DNA of 55,500 nt, filler included, from Malassezia furfur (lineage: Eukaryota): the NCBI GenBank assembly GCA_052055015.1. It is 2 parts of 2 records of this genome, joined end to end, with 100 filler letters (N's around TTAATTAATTAA, not from the genome) between each part and the next. Parts side by side here need not be neighbours in the genome. Positions count along the whole stretch, not along the records: positions 27,846 to 55,500 come from JBQJIT010000115.1; 1 more part is not named here. One strand, given 5' to 3'. Below the pieces are notes generated by a model. The model ran no database searches and had not been told where the DNA came from. It worked only from the letters and a program-made list of their open reading frames with translations. Every line of letters begins with the position of its first letter. The stretch's first letter is position 1. The position numbers were made by a program, and so were the translations under genes. This document shows positions 1 to 55,500 of the stretch, piece after piece.

Positions 1-2
1 GC

Positions 3-905
3 GACGGCCGTGCGCACGCGTGTGCGTGCGACCCGCCGTGGGGCTACGGCACGCTGCGCACCGTACACACCGAGGTCGAGTGGCTCTTCCCGCCGACCGC
101 GCCCGCCGTGCACCTGCCCCGCGCCTCGGAGGGGGCGGCCGGCCGGGCACGTGCGCCGCCCGAGCAAGCACCGAGCGCGCACGCACGCACGCCGCTCGAC
201 CAAGACGCGCTGGCCGCGATGATTGTCGGCGACGTCGACACGGGTGCGGATGCAGCGCTGTTTGCGGACGAGGCGCTGCAGCAGCTGCCCACGCACCTGC
301 GTCGTTCGGTGCCGCGCGTCAAGCTGCCGGCGGTCGCGTCGTGGCGCGCGCCACGAACGCTCTTGCCGACCTATGCCAGCAGCGCGGACGGTGCGCGCGA
401 CACGGGGCTGTTTGAGCCGCGCACACACGGTGTTCCGCTCGTGTCGTTGCCCGACCGCATGCTGCCCGAGGCACCTGTGACCGCGGCGGCCTCCGCAACG
501 TGGGGCGCAGGTACCTTGGGTTTGCCGCTGCTCGACAACGACCACCACCTGAAGCGCGTGTGGTCGTCGTCGGCGCCGCAGAGCGCGGCGCAGCCCAAGA
601 ACTCGCTCGAGGGACTAGTAGACGACACGCTGCCCGAGCCCGTGGCGCTGCACGAGCTGCACGACACGCCGCACTCCTCGACGCACGAGCTCGATGCGAT
701 TGCGGCACCCTTCCAGCCCGCGGCCAAGCGCGACGACGCACAGCCGTGGCCGTACCTCGCGCGCGAGCGCACCAACCCTGCCGCGTACCGAGGCATGCGC
801 CCGCCGTACACCACGACGCACACGATGCCCACGCCGGACCAGAGCGCGATCCACTACATGCTCCCGGCGGACTACTCCGACTTTGTCCTGTCCGACACGT
901 GGTAG
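3..905 (+). CDS. Hypothetical protein, 5'-truncated by the window edge
   Basis: The frame is open from position 3 (DGRAHACACDPPWGYGTLRTVHTEVEWLFPP...) to TAG at 905, with GC3-rich codons. No family recognised. Confidence 0.6.
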   Translation, partial: DGRAHACACDPPWGYGTLRTVHTEVEWLFPPTAPAVHLPRASEGAAGRARAPPEQAPSAHARTPLDQDALAAMIVGDVDTGADAALFADEALQQLPTHLRRSVPRVKLPAVASWRAPRTLLPTYASSADGARDTGLFEPRTHGVPLVSLPDRMLPEAPVTAAASATWGAGTLGLPLLDNDHHLKRVWSSSAPQSAAQPKNSLEGLVDDTLPEPVALHELHDTPHSSTHELDAIAAPFQPAAKRDDAQPWPYLARERTNPAAYRGMRPPYTTTHTMPTPDQSAIHYMLPADYSDFVLSDTW

Positions 906-1001
906 ACACGCCGCGGGGCATGCCCCCCTCGCCCGGGCGTGGACGGCGCACCGTGCCGCGTCGGTCGTCACATAGGTCGTTCGTTGCTTCCTACTCCCTG
1001 C

Positions 1002-2005
1002 CTATCTCCCCCGTGCAAACTGCAGCGCGGGCCCCAGGCGCGCAGCATGCGGTGCTGCCACACGCCCGCCCGCACCCCGCACTGACGTCGCGGCAGGCGT
1101 GGGCGTGCGTGCGTGCGTGCGCCTCCGGTTCCGGCGCGCCAGGTGCGCAAACTCGCCGCCTTCCTGGAACGCGGGGTCGTTCAGGCCGAGCGGGTCGTCG
1201 GGGTCCTTGGCGCGTGGCTTCTTTTGCGTCGCTGGCACGCGCTTCACCGTATCAATCGCACTCGCACGCACGTCGTTCGCGCGCAGGCCCAGCTTGCGCT
1301 TCCGGTAGGCGCGCTCCCGCGCCGACGGCAGCGCACGACTGGGGTCCAACGGCTCGTGTTCCAACGCCGCGTCGACCACATCCACCTCGCGCTCAGGCAC
1401 CAGCGCACGCACAAGCGTCGCCTCGTTCGCGACGCGCACCATCGGCTGTCCATCGCGCCCGCGCGCATACCGCTTCTTGGTCGCGGGCGCCTGCGACGAT
1501 GCAGGGTGCTGCAGCGCCGCACGCGCTTGGGCGTCGCGGTGCGCAAAGGCCGCGGCAAACAGCGCAGGGTCGAGCCGCGACGCAACACGGTTGCTCGATG
1601 ATGCTGAATCCACCGCGTCCTCCTCGTCCTCGTCCTCGTCGGCCTCCTCGTCGGCCTGGACACGTCGAGCGCGCCGGGACGCTTGGGCAGGCTTGGCACG
1701 CCGTTGCTGCGTCTCACGCCGCGCCACATGTTCACTGAATGAGATCAAACCACGTACCGAGCCCTGCGCTTCTGTTCTGCCGAGGCGTTCGCGCGCGCCG
1801 CTTGCCGGGTCGACTGCGTCGTGATTTCTTCTACCTCAGACCCCGAGTCGGATTCGGGCTCGTCATCACTCGCGGCAGCCGAGGAGGGCGCAGCATCGAC
1901 CCCTTCGTCCGAGTCCGTAGACACGAAAGCGCCGGGATCCTCTCCGAACTCCTCCTCCTCCAAGTCAAACGTCTTATGTGCACCAGTCGACTTGGGTGCC
2001 GGCAT
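1002..2005 (-). CDS. Acidic/basic low-complexity protein, possibly U3 snoRNA-associated (Bud21/Utp16-like); 2 exons
   Basis: ATG at 2005 (MPAPKSTGAHKTFD..SDDEPESDSGSEVEEI). A 23-nt intron at 1735-1757 (GTACGT..CTCAT..CAG) joins ORF 1745..2098 to ORF 1002..1748. The family guess rests only on the SDDE..EE motif followed by a charged helix. Confidence 0.6.
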
Positions 2006-2042
2006 CGTGGCGAGGCGACAAATTTTTGCGATCGGGCGCCCG

Positions 2043-2940
2043 ATGGACGCACGTCCGATGGTCGTCATGCAGCCAACACTCACCGAGGTGTTTGGCACGT
2101 ACCGGGACGAAATCGATGTTTTTGTACGTGCATCATGCTCACCAGAATGATAAACGCGAGCGTTTGATCAAGACCTCACGCGACGTCACGTCGCTCTCGA
2201 AAAAACTTATTTTTCACCTGCATCGTTTCTCTGTCGCGGCCGGATGGCCCGTCGCGGCTCGCGATACCAAAAATGCAAAGTTATTTGACGACGCACACGC
2301 GAAACTACAAGATATATATGCAATCCTGCGTACATGCGCCGAAACGGAGCAGCTACAGAGCGAGACACGGGTGTCAAGCCCGACCATGCTCCGCTTCGAG
2401 CGGTTCATCGGCGCGTCGCTAGAGGAGATGGTACGCCCACGCACACTCACTCAGATTGAGGCCGCTACGTTTCTGTATTTCCTCGAACACGACGCCCTGA
2501 TGCCGCTAGACGCAATTCAGGCGCCTCTCCGCAGCGACGCTCACTCACTGGTAGGTCTTTCCCCGCCCTGACGCGACCAGCTGCTGTGCATCACACCTGA
2601 GCGGTATCTACTGGGGCTTTCGGACCTCACCGGCGAGTTGATGCGGTTTGCCATCAACTCGGTCGGTAGTCCCGATGCACCCGCCATCCTCGAGCGCGTT
2701 GTGGGGATGCAGCGGGCCATCTACGACGGTACGAAGAACTGCCTTACACCAGCCCTCGAACCGCTTGCGCCCTTTCAAAATGAGATCCGGAAAAAGCAGC
2801 AGGTTTCGCTTACATCATTACGAAAGGTTGAGGATGCTGCCTATACGCTGCGCGTGCGCAGCTCCGAATACTCCGACCCGGCGATGGTCCAAGAGATGGT
2901 CCGTCGGGCGTTGCAGTCCACCGAGCCGGAAGAGTCGTAG
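2043..2940 (+). CDS. TSNAX: Translin-associated factor X (TRAX), translin family; 5 exons
   Basis: The spliced product has the translin/TRAX motifs YRDEIDVF|NDKRERLIKTSRDVT, SLEEM|IEAATF and YLLGLSDLTGELMRFAIN. Introns at 2124-2145, 2431-2454, 2551-2580 and 2729-2752. The start could instead be 2058 or 2067. Confidence 0.88.
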
Positions 2941-2946
2941 CAATGT

Positions 2947-3203
2947 TTAGAACACGGGAGCCAACATCCAGCCAGCCTTCCGCATGAACAGCACACCCAG
3001 ACCGAAGAAGGCGACGCTCCAGCCGACAGCAACGTTGCTCCAGAACTTGGCGGGGTTCGTGATCTCCTCACGCCACCAGCGCACGAGCCACGAAGGCTGA
3101 GGCTGCTGCGGGCGACGCGACGGGTTGTTCAGGAAGCCTTGCTGGGCAGAGCTGGGATGAGCCGCATTTCCACCTACAGATACGATCCACCTTTCTGCGA
3201 CAT
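2947..3203 (-). CDS. Small tail-anchored protein, Tom6-like TOM complex subunit; 2 exons
   Basis: ATG at 3203 and a 26-nt intron at 3152-3177 give 76 aa ending in EITNPAKFWSNVAVGWSVAFFGLGVLFMRKAGWMLAPVF, a single C-terminal TM segment resembling fungal Tom6. Confidence 0.55.
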
Positions 3204-3274
3204 GGTGTGGCGACACGAGAAGAAATGGTCACGTGCGTGCACCCGCTGGTGTGTGCGCTACGCTGTGGGCCAAC

Positions 3275-6045
3275 ATGTCCGGGGGAGAGACACGGTTCGA
3301 GGTCCCTCGCTACGCGCTCGAGGAGCTACGTGCGGAGCCACAGCGGCTCATGCACTACCTTCATGCCCCTAATACACAAGATACGGAGCGCAACGCGTAC
3401 ACTTCAGCGGACTTGCGTCTCTTGCCCCTCTTCGACGAGCGCGCGGAGCATCCCGACCGCAAGGCGGCGGTCGAGCACGCCAACCATGCAAACCACGAAG
3501 CCCTCCAGGCGCTTCAAAATGTCGAAACAAACCTCCGTACGATCCTTTCTTCCGTGCTCCGCGAAGATTACAACGACGACGACTTGGCCGAGCCGCTGCA
3601 GCACTTGGCTGAGCAGCTGCAGGTGCCGACGTCCAGTGCCGCCGCCCAGCAGCGTAAGGGAGCAGATGACGTGGACAATGAGGCGCTAGAGCAACTCTAC
3701 ATTGCGCGCAACTGCACACAGCTCCTCGCCGAGGCGGACGAGGTAGAAGCCCAGGCGATGGCGCGTACGGATGACGTGCAGACTCAAATGAATGCACTGC
3801 AGCGGCTCACGACGCTGGTAGATGGTGTCTCGCTAAGCTACCACAAGGACGGGCTCCAATTTCCGAAGCGTGCACGCGAGGAGCTTGTCCGCCGTCGCGA
3901 TGCGTTGTACGGCCAGTTGGAGCAGCGTTACCACACAGCTTTGCGGGAAGCTTTGCAAGCCATGCAGTGGCCACCGCCAGAGCTCGAGAACCCCGATGCG
4001 ACCAAGAAACGCGATACAAAGCCCGTGCGCATCCTGGGCAATGCGCAATTGGAGGGCGCCTGGTCCGACGTCTGTGAGCTCCAGTTAACCGGCGCAGAGC
4101 TAGGGCTATGCGGTGTACCTAGTTGCGTCAAGTCGCTGCCTTTGGTCTCTACGAGTGAGATTCCTCGGAGCGCGCCTGTCCAGCCTGGCTCTGATGCCTA
4201 CGTGCCTCTCATCGCGGCGACCATTCTTTTCCAGCCGATCCTACTGCGGTTCCGCTACCACTTCGACAGTGACCGTTCTACCAACCGACTCGACAAGCCC
4301 GAGTGGTTTTTGCGGCATATGCTTGCGCTTGTACAGATGAACAGCGAGCTTTTCGCACCGGCACCAGATGCATGGCACCCGGGCGGCCAAATCGCCGAAC
4401 TCTCGCGCCTTCGCAGGCCCGCCTCGCCGAACTTGCCATTCCGCAAGCGTCACATCCTGGCGGACACAGCTGCTGAACTGCTCCACAATGCGCTGTACCC
4501 GCTGCGCAAGAAGATTCACGCCTCGATGCCGTTGCTCGTTTCCGAGCCGGCCTTATTGGCACACAGCATCTTCCAATACCTCACCTTCGATGCCGATCTG
4601 CGCGAAGTGTATCGTCCTGCTTTGTTGGCAGCCGATGGGCAGGGCGCTGTACGACTTGCGGATGATGTGCTAGGCAACGATACCTGGTTTAAGCAATGGC
4701 TCGATGGCGAGCGTGTATTCGCACAACGTCGATTTGACGCGGTGTTGGAATCACCCACGGCATGGACTTTGGTGCAAGCAGACACGCTCACGAACGAAAA
4801 CGATCCCAGCCTCGATGCAGTCGCGGGTCCGACCAGGGATTCGGACGCTGCAGCGGATGCACTGACCACCACCTTGTCCGCCTGCACGTTGACCAACATC
4901 CTAGCCGGTGTCACTGAGCGCTACCAGCCGCTCCATTCGCTTGCCCAGCAATGTGCCTTTGTCATCCATGTGCAACGGCCGCTTTTGTCGCAGTTTGAGG
5001 TGCGCCTTTCACGACACATGGATGCCATGGAAGCCATGAGCAGCATCTTTTCGCGTGCCATCCCTGGCGAAATTGGATCTCTGGATGCCTCATCCAACAA
5101 TGAAGAGGTGCGAGGGACTAAGGGTATCACCCGTGCAATGAAAGCGCTTCTTTCGGCAGAGTTTGTGCGCCAGCAGCTCGAAGAGTGGTCCGAGACGTCT
5201 TTCTTCCTGGACATGAATGAAAACATCGCGTCACTGGACAAATCGTCTACTTTGTACAGATTGATGTTGCCTTCCCAATCGCAGCATGAATTGGACTCGG
5301 CCAGTCTTATCTTGGCCATGAAGCGGGGACTACAACGAGGTGCTCATGTGGCAGCTAACTTGCGGCCCTTGGCCTCTTCGGGCTCCGAGGAGAACGAGTC
5401 CGGTATGACTGCTCCACCGGACAAGCAAGCTTGGGGCGTTTGGGATAAATCACAAGTGCAGTTCCAAGACATTGTCGATCGGTCAAAACGTGCTTTGGAG
5501 CGTTTGGTCGTAACCGAGGTACTGGAATCCCTGCGTCCTTACATTCAACGGTATGTTAACTCACTGACATGCAGTCGATGGGATCGCGACCAAACCCCGG
5601 AGGTGAACACAACGGAAGAGGAAAAACAAGACGAAGACGTTTCGCAGGGTCTCAACGTACCAAGCAAAGAGCTCCTGCCAGCGTTGGCCAAACTTTCTAT
5701 GCTTTTGTCCCATCTGGTGAAATTGTGCCCTCCTCGACTTCTCCTACCATTATACCGGAAAATCGCGGGGTCGCTGAGCAAAGCAGTCATCGAGAAAGTA
5801 CTGATGCCAAGTACGTTGTCATCCTTTCTGACCTTGCAGATGTTCGCCTATCACAACAATTTGCGCCAGGGCAAGCCAAGCGATTCCAGCTGGATGTCCA
5901 ACAGGGGTGGCTCCATGTTGTCAAGGAGTTGTCTGAGCTGCCTCAAGTGACGAGCCGACGTGCTAGACATGAGCCGACGGGCCTCGGCAATAACCCGGAA
6001 TCCGCTTGGAGACTGTTAACCGACGCCAGCCAGCAGGTGTCATAG
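3275..6045 (+). CDS. TIP20: RINT-1/Tip20 family Dsl1 tethering complex subunit; 3 exons
   Basis: Family motif RFRYHFDSDRSTNRLDKPEWF. Introns at 5551-5574 (24 nt, in frame) and 5811-5839 (29 nt) lead into the C-terminal QFAPGQAKRFQLDV. Confidence 0.88.
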
Positions 6046-6165
6046 TTATATATCTGATATCTCATGTCCTATTGCATTCCTTACCGAGGTAGTTTTACCT
6101 TGTATTCCTCGAAAGATGCACTCCACAGTCAATGCATACATGTTTTACAAATAAAACAAAAAAAG

Positions 6166-6250
6166 CTTCCGCGCCGGGAATTGAACCCGGGTCTGGTCCG
6201 AACCAAGTCGTAATGACAAGGACCCGTCATAGCCACTAAACTACGCAGAA
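6166..6250 (-). tRNA. tRNA-Asp(GTC) with a 13-nt intron (6201-6213)
   Basis: Acceptor stem TTCTGCG/CGCGGAA, anticodon stem GGTCC/GGACC, loop TT-GTC-A^C, T arm CCGGG-TTCAATT-CCCGG, discriminator G, and a T7 Pol III terminator downstream. Confidence 0.95.
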
Positions 6251-6460
6251 TGCTCTTGGAACGGGGGAATACTTTGAGATATATAATTCCTTTTGAAGAC
6301 CTCACTTCCTCAATCTGGCCGTCTCGGTATCTAGAAGCCGAAGATGTCGCGAATCTCACTAGGGTATAGAGCACCCAGTCTAATGACATTCCATAATTAC
6401 ACTCTGTTTTAATGCTATGCCCACGAGTATTAAGCCGAACGCTTGGATATATTTTCACAA

Positions 6461-6482
6461 CACACACACACACACACACACA
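6461..6482. repeat. (CA)11 microsatellite
   Basis: Read directly from the sequence. Confidence 0.95.
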
Positions 6483-6580
6483 AACTACAATTTCTTCATG
6501 ATTACCGCAGTACACCAGCTGGCAACGGGTCAAGTGCACATGATTATGTTGGCATAATCCCGAAGCGACATGTATCCAGG

Positions 6581-6665
6581 AGCTCGGTGGTGCAGTGGAT
6601 AGCATGTGGGGCTCATATTAATATGCGGCACCCCAAGGTCGACGGATCGAAACCGTCCTGAGCTA
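6581..6665 (+). tRNA. Initiator tRNA-Met(CAT) with a 12-nt intron (6618-6629)
   Basis: A1:T72 pair (AGCTCGG/CTGAGCT), GGG/CCC anticodon stem, and a T loop ATCGAAA with the A54/A60 eukaryotic initiator hallmarks. A T6 terminator follows. Confidence 0.93.
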
Positions 6666-6741
6666 CATTTTTTGAACAGGAAAAGCTCGTCACATAATGT
6701 GGAGATTGGGGAACAATTTTTTTTTAATGACAGATAGATAT

Positions 6742-8230
6742 TTACGGCATGCTATTTCCAGTGCGTATGGAAGGTGAAACACAAGGGTATCGATAATCTC
6801 CGAATGGAAGTTTGCGCGCGAGTTCATACAGACGGTCCTCGTCTTTAGTTGGGTCGTCGAATTGCAAAATGGAAATGTCATCGGGTTGATTATCATTGTG
6901 TGGATTCTCCATATAAGATGGGAACCGGGATTGTTGATTTAGTTGCGTTCTCTCGTTAGCATCTTGCGTTTGCATGTTATGGTTCACATCATGAGTGCTT
7001 CGTGGCTTTGATGAGCGTTGAACCCAATATTTCCCCTTCCCTTGATCAACGTAGCGCAGACCTGCTCGGCTTCGTCGACTCAATGCGCGCGATTGATACA
7101 CCGTGGTGTCATTGGGCTCGACAGCTTCATAAGTATAATCTGTTCCCCGAAATGTAGAGATGGTATCCGAAATAATGTCACCAATTTCGAAACTGTCCCG
7201 CAGCGCATACAAGAATGGCATACGACCGGCGAGTTTGTAAGGAGGTTGAATGAAATCGAAATAGGAGAATGCATAGGCATGCCCCACAGCGAAGAATGGC
7301 ATCTCTAGGCAAATGAGAGCATCCTGCAAAGCGGCTGAGAGATAAATGTCATCTTGGACCGAGCCAACTGGAAGTCAGTCACTTGCGTTCTGGAAAACGT
7401 ACTGTGTCGGATAATGCCAGCAGCAACAAGAATGGAGATAGTAAGACCTTGCCAGAAACTGAAGAAGATTACGCCCTTGACACACATAAACTTGCCGGCG
7501 ACGTGGAACGGCTTTAGTTCAGAGCGGAGACACATCCAAAAGAGGGTCAGAGAATACAATGCAATGAACACCGAGACATCTAGGGTTAGTAGAGCATGGT
7601 GCGTACTGTAAAGTAATGAGATCCAAGTGTAGCCATTCTCCAAGCCCAACCGACCATCTTCATATTTGCCAATAAACTTCAGAATTACAGTAGCAATGGC
7701 CAAGATAGGTTTGAATTGGACGTATTCTGGAAGTTAGGAGTTTGACGCACGTTGGACGCCACGCTTAACCCAAAGGAAAACGTAAGGGTCGCTCAAATCC
7801 GCCGGCGCCAAGAACAGGCTAAGTGGAAAGATATGAGGCGTAGGATTCCTTCCGCGAAGCATGGTCAAGATTTCACTCTCGCCTGAGAGATATTCCACCA
7901 GCAAGTTGAAAAAGCAGTAGATTACAAAGGCTTCGTACAGATCGCGAACCAAACCGATCATCTCGGCAAGTTGAAGGGAATAGAGCGAAATAGCCGAAGT
8001 AATAGCATATAATAGGGGCCTGGGTGGTCAGTACTCTCTTATATGTGCACGTACATAACAAGAATGCGAACGACATATCGTTGGAGAAAGGGCTTGTAGT
8101 AATGTTTTAATTGCAGCCAGATAGAATATGAGGAGTAAACGGTGGTAAACAGCGTGGCACAGGTGCACAGGAGAAGCAGACGGATAGGAAGAGACCTACC
8201 CGACCCTTCGTCTCTGTCACTAATAAACAT
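6742..8230 (-). CDS. TMEM184/organic solute transporter-alpha (DUF300, Hfl1-like) membrane protein; 5 exons
   Basis: Family motifs LQRYVVRILVM|PLLYAI, RDLYEAFVIYCFF, QYVQFKP, KFMCVKGVIFFSFWQG and QDALICLEM. Introns at 8020-8054, 7727-7750, 7580-7606 and 7368-7402. Confidence 0.9.
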
Positions 8231-8537
8231 GGCGAGGTATGCGCGTACAACACTCTTCACACTCGCGTGTTACAAACTGTCCGCGTCTGCTGTTGTGTGG
8301 AGAACAGTCCAATTTCTGCCCGGATATATGAAAGCATGCCAAATTGTATGGGCAACAGGTCATGTAGCAAGACTCCGCCAACCATCAAAGTGACAGCTAA
8401 GACCATTACAGCATGCCCTTGCAGAGGCTGACTCTCGACACTCAACCGATCGTTGATCCATCTTTTCATACAGGGTCAAATATGGAATGCTACGTCAAGG
8501 CGAGGTAACACGACATGTAAACGCGCAATCAAGGCGT

Positions 8538-9063
8538 TTAGTGCGTCTTCTTCACGCTGGCGGTGTCCCATGCCTCGCGCTCGTCGTCAGCACGCTGGAT
8601 CTCCTTGAGAAGAGGAGTCAAATAGCGAATGTCCTAGGGTCAGCTTTGTATAGAATGACATACGTTCTCAGGGGTGGTCCACTCCTCCTTGGCAAGCGGG
8701 CGCTGCAAGATGGAGCACTGCACCGCGCGCCGGAAGCGGTAGACACGGTCGTATGCCTCGCGCGACTCGAGACGAGAAATGGCCTACACGTTAGTCGTGC
8801 TCTTTCGCGCGCCAACCAAAGCGCGCATATCAAGCAGATACGAACCTTCTGTGCTTGCGCGTTCTCCTCCTCCAGCAGATCATCGTAGCGGAGACCAAAC
8901 TGGCGGTAGCCAGCAGTCTGAGCGTACGCGTTCGCGACCGGCTTGAAGAACTTCAGGAGCGTCGGGGACGACTGGATGTACTTCGCGAACGAAATGGACT
9001 TCTGCAGCAGGTAAATACGGTTAGCATCAACCCAAAAGATCGCAAACAACGTACCGAGGCCAT
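8538..9063 (-). CDS. QCR7: Cytochrome bc1 complex subunit 7; 4 exons
   Basis: Spliced product reads AGYRQFGLRYDDLLEEEN..AISRLESREAYDRVYRFRRAVQCS..LAKEEWTTPEN|DIRYLTPLL. Introns at 9002-9054, 8784-8845 and 8634-8663. Confidence 0.93.
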
Positions 9064-9221
9064 GGTTTAAATTACGCCAGCACCGTAGCCAGGTGGAAGA
9101 TGATTGAAAATAGCTGTAATGCCAATGAATCCGGTCTGTCCCGCGCCGGTGATTACCAACTCGTATTCACGTGACATCACTGCCGCCTCGCCTCCACCTT
9201 CGTGCCGTCAGACCCGGTGGA

Positions 9222-10903
9222 ATGTCAGGCCATGCACGTCCCAGGACAATTGCGGTGCTGGGCGGAGGCATATCTGGCCTTTCTGCGGCATACTCTTTGT
9301 CCAAGTCTCTTGTAAACCATCGGATTATTGTCCTTGAAGCGGGATCTCGGCTAGGTGGCTGGGTACACAGTGAACGAGTTCGTGTGCACGAACCACCTAT
9401 CCAACAAGACGCCACGGCGTTGTTGGAATCGGGTCCTCGGAGCCTTATGCCAGGTAAATACAAAGGGATGCGCACAGTGGAAATGGTGCGTAGTAAGACA
9501 AGCTTATGCAGCTCGCAAATTTGGGGCTTACTGACCGCATGGTGCTCGTTCCCCGCACGTCCAAATCTGCCAAGAACCGTTTTCTACATTATGGTGGAAA
9601 ACTGAACCGTTTGCCGTCCTCTTTATTCGGGGCAATTAGTGCCGCGGTGCGCCTTCCAGTGATACGAGAAACGCTGTCTGGGGTGGTTCGCGAGCCATGG
9701 GTGCCGCGGAAAGCAGCAGCAGATGAGGACGAATCCGTACACTCGCTTGTCTCACGTCGTTTTGGTCAGCCGCTCGCAGACAATCTGGTATCTGCTATGA
9801 TGCATGGAATCTATGCAGGAGACTCGCGCGAATTAAGTGCGCAAAGCATCTTGCCCTTCCTCTGCGACTTGGAAGAAATGCACGGAAGTGTACTGCGTGC
9901 ATTGATGCCCTTCCCCTCGAAGCTGAACAAGAGATTCAAACAAGGAACGAAGAGTCGTTCTGCGGAAGACAAATACAAGGTTCTCGAGGTTTCTAAACGA
10001 ATGGACCCCCAGTTCGTGGAAAAAATGCGCAAGACCAGCATCTATTCTTTCCCTAATGGGCTGCAAGAGATTATTGACGCATTGAGCGACCATGTCATGG
10101 CGACAAAAAATACGGAAGTTCGGCTGGCATCAGCTTGTACACAAATTGAACCCAATGCGGATGGGTTTGCGTTGGGTGTACAAAACGAAGTATGTAAACT
10201 TCAGGTCGACCGTGTCGTGGCTGCGCTTCCAAGTGCCAAGCTTGCCCCACTGTTGCCTGATTTGCCGCACCTTGGACACAATCCAGCAGCTACATTGAGT
10301 GTGGTGGATGTCATCTTGGCACCCCCTGATGGGTCTGCCATGCAGTACAAATTGCCCATCGAAGGCTTTGGGTTTCTGGTGCCTCGCAGCGCCAAACATA
10401 ACCCCGATGAGATCCTTGGTGTCGTGCTGGACAGCGACGCTGTCCCAAACCAAGGGAAACTTGATACAAACAAGAATCCACCATTTATCAAGATGACTGT
10501 CATGATGGGAGGGCCATATTGGCGTGGAAAGAAGCACGGCGAGCTTTCAACGGTCAAGGACGTGGAGGAGCGAGCGCTGCGTACTCTCCACAACATGCTT
10601 GGGATTCCTACATCTATCCTTGAAACACATGTGCGATACCTCTCCGGGCACATTTTAAAAGACACCATTCCACAATATCTCGTCGGACATCCCAAGCGGA
10701 TGCAAGAACTACACGATACACTTGTTTCTGATCCTCGATGGCAGAACCGGCTTACCCTCCTAGGCTTCAGCTATGCGGGTGTCGGGATCAACGATTGTGT
10801 TGCCAATGCGCTAGATGCCAGCGATGCCATTATACAGCAAGAACTCGGCATACGCGGCAGTGATTCGGCGAGCGTCGGGACAGGATTGAGTATGGCAATG
10901 TGA
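9222..10903 (+). CDS. HEM14: Protoporphyrinogen oxidase; 2 exons
   Basis: FAD-binding IAVLGGGISGLSAAY, plus LESGPRSL, GIYAGD, GFGFLVP, IPQYLVGH and GVGINDC. A 26-nt intron lies at 9486-9511. Confidence 0.93.
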
Positions 10904-10985
10904 TATAAAAATGTTTCCGGTGAAACCCTGTTATTTACCAGTCTTATGTACGATAGGTGCTGAAGGGCATGTGTATCGTGTGCAT

Positions 10986-12011
10986 TTATTCCTTGAAGAA
11001 GCTAAGCAGGTCCTGCACGTCTTCCTTAGAACCGAGGAAGATGGGGCAGCGCTCGTGGATGCTCGTGGGCTCAACGTCCAGCACACGCTTCTCACCCGTC
11101 GTGGCGAGACCGCCCGCCTGCTCGGCAAGGAAGGCCATAGGGAAGGCCTCGTAGAGCATACGGAGCTTGCCCTTGGTCGACTTCTTGTCCGCAGGGTAGC
11201 AGAAAATGCCACCGTAAAGGAGCGTGCGGTGTACATCAGCAACCATAGAACCGATGTAACGCGCCGAGTACGGCTTCTTGGGCGGCTCAGGGAACTTGAT
11301 CGACTCGAGGTACTTGGTGATAGGAGGGTGGTAGTACATAGCATTACCCTCGTTAATCGAGTAGATTTGGCCGCGAGATGGAATCTGGATCTTGGGGTGT
11401 GTCAAGATAAACTCGCCAATGCTGTTGTCCAGCGTGAAACCGTCGACACCAGTGCCCGTCGAGAGTACAATGTTGGCCGAAGAACCATACATGCAGTAGC
11501 CGGCAGCCACCATCTCGCGGCCAGGGCGCAGCACATCCTTGATCGAGCCGGACGAGCCCGGCTGAACCTGGTAGATGCCGAAAATGGTACCAACGTTGAC
11601 ACCAGCATCAATGTTGCTCGAACCATCCAACGGGTCGAAAACAAGGCAGTACTTGCCAGTCTCAGCGGAGCGGCGATCAGAGACAATGATCGCCTCCTCC
11701 TCCTCCTCTGACACGAGCACGGCCGACTGACCCGAAGCGACCAAAGCATTGACCATGACTTCGTTGGAGATCACGTCAAGTTTCTTTTGGTCTTCACCTT
11801 GCACGTTCTGCGCGCCAGCCACACCGGTCATGTTGTTCAGACGCGCTTTCCGGACAAGATTCTCAATGACCTTGCATGTAGTCTGCAACGAGTTCAGCAG
11901 AAGCGTGAATTCGCCAGTGACCTGCTTTTGGTTCGCCATCTTGAACCCTTCGTTCAGCACATGACGCGAAAGCGTAATAATGTCCGTCTCCGGCGGTTGG
12001 AAGTCACCCAT
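10986..12011 (-). CDS. FBP1: Fructose-1,6-bisphosphatase
   Basis: Motifs NVQGEDQKKLDV, FDPLDGSSNID, SARYIGSMVADVHRTLLYGG and GKLRMLYE. The likely start is MGDFQ at 12011. Confidence 0.97.
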   Translation of the reverse strand: MGDFQPPETDIITLSRHVLNEGFKMANQKQVTGEFTLLLNSLQTTCKVIENLVRKARLNNMTGVAGAQNVQGEDQKKLDVISNEVMVNALVASGQSAVLVSEEEEEAIIVSDRRSAETGKYCLVFDPLDGSSNIDAGVNVGTIFGIYQVQPGSSGSIKDVLRPGREMVAAGYCMYGSSANIVLSTGTGVDGFTLDNSIGEFILTHPKIQIPSRGQIYSINEGNAMYYHPPITKYLESIKFPEPPKKPYSARYIGSMVADVHRTLLYGGIFCYPADKKSTKGKLRMLYEAFPMAFLAEQAGGLATTGEKRVLDVEPTSIHERCPIFLGSKEDVQDLLSFFKE

Positions 12012-12125
12012 TTTGTGTAAGTTAGGAAGAAACCCCGGACGGCAATGACAGGGACCCTTTTCCCGGTCCCGGCAGGCCAATGCGAGATAATCCAATGTCC
12101 ACCAAGCACGCGGCATTTCCCGAAA

Positions 12126-12140
12126 CGGAGAAATCCGGGG
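12126..12140. promoter_or_regulatory. Candidate CCG-N7-CCG (AcuK/AcuM-type) site overlapping an SYGGRG (CreA/Mig1-type) site upstream of FBP1
   Basis: The sequence CGG-AGAAATC-CGG-GG lies about 115 bp upstream of the FBP1 ATG. This is a motif match only. Confidence 0.4.
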
Positions 12141-12316
12141 TTGTGCATGGTAGCACGTGGTTACCCGTCAGAAAACGCCAAGATCGCAGTGCACGGGCCA
12201 AGGACCGTGCGTCGGGCGACCTAAGGCGTGCTCTAAGTCCTTTGCAGAGCTGCGCTATTGATACAGGCTAATACGAATGCAAATTTGAGTCCTAGCTTAA
12301 CAATTACGCGCTTCCT

Positions 12317-13249
12317 TTACTTGGCGTCCAGCTTCTTGGACACGTCCTCTGCCTTGGAGGACAGCTCCTCCTTAGCCTTGCTGGTCTCCTTCTCTGCAGT
12401 GTCAACAGCGTTGTCAACCGATGACAGAATTGACTTGTGCAACGCCGGAAGCGTATCGGTCTTCAGGTAGTTGAGGATCTTTCCCACACGTTCTTGCACA
12501 GGAGCCTTGGAGTCAAAGGCCTCCTTGTAGGCTTCCTGATAAGTCGACTGGAACGTGTCGATAACAGGAGCAAGGCGCTTTTGGCCCTCAGCGGGAAGGC
12601 TCTTGGCATACTTGTTCAGGTTGTCGAGCTCCGTGAAGAGGCTGTTGACGAGACCCTGTGCCTTCTTCTCGCCTTCAGCAGCGTCAGCCTTACCCTTCTT
12701 CGACCAGTCCTGGTAGAGAGAGTTCAATTTCTCGTTGATAGAGACAATAGTATTGCCAGCCCGCTGCAGGTGGACGTTCTCGTTCTGCTGGAGTTGCTGA
12801 ACGGCCTTGTTCGTCTGATCATAGAGGTGCTGAGCGTTGTCCTTGGCAGACTTCTTGTACGTTGTCATGATATCGTCCGCCTTGACAAAAGGGTGCTTGG
12901 CCAGCGAGTACAGATCCTCCCATTTCACCTCAAACGGGTAAGGAAATTTGCCTTTCACAAAGTCGAGCGTCTGCAGGCATAGGTGGTCCACTTTGTGCAA
13001 CGGCGTACTCAAACGAGTCGTCACGGGCTCAGCCAGCTTGAGCGAGACAGCAAAGACCTCTTCACCCAGCAAAAACGAGCGGTAGAGAAGGCCATGAGCC
13101 TTGATAACAGAGTAGGCGTAGTCCACAGTCTGAGAAACGAGCGGGACTTTGGAAATGAAGCCAACGGTTTCGCTTTCTTTCAGCGAGTTCAGCGCGGCGT
13201 GCTGCTCACTGGAGAGTTGAGGTGTGGTAGTTGTTTGCGTGCTGGTCAT
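12317..13249 (-). CDS. Perilipin-like lipid droplet protein (CAP20/Mpl1-like)
   Basis: N-terminal PAT-like segment (FISKVPLVSQTVDYAY..PLHKVDHLCLQTLDFVKGKFPY) followed by amphipathic helical repeats. Confidence 0.65.
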   Translation of the reverse strand: MTSTQTTTTPQLSSEQHAALNSLKESETVGFISKVPLVSQTVDYAYSVIKAHGLLYRSFLLGEEVFAVSLKLAEPVTTRLSTPLHKVDHLCLQTLDFVKGKFPYPFEVKWEDLYSLAKHPFVKADDIMTTYKKSAKDNAQHLYDQTNKAVQQLQQNENVHLQRAGNTIVSINEKLNSLYQDWSKKGKADAAEGEKKAQGLVNSLFTELDNLNKYAKSLPAEGQKRLAPVIDTFQSTYQEAYKEAFDSKAPVQERVGKILNYLKTDTLPALHKSILSSVDNAVDTAEKETSKAKEELSSKAEDVSKKLDAK

Positions 13250-13621
13250 TTCCGATGATTGCAACAAGATGAGAGGCTAACCCGAGATACAAGGTGACAA
13301 CGTAGTTGTACGTGCTCAGTGAGTCCGTGAAACCTGCACAAGCAAGGCTATAACGTGCATGGATTGGTGTTTTATTGGCAACTTTATCCAAACCCTACCT
13401 AAATGGTGAGTTCACCGTGACACCATAGGGTCCACTCCCCAATTCTATTCGTCAAATTTTACGCCACCCACGTGGACACCGTGCCTTTTTTCCGATAAGG
13501 ACACGGCGCGCATAATTGTGGTGCTAAGTCGTTCGGAGCGCAGCCAATTGTATGGAATAATCTTGGCATGACGCTGGTGGTACGATTTATGGCGGTACAT
13601 TGCTAGTGCGCTAGTTGTATT

Positions 13622-14474
13622 TTAGTTGTCTATCTCGTCATCATCCAATTGGAAGACGGACTCAGTGCCCACTTGACCGGACGCACTTTCGTAGGGCTCA
13701 TCTAGCCAGGTACCATTGGAGCGCTCAGGTGCGTGATCGACACTGGAAGCATCCCAGTCGTTTACCTCGTAAGCATCCTCGTCTGGCCTCATGCCTGTCC
13801 CAAGAGGTGCATACAGCGGCTCAATCTCGCGGTTGGCTCTGTATCGACGCTCCACGTGGTAAGCAACATAGAGCCCAATCGAAGAGCCAGCTAGGTTGGC
13901 TAAAATATCACCGAGCTGGAACGTTTTGTACTGTCATGAGCACCTCCAAGACTCACTGGGAGCAAACTCTGGACAAATTCTGAGCCAATGGCTCCAACAA
14001 CAATGCTTGCCACGAAGGAGATGGCCAGAGGGGTATAACGCCAAATCGATATTCTGCGCACGGACTCCCGTCAGAACCGTATTCCACCCACCTCATCGAG
14101 ATCCCAGATCATATAGCACAAGAAGGATGCCTGTATTAAAATCACTGTAAGTCACGTACAAGCATGAATCCAAAGAAATGCATCACCTTGTCGTTCACAT
14201 AAATGTATCCTTGTGCGGAGGGGTGAAATCTGACGTCAGGGAAAACAACGCACCCGAGAAGACCGAGAAGTACCAAGACTAACACATTGAGTCCAAGGAT
14301 GGCGGGTCTTACGCGAATAGGTAGAGTGTATTGCTCGTGTGAGCGTTGCCAAAGCAACAATCGGGGCAGTGGTATGGACTGCATCGTATAATGCTTAATG
14401 CGCTGCCAAAGGCGAGGGTTGTTGGGCATGATTCCTCGTACTTGGTCCAATGCATCGTTGAGGAGTATAGGCAT
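13622..14474 (-). CDS. VanZ-like family membrane protein; 5 exons
   Basis: Motifs VNDKVMHFFGF and GSEFVQSLLP|YKTFQLGDILANLAG. Introns at 14230-14253, 14131-14159, 14065-14091 and 13931-13956. The start is uncertain (14474 or 14429). Confidence 0.8.
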
Positions 14475-14890
14475 GATGTCTGAGTGGCTAAGACGCAACA
14501 ATTCTTGACTGTTGGACCTGCAGGAAACGCCCGTGCACAGATCCACGGTTTTGGTCTCCGATCCGGAACTTGGTAATCGGCCGAACGAACTTGCTGAAAT
14601 GGGCCGCGCAATTATTCTTGAGGTGGAGAAATAATCAGTTTCATACGTAGGAATAGTGTTCCTAGGGATAGGTAGAGAAGAAGCTATAGACTGTAAAAAG
14701 GGACGAAAAGTCTTGAATGTCATTCACGCAAACATATTCTAGGCATGGGCCTGCCAGCCAAAAAGAAATGGCGATCCTGACATCAAGAAATCTTTCATTG
14801 AGCAATACCGTGGACGGGGGAGGGCGGAGGGATGGGTGTCAAATCCGATCGTGCGGGTTTAAGACGCACGGTCTGAGTACCACGCGGGGA

Positions 14891-16165
14891 TTATTCAGTG
14901 TAATTGGTAGCATCTGTCCGTGTTCGCAGCTGTACCCGTGAGCCCGTCCGTTTAAGACCAGACGGGATGACATTGGTGAGGTATCGCTGCATGCCATCGG
15001 ATGCAACCTGGATTGCCCGCACCGTCTTCCCGTTGCGCACTGGTGTCCCTTCCTGAGATCCTGGTTGCGAATACACGGCCGGTTTAATGGTAGCCTGCAT
15101 ATTTTGCACACCTTGATGGGGTGCCACCACACGCGTGGGGGTGGTAGCGTGGATTGTCGACATCATTGCCGAATGTGACCGCGGTAGATTCCCATCCAGT
15201 GAGCTGAGTTGCATTTGGCTGACGAGCCGGGATGTTGCGTGGAAGCGGTCGTGTTCGTCCAGTTCACGCGCCTCGTCCTCAGGCGATGACATGGCGGAGC
15301 CATTGTCGTCCGTGAGCTCCGCCTCCGAAGAAATGGACGAGTTGCTGCGAGAGTGGTACGACATGGATTTGAGTGCTGCCGTTGGAGTAAGCAGGGGTGC
15401 CGATACCCGTTTTGTCTCGGTCTTTGATGCCCTCTTGGGCGTGTCTGGTTTCGCGTTCTGGTTCCAGCACGGCACTTGCGAAGCAGGTAGATTGCGCAAT
15501 GCAACGCGGCGCTCCGACGCGCGTGCATAACGGTCGCATTCACGGCCGGCCTCGCACCCGCGCAGGAACATCTCGCGGCGACCTGCGTCTGCGCGGCTCT
15601 CGAAACGCCGGAAGAAGGGACTGAAATGAAACATGATCTCCTCTTCTTCAATACGCAGGTCGTAGTCCAGAAGATAGAGCAGCTGTTTCTCCATGAGGTT
15701 CACCTCGGCTTGGGAGAAATAAACACAGTACCGCGTCCAGTGCTTGTTTTTCGGAGAAGAATCGTTCAGGTTCTTTGCAGCGACAATGAGCGTTGCAAGA
15801 AACACGCGGTGGAGCGTGCAAGGCATACCCTTGGCAACTCGCGGCAAGCGGAATTTCAAGCGCTCCAGGTACACCAGTGTGCTAAGTAGCGTAGGGACCT
15901 GGACATTGCTCTTTTCCACCAGCATCATAATGAAGGCCTCCAATGTTGGGAGATTCTGGATCCGGGGTGCACTCGAGGACTCCTGCGATTGCTCACCCGG
16001 ACCAGCCGGCGAGCACTGGATCACATCACTGGCTTGCTTCGCAATGTAAGCCACCATGTCGCGGGACACAGGGCACCGGATGAGATCCGTCAGGGAGGGG
16101 CTGTGCACGATGCGTGGCAGTAGACTTGCCGGGTGACGGCGCATAGCACTGCTGGGAATCGACAT
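14891..16165 (-). CDS. Pho85-type cyclin, Pcl1/Pcl2 family
   Basis: Cyclin box [61 protein letters not shown]. Confidence 0.9.
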
Positions 16166-16864
16166 GGTATAAAGTATCCACGCAGCGTTTCAGTGGAGTT
16201 GAGGGGGCGACGTAGGCTTGTGGTGCAAGGTGCACGATCTTTGTGTCTAATGCGAACCAGCGACAATAGACCCAAAGACACCAAGTCTAGGATTGAATTG
16301 GGGATGAGAGAGCCGTCGAACCGAGCAGATGGTAGACGCTGCTGGGGCTGAACGTGTTAGATTCCCCGAGATGAATGGCAGTGCGCCGTGGTGCTTACCA
16401 GCAGACACTAACACAGCTTACTTCGCTTGACCGCGTGTCCGTGCAGCGAAGCACCAAAATAGCGCGGCGGTTCAAAATTCAAGGGGGTGCACGAAAGCCG
16501 CACGAGATGCACGTCACGCGTATAGTGAGCAGTTAGTATGCCAGGGGGGCAGGATGCTGCGTGGATCGAGACGCCGCCGCAGGCGATCTGCTCGACAAGG
16601 GGAGGAGACAACCTGCAGGTGTCTGCAACCGTCGCTTCTTTAGTTCCGATCTGGACGGCTCTCATGGCAAACTCTCTGCAGCATCGTTCCGCTGCATTCT
16701 TCTGCATAGAAGTTACATATGTGTGCATGTAAGTGGAGGAGCATGCACCCCCTGCGAAAATTGTTCTACCCCTGCAGACCCCGAGCATCTCCACACTCAT
16801 TTAATTTGTTCCCCATAATGCAGGGGCATGTAGGACGTCATTTTCTACGAAAGGCCCGTGCGAG

Positions 16865-19264
16865 TCAGGCTGTGGGAAGTAGCACACGATCATAGACTGT
16901 CCACTTGTGGAGCTCGCGGGCCAAATAGTTCATACGCGCTTCCCAATTGGCGAGGGCGCGAAGACGCACAGCTGCACCGGCATCGCCCCAATATGCGCAC
17001 AGCGACTCTCGGAGGTCCATGTGGTTTTGTAAAAGCGTTTCCAACGCACGCTTGTGTTGCGCAACGCACAGATGCTGTTCGTCTCTCCTCCGGTTGCAAG
17101 GCTGCAAAGGCAGCGGCGGAGGGTTCCATATAGGCAAAATGCCTGTTTCCGACATGTTGAGCCGGTCAAGTAGTCGTCTCCATAGCTGTGTAGAACGCGT
17201 TGCATGCCAAGGAGGCCGCTGGTCCAAGCGCGCCCAGCCGAAATCCGTGCCATCCTCAAAAGGCTCTGTTTGGATCCGAGTGCAGCGCGCCGCATGGGTC
17301 AGGATGGTCTGCACCCAATTGCGCACCTGAAGATCGTCGCTCACTTGGAAACGATGCTGCGTACCGTCAGCGAGCCTGACGTCAAACGCATAATACGGTT
17401 CAGCACTGGCAGAGACAGTGTCAGCCATTGCATGGACCAAGGGAAGTTCCTTGCTTGCGAGACTGGCCGATAGCTCCTCCGCATACGGTGCTTGATCTGC
17501 ATCATACAGGGCAAGGCGCCCTGGATGAATGACTGCCCAATACACCGTCGCACCGGGCCTCCGAAACCTTTTCTTGGGGTATACAACAGAGTGTGCCATG
17601 TAGCCGCAAAGTGAGGGAAACGGCTCAATTTCCAGTGCTTCTGCACTGGGACTGCGGGATGCAACAGAGATTTCTGCGCGCAAAGAGCGCGAACGCATCC
17701 TGTTCAGTAAATCTTTTGGGCGGCTGCGAGTCTCGCGACGGAGCACAGGGAACGACGAAACGCGCGAAAGTCTGCCCAATGGCTCCGTATAGATCCGGTC
17801 GTACATGCTTTCAAGAAGCAGCTCGACTTGCGTCCAGGAAATATCGGAATAGAGGTGTGGCGCCGCCACCCCGAGGTCAAGAGAGCCAGACGGCTCTGTC
17901 TGCATTGCACCCACCGACGGAAGCAGCGGTGTCTGCATGGAGCGTAGCGTGGCCATGGTATTGTCCACAAAATCTTTGCGACTCATTTTTTCCAATTGAC
18001 TCATATGCAGGTCTGTGTTCAGCAGAAGTAGCGCAAAAGTTACGGCATACACTGCATCAGCAGACCCCAAGAGGTGGGTTGGGTTGCACGCAGAGTAGCG
18101 CTTGCTGAACTCGTTGAGAATTCGGTCAATCTGCTGCGCCTCACCACGCAGTGTGAGCCGGACACACAAATCACGCAATGCCACGTCCAGCTCCATATCC
18201 TGAAAGACAAGTTGGGCCATATATTGTTCTCGTGCATATGCCTGTGCCTCTGTCGGCCCTCCAAGCCACTCTGCCGAGTCCTTGTGGAGACAGGTGGGGT
18301 CGTCAGACATAGAATGGTCCAACCATGTAGGCGCCATTGGTTCTGTACTGGGTGCAGCGGGCATCGGATTGTACAGCGCCAGAGTCGTTGCTGGACGCCC
18401 GGCATTGATCGCAGACCGATACTTATCAGCGTGCAGTCTTGCCGGCTTTGTGCTTGGTACAGTAGCTCCCAGCATAGGGAGTCCATGGAGCCCCGTAAGG
18501 GCGGGCAATGGGGCTAGTGGTGTCTCTGAACTTATAGTAGAGTCACTTGGGATGGGAGCGCTTTTGTTAGGCAAGCTCGGCTTGGGCGATGCCAGAGGCG
18601 CCCGGTCAGGGTACAGAGGATGGCTCATTTTGAGGGGGCTTATGGGTGTTTCTCTCCCTTCGAGCCGATCCGTGGACTTTTGGGATAATGAGCTCGTCGC
18701 ATACTCTGATAACGGTAGTCTGGGTGTCTCCCCTGCGACGTGCAAGCCCAAGCCGACCGCCGGGGGGCGGTCCTGGTCGCGTTCTGCGACATGAAAAGAG
18801 GGAGGCGCGAATGTTTCCGGTGCGTTTGAATCGCTTGCTTTTTTCCGCACAAAAGACAAGGATGACGTGGGCCGCCTTAGGCCGATCCAGCGTTTCGGTT
18901 CGTGAAGAGGTTCGTTGGGTTGCGGCGAGTGAAAATGAGAGGATGTCGAGCGGGGAGAAGCAAGTGAAGTCGAAGGGCGATGGTCGTAAAACGTAGTCAT
19001 TGAGGATCTGTGCCGCATATGATCCCAGGATTTCGGTGATGACGGCTGCCTCCCCAAGGGCCAGGGCGACAAGTCGGCAAGACTGTCCGGCGTCGCCTTC
19101 GGTTCGCGTTGAGCAATACTCGGTGTGAGGGAAAGGCGACGAGTTCCCGGTGTCAGTATTGCCTCTTCAAAACTCATTGTAGGCACCATTTCCATGCCTG
19201 ATGAGCGGGGCCGCGATGTGCCAAGGGGTAGCGAGGGCACGCGTCCTGACCCCGCCCCCTCCAT
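16865..19264 (-). CDS. Sec7 + PH domain Arf GEF (EFA6/Syt1/Yel1-like)
   Basis: Sec7 core LRGEAQQIDRILNEFSKRY..FALLLLNTDLH, followed by a PH-like region and the C-terminal ANWEARMNYL. Confidence 0.85.
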   Translation of the reverse strand: MEGAGSGRVPSLPLGTSRPRSSGMEMVPTMSFEEAILTPGTRRLSLTPSIAQREPKATPDSLADLSPWPLGRQPSSPKSWDHMRHRSSMTTFYDHRPSTSLASPRSTSSHFHSPQPNEPLHEPKRWIGLRRPTSSLSFVRKKASDSNAPETFAPPSFHVAERDQDRPPAVGLGLHVAGETPRLPLSEYATSSLSQKSTDRLEGRETPISPLKMSHPLYPDRAPLASPKPSLPNKSAPIPSDSTISSETPLAPLPALTGLHGLPMLGATVPSTKPARLHADKYRSAINAGRPATTLALYNPMPAAPSTEPMAPTWLDHSMSDDPTCLHKDSAEWLGGPTEAQAYAREQYMAQLVFQDMELDVALRDLCVRLTLRGEAQQIDRILNEFSKRYSACNPTHLLGSADAVYAVTFALLLLNTDLHMSQLEKMSRKDFVDNTMATLRSMQTPLLPSVGAMQTEPSGSLDLGVAAPHLYSDISWTQVELLLESMYDRIYTEPLGRLSRVSSFPVLRRETRSRPKDLLNRMRSRSLRAEISVASRSPSAEALEIEPFPSLCGYMAHSVVYPKKRFRRPGATVYWAVIHPGRLALYDADQAPYAEELSASLASKELPLVHAMADTVSASAEPYYAFDVRLADGTQHRFQVSDDLQVRNWVQTILTHAARCTRIQTEPFEDGTDFGWARLDQRPPWHATRSTQLWRRLLDRLNMSETGILPIWNPPPLPLQPCNRRRDEQHLCVAQHKRALETLLQNHMDLRESLCAYWGDAGAAVRLRALANWEARMNYLARELHKWTVYDRVLLPTA

Positions 19265-19335
19265 GTGCTGGTCCGAGCGACGAGCGTTCGAAAGGTGCTG
19301 AGTCAGCCACAAAAAAAACTTGACCGGACGCGACG

Positions 19336-21969
19336 ATGAAGTCGTCGTTCCAGTTTTCGAATCTGTGCGGTACAGTGTACCAGCAGGGCAATGTGCAGTT
19401 TGGCGGAGATGGCGACACGCTGTACTCGCCTGTAGGCAACCGACTTTCCGTGTTCAATCTGGTGCGGAACACTTCGTTCACGCTTCCGTTCGAGACGCGC
19501 AAGCCGATCGTGCGCGTCGCTGTTTCTCCTGCGAACGCCAGCTTAGTACTGGTGGCAGACGAGGATGGGCACGCATTGCTGATCAATGTACAGCGGCGTG
19601 CATTGCTTGCGCACATGAGCTTCAAGCTCCCGGTGCGCGATGCCCAATTCTCGCCCGATGGCCGCTACCTAGCGGTGACGCATGGCACGCAGGTGCAGGT
19701 TTGGCGCACGCCGAGCGTGCTGGTGCGCGAGTTTGCACCGTTTGTGCTGCACCGCACCTATGTGGGCCACTTTGACGATGTCCTGAGCATCACCTGGTCG
19801 AAGAATGGACGCTTTTTCTTGTCCACGTCCAAGGACATGAGCGCCCGCCTGTTCAGCCTGGACCCCGTCGCGGGCTTCCGCCCCAAGACGTTTACCGGGC
19901 ACCGTGACGCGGTGCTGCAGGCCTTTTTCTCGTTGGACGAGGAGACGATCTACACGGTATCGCGCGACGGCGCGTGCCTGACGTGGGGCAACAAGGACGG
20001 TGATGCCGATGTCGAGCAAGACGAGACGAGCGAGCACGATGCGGGCGCGAGCGCCGCGGCCGCCCTGCCGGAGAACCGCGTGGGCTTCACGCGCTGGGGT
20101 GTGATGCAACGCAACTACTTTCACCAGGCGCACACGCAGGTGGTGTGCGCCGCGTTCCATGCGCCGACGTCGCGCCTCGTCGTGGGCTTCAGCAATGGCC
20201 TGTTCTCCCTTTGGGACATGCCCGATTTCCAGTCGGTGCATGCGCTGAGCATCAGCCAGGAGAAGATTACCAGTGTCGCGATTAACCCCTCCGGCGAGTG
20301 GCTCGCGTTCGGCGCGCAGCGCTTGGGGCAGCTGCTGGTGTGGGAGTGGGCGAGCGAGTCATACATTCTCAAGCAGCAGGGCCACTTTTTCGACATGAAT
20401 ACCCTGGCGTACGCGCAAGACGGCCAGATCGTCGTGACCGGCGGCGACGACGGCAAGGTCAAGCTGTGGAACACGGCATCCGGCTTTTGCACCGTGACCT
20501 TCTCGGACCACACCGCACCGGTGAGCTGCGTCGAGTTTGCCAAACAGGGTCAGGTGCTGTTTAGTGCAAGCTTGGACGGCACGGTGCGCGCATACGACCT
20601 GGTGCGCTACCGCAATTTCCGCACTTTTACGAGCCCCAACCCGGTGCAGTTTGTGAGCTTGGCGGTGGATCCGAGTGGCGAGGTGGTGTGTGCGGGGAGT
20701 GCGGACGTGTTTGAGGCGTACATGTGGAGTGTCCAGACCGGCAAGCTGCTCGACGTGCTCGCCGGGCACGAGGGGCCTGTCACTGCGCTCCAGTTTGACC
20801 CGGCGGGCAGTGGGCTGCTGGCGAGTACAGGGTGGGACCGCTCTGTGCGTTTCTGGGAGGTCTTCCGACGTAGCGGCGCCACGGAAGCGATGCAGCTCAA
20901 TGCTGAGGGTCTGGCGCTCGCCTTCCGTCCCGACGGTCGCGAGGTGTGCGTTGCGTCGCTCGACGGCCACTTGACCTTTTTCGATACGCAGAACGGCGCG
21001 AGTCGTGGCGTGCTCGACTGCCGGCGCGACATTTCTGGCGGGCGCAGCATCAACGACAAAGTTGCGCGGCGCAACAATGCAGCCGGCGCGGCGTTTACGA
21101 GCTTGTGCTATTCGGCGGACGGCTCGTGCGTGCTGGCCGGCGGAAATGCCAACTACGTATGTCTGTACGACGTGCGCGAGCGGGTGCTGCTCAAGCGCTG
21201 GAAACTTAGCCTAAATGTCGCGCTCGACGGCACGCAGGACCGCCTCGATTCGCGGCAGGTCACCGACGCAGGCAACGTCGCGCTCATCAACGACCAATCG
21301 GACGAGGACGAGCTGACCCTTGCCGAGCGTCAGGACCGCAGTTTGCCTGGCGCGCAGCGCGGCGACCTGAGCAAGCGGTCGACCCGCCCTATGGCGCGCT
21401 CCAAGTGCGTGCGTTTTTCCCCGACGGGCCAGTCGTGGGCGGCGGCGACGACAAGCGGCCTACTTTTGTACGCCCTGGACGCGGGGGCGACCTTCGACCC
21501 AACCGATCTCGACATGGACCTGACGCCGCAGGCGGTGCGCAGTGCGTCGCTTGCCGGCGATGCGTTTGTGGCGTTGCTGGGCGCGTTGCGGCTCAACGAC
21601 CCTGTGCTGTTGGCCGAGGTGTATGAGCGCGTGAAGCCGCACGAGATTGCGCTGGTCGCGCAGCAGCTGCCGAGCCTGTACGTGGCCGACGTGCTGCAGC
21701 TCGTCGCCACCCGGCTGGATCCAGCAAGCCAAAGCCCGCACGTCGAGTTCCACCTGCAGTGGCTGCGTGCCCTCTTCAATGCGCACGGCGAGGAGATCCG
21801 TGGGAAGAGCAGCACCACCTACGCGCCTGTGCTGCGCGCGACACAGATGGCGCTCAACGAGCTGCGTGCCAACGTCAAGACGGTGTGCGACCGCAACACG
21901 GCCACGATGCTCTACGTCTACAACGGGCTCGCGACGCAGCGCGCGCAGGAGCTCGACGATACCCCGTAG
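19336..21969 (+). CDS. PWP2: Periodic tryptophan protein 2 (UtpB subunit)
   Basis: N-terminus MKSSFQFSNLCGTVYQQGNV, motif LGQLLVWEWASESYILKQQGH, WD40 repeats and a Utp12 C-terminal domain. Confidence 0.97.
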   Translation: MKSSFQFSNLCGTVYQQGNVQFGGDGDTLYSPVGNRLSVFNLVRNTSFTLPFETRKPIVRVAVSPANASLVLVADEDGHALLINVQRRALLAHMSFKLPVRDAQFSPDGRYLAVTHGTQVQVWRTPSVLVREFAPFVLHRTYVGHFDDVLSITWSKNGRFFLSTSKDMSARLFSLDPVAGFRPKTFTGHRDAVLQAFFSLDEETIYTVSRDGACLTWGNKDGDADVEQDETSEHDAGASAAAALPENRVGFTRWGVMQRNYFHQAHTQVVCAAFHAPTSRLVVGFSNGLFSLWDMPDFQSVHALSISQEKITSVAINPSGEWLAFGAQRLGQLLVWEWASESYILKQQGHFFDMNTLAYAQDGQIVVTGGDDGKVKLWNTASGFCTVTFSDHTAPVSCVEFAKQGQVLFSASLDGTVRAYDLVRYRNFRTFTSPNPVQFVSLAVDPSGEVVCAGSADVFEAYMWSVQTGKLLDVLAGHEGPVTALQFDPAGSGLLASTGWDRSVRFWEVFRRSGATEAMQLNAEGLALAFRPDGREVCVASLDGHLTFFDTQNGASRGVLDCRRDISGGRSINDKVARRNNAAGAAFTSLCYSADGSCVLAGGNANYVCLYDVRERVLLKRWKLSLNVALDGTQDRLDSRQVTDAGNVALINDQSDEDELTLAERQDRSLPGAQRGDLSKRSTRPMARSKCVRFSPTGQSWAAATTSGLLLYALDAGATFDPTDLDMDLTPQAVRSASLAGDAFVALLGALRLNDPVLLAEVYERVKPHEIALVAQQLPSLYVADVLQLVATRLDPASQSPHVEFHLQWLRALFNAHGEEIRGKSSTTYAPVLRATQMALNELRANVKTVCDRNTATMLYVYNGLATQRAQELDDTP

Positions 21970-22005
21970 ATGTGCCATACGTTACTATACAAGCTCGTGT
22001 GTCGA

Positions 22006-23511
22006 TCACTCGACGCGCTGGCGCTTGGCGGGCGCCCCCTGAGAGTGCGGCTTCTCTTTGGCCTTGAGGCCGGTGCCGTGCGTGACGTTCACCTTGGGCG
22101 GCACCGCAAAGCCAAACGCCTTGGCGACCTTGGCGAGGTCGAGCTGGTTGATGTCGTAAATCCGCTTTAGCGAGTAGGAGCCGTACGCCTGGATGTAGGA
22201 GCGGTAGCCCTCCTTGGCGGACTGGTGCAGGTAGTAGTTTTTGGCGATCAACTTTTCGAGTTGGTTCTGCACGTTGGCAATCTTGTTCGGCGGGAAGGAA
22301 TACTCGTTCAGCGGCACCTTGGCCACCTTGAGGAAACGCAAAAAGCCCAGCTCGCTTGGCAGCAGGAAGAGCAGCGAGCGGCCACCCTTGCCGCCACGCG
22401 CCGTACGCCCCACGCGGTGGATGTAGTCGCGCGGGTCGTCCGGCGGGTCGAACTGGATGATCCAGTCCACCGCAGGAATGTCCAACCCACGCGCCGCCAC
22501 GTCGGTACACAGCAGTGTGCCATGCTGTGCGTTACAGAACTCGAAGAAGGTCGTGCTCCGCTTTTGCTGCTTCTGCTTGCCATGCAAATCGAGCACGGGG
22601 ACGTCAATGTAGTTGAGCAGCTCGGCGTAGTACTTGACGCTGTTGCAGCTGTTCATGAACACAATCACCTTTTTGCCCGCGTTCCGCTTGAGGAAGGTAA
22701 AGAGGAGCAGGAAGCGCTTGTCGCTGTCACACACCACGTAGCCCTGCTCGAGCTTGGACACGGTTGAAGCGGCGAGCTGCTGGTGCACGTTGATGTACAA
22801 CGGCCCCGGACGCAACGAGATTCGCGCCAAATCCTGCACCTTGGTGGTCTGCGTCGCGGAGAAAAGCATCGACTGGCGGTTCTCGTTGGGCAAAATGCGC
22901 ACAATCTCGCGCATTTCCTCCTCGAAACCAATCTCAAGGATTCGGTCGGCCTCGTCAATGATGAGCGCCATGAGGTTGTTAAACACAAAGCCCTTGGTGT
23001 TTTGCAAGTGGTCGAGCAAGCGCCCGGGCGTCGCAATGATCAGGTTAACGCCCTTTTGCAGCTTGTCAGCCTCTGCCTTGCGGTTCGCACCGCCCATCAC
23101 GATGCCGAGCGTCTGGCTGTGGTGCGCCATGAGCTCTTTGGCGACACCAAAGATTTGCAGCGCCAACTCGCGCGTAGGCGAAATGACAATGGCACCAGTG
23201 CCGTTGCGCGGCTTAAACTTGAGCCGGTGCAGCATCTCAATGGCGGGGATAAGGAACGCAAGCGTCTTACCGCTGCCCGTCTGGGCCGCACCCAGCACAT
23301 CCTTGCCCGCGAGCAAGGGGGGAATGCAGCGCGCCTGGACTTCGGTCATCGTCTTGAACCCCATGGCGTCCAGCGCACGCGCGGTCGGCGCCGTGAGGTC
23401 CAGCTTGGAGAAAGGAACACGCTCCGCAACCTCAGCATTCTCGCGGTGCGTCGCGTCCTCGTGCAGCTCGCGCTCGAGCTTGGCCTCCTCAGCATCCGCA
23501 GGCGCCTTCAT
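22006..23511 (-). CDS. HAS1: DEAD-box RNA helicase Has1
   Basis: Motifs [35 protein letters not shown] and [18 protein letters not shown]. Confidence 0.97.
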
Positions 23512-23579
23512 CGTGGCGATTTTCCAACGGCAAAAATGGCTTAGTCAGACTTTTTTTGTCGGTAGCTGCGTCTTCCGTG

Positions 23580-26399
23580 ATGGTCCAGGAGCGAGAAAAG
23601 CGCGCGAGGGCCGAGGAGGCGCCCGCGACGCCGCCGCGCTCGCTGATCGAGCGCGCGCCGCTCTACGCACCTTTCAGGATGCTCGGGTGCATCACGAATG
23701 GAACACCCTTTGTGCTGCAGGCGCGCTTCGGCGGAAAGGACGCGCAGACGCCCGACGTGAACCTCATCACGAGCGTCGGCGACGCCTGGGCGATGTGGAA
23801 CGCGGACCGTATGACTTTGCTGTTTGTCGGGCCGATGCTCGCGCATCCCATCGCAAGCATGGCTGTGTCAACGTCGCCTGATAGTTTGCTCGTGGCCGCC
23901 GGACCCAGTGTGCACCGGTACGTGCGTGGACGCCAGGTGGCCCAGTACGACACCGAGGATCCCGACACGCTGCTGAGCACGCTGCTGGTGTTTGGTGACT
24001 ACGTTGTGGCGCTCGCGGCTGATGGGCTGAGCGCGTTCGTATGGTCCCTCACCACCGGCGAGCTGCTCCAGGTGCTGTCCTTCGGCGGGTGGGTCGCGTC
24101 GTGTGCGGTGCACCCCGCGACCTACCTGAACAAGATTGTGCTGGGCGGCGCCGACGGAAGCGTGCAGATCTGGAACGTGCGCACCGGGCAACACATCCAC
24201 ACGTTCGCGCGCGACCAGGTGCGGAGCAAGTCGCAGGCGGGCGTCGTGCAGCTGACGCAGTCGCCGGCCGTGGACGTGCTGGCGGTGGCCTATGCGGACG
24301 GCTACGTGGTGCTGTTTGACGTACGGCTTGGGCACACGCTCTTTGCCGTGCACGTCGATGGCGGGCTTGCGGCGGGATGTGTTGCGTTCCGCACGGACGG
24401 CGAGGCACATACCCTTGCAGTCGCGACGCGTGCCGGGCGCCTTGTGCTGTTTGACCTTGCGAGTGCCGAGGACGGCGGCACGCCGCGACTGCTGCACTCG
24501 GTGCAGCACGCACACGACGGGCCGATTGGCTCGATTGAATTTGTGCCGGGCCAGCCGCTGATGCTGTCGAGCGGCGCAGACAATGCAGTGAAGGCATGGT
24601 TCTTCGAATCGCCGACGCTGCCGCCGCGCGTACTCAAGTCACGCAGCGGGCACGCCTTGCCCCCCCATTTGATCCGCTATTACGGCGAGGATGGACGCGA
24701 TATGCTTACGGCGTCGCGCGACCGCAGCGTGCGGTGCCTGTCCGTGGTGCGCGACAGCCGTTCGTTTGAGTTGAGCCAGGGTGCGATCGCCAGCAAGGCG
24801 TCCAAGCTGGAGGTGGACGCGGCGTCGCTCAAGGCGCCGCCCGTATCGGCTCTGTCCTACAGCACGACGCGTTCGCGGGATTGGGACGATGTGCTCACGA
24901 CGCATGCGGGCGACCGGTTTGCACACACATGGACGGTGCGTGACAAGCACATGAACCACGACCCCGTCACGCTCGGCGCCAAGAAGCACCGAGCGGTCGG
25001 TACTGCGGCATGCGTGAGTGCGTGCGGCAACTTTGGCCTGATCGGGACGACACGCGGCGTCGTCGACATGGTTAATATGCAAAGCCACATCCGCCGGCGC
25101 ACGCTCGACACAGGCAGCACCGCGCCGATTACCGATGTGGTGAGCGATGCGGTGAATGCCGTGTGCCTCGTGAGCACCCAGGAGCCGGTGCTGCACGTGT
25201 TCGACTTCCATACGGGCAAGAAGACGACGAGCGTGCCGATGCCCGCGCCTGTCGTCGGCCTGCGCCTGCACCGTGAATCGAATCTGGTCGCGGTGCTCGG
25301 CGAGGACCTTGTGTTGTCCATCCTGGACCTCGAGACGCTGCGCATTGCGCGTCGTTTCACAGGCTTCCGGGGTCGGATTTTGGACGCAACCTTTTCGGCG
25401 GACGGGCGCTGGGTGGTGGTGTGCAGCACGGACAGTGTGGTGCGCACGTTTGACATTGCCACGGCGCAGCTCATCGACGCCTTCCGCACGCCGAGCATGG
25501 CGACGAGCGTCACCTTTTCGCCGCTTGGCGACTTTTTGGCGACGGCCCACGTCGACAGTGTCGGCGTGCACCTGTGGGTAAACTGTGCGCAGTTTGCGCC
25601 CGTAGCGCTGCGGGCGCTACCACAGGGCGAGGCTGCCGTCGAGCGTGACGCGGTGTTGCCGACCATGCAGGGCGTCGATCTCGAGGCGGCCGGCGACGCG
25701 CACGAGGCGATCGCGGAGCCGGAGCTGCAGCGCACCTATACGAGCCCGCCACAGCTCGAGAGCGAGCACGGGCCGCTGCTCACACTCAGCACCATGCCCC
25801 GCGCACGGTGGATCTCATTGCTGCACCTCGACACAATCCGGCAGCGCAACAAGCCGACCGAGGCGCCCAAGAAGCCCGAAAAGGCGCCCTTCTTTTTGGA
25901 CGCCGCGCCGGTGGCTGCCCAGGACGACAAGGCGATGCAGGAGGAGCCGCGGGCGCCGCTGTCGCACCGCACGCACCTGCCCGTCGCCGTCGAGTCGGCG
26001 TTCGAGCGCCGGCTGCGCGTGGCAGTCGAGGCGCGCGACGTTGCGCCGCTGTTTACCTACCTGCACACGCTCTCTACGCCACAGCTCGACATGACCATCC
26101 GCGAGCTCGAGACGCCCGCGCAGCAGGCGCTCTTTTTGCAGGCGCTCGCGTTGCGTCTCGATGCGCGCCGTGACTGGGAGGCGGTGCAGGCAATGCTCGC
26201 CGTCTTTTTGGCGGTGCACGCCGAGTCGGTGCAGCAGCATGGGGCGCAGCCCGACGCCGAGGATGCCGAGGGCGCCGCGCTGGGGCAGGCACTGCGCACG
26301 CTGCTCGCTGAGCAGCAGCGCGTCACGGCGCACATGGTGGATTCGCTGGATTATTGTATGGGCACGCTTTCGTTGCTACGGAATGTGCCACTCCTGTAA
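23580..26399 (+). CDS. UTP21: U3 snoRNA-associated protein 21 (UtpB subunit)
   Basis: Motifs LYAPFRMLG, HPATYLNKI, SRSGH and LLHLDTIRQRNKPTEAPKKPEKAPFFL. Confidence 0.95.
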   Translation: MVQEREKRARAEEAPATPPRSLIERAPLYAPFRMLGCITNGTPFVLQARFGGKDAQTPDVNLITSVGDAWAMWNADRMTLLFVGPMLAHPIASMAVSTSPDSLLVAAGPSVHRYVRGRQVAQYDTEDPDTLLSTLLVFGDYVVALAADGLSAFVWSLTTGELLQVLSFGGWVASCAVHPATYLNKIVLGGADGSVQIWNVRTGQHIHTFARDQVRSKSQAGVVQLTQSPAVDVLAVAYADGYVVLFDVRLGHTLFAVHVDGGLAAGCVAFRTDGEAHTLAVATRAGRLVLFDLASAEDGGTPRLLHSVQHAHDGPIGSIEFVPGQPLMLSSGADNAVKAWFFESPTLPPRVLKSRSGHALPPHLIRYYGEDGRDMLTASRDRSVRCLSVVRDSRSFELSQGAIASKASKLEVDAASLKAPPVSALSYSTTRSRDWDDVLTTHAGDRFAHTWTVRDKHMNHDPVTLGAKKHRAVGTAACVSACGNFGLIGTTRGVVDMVNMQSHIRRRTLDTGSTAPITDVVSDAVNAVCLVSTQEPVLHVFDFHTGKKTTSVPMPAPVVGLRLHRESNLVAVLGEDLVLSILDLETLRIARRFTGFRGRILDATFSADGRWVVVCSTDSVVRTFDIATAQLIDAFRTPSMATSVTFSPLGDFLATAHVDSVGVHLWVNCAQFAPVALRALPQGEAAVERDAVLPTMQGVDLEAAGDAHEAIAEPELQRTYTSPPQLESEHGPLLTLSTMPRARWISLLHLDTIRQRNKPTEAPKKPEKAPFFLDAAPVAAQDDKAMQEEPRAPLSHRTHLPVAVESAFERRLRVAVEARDVAPLFTYLHTLSTPQLDMTIRELETPAQQALFLQALALRLDARRDWEAVQAMLAVFLAVHAESVQQHGAQPDAEDAEGAALGQALRTLLAEQQRVTAHMVDSLDYCMGTLSLLRNVPLL

Positions 26400-26443
26400 C
26401 GTAGGTAGCACGGGAGCGCTTCCCACGTATCGCGGCGCGACGC

Positions 26444-27745
26444 TTAGGCGTCGCGGATCTTTTCGGCCCACTGGCGCAGCGTGCTGGCGAGCACGCCAGG
26501 CAGTGCCTGGACGTCGCGCACAATCACGTACGAGTCGAATGGGAAGGTATCAATGTACCGCTGCATCTGGAGCTGCAGCTTACCCGTGGCGTCCGTGTGA
26601 TAGGACACCTGGTTCATTGTCAGGATGGAGCTGCGCGACGGCTTTTCGTCATCGTCCGCCGCGTCCACCACGACAAACACGAGCATCACGCGCTCGGCCA
26701 TTGCACGCCGGATCTGCGCACGGAGGCGCTCGTGATCCTGGCACACGCCGTCCGAGATGATGATCTGCAGCTGCCACAGCTCGCTGCCGGTCGCGGAGGC
26801 GCGCGTCGCACGCGCGGTGCGCAGTACCTGGAGCGTACTCGAGAGCAACGCATGCACGTCCGTCGAGGTATGGTCGAAACGCAGCTTGCTCAGGATCTGA
26901 CCACCGTGTGCGTCGCTGAACGACGCGGCACCAAACTCGTGCAACATCTCGACGTCGCGCCCAAAGCGGCACACGGCCACATCGCCGACTTCGAGGCGCA
27001 TCATGGCGCCCGTCACAAGCGCGAGCGTCTGGTACGCGAGGTGGATGTTGCGTCCTTCGGCCATGCTCTTGCTGTCGTCGATCGACAGCAGCACTTGGTA
27101 CTCGCGTGCGCTCGGCTTGGTGCGTCGCAGCCAGATCTTGTCCTTGGCAAAGTCGGACGCAATGTACGGGATGATCTTGCGCAGGTTGAGCCGCTTGCCC
27201 GTGCGGAAGTCGCCGTTGAGCCGCGTCGCGAGCGACGGCACGAGGATCAGGCGCAGCTGCTCGCACAGCGCGAACGCCAGATCGGTCGTGAGCGTGGCAT
27301 ACGCGCGCCACAACTCGGCGGCGTGTGCCGCGTCGCCCTCGCCCGCACGGAACGCTGCGAGCGCCGCCTCGGCGGCATGGTCCGTCTCAGCGCGCTCCTC
27401 GTCCGGCAGGGGGTCGTGCGTCTCTTCCTCGGCGAGCTCTTCGCCGTGGCCCGTGCGCTCGACGTCGGCGCGGCTCAGTGCACCCGACTCGGCGCCGTGC
27501 GTGCGCTCGGAGGTGCGGGGCGCGGCGCCGCGAGGGTCACGTACGTCGTCGTCGCGCGCCGATGCTTCCTCATACGGCGCATCCTCCGTGTCGTCGGCGG
27601 TCGGCGCGGGGGGTGCGTCGGTGTCCTCGTCGAGCGAGAGCTGCCGCATCGCCTGCGCTTGCTGCTCGCTCGCGACGCCGAGCGCCTGGGTATCTGCGTC
27701 GTCGTCGTGCGCCACATGCTCGACGTCGCCGGCCTCGGGCATCGC
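26444..27745 (-). CDS. MDN1: Midasin C-terminal fragment (D/E-rich region + MIDAS/VWA), truncated by the gap
   Basis: Motifs LCEQLRLIL..GDFRTGKRLNLRKIIPYIAS..KDKIWLRRTKPS..IDDSKSM..IISDG. The ORF runs into the N gap. Confidence 0.95.
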   Translation of the reverse strand, partial: AMPEAGDVEHVAHDDDADTQALGVASEQQAQAMRQLSLDEDTDAPPAPTADDTEDAPYEEASARDDDVRDPRGAAPRTSERTHGAESGALSRADVERTGHGEELAEEETHDPLPDEERAETDHAAEAALAAFRAGEGDAAHAAELWRAYATLTTDLAFALCEQLRLILVPSLATRLNGDFRTGKRLNLRKIIPYIASDFAKDKIWLRRTKPSAREYQVLLSIDDSKSMAEGRNIHLAYQTLALVTGAMMRLEVGDVAVCRFGRDVEMLHEFGAASFSDAHGGQILSKLRFDHTSTDVHALLSSTLQVLRTARATRASATGSELWQLQIIISDGVCQDHERLRAQIRRAMAERVMLVFVVVDAADDDEKPSRSSILTMNQVSYHTDATGKLQLQMQRYIDTFPFDSYVIVRDVQALPGVLASTLRQWAEKIRDA

Positions 27746-27845
27746 NNNNNNNNNNNNNNNNNNNNNNNNNNNNNNNNNNNNNNNNNNNNTTAATTAATTA
27801 ANNNNNNNNNNNNNNNNNNNNNNNNNNNNNNNNNNNNNNNNNNNN
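27746..27845. other. Artificial scaffold gap: 44 N + TTAATTAATTAA + 44 N
   Basis: Exactly 100 bp, with a linker carrying stops in all six frames at 27790-27801. Confidence 0.97.
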
Positions 27846-27873
27846 ATCCGGCTGTCTGCGCTGCTATAGGTAT

Positions 27874-30798
27874 CTAGACGACATCGATGCCCGCCTGCGC
27901 GAGCGCCGTGACGAGGTCCGGCTCGAGGTACGAGCTGACGGCAATCGAGTCCGAGAGCCCCTTGCGGCGGCGCATCTTCAGCACAAAGTCGCGGGCCAGG
28001 CCGAGCGGCGGCGCGGGCTCGAGTGGGCGCAGCGCGATGCTCGTGTCCATCGGGTCGCCCGGCACCACCGCCCAGTGATCAAACGACTGCAGCACGAAGG
28101 CCTGGCCCTGCGTGAGCACGCGCAAATCCGTCTCGAAGCCGTTGGCATCCATCGCAGGTAGGAGCGCCTTGACAGTCACGAGCTGCGTGCCGGCCTTGGG
28201 TGTGTCCTGCACGACGTGCCCGCGGCGGCGCGCCAGCAGCGTGTACACCGCGCTGACCGCCTCCGCCGGCGCCTGCACCTCGGCCGAAAAGATCGGCTCC
28301 AAAAGGCGCGGCGTCGCGAGCAAAAAGGCCGCATAGGCGGCGCGGCGCGCCGTGGGGATCATTTGACCGCCGCCGCGCTGGATGGGCTCGGCGGCAATGT
28401 CGGCGTGGACAAGACGGAACTTGACGTTGCGGATCGGCTCGTCGCACAGCGGCCCCTCGCGCGTGGCCCACTGGAAGCCCTGCTTGATGTGCTCGCGGAC
28501 AAGCGCGAGGCGCTTCTTGTCGACTTCGTCGGGGAGCGTGTCATCCACGAGCACATTGGGCCCGTCTTCCGCGGGGCCGAACGCCCAAATGTTGCGCGCG
28601 GCCAGTGCGTCCCACCCATAGCGCTCGGAAAACACCTTGGCAAGCGCGCGCGGCGGCAGCGACGGGTCAAGCACGCCGTGCTCGAGGTCCTCGGCGATGC
28701 CCTTCTCGAGCGGCTCGGCAATGAGTGTAAGTCGGTTCTTCTGGTTGGGGGTGGTGGCGTATGCCTGCACGGCGCTTGTCTCGACGACCGTCTCACAGAA
28801 CTTCACGACGGGGTCGCTGATCTTGATCTCGACCTCGGCGTAGAGCACACGCAAGTCGTGCATCACACAGTCGAGGTACAGCTCACCCGTACCGAGTAGT
28901 GTATGCTCGCCGCTCTCCTCGACACGCGTCGTGGCGAGCGGGTAGGTCTTGTTGATCTTGCGCAGGCCGTCGAGCATACGCGGCAGCTCGGGCGGGTGCA
29001 GTGGCTCGACAGCAACCTTGAGCACGCTCTCGGTCATCTGCACGACGGGACGCAGGGTATACGTCTCGCTCGCGGCGAGACTCGCGGCGCACAGCGTCGC
29101 GCTCTTGACAATCGGCGCGTCCACACCGCCGAGCAGCACCAGGTTACCGGCGGGCACGGCGTCGGTCGGCACGCCGTAGCGCGCCTCGCCGATCCACACG
29201 TCCTCGACGGTGACGATCGCCATGTCCTCGTCGTCGTCCGGCGTGAACTGCTCGCCCAGCACCTTGACCGAGTCGCCGTGCGCAACGGTGCCACTCAGCA
29301 CACGCCCCAGCGCGCGGAACTCGGTGGCATCAGTCGTGGGAAAGAGCTTGGTGATCTGCACGAGCAGCGGCCCGTCGCGCGCACACGCCGCGGCGCCGCG
29401 CGCAAGGGTGCCGTCCGGTGCGGTGCTCGTGCGGGCGACCTTGTCGGCGGTGGCCGCCGCGGCGCTCGGGAGGTGCTCGGCGAGCATGTCGACGAGGCCC
29501 GTGGGCGGCCCAAAGAACTGCGCAAGCACTGCGCGCAGCAGCGGCCGCACATCCATCTCAAACGCGCGCGGGCGCAGGTGGATGTGCAGGCCGTGCAGCG
29601 TCTGGCGGAGCGTGTTGGTGTCGGCCGAGAGTACCTGCGTGTAGAGCTTGTAGAGCGGTGCGAGGACGAAGTGCACAAAGCTGCGCGGCGCGTCGGCGTG
29701 CGGTGCCTTGCGCGCAAATGTGCGTGTCTTGGCGTCGTAAAAGATGTTGCCCCAGAGCCGCTGCGCCAGCGCATCGACGTCCATGGGCGCGCCGCGGGCG
29801 TACATTGCCGCAAAGGAGCGCAGCGTAAAGCAGTAGCCCATCTCGGTGCTCGCAAACGCCACGTTGCCGCGCTCGGGGCCAAAGCGCAGCGCGGGGTCGC
29901 CGCCGCTTGCGGCGCCGACCACCGCATTCACCTCCTCGATCGTGTGCCGGATCTTGAAGTAGGCCTCCTGCGGCGGCAGGCGCAGCTCGAGAATCAGGCG
30001 GTCCAGCTTGTTCACCACGAGCGTCATCGGGATGCGCTCGCGCACACAAAAGCGCACAATCGCCTCGGTGTTGCACATCGCGGCCTCGACTACGTCCACA
30101 ACCACCACCACGCCGTCCACGAGGCGCAGCGCGGCGGCCACCTCGTCAACAAAGTTGGGGTGCCCTGGCGTGTCGATCAGGTGTAGCAGATGCGATTTGC
30201 CCCGCGTCGTCTGCATCACGAGCGACATGGGCGTGCACCGGATGGACATGCGCCGCTGCTGCTCGAGCGTGTGCGTGTCGGTGTAGCGCAGCGGCGTGTC
30301 GACGTCGACGTCGAGCACGTGCGTTTCGTAGACGAGCATGTCCATGAGACTTGTCTTGCCGTGCCCGAGGTGCCCAACAACGGCGACGTTGCGCACCATC
30401 TCGGGGAAGTTCATCAGGCTTGTCAAGAAGGAACGGTCGAAGCGCACCTCGGGCAGGCCCTGCTCCTCGATCGCAAACGCGCGCACTTTTTCGGGCTCGA
30501 TGATCGGCTGCGTGATCGGCTGCGTGTCCTCCTCCTGGACGAGCGTCTCGACGTCCTCGCCGTACACCTCGGACGCGCTCGGGTAGTATACCTTGTCTTC
30601 GTGCAGCACGACCGCGTTCGAGGGCGCGTCGTCGATCTGCATCACCTGCAGGCCGTCGTTGTCTGCCGGTGCAGCGGGCGCTGCAGGCGTGGGCTCGAGC
30701 GCCGGCAGCTCCTCGGCCACCTCCTCCTCTTCCGCAACATCCTCGTCGGATTCGGAGAGGGGGCCGATGTAGTTGCCGAACTCGTCGTAGTCGTCCAT
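27874..30798 (-). CDS. SNU114: U5 snRNP GTPase Snu114/EFTUD2
   Basis: Motifs MDDYDEFGNYIG, VVLHEDKVYYPSASEVYG, GHLGHGKT, DTPGH and QGFQWATREGPLCDEPIRN. Confidence 0.97.
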   Translation of the reverse strand: MDDYDEFGNYIGPLSESDEDVAEEEEVAEELPALEPTPAAPAAPADNDGLQVMQIDDAPSNAVVLHEDKVYYPSASEVYGEDVETLVQEEDTQPITQPIIEPEKVRAFAIEEQGLPEVRFDRSFLTSLMNFPEMVRNVAVVGHLGHGKTSLMDMLVYETHVLDVDVDTPLRYTDTHTLEQQRRMSIRCTPMSLVMQTTRGKSHLLHLIDTPGHPNFVDEVAAALRLVDGVVVVVDVVEAAMCNTEAIVRFCVRERIPMTLVVNKLDRLILELRLPPQEAYFKIRHTIEEVNAVVGAASGGDPALRFGPERGNVAFASTEMGYCFTLRSFAAMYARGAPMDVDALAQRLWGNIFYDAKTRTFARKAPHADAPRSFVHFVLAPLYKLYTQVLSADTNTLRQTLHGLHIHLRPRAFEMDVRPLLRAVLAQFFGPPTGLVDMLAEHLPSAAAATADKVARTSTAPDGTLARGAAACARDGPLLVQITKLFPTTDATEFRALGRVLSGTVAHGDSVKVLGEQFTPDDDEDMAIVTVEDVWIGEARYGVPTDAVPAGNLVLLGGVDAPIVKSATLCAASLAASETYTLRPVVQMTESVLKVAVEPLHPPELPRMLDGLRKINKTYPLATTRVEESGEHTLLGTGELYLDCVMHDLRVLYAEVEIKISDPVVKFCETVVETSAVQAYATTPNQKNRLTLIAEPLEKGIAEDLEHGVLDPSLPPRALAKVFSERYGWDALAARNIWAFGPAEDGPNVLVDDTLPDEVDKKRLALVREHIKQGFQWATREGPLCDEPIRNVKFRLVHADIAAEPIQRGGGQMIPTARRAAYAAFLLATPRLLEPIFSAEVQAPAEAVSAVYTLLARRRGHVVQDTPKAGTQLVTVKALLPAMDANGFETDLRVLTQGQAFVLQSFDHWAVVPGDPMDTSIALRPLEPAPPLGLARDFVLKMRRRKGLSDSIAVSSYLEPDLVTALAQAGIDVV

Positions 30799-30887
30799 GC
30801 CAGTCTCCTGCGCGTCGTCGCCGCTCGCGAAGAGAGACGCGCACGTGATTGCTGCCCGGCGCCCTCCCCCGCCCGCCTCGCACGGCC

Positions 30888-32729
30888 ATGCGTGGGGAGC
30901 AGGCACGCGCCGCGGCGCGCGCGACGTGGGCGCGTTGGTGGCGCTTCGGCACACTTACCGCGAGCATGGCAGGCTCGCAGGTGATCTGGAGCCTGGAAAT
31001 AGCCTACGGCACGCCCTATTTGCTCGCCATCGGGCTCTCGAAGCAGGCCACCGGCCTCGTGTGGATCGCCGGGCCGCTCTCCGGCCTGGTGATGCAGCCA
31101 CTTATCGGCTCGCTATCGGACGCATCCACGTCCAAGTACCGCCGACGCAAGTACATGGTTGCCTCCGCGCTGTTTGTTGCGCTCAGTACCTGCCTCATCG
31201 CGTTCAGCGAGCCGCTCGCGATCTTGCTCCTCGACCTGCTCGGCGTGGGGCTCGGCGACTGGGACCCGGTGCGCCGCGAACGCACCGCACAGCTCGTGCA
31301 GGTGCTGAGCGTGCTCGGGTTTTGGGTGCTCGACTTTGCGATCAACGGCCTCCAGGTGATCAGCCGCGCCTTGATCCTCGACTCTGCCGACAGTGCCGAG
31401 CAGAACGAAGCGAACGCGTGGCAGGCCCGTATGCTCCACGTCGGCAACATCGTCGGCTACTGGTGCGGCTGGGTGAACCTGGGCGCCTGGCCGGCGCTCC
31501 ATTGGGTCGGCGGCGGCCAGTTCCGCAAGCTGGCTGTGCTTGCCCTGGCTGCCATGGGCTTCACCGTCGCGGTGACATGCGTGTGCACGCCCGAGACCGA
31601 GTACCAGCACACCACGCCACCGCCCACACGCGGATGGCAGCGCGTGTGTGGCTCGCTGCGGCAGATCTGGCACGTCGCGTGCCATTTGCCGCTGTCGATC
31701 CGTCGCGTTTGTGCGACGCAGCTGCTGGTATGTACACCGCTAACCCAGGCGACAATGAGCTGGTTCCCATTCCTGTTTTACAGCACAACCTACATTGTGG
31801 ACGTGGCGCGCCGCAGCGGCGTGCACCGGCGCGCCGAGGACGAAGAAAAGACGGGCAGCCTCGGCATGCTGCTCTTTGCTTTCGTCTCGATGGCATCGGG
31901 CACGCTGCTCCCCCTGCTCACGCATGCAGGCACTCACGCGCCGCAGGATACCCCCGACGCACCGCCGCGCCCGGTGCACGTGTGGCAGTGTATGCGCCTG
32001 CGCACCATGTGGACGGTGGGTGCGTTGGCCCAGGCGTTGCTGCTGCTGGGCACATTTGTGGTCTCGACGCAGAAGCAGGCCATTGCGCTCGTGACACTTA
32101 TGGGCATCCCATGGAGTATTTGGACGTGGGTGCCCTTTGCGCTTCTTGGCGAGTTTGTGCGCGAAGCCGAGTCGATTCCCGCGCAGGACACCGCGGAGGA
32201 ACAGTGGTCTGCGCAACAGATCATGGACCGCCCGGAGCGCGGCCCTCGCACCAGTGCACACGACACGGACAGCGGGCACCGCCGCTCGTACTCCTACGAG
32301 CCGTCGCCGCATCCTTCCGACTCGGCCCGCATTATTTCGGGGTCGTTCGTCTCGTCGATCGTCTCGCGCGGGCGACAGATGCCCGGCGACTTAGGGCCGT
32401 CGGACGACAGCATCCGCGGCGGCACGATCCTCGGCATCCACAACCTCGCCGTGGTGGTGCCGCAGCTGCTCGTTGCGCTCATCTCTTCGCTCATCTTCCG
32501 CGTGACAAGCACGGCGCCGCGCAAGCATCACCCGGCGACAGACGGCGATGTGGCGTGGGTGCTGCGCTTCGGTGCGCTCATGGCGATCGGTGCCGCTTTG
32601 CTCACGCGGCGCATCCCCCTGACTCAGTCGGAGCGTCGCGCCTCACGCTCGGGCTACGTGCCACTGCTCGACGACGAGGACGAAGACGAGGACGCTGAGG
32701 CCTCTGTAGGCGCCCCGCCGCATCCGTAG
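30888..32729 (+). CDS. GPH-family sucrose/alpha-glucoside transporter-like protein (Sut1/SLC45); 2 exons
   Basis: Motifs YGTPYLL, VWIAGPLSGLVMQPLIGSLSD, WFPFLFYST and GTILGIHNLAVVVPQ. An in-frame 21-nt intron lies at 31728-31748. Confidence 0.9.
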   Translation: MRGEQARAAARATWARWWRFGTLTASMAGSQVIWSLEIAYGTPYLLAIGLSKQATGLVWIAGPLSGLVMQPLIGSLSDASTSKYRRRKYMVASALFVALSTCLIAFSEPLAILLLDLLGVGLGDWDPVRRERTAQLVQVLSVLGFWVLDFAINGLQVISRALILDSADSAEQNEANAWQARMLHVGNIVGYWCGWVNLGAWPALHWVGGGQFRKLAVLALAAMGFTVAVTCVCTPETEYQHTTPPPTRGWQRVCGSLRQIWHVACHLPLSIRRVCATQLLVCTPLTQATMSWFPFLFYSTTYIVDVARRSGVHRRAEDEEKTGSLGMLLFAFVSMASGTLLPLLTHAGTHAPQDTPDAPPRPVHVWQCMRLRTMWTVGALAQALLLLGTFVVSTQKQAIALVTLMGIPWSIWTWVPFALLGEFVREAESIPAQDTAEEQWSAQQIMDRPERGPRTSAHDTDSGHRRSYSYEPSPHPSDSARIISGSFVSSIVSRGRQMPGDLGPSDDSIRGGTILGIHNLAVVVPQLLVALISSLIFRVTSTAPRKHHPATDGDVAWVLRFGALMAIGAALLTRRIPLTQSERRASRSGYVPLLDDEDEDEDAEASVGAPPHP

Positions 32730-32764
32730 CCCGATCTCCCGATCTGTTGTTGTCGTCTCGAGAC

Positions 32765-33409
32765 ATGGCGAGCGCGGCGGCGCACGAGACGGATCTGCGG
32801 CAGCAGGTCACGCTCAAGAAAAAGCTCGTGGTCGTGGGCGATGGCGGGTGCGGAAAGACGTGCCTACTGATTGTCTACTCACAAAACCGGTTTCCGGAGG
32901 AGTATGTGCCGACCGTGTTTGAAAATTACGTGCCAATCGTCGAGTTCGACGGGCAGCTCGTGGAGTTTGCGCTATGGGACACCGCGGGCCAAGAGGAATA
33001 CAACCGGCTGCGGCCGCTCAGCTACCCTGAAACCGATGTAATCCTCGTGTGTTTTGCAATCGACTATCCTGCGAGCCTGGTGAATGTCCAGGACAAGTGG
33101 CTTCCGGAAATTGTGCATTTCTGCGAGGGTGTGCCGTTCTTGCTCGTTGGACTCAAGACGGATCTCCGCGAAGACGCTCAGGCACTCGCATTGCTTTCCG
33201 CACAAGGCATCAAGCCGACCACTGCCGAGCAGGGCGCAGCGCTCGCCAAGGAGATTGGGGCGCGGCGCTATGTCGAATGCTCGGCACGCACCGGCGAAAA
33301 CGTCCAGGCCGTCTTCCAGGCGGCGCTCGAAGAGGCTTGCGAACGCCGTCGCAAACGCGGCCTGCGCGCGCGCAGGGGCAATATGCGTTCTAAGTGTATC
33401 CTTCTGTAG
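32765..33409 (+). CDS. RHO4: Rho-family GTPase, Rho4-like
   Basis: Motifs GDGGCGKT, YVPTVFENY and LWDTAGQEEYNRLRPLSYPET, ending in the CAAX box CILL. Confidence 0.82.
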   Translation: MASAAAHETDLRQQVTLKKKLVVVGDGGCGKTCLLIVYSQNRFPEEYVPTVFENYVPIVEFDGQLVEFALWDTAGQEEYNRLRPLSYPETDVILVCFAIDYPASLVNVQDKWLPEIVHFCEGVPFLLVGLKTDLREDAQALALLSAQGIKPTTAEQGAALAKEIGARRYVECSARTGENVQAVFQAALEEACERRRKRGLRARRGNMRSKCILL

Positions 33410-33467
33410 CTTGTACTATGTTTTGGTGAATGTACAGGGCGTGGGAGGAACGTGGTATAGGTGCCGG

Positions 33468-34220
33468 TTACAGGCACAGGATATCTTGCTCCAGCAAGGC
33501 GGCCATATCCCACGAAGGCAGCTCATCGCTCAGAGTCCCGTGTGTGCGGCGCAGCGCGTCGATGCGCTCGGCCAGCCGTGTGCGCAGCGTCTCCATCGCC
33601 TCTTGGTCGGCGTCGAGGCGCGCAGCGCCCTTGGTCACATCGTCGCGCACTTTTTGTAGCAGGGCGCGCCGCTCCAGTAGCCACGCCTGTAGTGCACCGG
33701 TCGCGCCCGTCGTAGCCGTACTTGGTGTCATTGGCCGCGGGTCCATCGACAGCAGCGCCGGCGGCGTATAAGGGGGAATGCGTGGCGCATGGGCACGTGT
33801 GCGCGTTTGTTTTGCCGGGCGCTCGGCAGCACCGGCATGCGCCGTGCGTTTCGGCGCCTCGGTGGGTGTTGGCAGCGCCAGTGGCGTTGGCGGCAGACGC
33901 AGGTCACTGGGTGGCCATGGCGCATGGTTTGTCGCCGACGGCAGCGCATGGATATCCTTAGTGCTAGGTAGCTCGTGTGCATGCTCACCGAACAATGCGC
34001 CGAGATCGTGCACCAGAAAGTTCCAGTCCTCGCCCGTGTGCGTCAACGGCAGGGCGCCCAATTCGTGGGCGGCATCGCCGATGCCGAGGAGCGCCGGCGA
34101 CGCCACCGTCGTGCTCACGCTCTCGTCGTCATTCTGAGACGGCGTGCCGTCGTGTAACTCGGGCGGCGTGCACGAACTGTCGGACCGCGACACGGAGCTT
34201 CGCTCCGGTCTCGGCGCCAT
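33468..34220 (-). CDS. Hypothetical protein with a C-terminal coiled coil
   Basis: A 250-aa ATG-initiated ORF fills the space between RHO4 and SGS1, with a Pro-rich middle and a heptad-like C-terminus. Confidence 0.6.
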   Translation of the reverse strand: MAPRPERSSVSRSDSSCTPPELHDGTPSQNDDESVSTTVASPALLGIGDAAHELGALPLTHTGEDWNFLVHDLGALFGEHAHELPSTKDIHALPSATNHAPWPPSDLRLPPTPLALPTPTEAPKRTAHAGAAERPAKQTRTRAHAPRIPPYTPPALLSMDPRPMTPSTATTGATGALQAWLLERRALLQKVRDDVTKGAARLDADQEAMETLRTRLAERIDALRRTHGTLSDELPSWDMAALLEQDILCL

Positions 34221-34355
34221 TCCCCTTCCGCGGTGCTGGCCAGCGAGCGTTTGGACACAGACGAAGATGCATCACGTGCCTGACCTCCACTCCACGTGAA
34301 CCCCGAAACGCGTCGCGCGTTGCAACCAACAGTTCGCGTGGTGTTGGTGGCGCGG

Positions 34356-37196
34356 ATGGTGGGGTCCGCGGGCAGCCGCTTCCATTTTGTCCCCGACGCG
34401 GAGATGTGCGCGACGGGCGGAGGCACGCGCACATCAAGCGTGAATGCGAGCGCCGGTGCGCCGCCCAAGGCGGCACATGCGCACGCGTCGCGCACCGCCG
34501 TTGCCGCGCACGACAAGGAGAATGCGCCGGTCGGCACGCCTGTGGTGTCGACGCCGAACATGGAGCGTGTGCAAGCCACACCCTCTTCGATACCCCGCAG
34601 CGGCAGCAGCTCTGCGCCGAGTCCGATGCATGCTCGGTGGGCTCAGAAATCCAACGACGAGCTGTATGCCAAGCATGCGCAGCTCGTCGCGCTGCGGCAC
34701 ACATCCATGTTGCAGCGTGCCGCGCTTGCATGCGGCGACGACGGTGTGGACGACAGTCCCGAGTTTCTCAAGCTCCAGGAGCGCAGCTGCACCACACGCA
34801 TCGTTGAGATCGAAGAGACGCTGCGTTTGCGCAGTGCACCCATACCCACTTCGTCGTCGGCGTCGAGCAGCGGTGCTGAGCGACCCGGCAGCGTGCATGC
34901 CACGCCACCAAGCTCATGGGATGTCGGGATATCGAGTGGGGGTAGCACGAGCGATGCAGGGACCGCGTCCCGTGCCGTGGGGCGCCGCTCGTCATCGCCT
35001 AACGCTGGCGTTGACGACGCGTCTGTCGCGTCGGAAGTGCCGCCGGCGACGCGGACGCCGCCTGCCGCGCCGAGCCTGCCCGTGCGGGCCTCACCTGTGC
35101 GTGCGCCGCTGCGTGAGACACAGCCGATGGCCGACACCGACGAGATTGAGATTGTCGAGACGCGTTGTGTACGGGCCAAATCGGCGGCACCTGCAGCCGC
35201 AGCGACGGTAGCTGCGGCAGCGGTGTCTGCGGCAACGCCTGCACGGACCTATGCCTGGGACGCGCAGGTACAGCACGCGCTGCGCCGTCTTTTCCGCCTT
35301 GCGCACTTCCGGCCGGACCAGCTTGAGGCGATCAATGCGACGCTGAGCGGCCGTGACGTGTTCTGCCTGATGCCCACTGGTGGCGGGAAAAGCCTGTGCT
35401 ACCAACTGCCGGCGACTGTGACGCAGGGGCGTACCGACGGGCTGACGGTGGTGGTGTCGCCGCTCATTGCGCTCATCCACAACCAGGTCAAGAATCTGCT
35501 GCGACTCGAAATCCCCACGCTAGCCATCACGGGCGACATGAGCGACGAGGACCGGCGGTTTGCGAGTGCGGAGCTCTACAAGCGTGACCTGCATGTGCGC
35601 CTGCTGTACGTCACGCCCGAGTTTGTGTGCAACTCGCGCCTGGCCGCCAACTTGCTGGCGCACCTCTACGCCCACGGCCGCCTGGCGCGGTTTGTGATCG
35701 ACGAGGCGCACTGCGTCGACCAGTGGGGCCACGACTTCCGCCCGGACTATGTGCGGCTCGAGATGCTCCGGCAGCAATACCCCCGCGTGCCGCTGATGGC
35801 GCTCACAGCGACGGCCCGCATTGACACGGTGCATGACATCCAGCAGCGGCTGGGCATGCGCGATGCGGTGGTGCTGCGGCAGTCGTTCAACCGTCCGAAC
35901 CTGTCGTACAGCGTGCAGCCCAAGCGGCGCGGCGCGGGAACGCTCGAGAGCATCGCGGCCTTTATCAAGGAGCGGCACGCAGGCGAGTGCGGCATCATCT
36001 ACTGCCTGAGCCGGCGCGACTGCGAGAATGTGGCGAGCGATCTGAATACCAAGTTCGGCATCCAGGCGCGCCATTTCCACGCGGGCCTCGATACGCAGGA
36101 CAAGCTGCGCATCCAGGACACATGGGAGGCGGGGCACTTCAAGGTGATTGTCGCCACGATCGCGTTCGGCATGGGAATCGACAAGGCGGACGTGCGCTTT
36201 GTGATCCACCACTCGATCCCCAAGAGCCTCGAGGGCTACTACCAGGAGACGGGGCGCGCGGGGCGCGATGGCAAGGCGTCCGAGTGTGTGCTGTACTGGA
36301 CCATGGACGACGCGCGCAAGCTCGAGGGCATGATCCGCGAGTCGGACGATGCGTCGCCGCAGCAGAAGCAGCACCAGCTCGAGACACTGCGCCAGGTGAC
36401 CACGTTTTGCCAGGCGCTCACCGAGTGCCGGCGCACCAACATCCTCAAGTACTTTGGCGAGCAGTTTGACCCGGCCGACTGCCACGCGTCGTGTGACAAC
36501 TGCCGGCGCGGCGCCGTACACAAGGTCGACGTCACAACGCCTGCCAAGGACTTTGTCAACATGGTGCAGCTGATTGGCGGGCGCACGACGCATCTCACGC
36601 GCGCCTACTACACCAACGTGTTTAAGGGCAGCATGCGCAAGGACATCAAGGACAAGGGGCACCACCGCAACCTATACCACGGGCGTGGCGCCCACTTCAG
36701 CGACGAAGAGCTCAAGCGCATCGTCGACCACCTGCTCAACGTGCAGTACCTTGAAGAGTACGCCAAAAAGGCCGCATACCAGCGGTTCCCGAGCCACTAC
36801 GTACGTGTGGGCCCTGCGGCGCGCACCCTGCTGCAGGGCCATGCACAGGTCGAGCTCGAGATGCCCGACACAGGCGCGCGGGCAACGACTCGCGCGCCGC
36901 CGGCCGCCCGCCGCGACGTCTCGGCATCACCCGAGGCGGACGACGCATTCGACCTCGCGTCTATCCCATTGAGCCCCACGGAGCTTGCGCTGCTCGATGC
37001 GCCTGCGAGCCCCAAGCGCAGGCGCACGAGTCCCCAGCGCAGGCCTCTCGCGGCCAGCGCCCCCGTGGCGCGCACGGGCCCCACGGCTCGGTCCGCCTCC
37101 ACATCCGTGCGCGGCGGCGGGCGCGGCGGGCCGTCGGGCGGCGGGCCGCGTGTGGCAATTGCACCGATGCCGATGGGATTCCTTCGCAGAAGCTAA
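34356..37196 (+). CDS. SGS1: RecQ family DNA helicase (Sgs1/BLM-like)
   Basis: Motifs MPTGGGKSLCYQLP, DEAHCVDQWGHDFRPDY and YYQETGRAGRDG, plus the RQC zinc ligands CRR..C..CDNC. Confidence 0.92.
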   Translation: MVGSAGSRFHFVPDAEMCATGGGTRTSSVNASAGAPPKAAHAHASRTAVAAHDKENAPVGTPVVSTPNMERVQATPSSIPRSGSSSAPSPMHARWAQKSNDELYAKHAQLVALRHTSMLQRAALACGDDGVDDSPEFLKLQERSCTTRIVEIEETLRLRSAPIPTSSSASSSGAERPGSVHATPPSSWDVGISSGGSTSDAGTASRAVGRRSSSPNAGVDDASVASEVPPATRTPPAAPSLPVRASPVRAPLRETQPMADTDEIEIVETRCVRAKSAAPAAAATVAAAAVSAATPARTYAWDAQVQHALRRLFRLAHFRPDQLEAINATLSGRDVFCLMPTGGGKSLCYQLPATVTQGRTDGLTVVVSPLIALIHNQVKNLLRLEIPTLAITGDMSDEDRRFASAELYKRDLHVRLLYVTPEFVCNSRLAANLLAHLYAHGRLARFVIDEAHCVDQWGHDFRPDYVRLEMLRQQYPRVPLMALTATARIDTVHDIQQRLGMRDAVVLRQSFNRPNLSYSVQPKRRGAGTLESIAAFIKERHAGECGIIYCLSRRDCENVASDLNTKFGIQARHFHAGLDTQDKLRIQDTWEAGHFKVIVATIAFGMGIDKADVRFVIHHSIPKSLEGYYQETGRAGRDGKASECVLYWTMDDARKLEGMIRESDDASPQQKQHQLETLRQVTTFCQALTECRRTNILKYFGEQFDPADCHASCDNCRRGAVHKVDVTTPAKDFVNMVQLIGGRTTHLTRAYYTNVFKGSMRKDIKDKGHHRNLYHGRGAHFSDEELKRIVDHLLNVQYLEEYAKKAAYQRFPSHYVRVGPAARTLLQGHAQVELEMPDTGARATTRAPPAARRDVSASPEADDAFDLASIPLSPTELALLDAPASPKRRRTSPQRRPLAASAPVARTGPTARSASTSVRGGGRGGPSGGGPRVAIAPMPMGFLRRS

Positions 37197-37239
37197 CGTC
37201 TATCTATGTTCTGCGCTGGGCTGCATACTTCCCGGAAAT

Positions 37240-38840
37240 TTAGGCCGAGTAGGTCGAGGCCGACACGTTGCCACCGCGGCCAGTCCAGTTGATGTGCACG
37301 TCCTGGTCGAGCGGCAGGTGGTCGTTCTCCTGGCCGGGACGCACACGGAAGGTGTGCGCACCGAAGTAGTCGCGCTGCGCCTGGAGCAGGTTGGCGGCAA
37401 CCACCTCAGAGCGGTAGCCGTCGTAGAACGCAAGCGCCGACGACGTGGCGGGCGTCGGGATACCCCACAGCACGGCCTGCGCCACGACACGGCGCCAGCC
37501 GTCCTCGGCGGTCTGGATGGCGTTCTTGAAGAAGTCGTCGAACAGCAGGTTCTCCAGCGCGGGCTGCTTGCGGAAGGCGCTCGTGATGTCCTTCAGGAAG
37601 ACGGAGCGGATAATGCAGCCGCCGCGCCACATGAGCGCAATCGAGGGGTTGTTCAGGCGCCAGTTGTACTCCTTGGCCGCCTCGCGCATCAGCATGAAGC
37701 CCTGCGCGTACGACACAATCTTGCTGGCGTACAGCGTCTGCTCGAGGTCCTTGATGAACTGCTTCTTGTCACCCTCGAACTTCTTGATCGTGGGACCACC
37801 AAGGATCTTGGACGCACGCACACGCTCGCTCTTGAGCGACGACAGGCAGCGGGCAAACACCGCCTCGGCGATCAGCGTCACGGGCTGGCCAAGGTCGAGC
37901 GCGTTGATCGCGGTCCACTTGCCCGTACCCTTCTGGCCGGCGCTGTCGAGGATCTTGGGCACCATCGGCTTGCCGTCGGTGTCCTTGTAGGCAAGGACAT
38001 CGCGCGTGATCTCGATCAGGAACGAGTCAAGCACACCCTTGTTCCACTCGGCAAAGATGTCCGAGATCTCCTGCTCTTCGAGACCCAGGCCGATTTTGAG
38101 GATCGAGTAGGCCTCAGCAATGAGCTGCATGTCACCGTACTCGATACCGTTGTGCACCATCTTGACGTAGTGGCCGGCACCGCCGTCACCGACCCAGTCA
38201 CAGCACGGCTCACCGTCGCTCTGCGCGGCCGTCTTCTGGAAAATCTCCTTGATCTCGGGCCACGCCGCAGCGCTGCCACCGGGCATCAGCGAGGGGCCGT
38301 AACGGGCACCCTCTTCACCACCCGACACACCGCTGCCGACGAACAGGAGACCCTTGGCCTCCAGCTCCTTGGTGCGGCGCTCCGAGTCGGGGAAGTGCGA
38401 GTTACCACCATCGATGATGATGTCACCCTTCTCGAGGTGCGGCACAAGCTGCTGGATGAAGTCGTCCACAGCGGGACCGGCCTTGACCAGCAGGATGATC
38501 TTGCGGGGGCGCTTGAGCATGCGCACAAACTCCTCGATGGAGTGCGCACCGATCACGTTGGTGCCCTTGGCCTCGTTGGCAAGGAACTTGTCCACCTTGG
38601 AGGTAGTGCGGTTGTAGGCGGCCACCTTGTAGCCCTTGTCTGCGAGTGAGCGGCCACGGGAACGTACCGTTCATGTTCAGAATCAGGTTCTGGCCCATGA
38701 CGGCCAGGCCTGCAGAGTTAGTCGGGTACTCAAACGCAATACAAACCGATCAGGCCGATGTCAGCACTGTTTCCGTGTTAGCCAAGTTCAACCAGGACAC
38801 AAAATACGTACACAGCTTGGGGAGTGTTCGAGTCGGTCAT
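37240..38840 (-). CDS. GND1: 6-phosphogluconate dehydrogenase, decarboxylating; 4 exons
   Basis: Spliced N-terminus ADIGLI|GLAVMGQNLILNMN|DKGY, plus GHYVKMVHNGIEYGDMQ and QAQRDYFGAH. Introns at 38767-38811, 38710-38746 and 38640-38667. Confidence 0.97.
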
Positions 38841-38939
38841 CTTCGCTACAATGGAAGTGTCACACAGGAACCCACGACCCGTCCCGGGCCGCTCGGGCCA
38901 CGATCGAAGCTGGTCACATGATACGCTGACTAAAATGTT

Positions 38940-39948
38940 CTACGACCGGCCCCCACCCATGTTCGACATGAACTGCTGCGCCATCCTGTAGGGTTAGTCA
39001 GATCGGGAGAACGTACTGTCGCAGCTGGGGGTTGTTCATCATTGCGTTGATATCGGGCATCTGGCCGCCGTTCCCACCAAACTGCTCGGCCATCTGGCGG
39101 AGCATAGGGTTGTTCATGAGCTGCTCCAGCCCGCCGTTCTGCATTAGCTGCTGTGCCATCGACGAAAGCATGGGGTTGTTCAGCAGCGAGCCGAGATCGG
39201 GCATGCCGCCACCACCCATACCGGCACCGCCACCCAGGTCCGGCTGCGCGTCAGCACCGCGCGACGCCGCCGAGGCCACCGCGCCGTCCTTGGGTGTCTC
39301 AGCAACCTTGGCCTTGCACGCATCGATGCCCGACTTCATCAGCTTGTTGGACGGGTCCACCTCGTAGCCCTTCTCGTAGGCAGCCAGCGCCTCGTCGTAC
39401 TTGCCCGAGGCAAACAGCGCGTGCCCAAGACGCGAGTATGCCTTGCCAAACTTGGGGTCGATTTCGGAGGCTTTCTTCGCATCGGCAATCGCCTCCTCGT
39501 GCTGGCCAATCTGGCTGTATGCCGCAGCACGGTTCGAATAGAAGACGGGCGAGGCACCATTCAGCTCAATCGCCTTGGTGTAGGCGTTCAGCGCCGCACC
39601 GTAGTCCTTGGCACTCATAAACTTGTTGCCCTCGTTCTTGAGCTCCTCGGCCTTGGCCTGGTCTGCCTCCGAAGCGTTCTTAGATTCGGGCTGCGTCGCA
39701 GGCTTGGCCTCCTCCGTCGGGGCCATCTTCTTTTGCGCCTTGAGGAAAACGTCGAAGATGGCACTCAGGCCGGGCGAGCCCTTAGCGTAGGTTGCGCGCT
39801 GCGTCGCATCAAACGTGTCCACGTCGAAGGCCTCGCAAATCAGCTTGGCGGCCTGCTCACGCTTTGAAGAGTCGAAGCTCGCGGTCTCCTTGCCTTGGAG
39901 CCAGTCGGCAATGGCAAATGCCAGCGATTTCGTTCCTTGGTTCGACAT
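38940..39948 (-). CDS. SGT2: Small glutamine-rich TPR co-chaperone Sgt2; 2 exons
   Basis: N-terminal dimerisation domain, three TPRs (AEELKNEGN..YSNRAAAYS..KAYSRLG) and an NNP-rich STI1 tail. A 31-nt intron lies at 38986-39016. Confidence 0.93.
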
Positions 39949-40343
39949 ATCGAAGGTGGGGGTGGACCTACGTGGACGCACGCATGCGCCACGTGGCCAC
40001 CGCGCCTTCTTTCTGCCTGCGGAGAAGACGTGCGAGATCTGCGTAGGCAGTCGTGCGACTGCCCGAGGATGCTGTAGCAACGTAGTTCGGATCACGTACG
40101 CGAGTCTATTTGTATCTGCCTAGCTGATTGTATGTCGTCGGTCCAACGAGCGAATTTTGAAAATGCCTGGCCCGTGAGTGGCTCTAGCTTCTTGCTTAAT
40201 CGCACCATGCGCGCAGAATGCTGCATCGTCGTCGAAAATTAAGTAACGCTTCTGGCAACCCAGCAGCGCTTGAGCTGACCGACTGGTCGTCACACGGGCG
40301 TGCTGAATCACTTCGGCGGCCTGCGCGCAGCCACCCCGACCCC

Positions 40344-43300
40344 ATGTGGGTGCGGGTGGTGACGGCGGCAGTGCGCATGCAGCGGTCTGCGCGGACCTAC
40401 CTGACACGCCAATTTGCACGTCACGGTAGCCATATCTCACGACACCAGACACGAACCATCCTCCTATGCAATTTGGTGATTGCGTCCCTCTTCTACCCCG
40501 CTGTGGTCATGTACCTCTTGACGACCTCCGAGGACGCCTCGTCGTCCTTCACCCCCGAATGCCACGAACGACACCGCGTCCACGACAACAATACTGCGGC
40601 CTGTGTACTGGGAGCACGCGCGCCCACGAACATTTGGGATGTCGCCCGAGCTTCGCTCGCCGACATCACTGGCGGTGGCCGTGTGAACCGCAGCGATGCG
40701 AATTACCCCGTACACGACCTGCACCTACTCTGGGACGAAACGCCCAGTCTCGAAGTCGTACCTCGACCAGCGCAAGCCGAAGGCGTGCCCACGGTCCGGA
40801 TGGAACAGGTCCTACTCACTACCGAGACCGTGCGCCAGGGCGACGGCTCGCCCTACGGCATGCTCGAGCCGCATGCGCTGCTTGCCGCACAGCAGGTGCA
40901 GCACGACATCGAGGCAAGGATGCGCACCGCCAACATCTCGTGCTATGAGCTGGATGGCGCATGCCTCGTGCTTTCGCCGCTGACGTATTGGCCCACGGCG
41001 GCGGACATCCAGGCCGACGAGCACCCCGCCAAATCCTATACAGGAAGCCCTGTGCGGGCGGTGGTCACCCCGCCGGTTGCGCCGCTGCTCGCAAATACGA
41101 GCATTCCGCTGCTGTATTCGACGACGCTTGCGAGCCGGTGGCCGTACCTGCCGCTGTTTTCACGCGCTGAATTTCTCGTGTTGTCCTTCTTTGTACACGA
41201 TTCGCCCGGTACAGCGAAAGCATGGGAGCGCCTCGTGCATGACGTTGCCTCTGCTCAGCATCTGGTGCTCGAGCGGCCGCCCGGCATTGAGGCGGGCGAC
41301 ACCTATCTTCGCGTACGTTATGCCCACTCACGCAGTTTAAGCCACAGCATCTCACTGCACGGCCGACGCTCAATGTCTCAGTGGTCGCGGGCGGCTACAT
41401 GCTGCTCCTCTTGTTCATCTTCCGTGGGCTGGTGCAGATGCGCCGACTTCACTCGCGGTTCGGTATCGCCTTCACGGGGAGTGTCCAGCTGCTACTCGAC
41501 TTGATCATGAGTCTGAGCGTGTGCGCATTGCTGGGCATCCGGCTGAATGCTGTGCCCTGGTCCATCCTGCCCTTCATTATCGTGGTGGTCGGCTCTGAGT
41601 CCATGCTTTTCATGATCCGCACCATCACCAACACCCCTCTTTCTCTGACGATGCACGCGCGTATTGCCTACGGGCTCTCGCAGGTGGCCGGCCCCATCAC
41701 CCTTACGGCGCTGTCGGACATTGTACTGCTGGTGCTCCTGGCGTGGACGGTGAGGATCCCGGCGGTGCTGCAGTTCTGCCTGTTTACCATCTGCACGTTG
41801 GTGGTCGACTACTTCATGCAAATGACTTTTTTTGTGACGGTGCTGAGCATCGACATGCAACGTCTCGAGCTCGCCGAAGTGCTGCTCCAGGCGCCGACCG
41901 CGGCGCCGGCCACGCCTGCGGCAGAGCCTGGGATGCCGCCGGTGCCGCCAGCGCCGTACCGCCCGCGCTCGGTGATCTCGTATGTGCTGGGTGGCATGCA
42001 TGCGCTGCTGCATACGCGCGGCGTGCGTTCATTCCGCGTGTCGGTACTGGCGACCGCGGTGCTGACGCCCGTGCTGTACTATGCGTCGGACGGCAAGGTG
42101 GCGCAGTTCTTTGCGCGGCTGCTCTCGTCGCCCTTTGCGACGGTGGCCGCCGAGCCCCACGTTGCGCCCACTGCGCTGCACGACAACCCGTACGGCATGT
42201 TCTGGGCATCCATCAACCCACTGCACGCGCCGCTTGTGCAGATGCGCGTCGCGCCGTGGTCGGTGCTGACGCTGCCGCAGGCGGCGCTGCCGGCCAACGC
42301 GCGTACGCCGCCCGGGCCATGGCTTGAGCAGCTCTTTTTCCACCGGCAAGGCGCAACGCTCTTCCTTGTGTTTCTGTTTGTGGTGTGTCCCGTCGCCGCG
42401 ACGATGCTGGTCATGTCGGGCGTGTTACGCTACCTGCGCAAGGATACCGACCTGCTCGAGTCGCAGCACGAAAAATCCGACGGGACCGACGCCGGGCTCT
42501 CGGCGCTGCTGCCGCAGCCGTCCAGGAGTGACGCATCGTCGCTGCGCGTGCACGTCGAGGTGCTGACCGATGCGCTGCATGCGGCACCCGTGCACCTTGT
42601 GGGGGCCACCGGTGCGTGGGTCGTCAGTGCCGACATCTGCAATCAGCTGCGCGCGACGAACGACGAGCTCGGCACGTCGTGTGCGCTTGCCTCGCTCCGG
42701 ATGGACGCAGGCGCGGCGCCAGATGGGTCGCGCCTTTCGGCGCTGTATGTGCACGACCTCGGCAACGACGAGGCGCTCGTGTGCCTCGGCCAGGCGTCTG
42801 GGCGCGTGTCGGTGGTGCATTTGCCGTCGTGGCGGCTTGTTATGGACGTACACCGGGGGCCCGATGGGCCACTCGCGCCCGTCCAGGACGTGACGGTGCG
42901 ACATGCGACGCTTCTTACCCTGCATCGCGACGGCGCATGGTTGGCGTGGCGCGATCTTGCGGCACTGGCGCACAAGACGGCCGAGCCGAGCAGTGTGCTG
43001 CCCTACCGGCTGACGACGTGCCTTGCGTCCGATACCGCCTGGAAGGCCGTGCCGCTTGCGCAAGACGACGATGCATTGGGCGCCGTGTCGGCCCAGGGCG
43101 ACCTGGTTGTGGCGCGTGTTGTGCCGCCAAGCTCCGAGCAGCGCCTCAGCGTCGATGTAGCTGCGCGCGTACAGACGCGCGCCGTGTGTCGGTGTGCGTT
43201 GTTGCTGGCCGCCGAGACAGACGGGACGTCGACCCCGCCCGCGCCGCCGATCGTGACACCGCCCCGGCAGGCGCTGGCGCCGCGTCGCGCCGAGTGGCTT

Positions 43301-43900
43301 GTGGCAGGCGACCAGGACGGCGTGCTGCACCTGTGGCTCGGCGGGCATGGCGCGCCGGTCGCCAGTCTGCCGCTGGCCGAGCCATGTGCGGACGGTGCAG
43401 TGCACGCGATCCAGCGCGTGTCGCGCGAGCCATCGGCGCCGCTGCTGCTTGTTACGACGGCGAACCGCGTGTGGTTTGTGGGTGTGCATGCGAGTGCGCC
43501 GCACCTTGTTTTGCTGCACAGTTGGGCGAACGCGCGGGGCGTGGCTGATGTGCTGCCGTTTGCGCCCGCGGCGCCGGCGTGGGTGCTGGGCGTGCGCCGC
43601 GCCGCCACCACGCACACGGACCGCAGCGCAGCGCGGTGGGAGGTATGGCGCATGCGCCTGCCGAGCACCGACGACGCGGCGCCGACGCAAAAGACGACGC
43701 ACCTCGAGGCGATGCCGCTCCCGCTCGAGCAGCTGATCGGCGCAAGCGTCGACGCCCGGCTCGCTGATGCGAGCGCGGAGCCGCTGGCGCAGCGCCCGTT
43801 GCTCGCCGCGCGCCTGAGCAGCATGGTGCGCGTGGATGCTCCGCATCCACAGTGGATGCTGCCGTATGGCTCGTGCCTTATTGCTGTATCTACGTCGTAG
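40344..43900 (+). CDS. SCP1: SREBP cleavage-activating protein (sterol-sensing domain + degenerate WD40); 2 exons
   Basis: Sterol-sensing domain HSRFGIAFTG..VPWSILPFIIVVVGSESM..QMTFFVTVLSIDMQRLEL. A 23-nt intron at 41313-41335 joins the two ORFs in frame. Confidence 0.85.
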
Positions 43901-45997
43901 CTAGGGCGAGGTGTAGAGCGCCGGCTTGGCGGCAATGTCCACGTCCCCGTACGGTTTCTCTTGGTCGAGGCGCACGCAGTTCTTCGTGCCGAGCACGAGC
44001 ATCTCGAAAAAGAAACCTGCGGCCGCGCGCCGACTCGCGCTGTGCGCGAGCGTTTGGAAGGTGGTGCGCTCGTCGTGCATGGTGCTCTTGAGCACGTGCA
44101 TCGCCTGCAGCGTGCTCGCATCCCAGTGGGCGAGCGACGCATCCCGTGGCTGTTCGCGCGCGCGCGTCTCGAACGCGGCGAGCGGCGCATCCTCCGCAAC
44201 CGGCGTGGGGTGCCACGCGCGCTCCTCGGCCTCGGGCGTGCCAAGGCGCACCTCGGGCAGATGGCCCGTCCGCGTCGGCGACGGCGCACGGCGGCGTGAC
44301 GAGCGGCGCAGCGCGTGCGGCTCATCCTCTTGCATCGGCTCGGGCTGCGCCGGCGCCGCAGACGGCACGTCGCGGCTCGTGTCCGCGGCAGGAAGCGGCG
44401 GCAGCTCCGGCACATCGTTCATCGAAAAGTCGGCAGGCGGCAGGCTCTTGTCGATGCTCGCGTCGGGACCGAGTGAGGCGGCCGTCGCGTTGCTCACGTC
44501 CGCAAAACGCACGTCCTCGGTAAGCCACGGCGCATCGGACGCACGGCGCCCGACCTCGTGTGGGAACTCGTCCTCGTCGCGGTTCAAGCGCACGGCTTCG
44601 TCGTGGACGTCGCGCAGCCACTGCTGCCGGTCGTAGTGCGGCGGCGCATGCTGCTTGCGGGCGTCGAGGCGCATTGCCTGTGCGATCGACGGCGCATACT
44701 CGGCGTACACGGCGCCCCACATCATCGACATCATGCGCTGCGCGTCGCGCGCCAGGTCCTTGGGGCCGAGGAACAGAGCGAGCTGCGTACGCGACGCCGG
44801 AAGACACCGCAGCTCATGCGGCGACGTGGTCATCGTCGCGGCCGCCGAGCGCAGCTGCAGCATATGCGAGCGGCCCAAGTCCGTGACCGAGTCTTGGAGC
44901 GGACGCTTGCGCTGCCCCTTGGTCGCAGCGTCGGCGCGGGCCAAAGCGGCGCTCCGCAGCTTTGCGGCGGTGCGTGGTGTAAGCGGCGCTTCGGTGCGTG
45001 CGCCGATCGCCTCCTCCAGCGACACGTCGGGCACGGGCGTTGCGGCACGCGGCGGCTCGGTGGGGCGCGGGGGCGTGGCTGCGTTAGCACCAAGGCACGT
45101 ACAGGTATGGGTAGGCAACTCGATCGCGTCCATCGAGAAGTCCATTGACAGGTCGACATCGCCCAGCAGCGAGCGTACATGCTCGGCGGCCGACGTGGGC
45201 GCAAGGGACGCGTCACGGCCCACACCGACGCTTGCGTAGGAGTCGTCGGCATCGGTCGGCGCAACGGACGCGTCACCCACGCTCGTATCCGCGCGACTCG
45301 TGTCCGCCGGACCCGTCTCGGCCCGGCGTGCGTCGCTCGCCGTGGACCGCCGCGACGAACTGCCACGCGGACGCCATTCGCGGGGGCGCTTGGTCGGCGG
45401 ACGCGCCGCTGTGGCATCGTCCTCAATGCCGAGGTCAAACTGCGTCGAGGTATCCAGGTCGGCGAGCGCTCCGCCGAGGAGCGAGTCGGGCTCGTAGGAG
45501 GGTATATCCACGTCCATCGACGCGAGCTGCGTGTCAGGCAGCGTAATGTCGGCCGGCCGCGCCGAGTGCCGTGCGTGGGCCGCCGTGGATGCCGCGGATG
45601 ACGCGTACGCGGGCTCGGGCATCAGCAGGTCGGCGACGCTAAGCGTGTCGGGGAGCGTAATCGCGGCGCGCGATAGGTTTTGCTGGTCGTGCGAGAGGTC
45701 GATGATGGCGTTTGCGCCACGGAACGCGACCTGGATGCGGAGCAGGGCATCATTGCAGTCGTCCTCGAGGTACTTGGCCTTGCGCGAGTAGATCCGCACG
45801 ATGCCCAGCAGCAGTTGCCCACTGAGGCGCAGCGCAACCGGCGTGTTGTCGTCGCCCTCTCCGACGATCGTCTCAACACTCGCCGGGATATCGGTCTGAA
45901 GGAATTGCGCCTTGTTGAGTTTCCGCTCCCAATGTGCCGCGAGCCAGACCCGTGCAAGCGGGCCTTGCTGCGTGAGCAGGACCTCGTTGGGGAGCAT
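43901..45997 (-). CDS. RAD21: Cohesin kleisin Rad21/Scc1; 2 exons
   Basis: N-terminal GPLARVWLAAHWERKL..ALRLSGQLLLGIVRIYSRKAKYL and C-terminal AAGFFFEMLVL..QEKPYGDV. An in-frame 24-nt intron lies at 45079-45102. Confidence 0.95.
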   Translation of the reverse strand: MLPNEVLLTQQGPLARVWLAAHWERKLNKAQFLQTDIPASVETIVGEGDDNTPVALRLSGQLLLGIVRIYSRKAKYLEDDCNDALLRIQVAFRGANAIIDLSHDQQNLSRAAITLPDTLSVADLLMPEPAYASSAASTAAHARHSARPADITLPDTQLASMDVDIPSYEPDSLLGGALADLDTSTQFDLGIEDDATAARPPTKRPREWRPRGSSSRRSTASDARRAETGPADTSRADTSVGDASVAPTDADDSYASVGVGRDASLAPTSAAEHVRSLLGDVDLSMDFSMDAIELPTHTCTCLGANAATPPRPTEPPRAATPVPDVSLEEAIGARTEAPLTPRTAAKLRSAALARADAATKGQRKRPLQDSVTDLGRSHMLQLRSAAATMTTSPHELRCLPASRTQLALFLGPKDLARDAQRMMSMMWGAVYAEYAPSIAQAMRLDARKQHAPPHYDRQQWLRDVHDEAVRLNRDEDEFPHEVGRRASDAPWLTEDVRFADVSNATAASLGPDASIDKSLPPADFSMNDVPELPPLPAADTSRDVPSAAPAQPEPMQEDEPHALRRSSRRRAPSPTRTGHLPEVRLGTPEAEERAWHPTPVAEDAPLAAFETRAREQPRDASLAHWDASTLQAMHVLKSTMHDERTTFQTLAHSASRRAAAGFFFEMLVLGTKNCVRLDQEKPYGDVDIAAKPALYTSP

Positions 45998-46093
45998 CGT
46001 GGTGACCCGCGCGGAAGACGCGTCGCGCGCGCACACGCGCGCACCGCGTCGCGTTGCCATGTGTCACGTGATATTACGTACCTATGGAAAAGC

Positions 46094-46588
46094 GGTCCTC
46101 GGTCCAAGAGTAGTCTCGCGTCGAGTTGCCCCTGTCGAGGCGCCACGGATTGCACTCAAGCTCGGCAGCACCGAGCGACCTCTGGCCGAACCGAGGCGAT
46201 GCGTGGCACAACCAAGTAAACCGTAGGGAAAAGCACGTAGCGCCGCCATCGGCGGCCGGCATCGAGCAGACCCGATTCCAGTCTCGTGCCGCCTAAACCC
46301 CGTGTGTCTCCGAGCGGCTAGGCCGGGGAAAGCGCCACGGGCACGGCACGAGCGTCATTTCTGATGCGGGACAGCTCGGGGCCTTAGGCACCCCGCCCAG
46401 CAGGAGCTGTAGCCGACCGCCGACGCGCGCGCAACACCACCGGGCGCTCGCCTACGACTTGGTCGCGCCGCGCACCGACCGGCTCCCGCACACTTCGGGA
46501 TAGACCAGAGGCGTACGCGGACCTTCCCACTCGCAGAGCTGCTTACGCAGCGTGGTGGCGAGTACCAGTGGCCTTTGGACCGAAGACC
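46094..46588 (-). ncRNA. RPR1: Nuclear RNase P RNA
   Basis: A 14-bp P1 (GGTCTTCGGTCCAA/TTGGACCGAGGACC) encloses CR-I GGGAAGGTCCGCGT, CR-II CAGAAA, CR-III TGGAA, CR-IV TTGAGTGCAATC and CR-V ACTCGACGCGAGACTAC in the correct order. P2, P3, P4, P7, P12, P15 and P19 helices can be drawn. Confidence 0.9.
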
Positions 46589-46675
46589 TCGCCCAGGGAC
46601 CACATGGATCGCCTGGGCAAGGAACGAGCGCCGCCGCCGCGCGCGGTTGGGATCACGTGGATGTACGCTACGAAA

Positions 46676-48952
46676 TTACTCATCATGGTCTTCAATGCCG
46701 GTAGCTTCAAAGTAGGAGGGGGGCAGCTCGAACGCGTCGCCGCCATCGTCGTCGAATGCATTGGCTAGGATATCCATCGTCCACGCCTGTTCCTGCTCGG
46801 CCGTGAGTGGGCCTGCATCGTGGATGCTCGTGTCTGCACTGGCGGTGCCTTCGTGGCCTGACGGCTGCGGCATCGTCGGCTCTCGCGATGCCAGCGACAC
46901 CGTCGATGCACCGGGGTTCTCGCGGTACGGTAGCGGCGGCGGCGACGCAGCATCGTACGGATTCAGTAGCGTTTCCGAGGTAGGCATAGACGCATGGCTG
47001 GGCGTGCTCGACGTCGGCGACATGAGCGGCGCCCCGGTCGGCGGAGTCGGTGGCACCGCGCGCGGCGGGGTTGATGGCCGCGACGCAGTGGCTCCGGGCT
47101 CGGCGTTCGCCAGATGCATCCTCCCGATGCCTGCGACGCCGGCCGCGAGCGGATCAAGGGCTGTCGGCGCAACAGTTCGAGGCGGCAGCGCTGCAGTGCG
47201 GTGCAGCGACGACATCGACGGCTGCCGTGACGATTGCAGCGAGCGCAGTGGCGCGAACGACGACACGGCTGCAGCCGTCGACGGCGACATAGTGTGTGCC
47301 GTGTCGGTACTGGCGATGCTCGCCGCATCAAAGGGCCGGCGAGCCGCGGCACCTGTCGCGACGCGCCCAGCGGCACCGGGAGCCTGGCGTGCCGGACGCG
47401 CCATGGATTGGCTGCGTGCGAGCTCGCGCGCCTGGACGAGGCGCGGAGGCGCACAGTACAGGCCAATTGGGATCGTGCAGAGGGTATGGGCGGTGGGGGT
47501 GTTGAGGGGCTTGACTTGCACAAAGTACTCGAGCCCCAGCAGCTGGGTGTCGAACGACGGGCTGCACCAGCTCGGGAATTGGATCCAGCCGAACCACTGC
47601 TGCATCCCACTTTTGGTGGCCGGTGACGCAAGCACCTTAGCATGCGATATGTACTGGGTATGAGCAGCCGAGGAGCGGGCGCGCAGGTGCACCTTTTGCA
47701 CGAGGTACACTTCGGGATGTACCACGAGCGGCATGCCCGCGCTGTGCACGAGCGTCAGCACGAACGGGATGGTGGAGCGCAGCGGAAATACGGCCAACGG
47801 CTTTCCGGGAAGTGAGATGGCCCACCGCTCTTCCTTGGGCTTGTTCACGCCAAAGAGCTTTTCGACGAAGGACCGCTTGGTATTTTGCCCCAGGGACGCC
47901 TGGTTCAGCGGGAAGTACTCCGTGAGCCAGCGGTTCGCTGGTTCCGCAAGGTCCTTGGGAAGCACCACGGGGCCATGGATCGTGTGAACCATGCGCTGGA
48001 TCTGCATCGAGAGCGCCTGGCGCTGGATAATGGTGCTGCTGATCTTGTCGGGCGGCGGTGGCAGGTAGATGAACGGCACAAGCAGGCGGTCGTTCGAGCG
48101 GAAGAAACCGGGGCGCCCAACGGTCACCTTGATGTACCATTTGACACTTGCCCACTCCTCTGTCGCGCCCTTGTGCCGCTTGTCGCTTTCCAGCACATAA
48201 CTCGAGGGGTAGTTGGCACCGACGCCAGGGAAGCCGAGTGGGAGCGTGTTCTTGCCTGTGCCTGACTCAGGAATGTCAAACTTGAACTTCCACTCGTAGA
48301 TCCCCGCATGCTCGAGCTTGCCCGAGGTATTGGGCTTCGGTGCATCTTGCTCTGTGGCCCGGAAAAGCGCGTCGGTTGCCTTGAGCCGGTCATCGATGCT
48401 GAGCAGGACCTGTTCGCGTGAGGAGGTCGACGTCTCGGACGGCGTGAGACCCGAGAACGTCGGCATATCGCCGTCGGTCGCCTGCGAAGCCTTGGGCACC
48501 TGCACCGACACGACCGCCTTCAGCTTGACGCGCACTTCGTTCGCGCGGTCCTTATCCGAGCAGTGCAGAATAATACGGCCAACAATCGAGCCACGCCCAC
48601 GCGCCTTGGAACCACCCATGTACGTCGGCAGCGCCTGCGGTGGGGTTTGCAGCTGGACGAGAAGCTTACCCGTCGCGCCCGCGTACGTATGCACCGTCTT
48701 GAGCTCCGGCGCAGGGCCCGCGCGGGCGCCGCGGTTCACGGGCACCGTCGGGTACGCGGCGGAGATGATGGCCGGCGCGGCCGTGCTGCGCGTGTCGGTT
48801 GAGCCCGAGGAGTAGATCGACGCGGCGCGCACCGACGCCGCGTCGCTTGCCGGGCGTTTGGCGTTGGATGCTAGGGTCTGGCTCATGGGCATAGATAGCA
48901 CGGCAGTGGCGGTGGGCGATGACTGCACGAGTCTCTGGTCGTTGTATGACAT
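46676..48952 (-). CDS. Alpha-arrestin-like ubiquitin ligase adaptor
   Basis: Arrestin-N-like strands (YEWKFKFDIP, YPSSY, SVKWYIKVTVGRPGFFRSNDRLLVPFIYLP) and a C-terminal PY motif (LPPSY). Confidence 0.75.
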   Translation of the reverse strand: MSYNDQRLVQSSPTATAVLSMPMSQTLASNAKRPASDAASVRAASIYSSGSTDTRSTAAPAIISAAYPTVPVNRGARAGPAPELKTVHTYAGATGKLLVQLQTPPQALPTYMGGSKARGRGSIVGRIILHCSDKDRANEVRVKLKAVVSVQVPKASQATDGDMPTFSGLTPSETSTSSREQVLLSIDDRLKATDALFRATEQDAPKPNTSGKLEHAGIYEWKFKFDIPESGTGKNTLPLGFPGVGANYPSSYVLESDKRHKGATEEWASVKWYIKVTVGRPGFFRSNDRLLVPFIYLPPPPDKISSTIIQRQALSMQIQRMVHTIHGPVVLPKDLAEPANRWLTEYFPLNQASLGQNTKRSFVEKLFGVNKPKEERWAISLPGKPLAVFPLRSTIPFVLTLVHSAGMPLVVHPEVYLVQKVHLRARSSAAHTQYISHAKVLASPATKSGMQQWFGWIQFPSWCSPSFDTQLLGLEYFVQVKPLNTPTAHTLCTIPIGLYCAPPRLVQARELARSQSMARPARQAPGAAGRVATGAAARRPFDAASIASTDTAHTMSPSTAAAVSSFAPLRSLQSSRQPSMSSLHRTAALPPRTVAPTALDPLAAGVAGIGRMHLANAEPGATASRPSTPPRAVPPTPPTGAPLMSPTSSTPSHASMPTSETLLNPYDAASPPPLPYRENPGASTVSLASREPTMPQPSGHEGTASADTSIHDAGPLTAEQEQAWTMDILANAFDDDGGDAFELPPSYFEATGIEDHDE

Positions 48953-49245
48953 GGTCCCACCTACGCAGCCATGCCCCGCTGTGCGTGCGCTGCGAAGCTT
49001 TGCAAGTCGCGACGAAGCACTGCAAAGCGCCCACGCCCAGCGCGCCTCGGCGCCGGAACTCCACGTCGGCCGAGCGTAACGCGCACGGTGCGGTTGCAAG
49101 GGTCACATGGATGAGTCGGCCTTGCGTCTCCATGGGAAAGGCTGCCAAGACGGGCAGGGGATTCTGTAGGGGGCGCGACATAGCTAGGTAGGCTTGTGTC
49201 GGGGCATGGACGCTGCGCCGCGGCGCTGCGTCTTGCCTTGTAACC

Positions 49246-50270
49246 ATGTTCAGTGGAGGCCTCCGACGAGTGCTGGGGGACGCAACGCGGTGTGCGCGCG
49301 CTGGCGGCGTGCTCACCGGCGGTGTGCGCACGTTTACGCGGAGTGCACCGCAGCAAGAGACCGTGCAGCTTGACTACGAACTGCAGGAGCCGCCGTCGAC
49401 GGATCGTGACGTGGCACAGCACACGGACGGCGTTGTGGTATGCCATGGCCTATAGTGCGTTGCCGAAGCTCACGCAGCGGCTCGAAGCAAAACTGGCGCT
49501 CGCTTGCCAAAAATATGGCCAAGGACTTTGGTGTACCTGTCTACACGCTGGTAGGTCCTGCGAATGCTCATGTCAGGACCTGCGCAACCACGGCTCGTCA
49601 CCGCACGCCGGGACCATGTCGTATACCGACATGGCAGCCGATGTGAAGCGCTTCTTTTCGGACCACAAGCTAACGCACCACACGCTCATTGGCCATTCGC
49701 TCGGCGGCAAGGTTGCGATGGCCATGGCGCTCGACCCGTCGCTGCCGAGCGGCACGCTATCGCACCTCGTGAGTGTGGACATGTCGCCTGCCGAGGGTCC
49801 CATCTCGCCGGAGTTCATGGTGGGTCGCGCGACTGATGCAGCGGTACGCCCACACGATGCTCGAGATTGAGCAAGCCAATGTCAAGCAGCGCAGCGAGGC
49901 CGACGAGATCCTTCAAAAAGTCGAGCCGAACCTGGGTGTGCGCCAATTCCTGCTGACGAATCTGGAGCGCGGCGAGAACGGCTTGCGCTTCCGCATTCCC
50001 GTACAGACGATGATCGACAGTCTCGAGGGCATTGGCCTGTTCCCGTACGCACCCGGAAAGGATGGAGCGCCGCCGGAGCGACAGTGGAAGGGCCCGACGC
50101 TGTTTGTCAAAGGCGCGCACAGCAAGTACATCAACAAGCACAATGTGCCGGTGTGCGAAGGCTTTTTCCCGGACATGGAGCTCGCCGAGCTGCCGACGGG
50201 CCACTGGGTGCAATCCGAATCGCCGCGCGCGTTCTTAGAGTGTGTGCGTGAATTCCTGCTGGAACACTAA
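49246..50270 (+). CDS. Mitochondrial alpha/beta hydrolase, ABHD11/Imo32/Eat1-like; 4 exons
   Basis: Motifs CHGLY|GSKQNW, DLRNHGSSPH, GHSLGGK, VRQFLLTNL and GHWVQSE. Introns at 49455-49477, 49551-49576 and 49820-49841. Confidence 0.9.
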
Positions 50271-50271
50271 G

Positions 50272-50805
50272 CTACTTGTATTTGGCCAGGTAGACCCCCT
50301 TGGTTTCGTAGCCGCACTTGGTGTAGAACGGCACGTTGTCGTCGCTGCAGTCGAGCAGCGTTTTGTATGCGCCTGCATTCTCGCTGAGCGTGGTGAGTGC
50401 CTCGATGAGCACCTTGCCGAGACCCTTGCCTTGCATGCTTTTGTCGACGGCGATGTCCTCAATGTGCGCGGCCGTCGCGAGGTTGCGCAGGAACTTGGGC
50501 TCGAGGAACACGGTGCCGGTCGCGACGAGCTCGTCGGTCTGCTTGGAAACGATCACCACGACAAAGTACTTGGTCGCTGAGGCATTCGAGCGCGCGAGCT
50601 CGGCAAAACGTGCCTTCCACGGCGCCTCACCCGGGTCCTGCACGCTCGTGAGCGACGCCAGGACGCGGATGTGGCCGCGTGCGTAGTCCGACGAGGCGAG
50701 CGGGCGGATGTGCAGGTCGTGCTTTGCGAGCTTTTCGTTCAGCGACGCGGGTAGCAGCGCGGCATCGAACGCGAGCTCGAGCGCGGCGTCCTCGGTGAAT
50801 GGCAT
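50272..50805 (-). CDS. GNA1: Glucosamine-6-phosphate N-acetyltransferase
   Basis: Motifs IRPLASSDY, EPKFLR, HIEDIAVDKSMQGKGLG and YKTLLDCSDDNVPFYTKCG. The true start is MPFTED; the rest of ORF 50272..51711 is an antisense shadow. Confidence 0.95.
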   Translation of the reverse strand: MPFTEDAALELAFDAALLPASLNEKLAKHDLHIRPLASSDYARGHIRVLASLTSVQDPGEAPWKARFAELARSNASATKYFVVVIVSKQTDELVATGTVFLEPKFLRNLATAAHIEDIAVDKSMQGKGLGKVLIEALTTLSENAGAYKTLLDCSDDNVPFYTKCGYETKGVYLAKYK

Positions 50806-50857
50806 GGCCGGGGAAAAAGCACGTGCGCGCATGGACCGCCGGTTCCATAGCCCCAGC

Positions 50858-51766
50858 ATGTTGCGTGCCGGACGTGGATGGATGTGGAATGCCGTGCGTG
50901 TGCCGCACGGCCCTGTGCGTACTATGTGGCGTGCCTCGCGCTTCGCGGTGCCGCTCGTTGGCGCGTTTGCCGCTGCGGGCGCGGTGGCGCTGACCGCGAC
51001 GAGGCCCGTGCACCTCGATGCGGGGTCAGCGCCGGTGGTGCCGGTGATGCCGGTGGTGCCCGCGACCCCCCCGGTGCGCACCGTTGTGGATCCCGCTACG
51101 AAGCAGGCGCTGCCTGTTGAGATCGAAGCCGATGTCGATGGCAAGCCCCGTACGCTGCGGCTCGTGGGCCTCGGTGTACGGACGGTGACGTTTTTGCGGA
51201 TGTATGTGTATGTGGCGGGCGTGTATGTGGACGCGAGCGTGGCTGGTAGCCAGCTGGGTATGATGGGCGCGGGCGACCAGGACCTAGAGCGCGTGTTTTC
51301 GCGGTGGATGGAGCGTGGCGTGCCGGTGGCCGTGCGCATCATGCCTGTGCGCAACACCGACTTTGCCCACCTGCGCGACGGCCTCGTGCGGGCGGTGAAC
51401 AACCGCGCCAAGGACGCGCGGGTGCCCGACGGTGCGTACACGCTGAGCGACGAGGCCGAGACGTGTCTGTCGCACAACGTGCGCGACCTGAAGCGTCTCT
51501 TCCCCCGGCACTCGGTGCCCAAGGGCCACGTGCTGGACCTGGTCGTGTGGCGGCGCGGGGCGGGTGTGGGGCCGTACCACCTGTCGCTCGCGTACGACGG
51601 CCAAGTGCTGGGTGCCGTGTCCAGCGAGGTGCCGGACCAGACGAACGGCGTGCCCACCTTTGCGCTGCCCGTGCAGCTCGTCCTGGCGTACGTCGGCGCG
51701 CGCCCCGACATCAGCGGGGCGCTGCGTGCGTCGGTGGCCCATGCGCTGCAAGAGGGTCTGCCGTAG
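50858..51766 (+). CDS. Chalcone-isomerase-fold mitochondrial protein (Aim18/Aim46-like)
   Basis: Motifs LVGLGVRTVTFLRMYVYVAGVY and VRIMPVRNTDFAHLRDGLVRA, after an Arg-rich presequence-like N-terminus. Confidence 0.88.
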   Translation: MLRAGRGWMWNAVRVPHGPVRTMWRASRFAVPLVGAFAAAGAVALTATRPVHLDAGSAPVVPVMPVVPATPPVRTVVDPATKQALPVEIEADVDGKPRTLRLVGLGVRTVTFLRMYVYVAGVYVDASVAGSQLGMMGAGDQDLERVFSRWMERGVPVAVRIMPVRNTDFAHLRDGLVRAVNNRAKDARVPDGAYTLSDEAETCLSHNVRDLKRLFPRHSVPKGHVLDLVVWRRGAGVGPYHLSLAYDGQVLGAVSSEVPDQTNGVPTFALPVQLVLAYVGARPDISGALRASVAHALQEGLP

Positions 51767-51788
51767 AACGAAGCGCGACACTATGTAG

Positions 51789-54700
51789 CTAGTTACCGAT
51801 CCGGATGCCGCGGTCTTGCATGGGCGTCTGCGCGTAGCGGTTGGCGCGCCCGCTCTTGTCGATGTGGTCGATGCCCAGCAGGTCGTCCGGAAGGAACTTG
51901 TGGTCGAAGAGCACGTCGTCGTCCTCGAGGTAGGTCGGCTGCTTGTACTGGCTCAGCTGCACGAGCGCAAAGCGGAACTTGGCAAAGTCCTTGTCGGGCA
52001 CCTCGAGATGTGCCTGCAGGCGCCTGGCCGTGTCCGCGAAGCGCTCGTTGCGGCGCAGCACGAAGCGGAACGGCACGCCGTGCGTGCGCGCAATGTCCTT
52101 GGAGAAGTGGCACACGGGCACCACCTTGGCGTCGTCGCCGAGCGCGAGCTCCTCGGGCCACACCTCCTCGGCAAACAACTCGGCGTTCTCGGGGATCGTG
52201 CTGATCGTCTCGGTGGGCAGAATCTCGCGCTGCTGCTTGCCGAGCGACGCGCTCTCAAACAGGCGGATGCGGTGCGTGCCGTCGGGGCGGAGCGGCACGA
52301 GCTTCGCGAGCTGCTCCACCACCTCGTGCACGGGCGCCGTCTTGGGCAGCAGGAAGGCGTGCGGCGCAGCCTCCTCCTTGTTGTGCGCGCCCATCCAGGT
52401 GATCTTGAGCGCGCGCTTCGTCTCGAGCTCGACGATGCTCTCGTCGAGCAGCTCGTAGTAGAGCAGGCTCGCGGGGCCCTGCAGATAGCTCGTCTGGATG
52501 ATCTCGTTGATCGTTTGGTTCGCGGTGCGCTTCAGCACGGTGCGCGGCGTGCCGTTCGGGCCGTTGGCGGTGGTGAAGCGCAGCTTGAGCGGATCGTGGT
52601 GCAGACGCTCGCCGACCTTGACGGCGAGCATGTCGTAGGTCATCTTCTTGCTCAGCGTGAGCTCAATCTCGGTGGTGTAGGGCGCGTCCTCGAAGCGCGG
52701 CTTGAGCAGCAGGCGCACCTGGTTCTGCAAGAAGTCGTAGAACTGCACCGGGTTCGAGTAGAGCGACTGCGCCTCGTAGTCGCTCGCGTCCTTCTCGGAG
52801 AGCTCGATCTGGAAGCACACCACGTCTCCGTCCTGGATCTCGCTCTGGACAAAGGTCGCCTTCGGCTTGAGCTGCTCGATCATCCCTGGCTTGATCTCCT
52901 CAAAGAGCTTGACCTGCGTCGTCGGCGGCCAGCGCATCAGCTCGTTGATCGTGGGGATCAGGTCGCCCACCTTCATCTGGCGCTGCACGTACATCCGCGA
53001 CACGCCCAGCAGCGTCTGCCGCGACGTGTCAAAGTACTTGAGGAAGATCATGATGGCGTTGCCGGGCGCCGCCGCATCGAGGTGCGCCGTCGCCAAGCTG
53101 TTCGGCTCGAGCACCTCGAGGAAGAGGCGCAGGTCGTGCTGCCGCGACGCCATGCGGTCGCGCACCGTCTCGATGGTGAGCGACGGGTCGTTGGTCGGCA
53201 CCACCGCATCCGGGCGCACCGTCTTGTTCTGCCGGTTGACCAGCACCCAGAGCCGCACTGCGGCGTCGGGCAGGTCGAACTGCTGCGCAAGGCGCGCCTT
53301 GAAGTGCACAAACGGCTCCGTCTTCAGCACACGGAACGCCGGCAGCTCGGTGGGCTTCGCGATGCGGTCGTCAAACGTCGCCAGGTCAAAGCCCTGGTGC
53401 GTGCGGAAGAGCTCCTCGGTGACGACACGCACGGTGAGGTACAGGTGCTGCTCCTCCCGCTCGCGGCGCCGCGCCTCCATCGCGAGGCGCTCCTCCTCGA
53501 GCCGCTCGCGCAGGTGCGCCGGCGTGTCGTTCGGGCCGAACGGCCGCAGGACGTCGGGGCGCTCCGTGTCGCGGATGTACACGAGCATGTACGCGTTGGT
53601 GAAGCGCTTCATCGCGCGCACCGGCGCCGTGGCGGCCAGCTGGCCCTTGGCCGCGCCCGCCGGGAGCAGCTCGCCGCCGAAGTTGTCCTCAAACACCTCC
53701 TTCTCCGTCGCGCGCGTCACGCGGTCGTCGTCAAACTTGAACCAGTCGCTGTCCGGCTCGGGGCGGATAAAGGAGAAGTAGTGCCCGCCGTGCAGGTCGC
53801 CCGAGTGCACCAGCACGCCGTGCAGGTGGTACAGCCACGACTCGTTGCGCCGCTCCTTCTCGACGAACGGCGCGAGGTCGATTTGCAGCGGGAACTCGTG
53901 CCGGTCGTTGATCTTGACCATGGCGTCGCGCTCCATGTCGTACTCAAAGCGCTTCAGCTGCAGGTGCAGCACGGGGGGGAAGGACTCGAAGATGACGCCC
54001 TTTTCGGTGTCCTGCAGGCCGTAGCCCTCGGCGTGGTACTTGTTGTCGCCCTCGAGCATCTCGGTCTGGATGTAGTCCCAGAAGCTCGCCTCGAGGTTCG
54101 GCAGGCCCTTGACGTTGAGCTGGATGTCGTAAAAGTCCTCGGTGCGCGACGACTCGTAGTCGACGTTCACGCAGCGCAAATAGCTCTTCATGCGCCCGGT
54201 GAACAGGTGCGAGATGGCGCCGTCCGCCGCGGTGCCCTTCATCTTGCTCTCGAGCTTCTCCTGGAGCACACGGTTAAACTCTTGCACGTCGTGCTGCAGG
54301 AAGCTGTCGAGCGACTTCCACCCAAACGACTTGGTGAGCTCCGTGGTGCCCACGGGGTGGTCGGACGTCTGCAGCAGGTAGAAGGTGCGCTGCAGCGCCA
54401 GTGCCACGCTCTCCGACGGCACGTCGTTCTCCGTGGGGATTTGGTACACCGCGCGCCGGTAGTAGTTGGTGAAGAAGAGCGACTGGAGCAGCGAGTTCAT
54501 GTAGCACGTCGCGCCCTGGTTCTTCATGCCGACGTACCCCGTCTCCTTCTTGGAGTCGTAGTTGATAAAGTTGTGCCACAACACCCCCGTCGGGTCCTTG
54601 AGCACGCGCACAAACGCCGACACCACCGCCTGGTCGTCCTCAATGATGGGGCGCACGCGGTTGTCTAGCGGTACGGCGAGCTTGCGGAACTCGTTGAAGC

Positions 54701-55204
54701 GCGTAAAGCCCCAGTCCATCTCCTCCGCCGTGAAGCGGTGGTGCGCCTGGCTGGTCGAGAAGAGCGTCGGGTCGTTGGGGTTGGAGATGACGAGCGCAAA
54801 CTGCGCACACGCGTGCCACCCTTCGGGCGTGTCCTTGTCGTCTGCATAGTCAAGGTACACGGACACCATATCGTACGGCTGTCCATTGCTGTTGCCGAAC
54901 GGGAACAGCAGGATGCGCCACTTGTGGCCCCCGCACTCAAACTCGGGGCCGGTGATGCGCTTCTCGAGCGCGTGCCACGACTTGATCGGCCAGTGGCACA
55001 CCTGGAAGTCCGCCTCCTCCTGGCCCAGGTCCGCCAGGTACTTTTCCACAAATGCCTTGTGGTCCATCACGCTCACGCGCGGGGCCGGCGCAGCGGCGCC
55101 GCCATCGGCCACCTCGTCTGCGCCCGCGCCCGGCACGTCGCTGGGCGCCTCAAACGCCGCGTCCAGGTAGGGATCCTGCGTAAGCATCGCGCCGAACGCA
55201 CCAT
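51789..55204 (-). CDS. UBP15: Ubiquitin-specific protease USP7/Ubp15 (MATH + USP + UBL domains)
   Basis: MATH motif DWGFTRF, Cys box NQGATCYMNSLLQ and His box VLVHSGDLHGGHY. The start is either ATG 55204 plus a 26-nt intron (55176-55201) or ATG 55187. Confidence 0.95.
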
Positions 55205-55500
55205 CCCACGTCGCTGACCAAGTCCTGCTTTGCCTCACACGATGCGCACGGCGTGCACACAATCGGGCCGTGCAGTGGGGGGAAACGACGCAACGTGGTC
55301 GTACAAAGCCAAGAGGTGGAGTGCGCCCCCCACCCCACCTCGGGCACCGCCCGCCCGCTCGTCCGCCGCCAGATCGGCATACCGGTTCGTACGCTACGTG
55401 TTCTCTACCTACGCTACACGCCCTACCCACCGCCGCACGCGCGCCCTCGCCACCTCGTCGCGCCGCGGCACGGTGTGCTGGCACCGTCACCGCGGCGTGT

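Follow-up and report, generated by a model that had tools for sequence, protein, structure and literature searches.

Background

RNase P trims tRNA precursors, and its RNA is a universal ribozyme. The closest described relatives of the RNA analyzed here are the nuclear RNase P RNAs of the yeast RPR1 and human H1 type, which are represented in Rfam by the family RF00009. The two domains of RNase P are described as thought to act jointly, as a caliper, on the stack of the tRNA acceptor and T arms (PMC4919913). Enlarged or altered forms have been described: the Candida glabrata RNA of 1149 nt is called the largest (PMC3001073), the Plasmodium RNA is described with extended P3, eP8', P12 and eP19 (PMC1636426), the fungal 'type B' RNA is described with an added P8' stem in some fungi (Bcheck, PMC2996960), and an analysis of RNase P RNA accretion from 2026 names the P12 tip and P3 as sites of eukaryotic expansions (PMC12974513).

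The window, by which we mean the whole 55.5 kb stretch of Malassezia furfur DNA that was analyzed, contains on its minus strand a nuclear RNase P RNA gene of 495 nt, which is flanked by an arrestin-like ORF and a Rad21 ORF (Table 1). Its RNA resembles the RF00009 type in having CR-I to CR-V, P1-P3, P7-P12, eP15 and eP19 in canonical order, together with strands that could pair as P4. It differs in that P7 reaches about 70 bp by way of a 55-62 bp helix where a few bp are usual, in an extra hairpin after the P7 5' strand, in an unpaired A in the P4 3' strand, and in a length of 495 nt against a model consensus of 301 columns, the window copy being undetected at the curated threshold. With the C. 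glabrata and Plasmodium RNAs, and with an RNA of another fungus found in our scan (L005), it has in common that a ribozyme which is otherwise conserved has been enlarged in a lineage-specific way. The published expansion sites that we encountered (P3, eP8', the P12 tip and eP19) are peripheral arms, whereas the stem expanded here joins the two domains; the insert of about 400 nt in L005 likewise sits on a peripheral arm, eP15, and P7 of that RNA is a short 4-bp helix. The 'type B' RNAs have a comparable extra stem near P8, and hairpin A of the window RNA, when set against the legend that describes P8', may be this stem; the passages describing P8', however, have no long-range helix flanking the cruciform. 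Finally, the rRNA-style expansion segments of the accretion analysis are, as presented there, comparable in that helices were added stepwise and in a lineage-specific manner without altering the core, but P7 is absent from the list of expansions given in that source, and the addition described here is in series with the core instead of forming a side branch. Our literature search retrieved no text on a P7 expansion or on the RNase P RNA of such fungi; Piccinelli 2005 and Kachouri 2005 may already show one.

Identification of the RNase P RNA gene

The preliminary description of this locus, made from the window sequence, had proposed an enlarged nuclear RNase P RNA of about 495 nt on the minus strand that standard annotation may miss. 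All of this was borne out: CR-I, CR-IV and CR-V equal the family consensus, related RNAs pass the RF00009 threshold, the core covaries, and the window itself gives no RF00009 match at the gathering score. P1, P7, P12 and CR-I to CR-V can all be read on the minus strand, at positions that deviate by no more than 1-2 nt from those given in that description.

At the Rfam gathering thresholds a tRNA was the only match in the whole window. The RF00009 gathering cut-off, 28 bits, serves annotation as an operational threshold and does not define a structure. Permissive E-value searching recovered two partial, non-significant RF00009 pieces, 46099-46270 (8.1 bits, E 3.4) and 46495-46583 (7.3 bits, E 6), and no full-length match to the window RNA at any threshold tried. 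This shortfall goes together with about 190 nt of insertions, the model being unable to bridge the inserted RNA. Taken by itself, the lack of a significant match in the window speaks against the assignment; what outweighs it is that the RNA is orthologous to relatives which pass the threshold.

The window CR-I (UGGGAAGGUC), CR-IV (UUGAGUGCAAU) and CR-V (AGACUACUCU) are exactly the RF00009 consensus and are invariant in all seven sequences that we aligned. CAGAAA of CR-II and UGGAA of CR-III, which flank P12 on the P10/11 stem, are likewise invariant; CCAGAAA of the related locus L004 aligns to CR-II of the RF00009 model. A pattern built from CR-IV and CR-V has a single occurrence in the 55.5 kb window, where 100 shuffles give an expectation of 0.00, and the Rfam scan and blastn agree that the RNase P-type locus is unique within the window. 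A 497-nt stretch folds with z = -5.09, none of 100 shuffled sequences folding as well, and folding favors the sense strand over the antisense strand by 39 kcal/mol.

Related loci in metagenome contigs

The CR-IV...CR-V pattern was used to scan metagenome contigs and returned 29 loci, 20 of which were run against Rfam at gathering thresholds, with RF00009 matches in 10. Nine of the 29 share the 3'-region variant of the window, with CR-I located 373-410 nt upstream of CR-IV (369 nt in the window). These nine loci (L003, identical to L007 and L027; L004; L008; L009, identical to L011; L015; and L019) represent six distinct sequences and three further lineages. All six sequences score above the RF00009 gathering cut-off as full-length matches (29.2-31.7 bits, 489-529 nt), and in blastn searches the window RNA matched the related RNAs with E values from 1e-12 to 1e-22 and had no second locus in the window. 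An arrestin-like gene lies immediately upstream in nine of nine, at 45-52% amino-acid identity in eight; the match in L019 has 70% identity over 40 residues, which is all that fits in the locus. Rad21 was not found in the available flanks of any of the nine. Since the window RNA matches these RNAs by blastn and shares their arrestin-like neighbor, it is an orthologue of RNAs accepted by Rfam as nuclear RNase P.

The enlargement had been proposed to be lineage-specific, and the sizes agree with this: the range given above for the related lineages compares with 262-370 nt for other fungal RNase P RNAs of the same scan (262 nt at 88 bits, 370 nt at 84.6 bits and one truncated), next to which stands one RNA of 756 nt at 46.1 bits. 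This 756-nt RF00009 RNA belongs to another fungus (L005:136-891, minus strand) and has its insert at the eP15 position; the related L014 and L023 gave no RF00009 match at the gathering threshold. The 370-nt RNA (L021:497-1167) lies in the rDNA intergenic spacer, between LSU/5S and SSU, and looks like the case described for Auricularia, where an RNase P RNA gene is located in the rDNA spacer (PMC9849065). In L013 a 5S gene follows the RNase P RNA after about 50 nt.

Table 1. [quoted passage not shown]
Feature	Position	Strand	Description	Pairs changed on both sides
Arrestin-like ORF	46676-48952	minus	Arrestin_N domain, E 1.1e-06	
CACGTGAT motif	46652-46659	minus	E-box-like; upstream of RNA, after arrestin-like stop codon	
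Whole RNA	46094-46588	minus	495 nt, P1 5' end to P1 3' end	
P1	46588-46575 / 46107-46094	minus	14 bp; 0/14 pairs broken in window	9/14
P2	46572-46565 / 46149-46142	minus	5' strand GCCACUGG; one U-C mismatch in window	1/8
P3	46564-46528	minus	Proximal stem, internal loop, distal stem-loop	3/5 (distal)
CR-I	46530-46514	minus	Includes P4 5' strand GGUCCGCG (46516-46523)	
P7 base helix	46512-46503 / 46187-46178	minus	CCUCUGGUC/GGCCAGAGG = 46503-46511 with 46179-46187	3/10
Hairpin A	46500-46484	minus	Extra hairpin directly after P7 5' strand	2/6
Long helix (LH), 5' strand	46483-46412	minus	First insertion (seg1), between P7 5' strand and P8	
P8 hairpin	46407-46395	minus	GCUC[CUGCU]GGGC	1/4
P9 hairpin	46394-46378	minus		2/6
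P10/11	46377-46367 / 46274-46264	minus	Two U-U mismatches in window	1/3 (P10); 1/6 (P11)
CR-II	46362-46355	minus	AGAAAUGA	
P12	46352-46283	minus	Outer stem CUCGUGCCG(U)/(G)CGGCACGAG	0/9, 4/14, 3/5 (three segments)
CR-III	46282-46275	minus	ACUGGAAU	
LH, 3' strand	46260-46190	minus	seg2, between P10/11 3' strand and P7 3' strand; 83-nt insertion of the preliminary description	
eP15 hairpin	46176-46160	minus		1/5
CR-IV	46159-46149	minus	UUGAGUGCAAU	
eP19 hairpin	46141-46128	minus		One-sided variation only (seven sequences)
CR-V	46120-46107	minus	P4 3' strand CGCG-A-GACU; unpaired A at 46116	
T4 run	46088-46091	minus	2 nt past P1; possible Pol III stop	
CACGTGAT, second copy	46065-46072	plus	About 20 nt downstream of RNA (window)	
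Rad21 ORF	43901-46060	minus	Rad21_Rec8_N, E 2.6e-34; Rad21_Rec8, E 9.1e-14	

Core fold and covariation

The window and the six distinct relatives were aligned with MAFFT (alignment A1, 558 columns, four lineages), and P2 and P4 were entered as pseudoknots. In the MAFFT alignment the window is out of register by two columns over the outer half of P7 and over parts of P12; when its sequence is read without the alignment, P7 of the window is a perfect 9-10 bp helix. The curated core consists of 113 pairs (P1-P4, P7-P12, eP15 and eP19), and 95.4% of its cells across the seven sequences are standard pairs in a structure that was derived in part from these same sequences. Double-sided changes were seen at 31 core pairs, where shuffling gave a mean of 11.5 and none of 500 shuffles reached 31, a result that is inflated by kinship among seven sequences from four lineages. 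As a control, the partners were slid by 1-3 columns, which gave 38-44% pairing and 1-6 double-sided changes.

The distribution of double-sided changes over the helices is given in Table 1. The proximal part of P3 is invariant in all seven sequences and carries no covariation signal either way. The same applies to P4, for which 8 pairs plus one unpaired A are possible in seven of seven sequences, all 8 being invariant. The unpaired A is an insert relative to the Rfam consensus and is itself invariant in all seven, so that the one-nucleotide bulge reported on the P4 3' strand in the preliminary description is real.

Several pairings were considered and rejected. RNAalifold, which cannot draw pseudoknots, paired ACUCG with UGAGU of CR-IV and covered the P4 3' strand with a CUCG/CGAG hairpin; canonical P3 and P4 were preferred, the rejected and the canonical pairings being all invariant and beyond the reach of covariation. 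L015 breaks the P8 drawn by RNAalifold (columns 195-198 with 203-206), while the P8 that we adopted (columns 197-200 with 206-209) has a double change from G-C to A-U in that sequence. A hairpin CAGCUC/GAGCUG that would enclose P8 and P9 in the window clashes with P8 and P10, both of which are backed by double changes in L015.

The catalytic half of the RNA is canonical and consists of P1, P2, P3 in its helix-loop-helix form, a P4 pseudoknot that CR-I and CR-V would make, eP15, CR-IV and eP19. Equally canonical is the substrate-recognition core, a cruciform of P8, P9, P10-11 and P12 in which P12 is flanked by CR-II and CR-III. Removing the insertions and hairpin A leaves about 300 nt, which is the consensus size of the family. 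Distal P12 contains an almost invariant motif, GCUUUCCCCG...CGCUCGGA.ACAC, in seven of seven sequences, placed around a covarying terminal hairpin; this motif may be a protein-binding site. Inspection of the P12 sequence for a K-turn found no tandem G-A motif. At the base junction, immediately ahead of the P7 3' strand, the L004 group and L015 carry one more small hairpin (hairpin D), which the window and L003 are without.

A predicted long helix between the two insertions

The cruciform has an insertion of about 72 nt on either side, directly inward of P7; the two insertions are complementary and form an irregular helix of 55-62 bp. The helix in the window has 61 bp (46412-46483 with 46190-46260) and extends P7, with the P8/P9/P10-12 cruciform on top and the small hairpin A at its base. 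The preliminary description had taken the 3' stretch for an 83-nt insertion closed on itself by CGAUGC/GCAUCG and had spoken of an expansion of the specificity domain. Neither point is supported: the stretch is the 3' strand of a long-range helix with the other insertion, and the extra helix is not inside the specificity domain proper.

A rival arrangement, along the lines first proposed, is an RNase P RNA with independent local hairpins (the 83-nt element and the hairpin after the P7 5' strand) and no long-range helix. Both hexamers are present in the window RNA (CGAUGC at 46259-46264 and GCAUCG at 46197-46202), the 5' segment of the window folds well when alone (-46.6 kcal/mol for 94 nt), and junction hairpins would keep the canonical spacing of the two domains. 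Forcing the local closure, however, yields -214.1 kcal/mol compared with -249.4 kcal/mol for the fold with LH, a loss of 35 kcal/mol that also disturbs P8-P10, and the 3' segment folded freely on its own does not use the CGAUGC/GCAUCG closure. Co-folding the cognate strands gains 26-38 kcal/mol over separate folds in all four lineages (-37.8 in the window, -26.2 in L003, -25.7 in L004 and -34.6 in L015), whereas 12 non-cognate strand combinations gain just -3.0 to -17.4 kcal/mol and dinucleotide-shuffled seg2 strands gain on average -8.2 to -9.4 kcal/mol, with none of 100 shuffles reaching the observed value in each of the four lineages. Full-length folds made without any constraint contain 61, 55, 62 and 61 seg1:seg2 pairs in the four lineages. 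We consider the local-hairpin arrangement improbable.

The long-range helix is also specific to the RNA strand. G-U pairs make up 12-13 of the 55-61 pairs of the two-strand co-folds, and the antisense strands pair 23-37 kcal/mol more weakly; therefore this is a strand-specific helix at the RNA level and not a DNA inverted repeat. The two segments are nearly unalignable between the window and its relatives (31-43% identity, against 74-75% in the core), and despite this poor alignment RNAalifold recovered 19 LH pairs on A1, 8 of them changed on both sides. In the four near-identical sequences, 59 LH pairs are 99.6% paired; nine vary on one side, with one cell broken, and none has changed on both sides, the shuffle control for this set (360/500) being uninformative. 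The helix has an interruption about 22-24 bp below its top in each of the four lineages, which leaves a lower part of 33-37 bp; the interruption consists of small bulges in the window and of a branch hairpin of 4-5 bp in the other lineages.

The potential of the two strands to pair is present in all four lineages and has been conserved. From the fact that length and pairing are kept in these lineages while the sequence is near random, we infer that the LH would be a selected expansion segment. A straight LH would hold the active site and the CR-II/CR-III platform far apart, and a straight spacer of 60 bp is hard to reconcile with the caliper-like way in which RNase P measures tRNA. We conjecture that the LH would bend or fold back at its mid-helix discontinuity, so that both halves of the ribozyme could still grip one tRNA; folding back would restore the spacing in three dimensions, and we favor it because length and pairing are kept where sequence is not and because the discontinuity is conserved. 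Alternatively, the specificity domain would sit on a long tether held by proteins. Tentatively, and with somewhat less than even confidence, we suggest that RNAs of this kind form a new architectural class, in which a helix of conserved length, about 60 bp, connects the two domains and is either folded back or a protein-held tether.

Genomic setting and status of the gene

The Pfam domain of the Rad21 ORF begins at residue 22, which is a Met (codon at 45997), and on this basis Met 22 is probably the true start of Rad21, leaving about 97 nt from the RNA to the Rad21 coding sequence. The relatives lack a conserved counterpart of the T-run after P1 at the equivalent position, and simple patterns for an upstream TATA and for Pol III A and B boxes gave no match in the five sequences examined. 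All four lineages (the window and the upstream flanks of L003, L004, L008 and L015) have the motif CACGTGAT in the interval from the arrestin-like stop codon to the RNA; it is not over-represented within the window, where 4 matches compare with 2.3 expected, and may act as a promoter or insulator. The G+C content of the window is about 64-66% except in one lower-GC stretch (positions 5000-15000, 44-56%, with the minimum of 44% at 6000-6999), inside which lies a tRNA gene (6166-6250, minus strand) that contains an intron. These features suggest a fungus rich in GC and poor in introns.

A score below the Rfam threshold could also be expected of a decaying or redundant copy, either a pseudogene or a paralogue, with the working RNase P RNA elsewhere in the genome. 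The U-C mismatch in P2 and the U-U mismatches in P10/11 are absent from the relatives and point in that direction, and our locus search covered the 55.5 kb window of this genome. Decay is contradicted by the state of the RNA, in which all five conserved regions are intact and none of the 14 P1 pairs is broken, by the compensatory nature of the changes that separate the window from the other lineages in P1, P3b, P7, P12 and the LH, and by its syntenic position beside the arrestin-like gene, as in nine of nine related loci. A decaying copy thus appears a decidedly poor explanation. The RNase MRP RNA is a paralogue that has P1-P4 and most of its proteins in common with RNase P, and CR-I, CR-V, P3 and P4 in common with the P RNA. 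It is a highly implausible identity, since no RF00030 match was among those listed at E up to 10 (where matches of one clan overlap, the listing shows the higher-scoring family), RF00009 was the best of the clan for the window and all relatives, and CR-II (AGAAA) and CR-III (UGGAA), which domain 2 of an MRP RNA would lack, flank P12 on the P10/11 stem in the layout of an RNase P specificity domain.

We hold with good confidence that the locus encodes a functional nuclear RNase P RNA which carries the long helix on P7 and which would be expressed and catalytically active. Judged by its family membership, the RNA would assemble with Pop/Rpp proteins and would remove the 5' leader of pre-tRNA.

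Implications

The RNA itself is very well known; the structural variant appears to be new. The expansion is in series with the core, and its 55-62 bp have been kept while the neighboring protein is about 50% identical, which raises the question of how the geometry of the enzyme is preserved. The gene is invisible here to annotation at the Rfam threshold, and inventories of non-coding RNAs in GC-rich relatives may wrongly call the RNase P RNA missing. If these RNAs do form a new architectural class, they would serve as a natural experiment that bears on the rigidity required in the coupling of the two RNase P domains.
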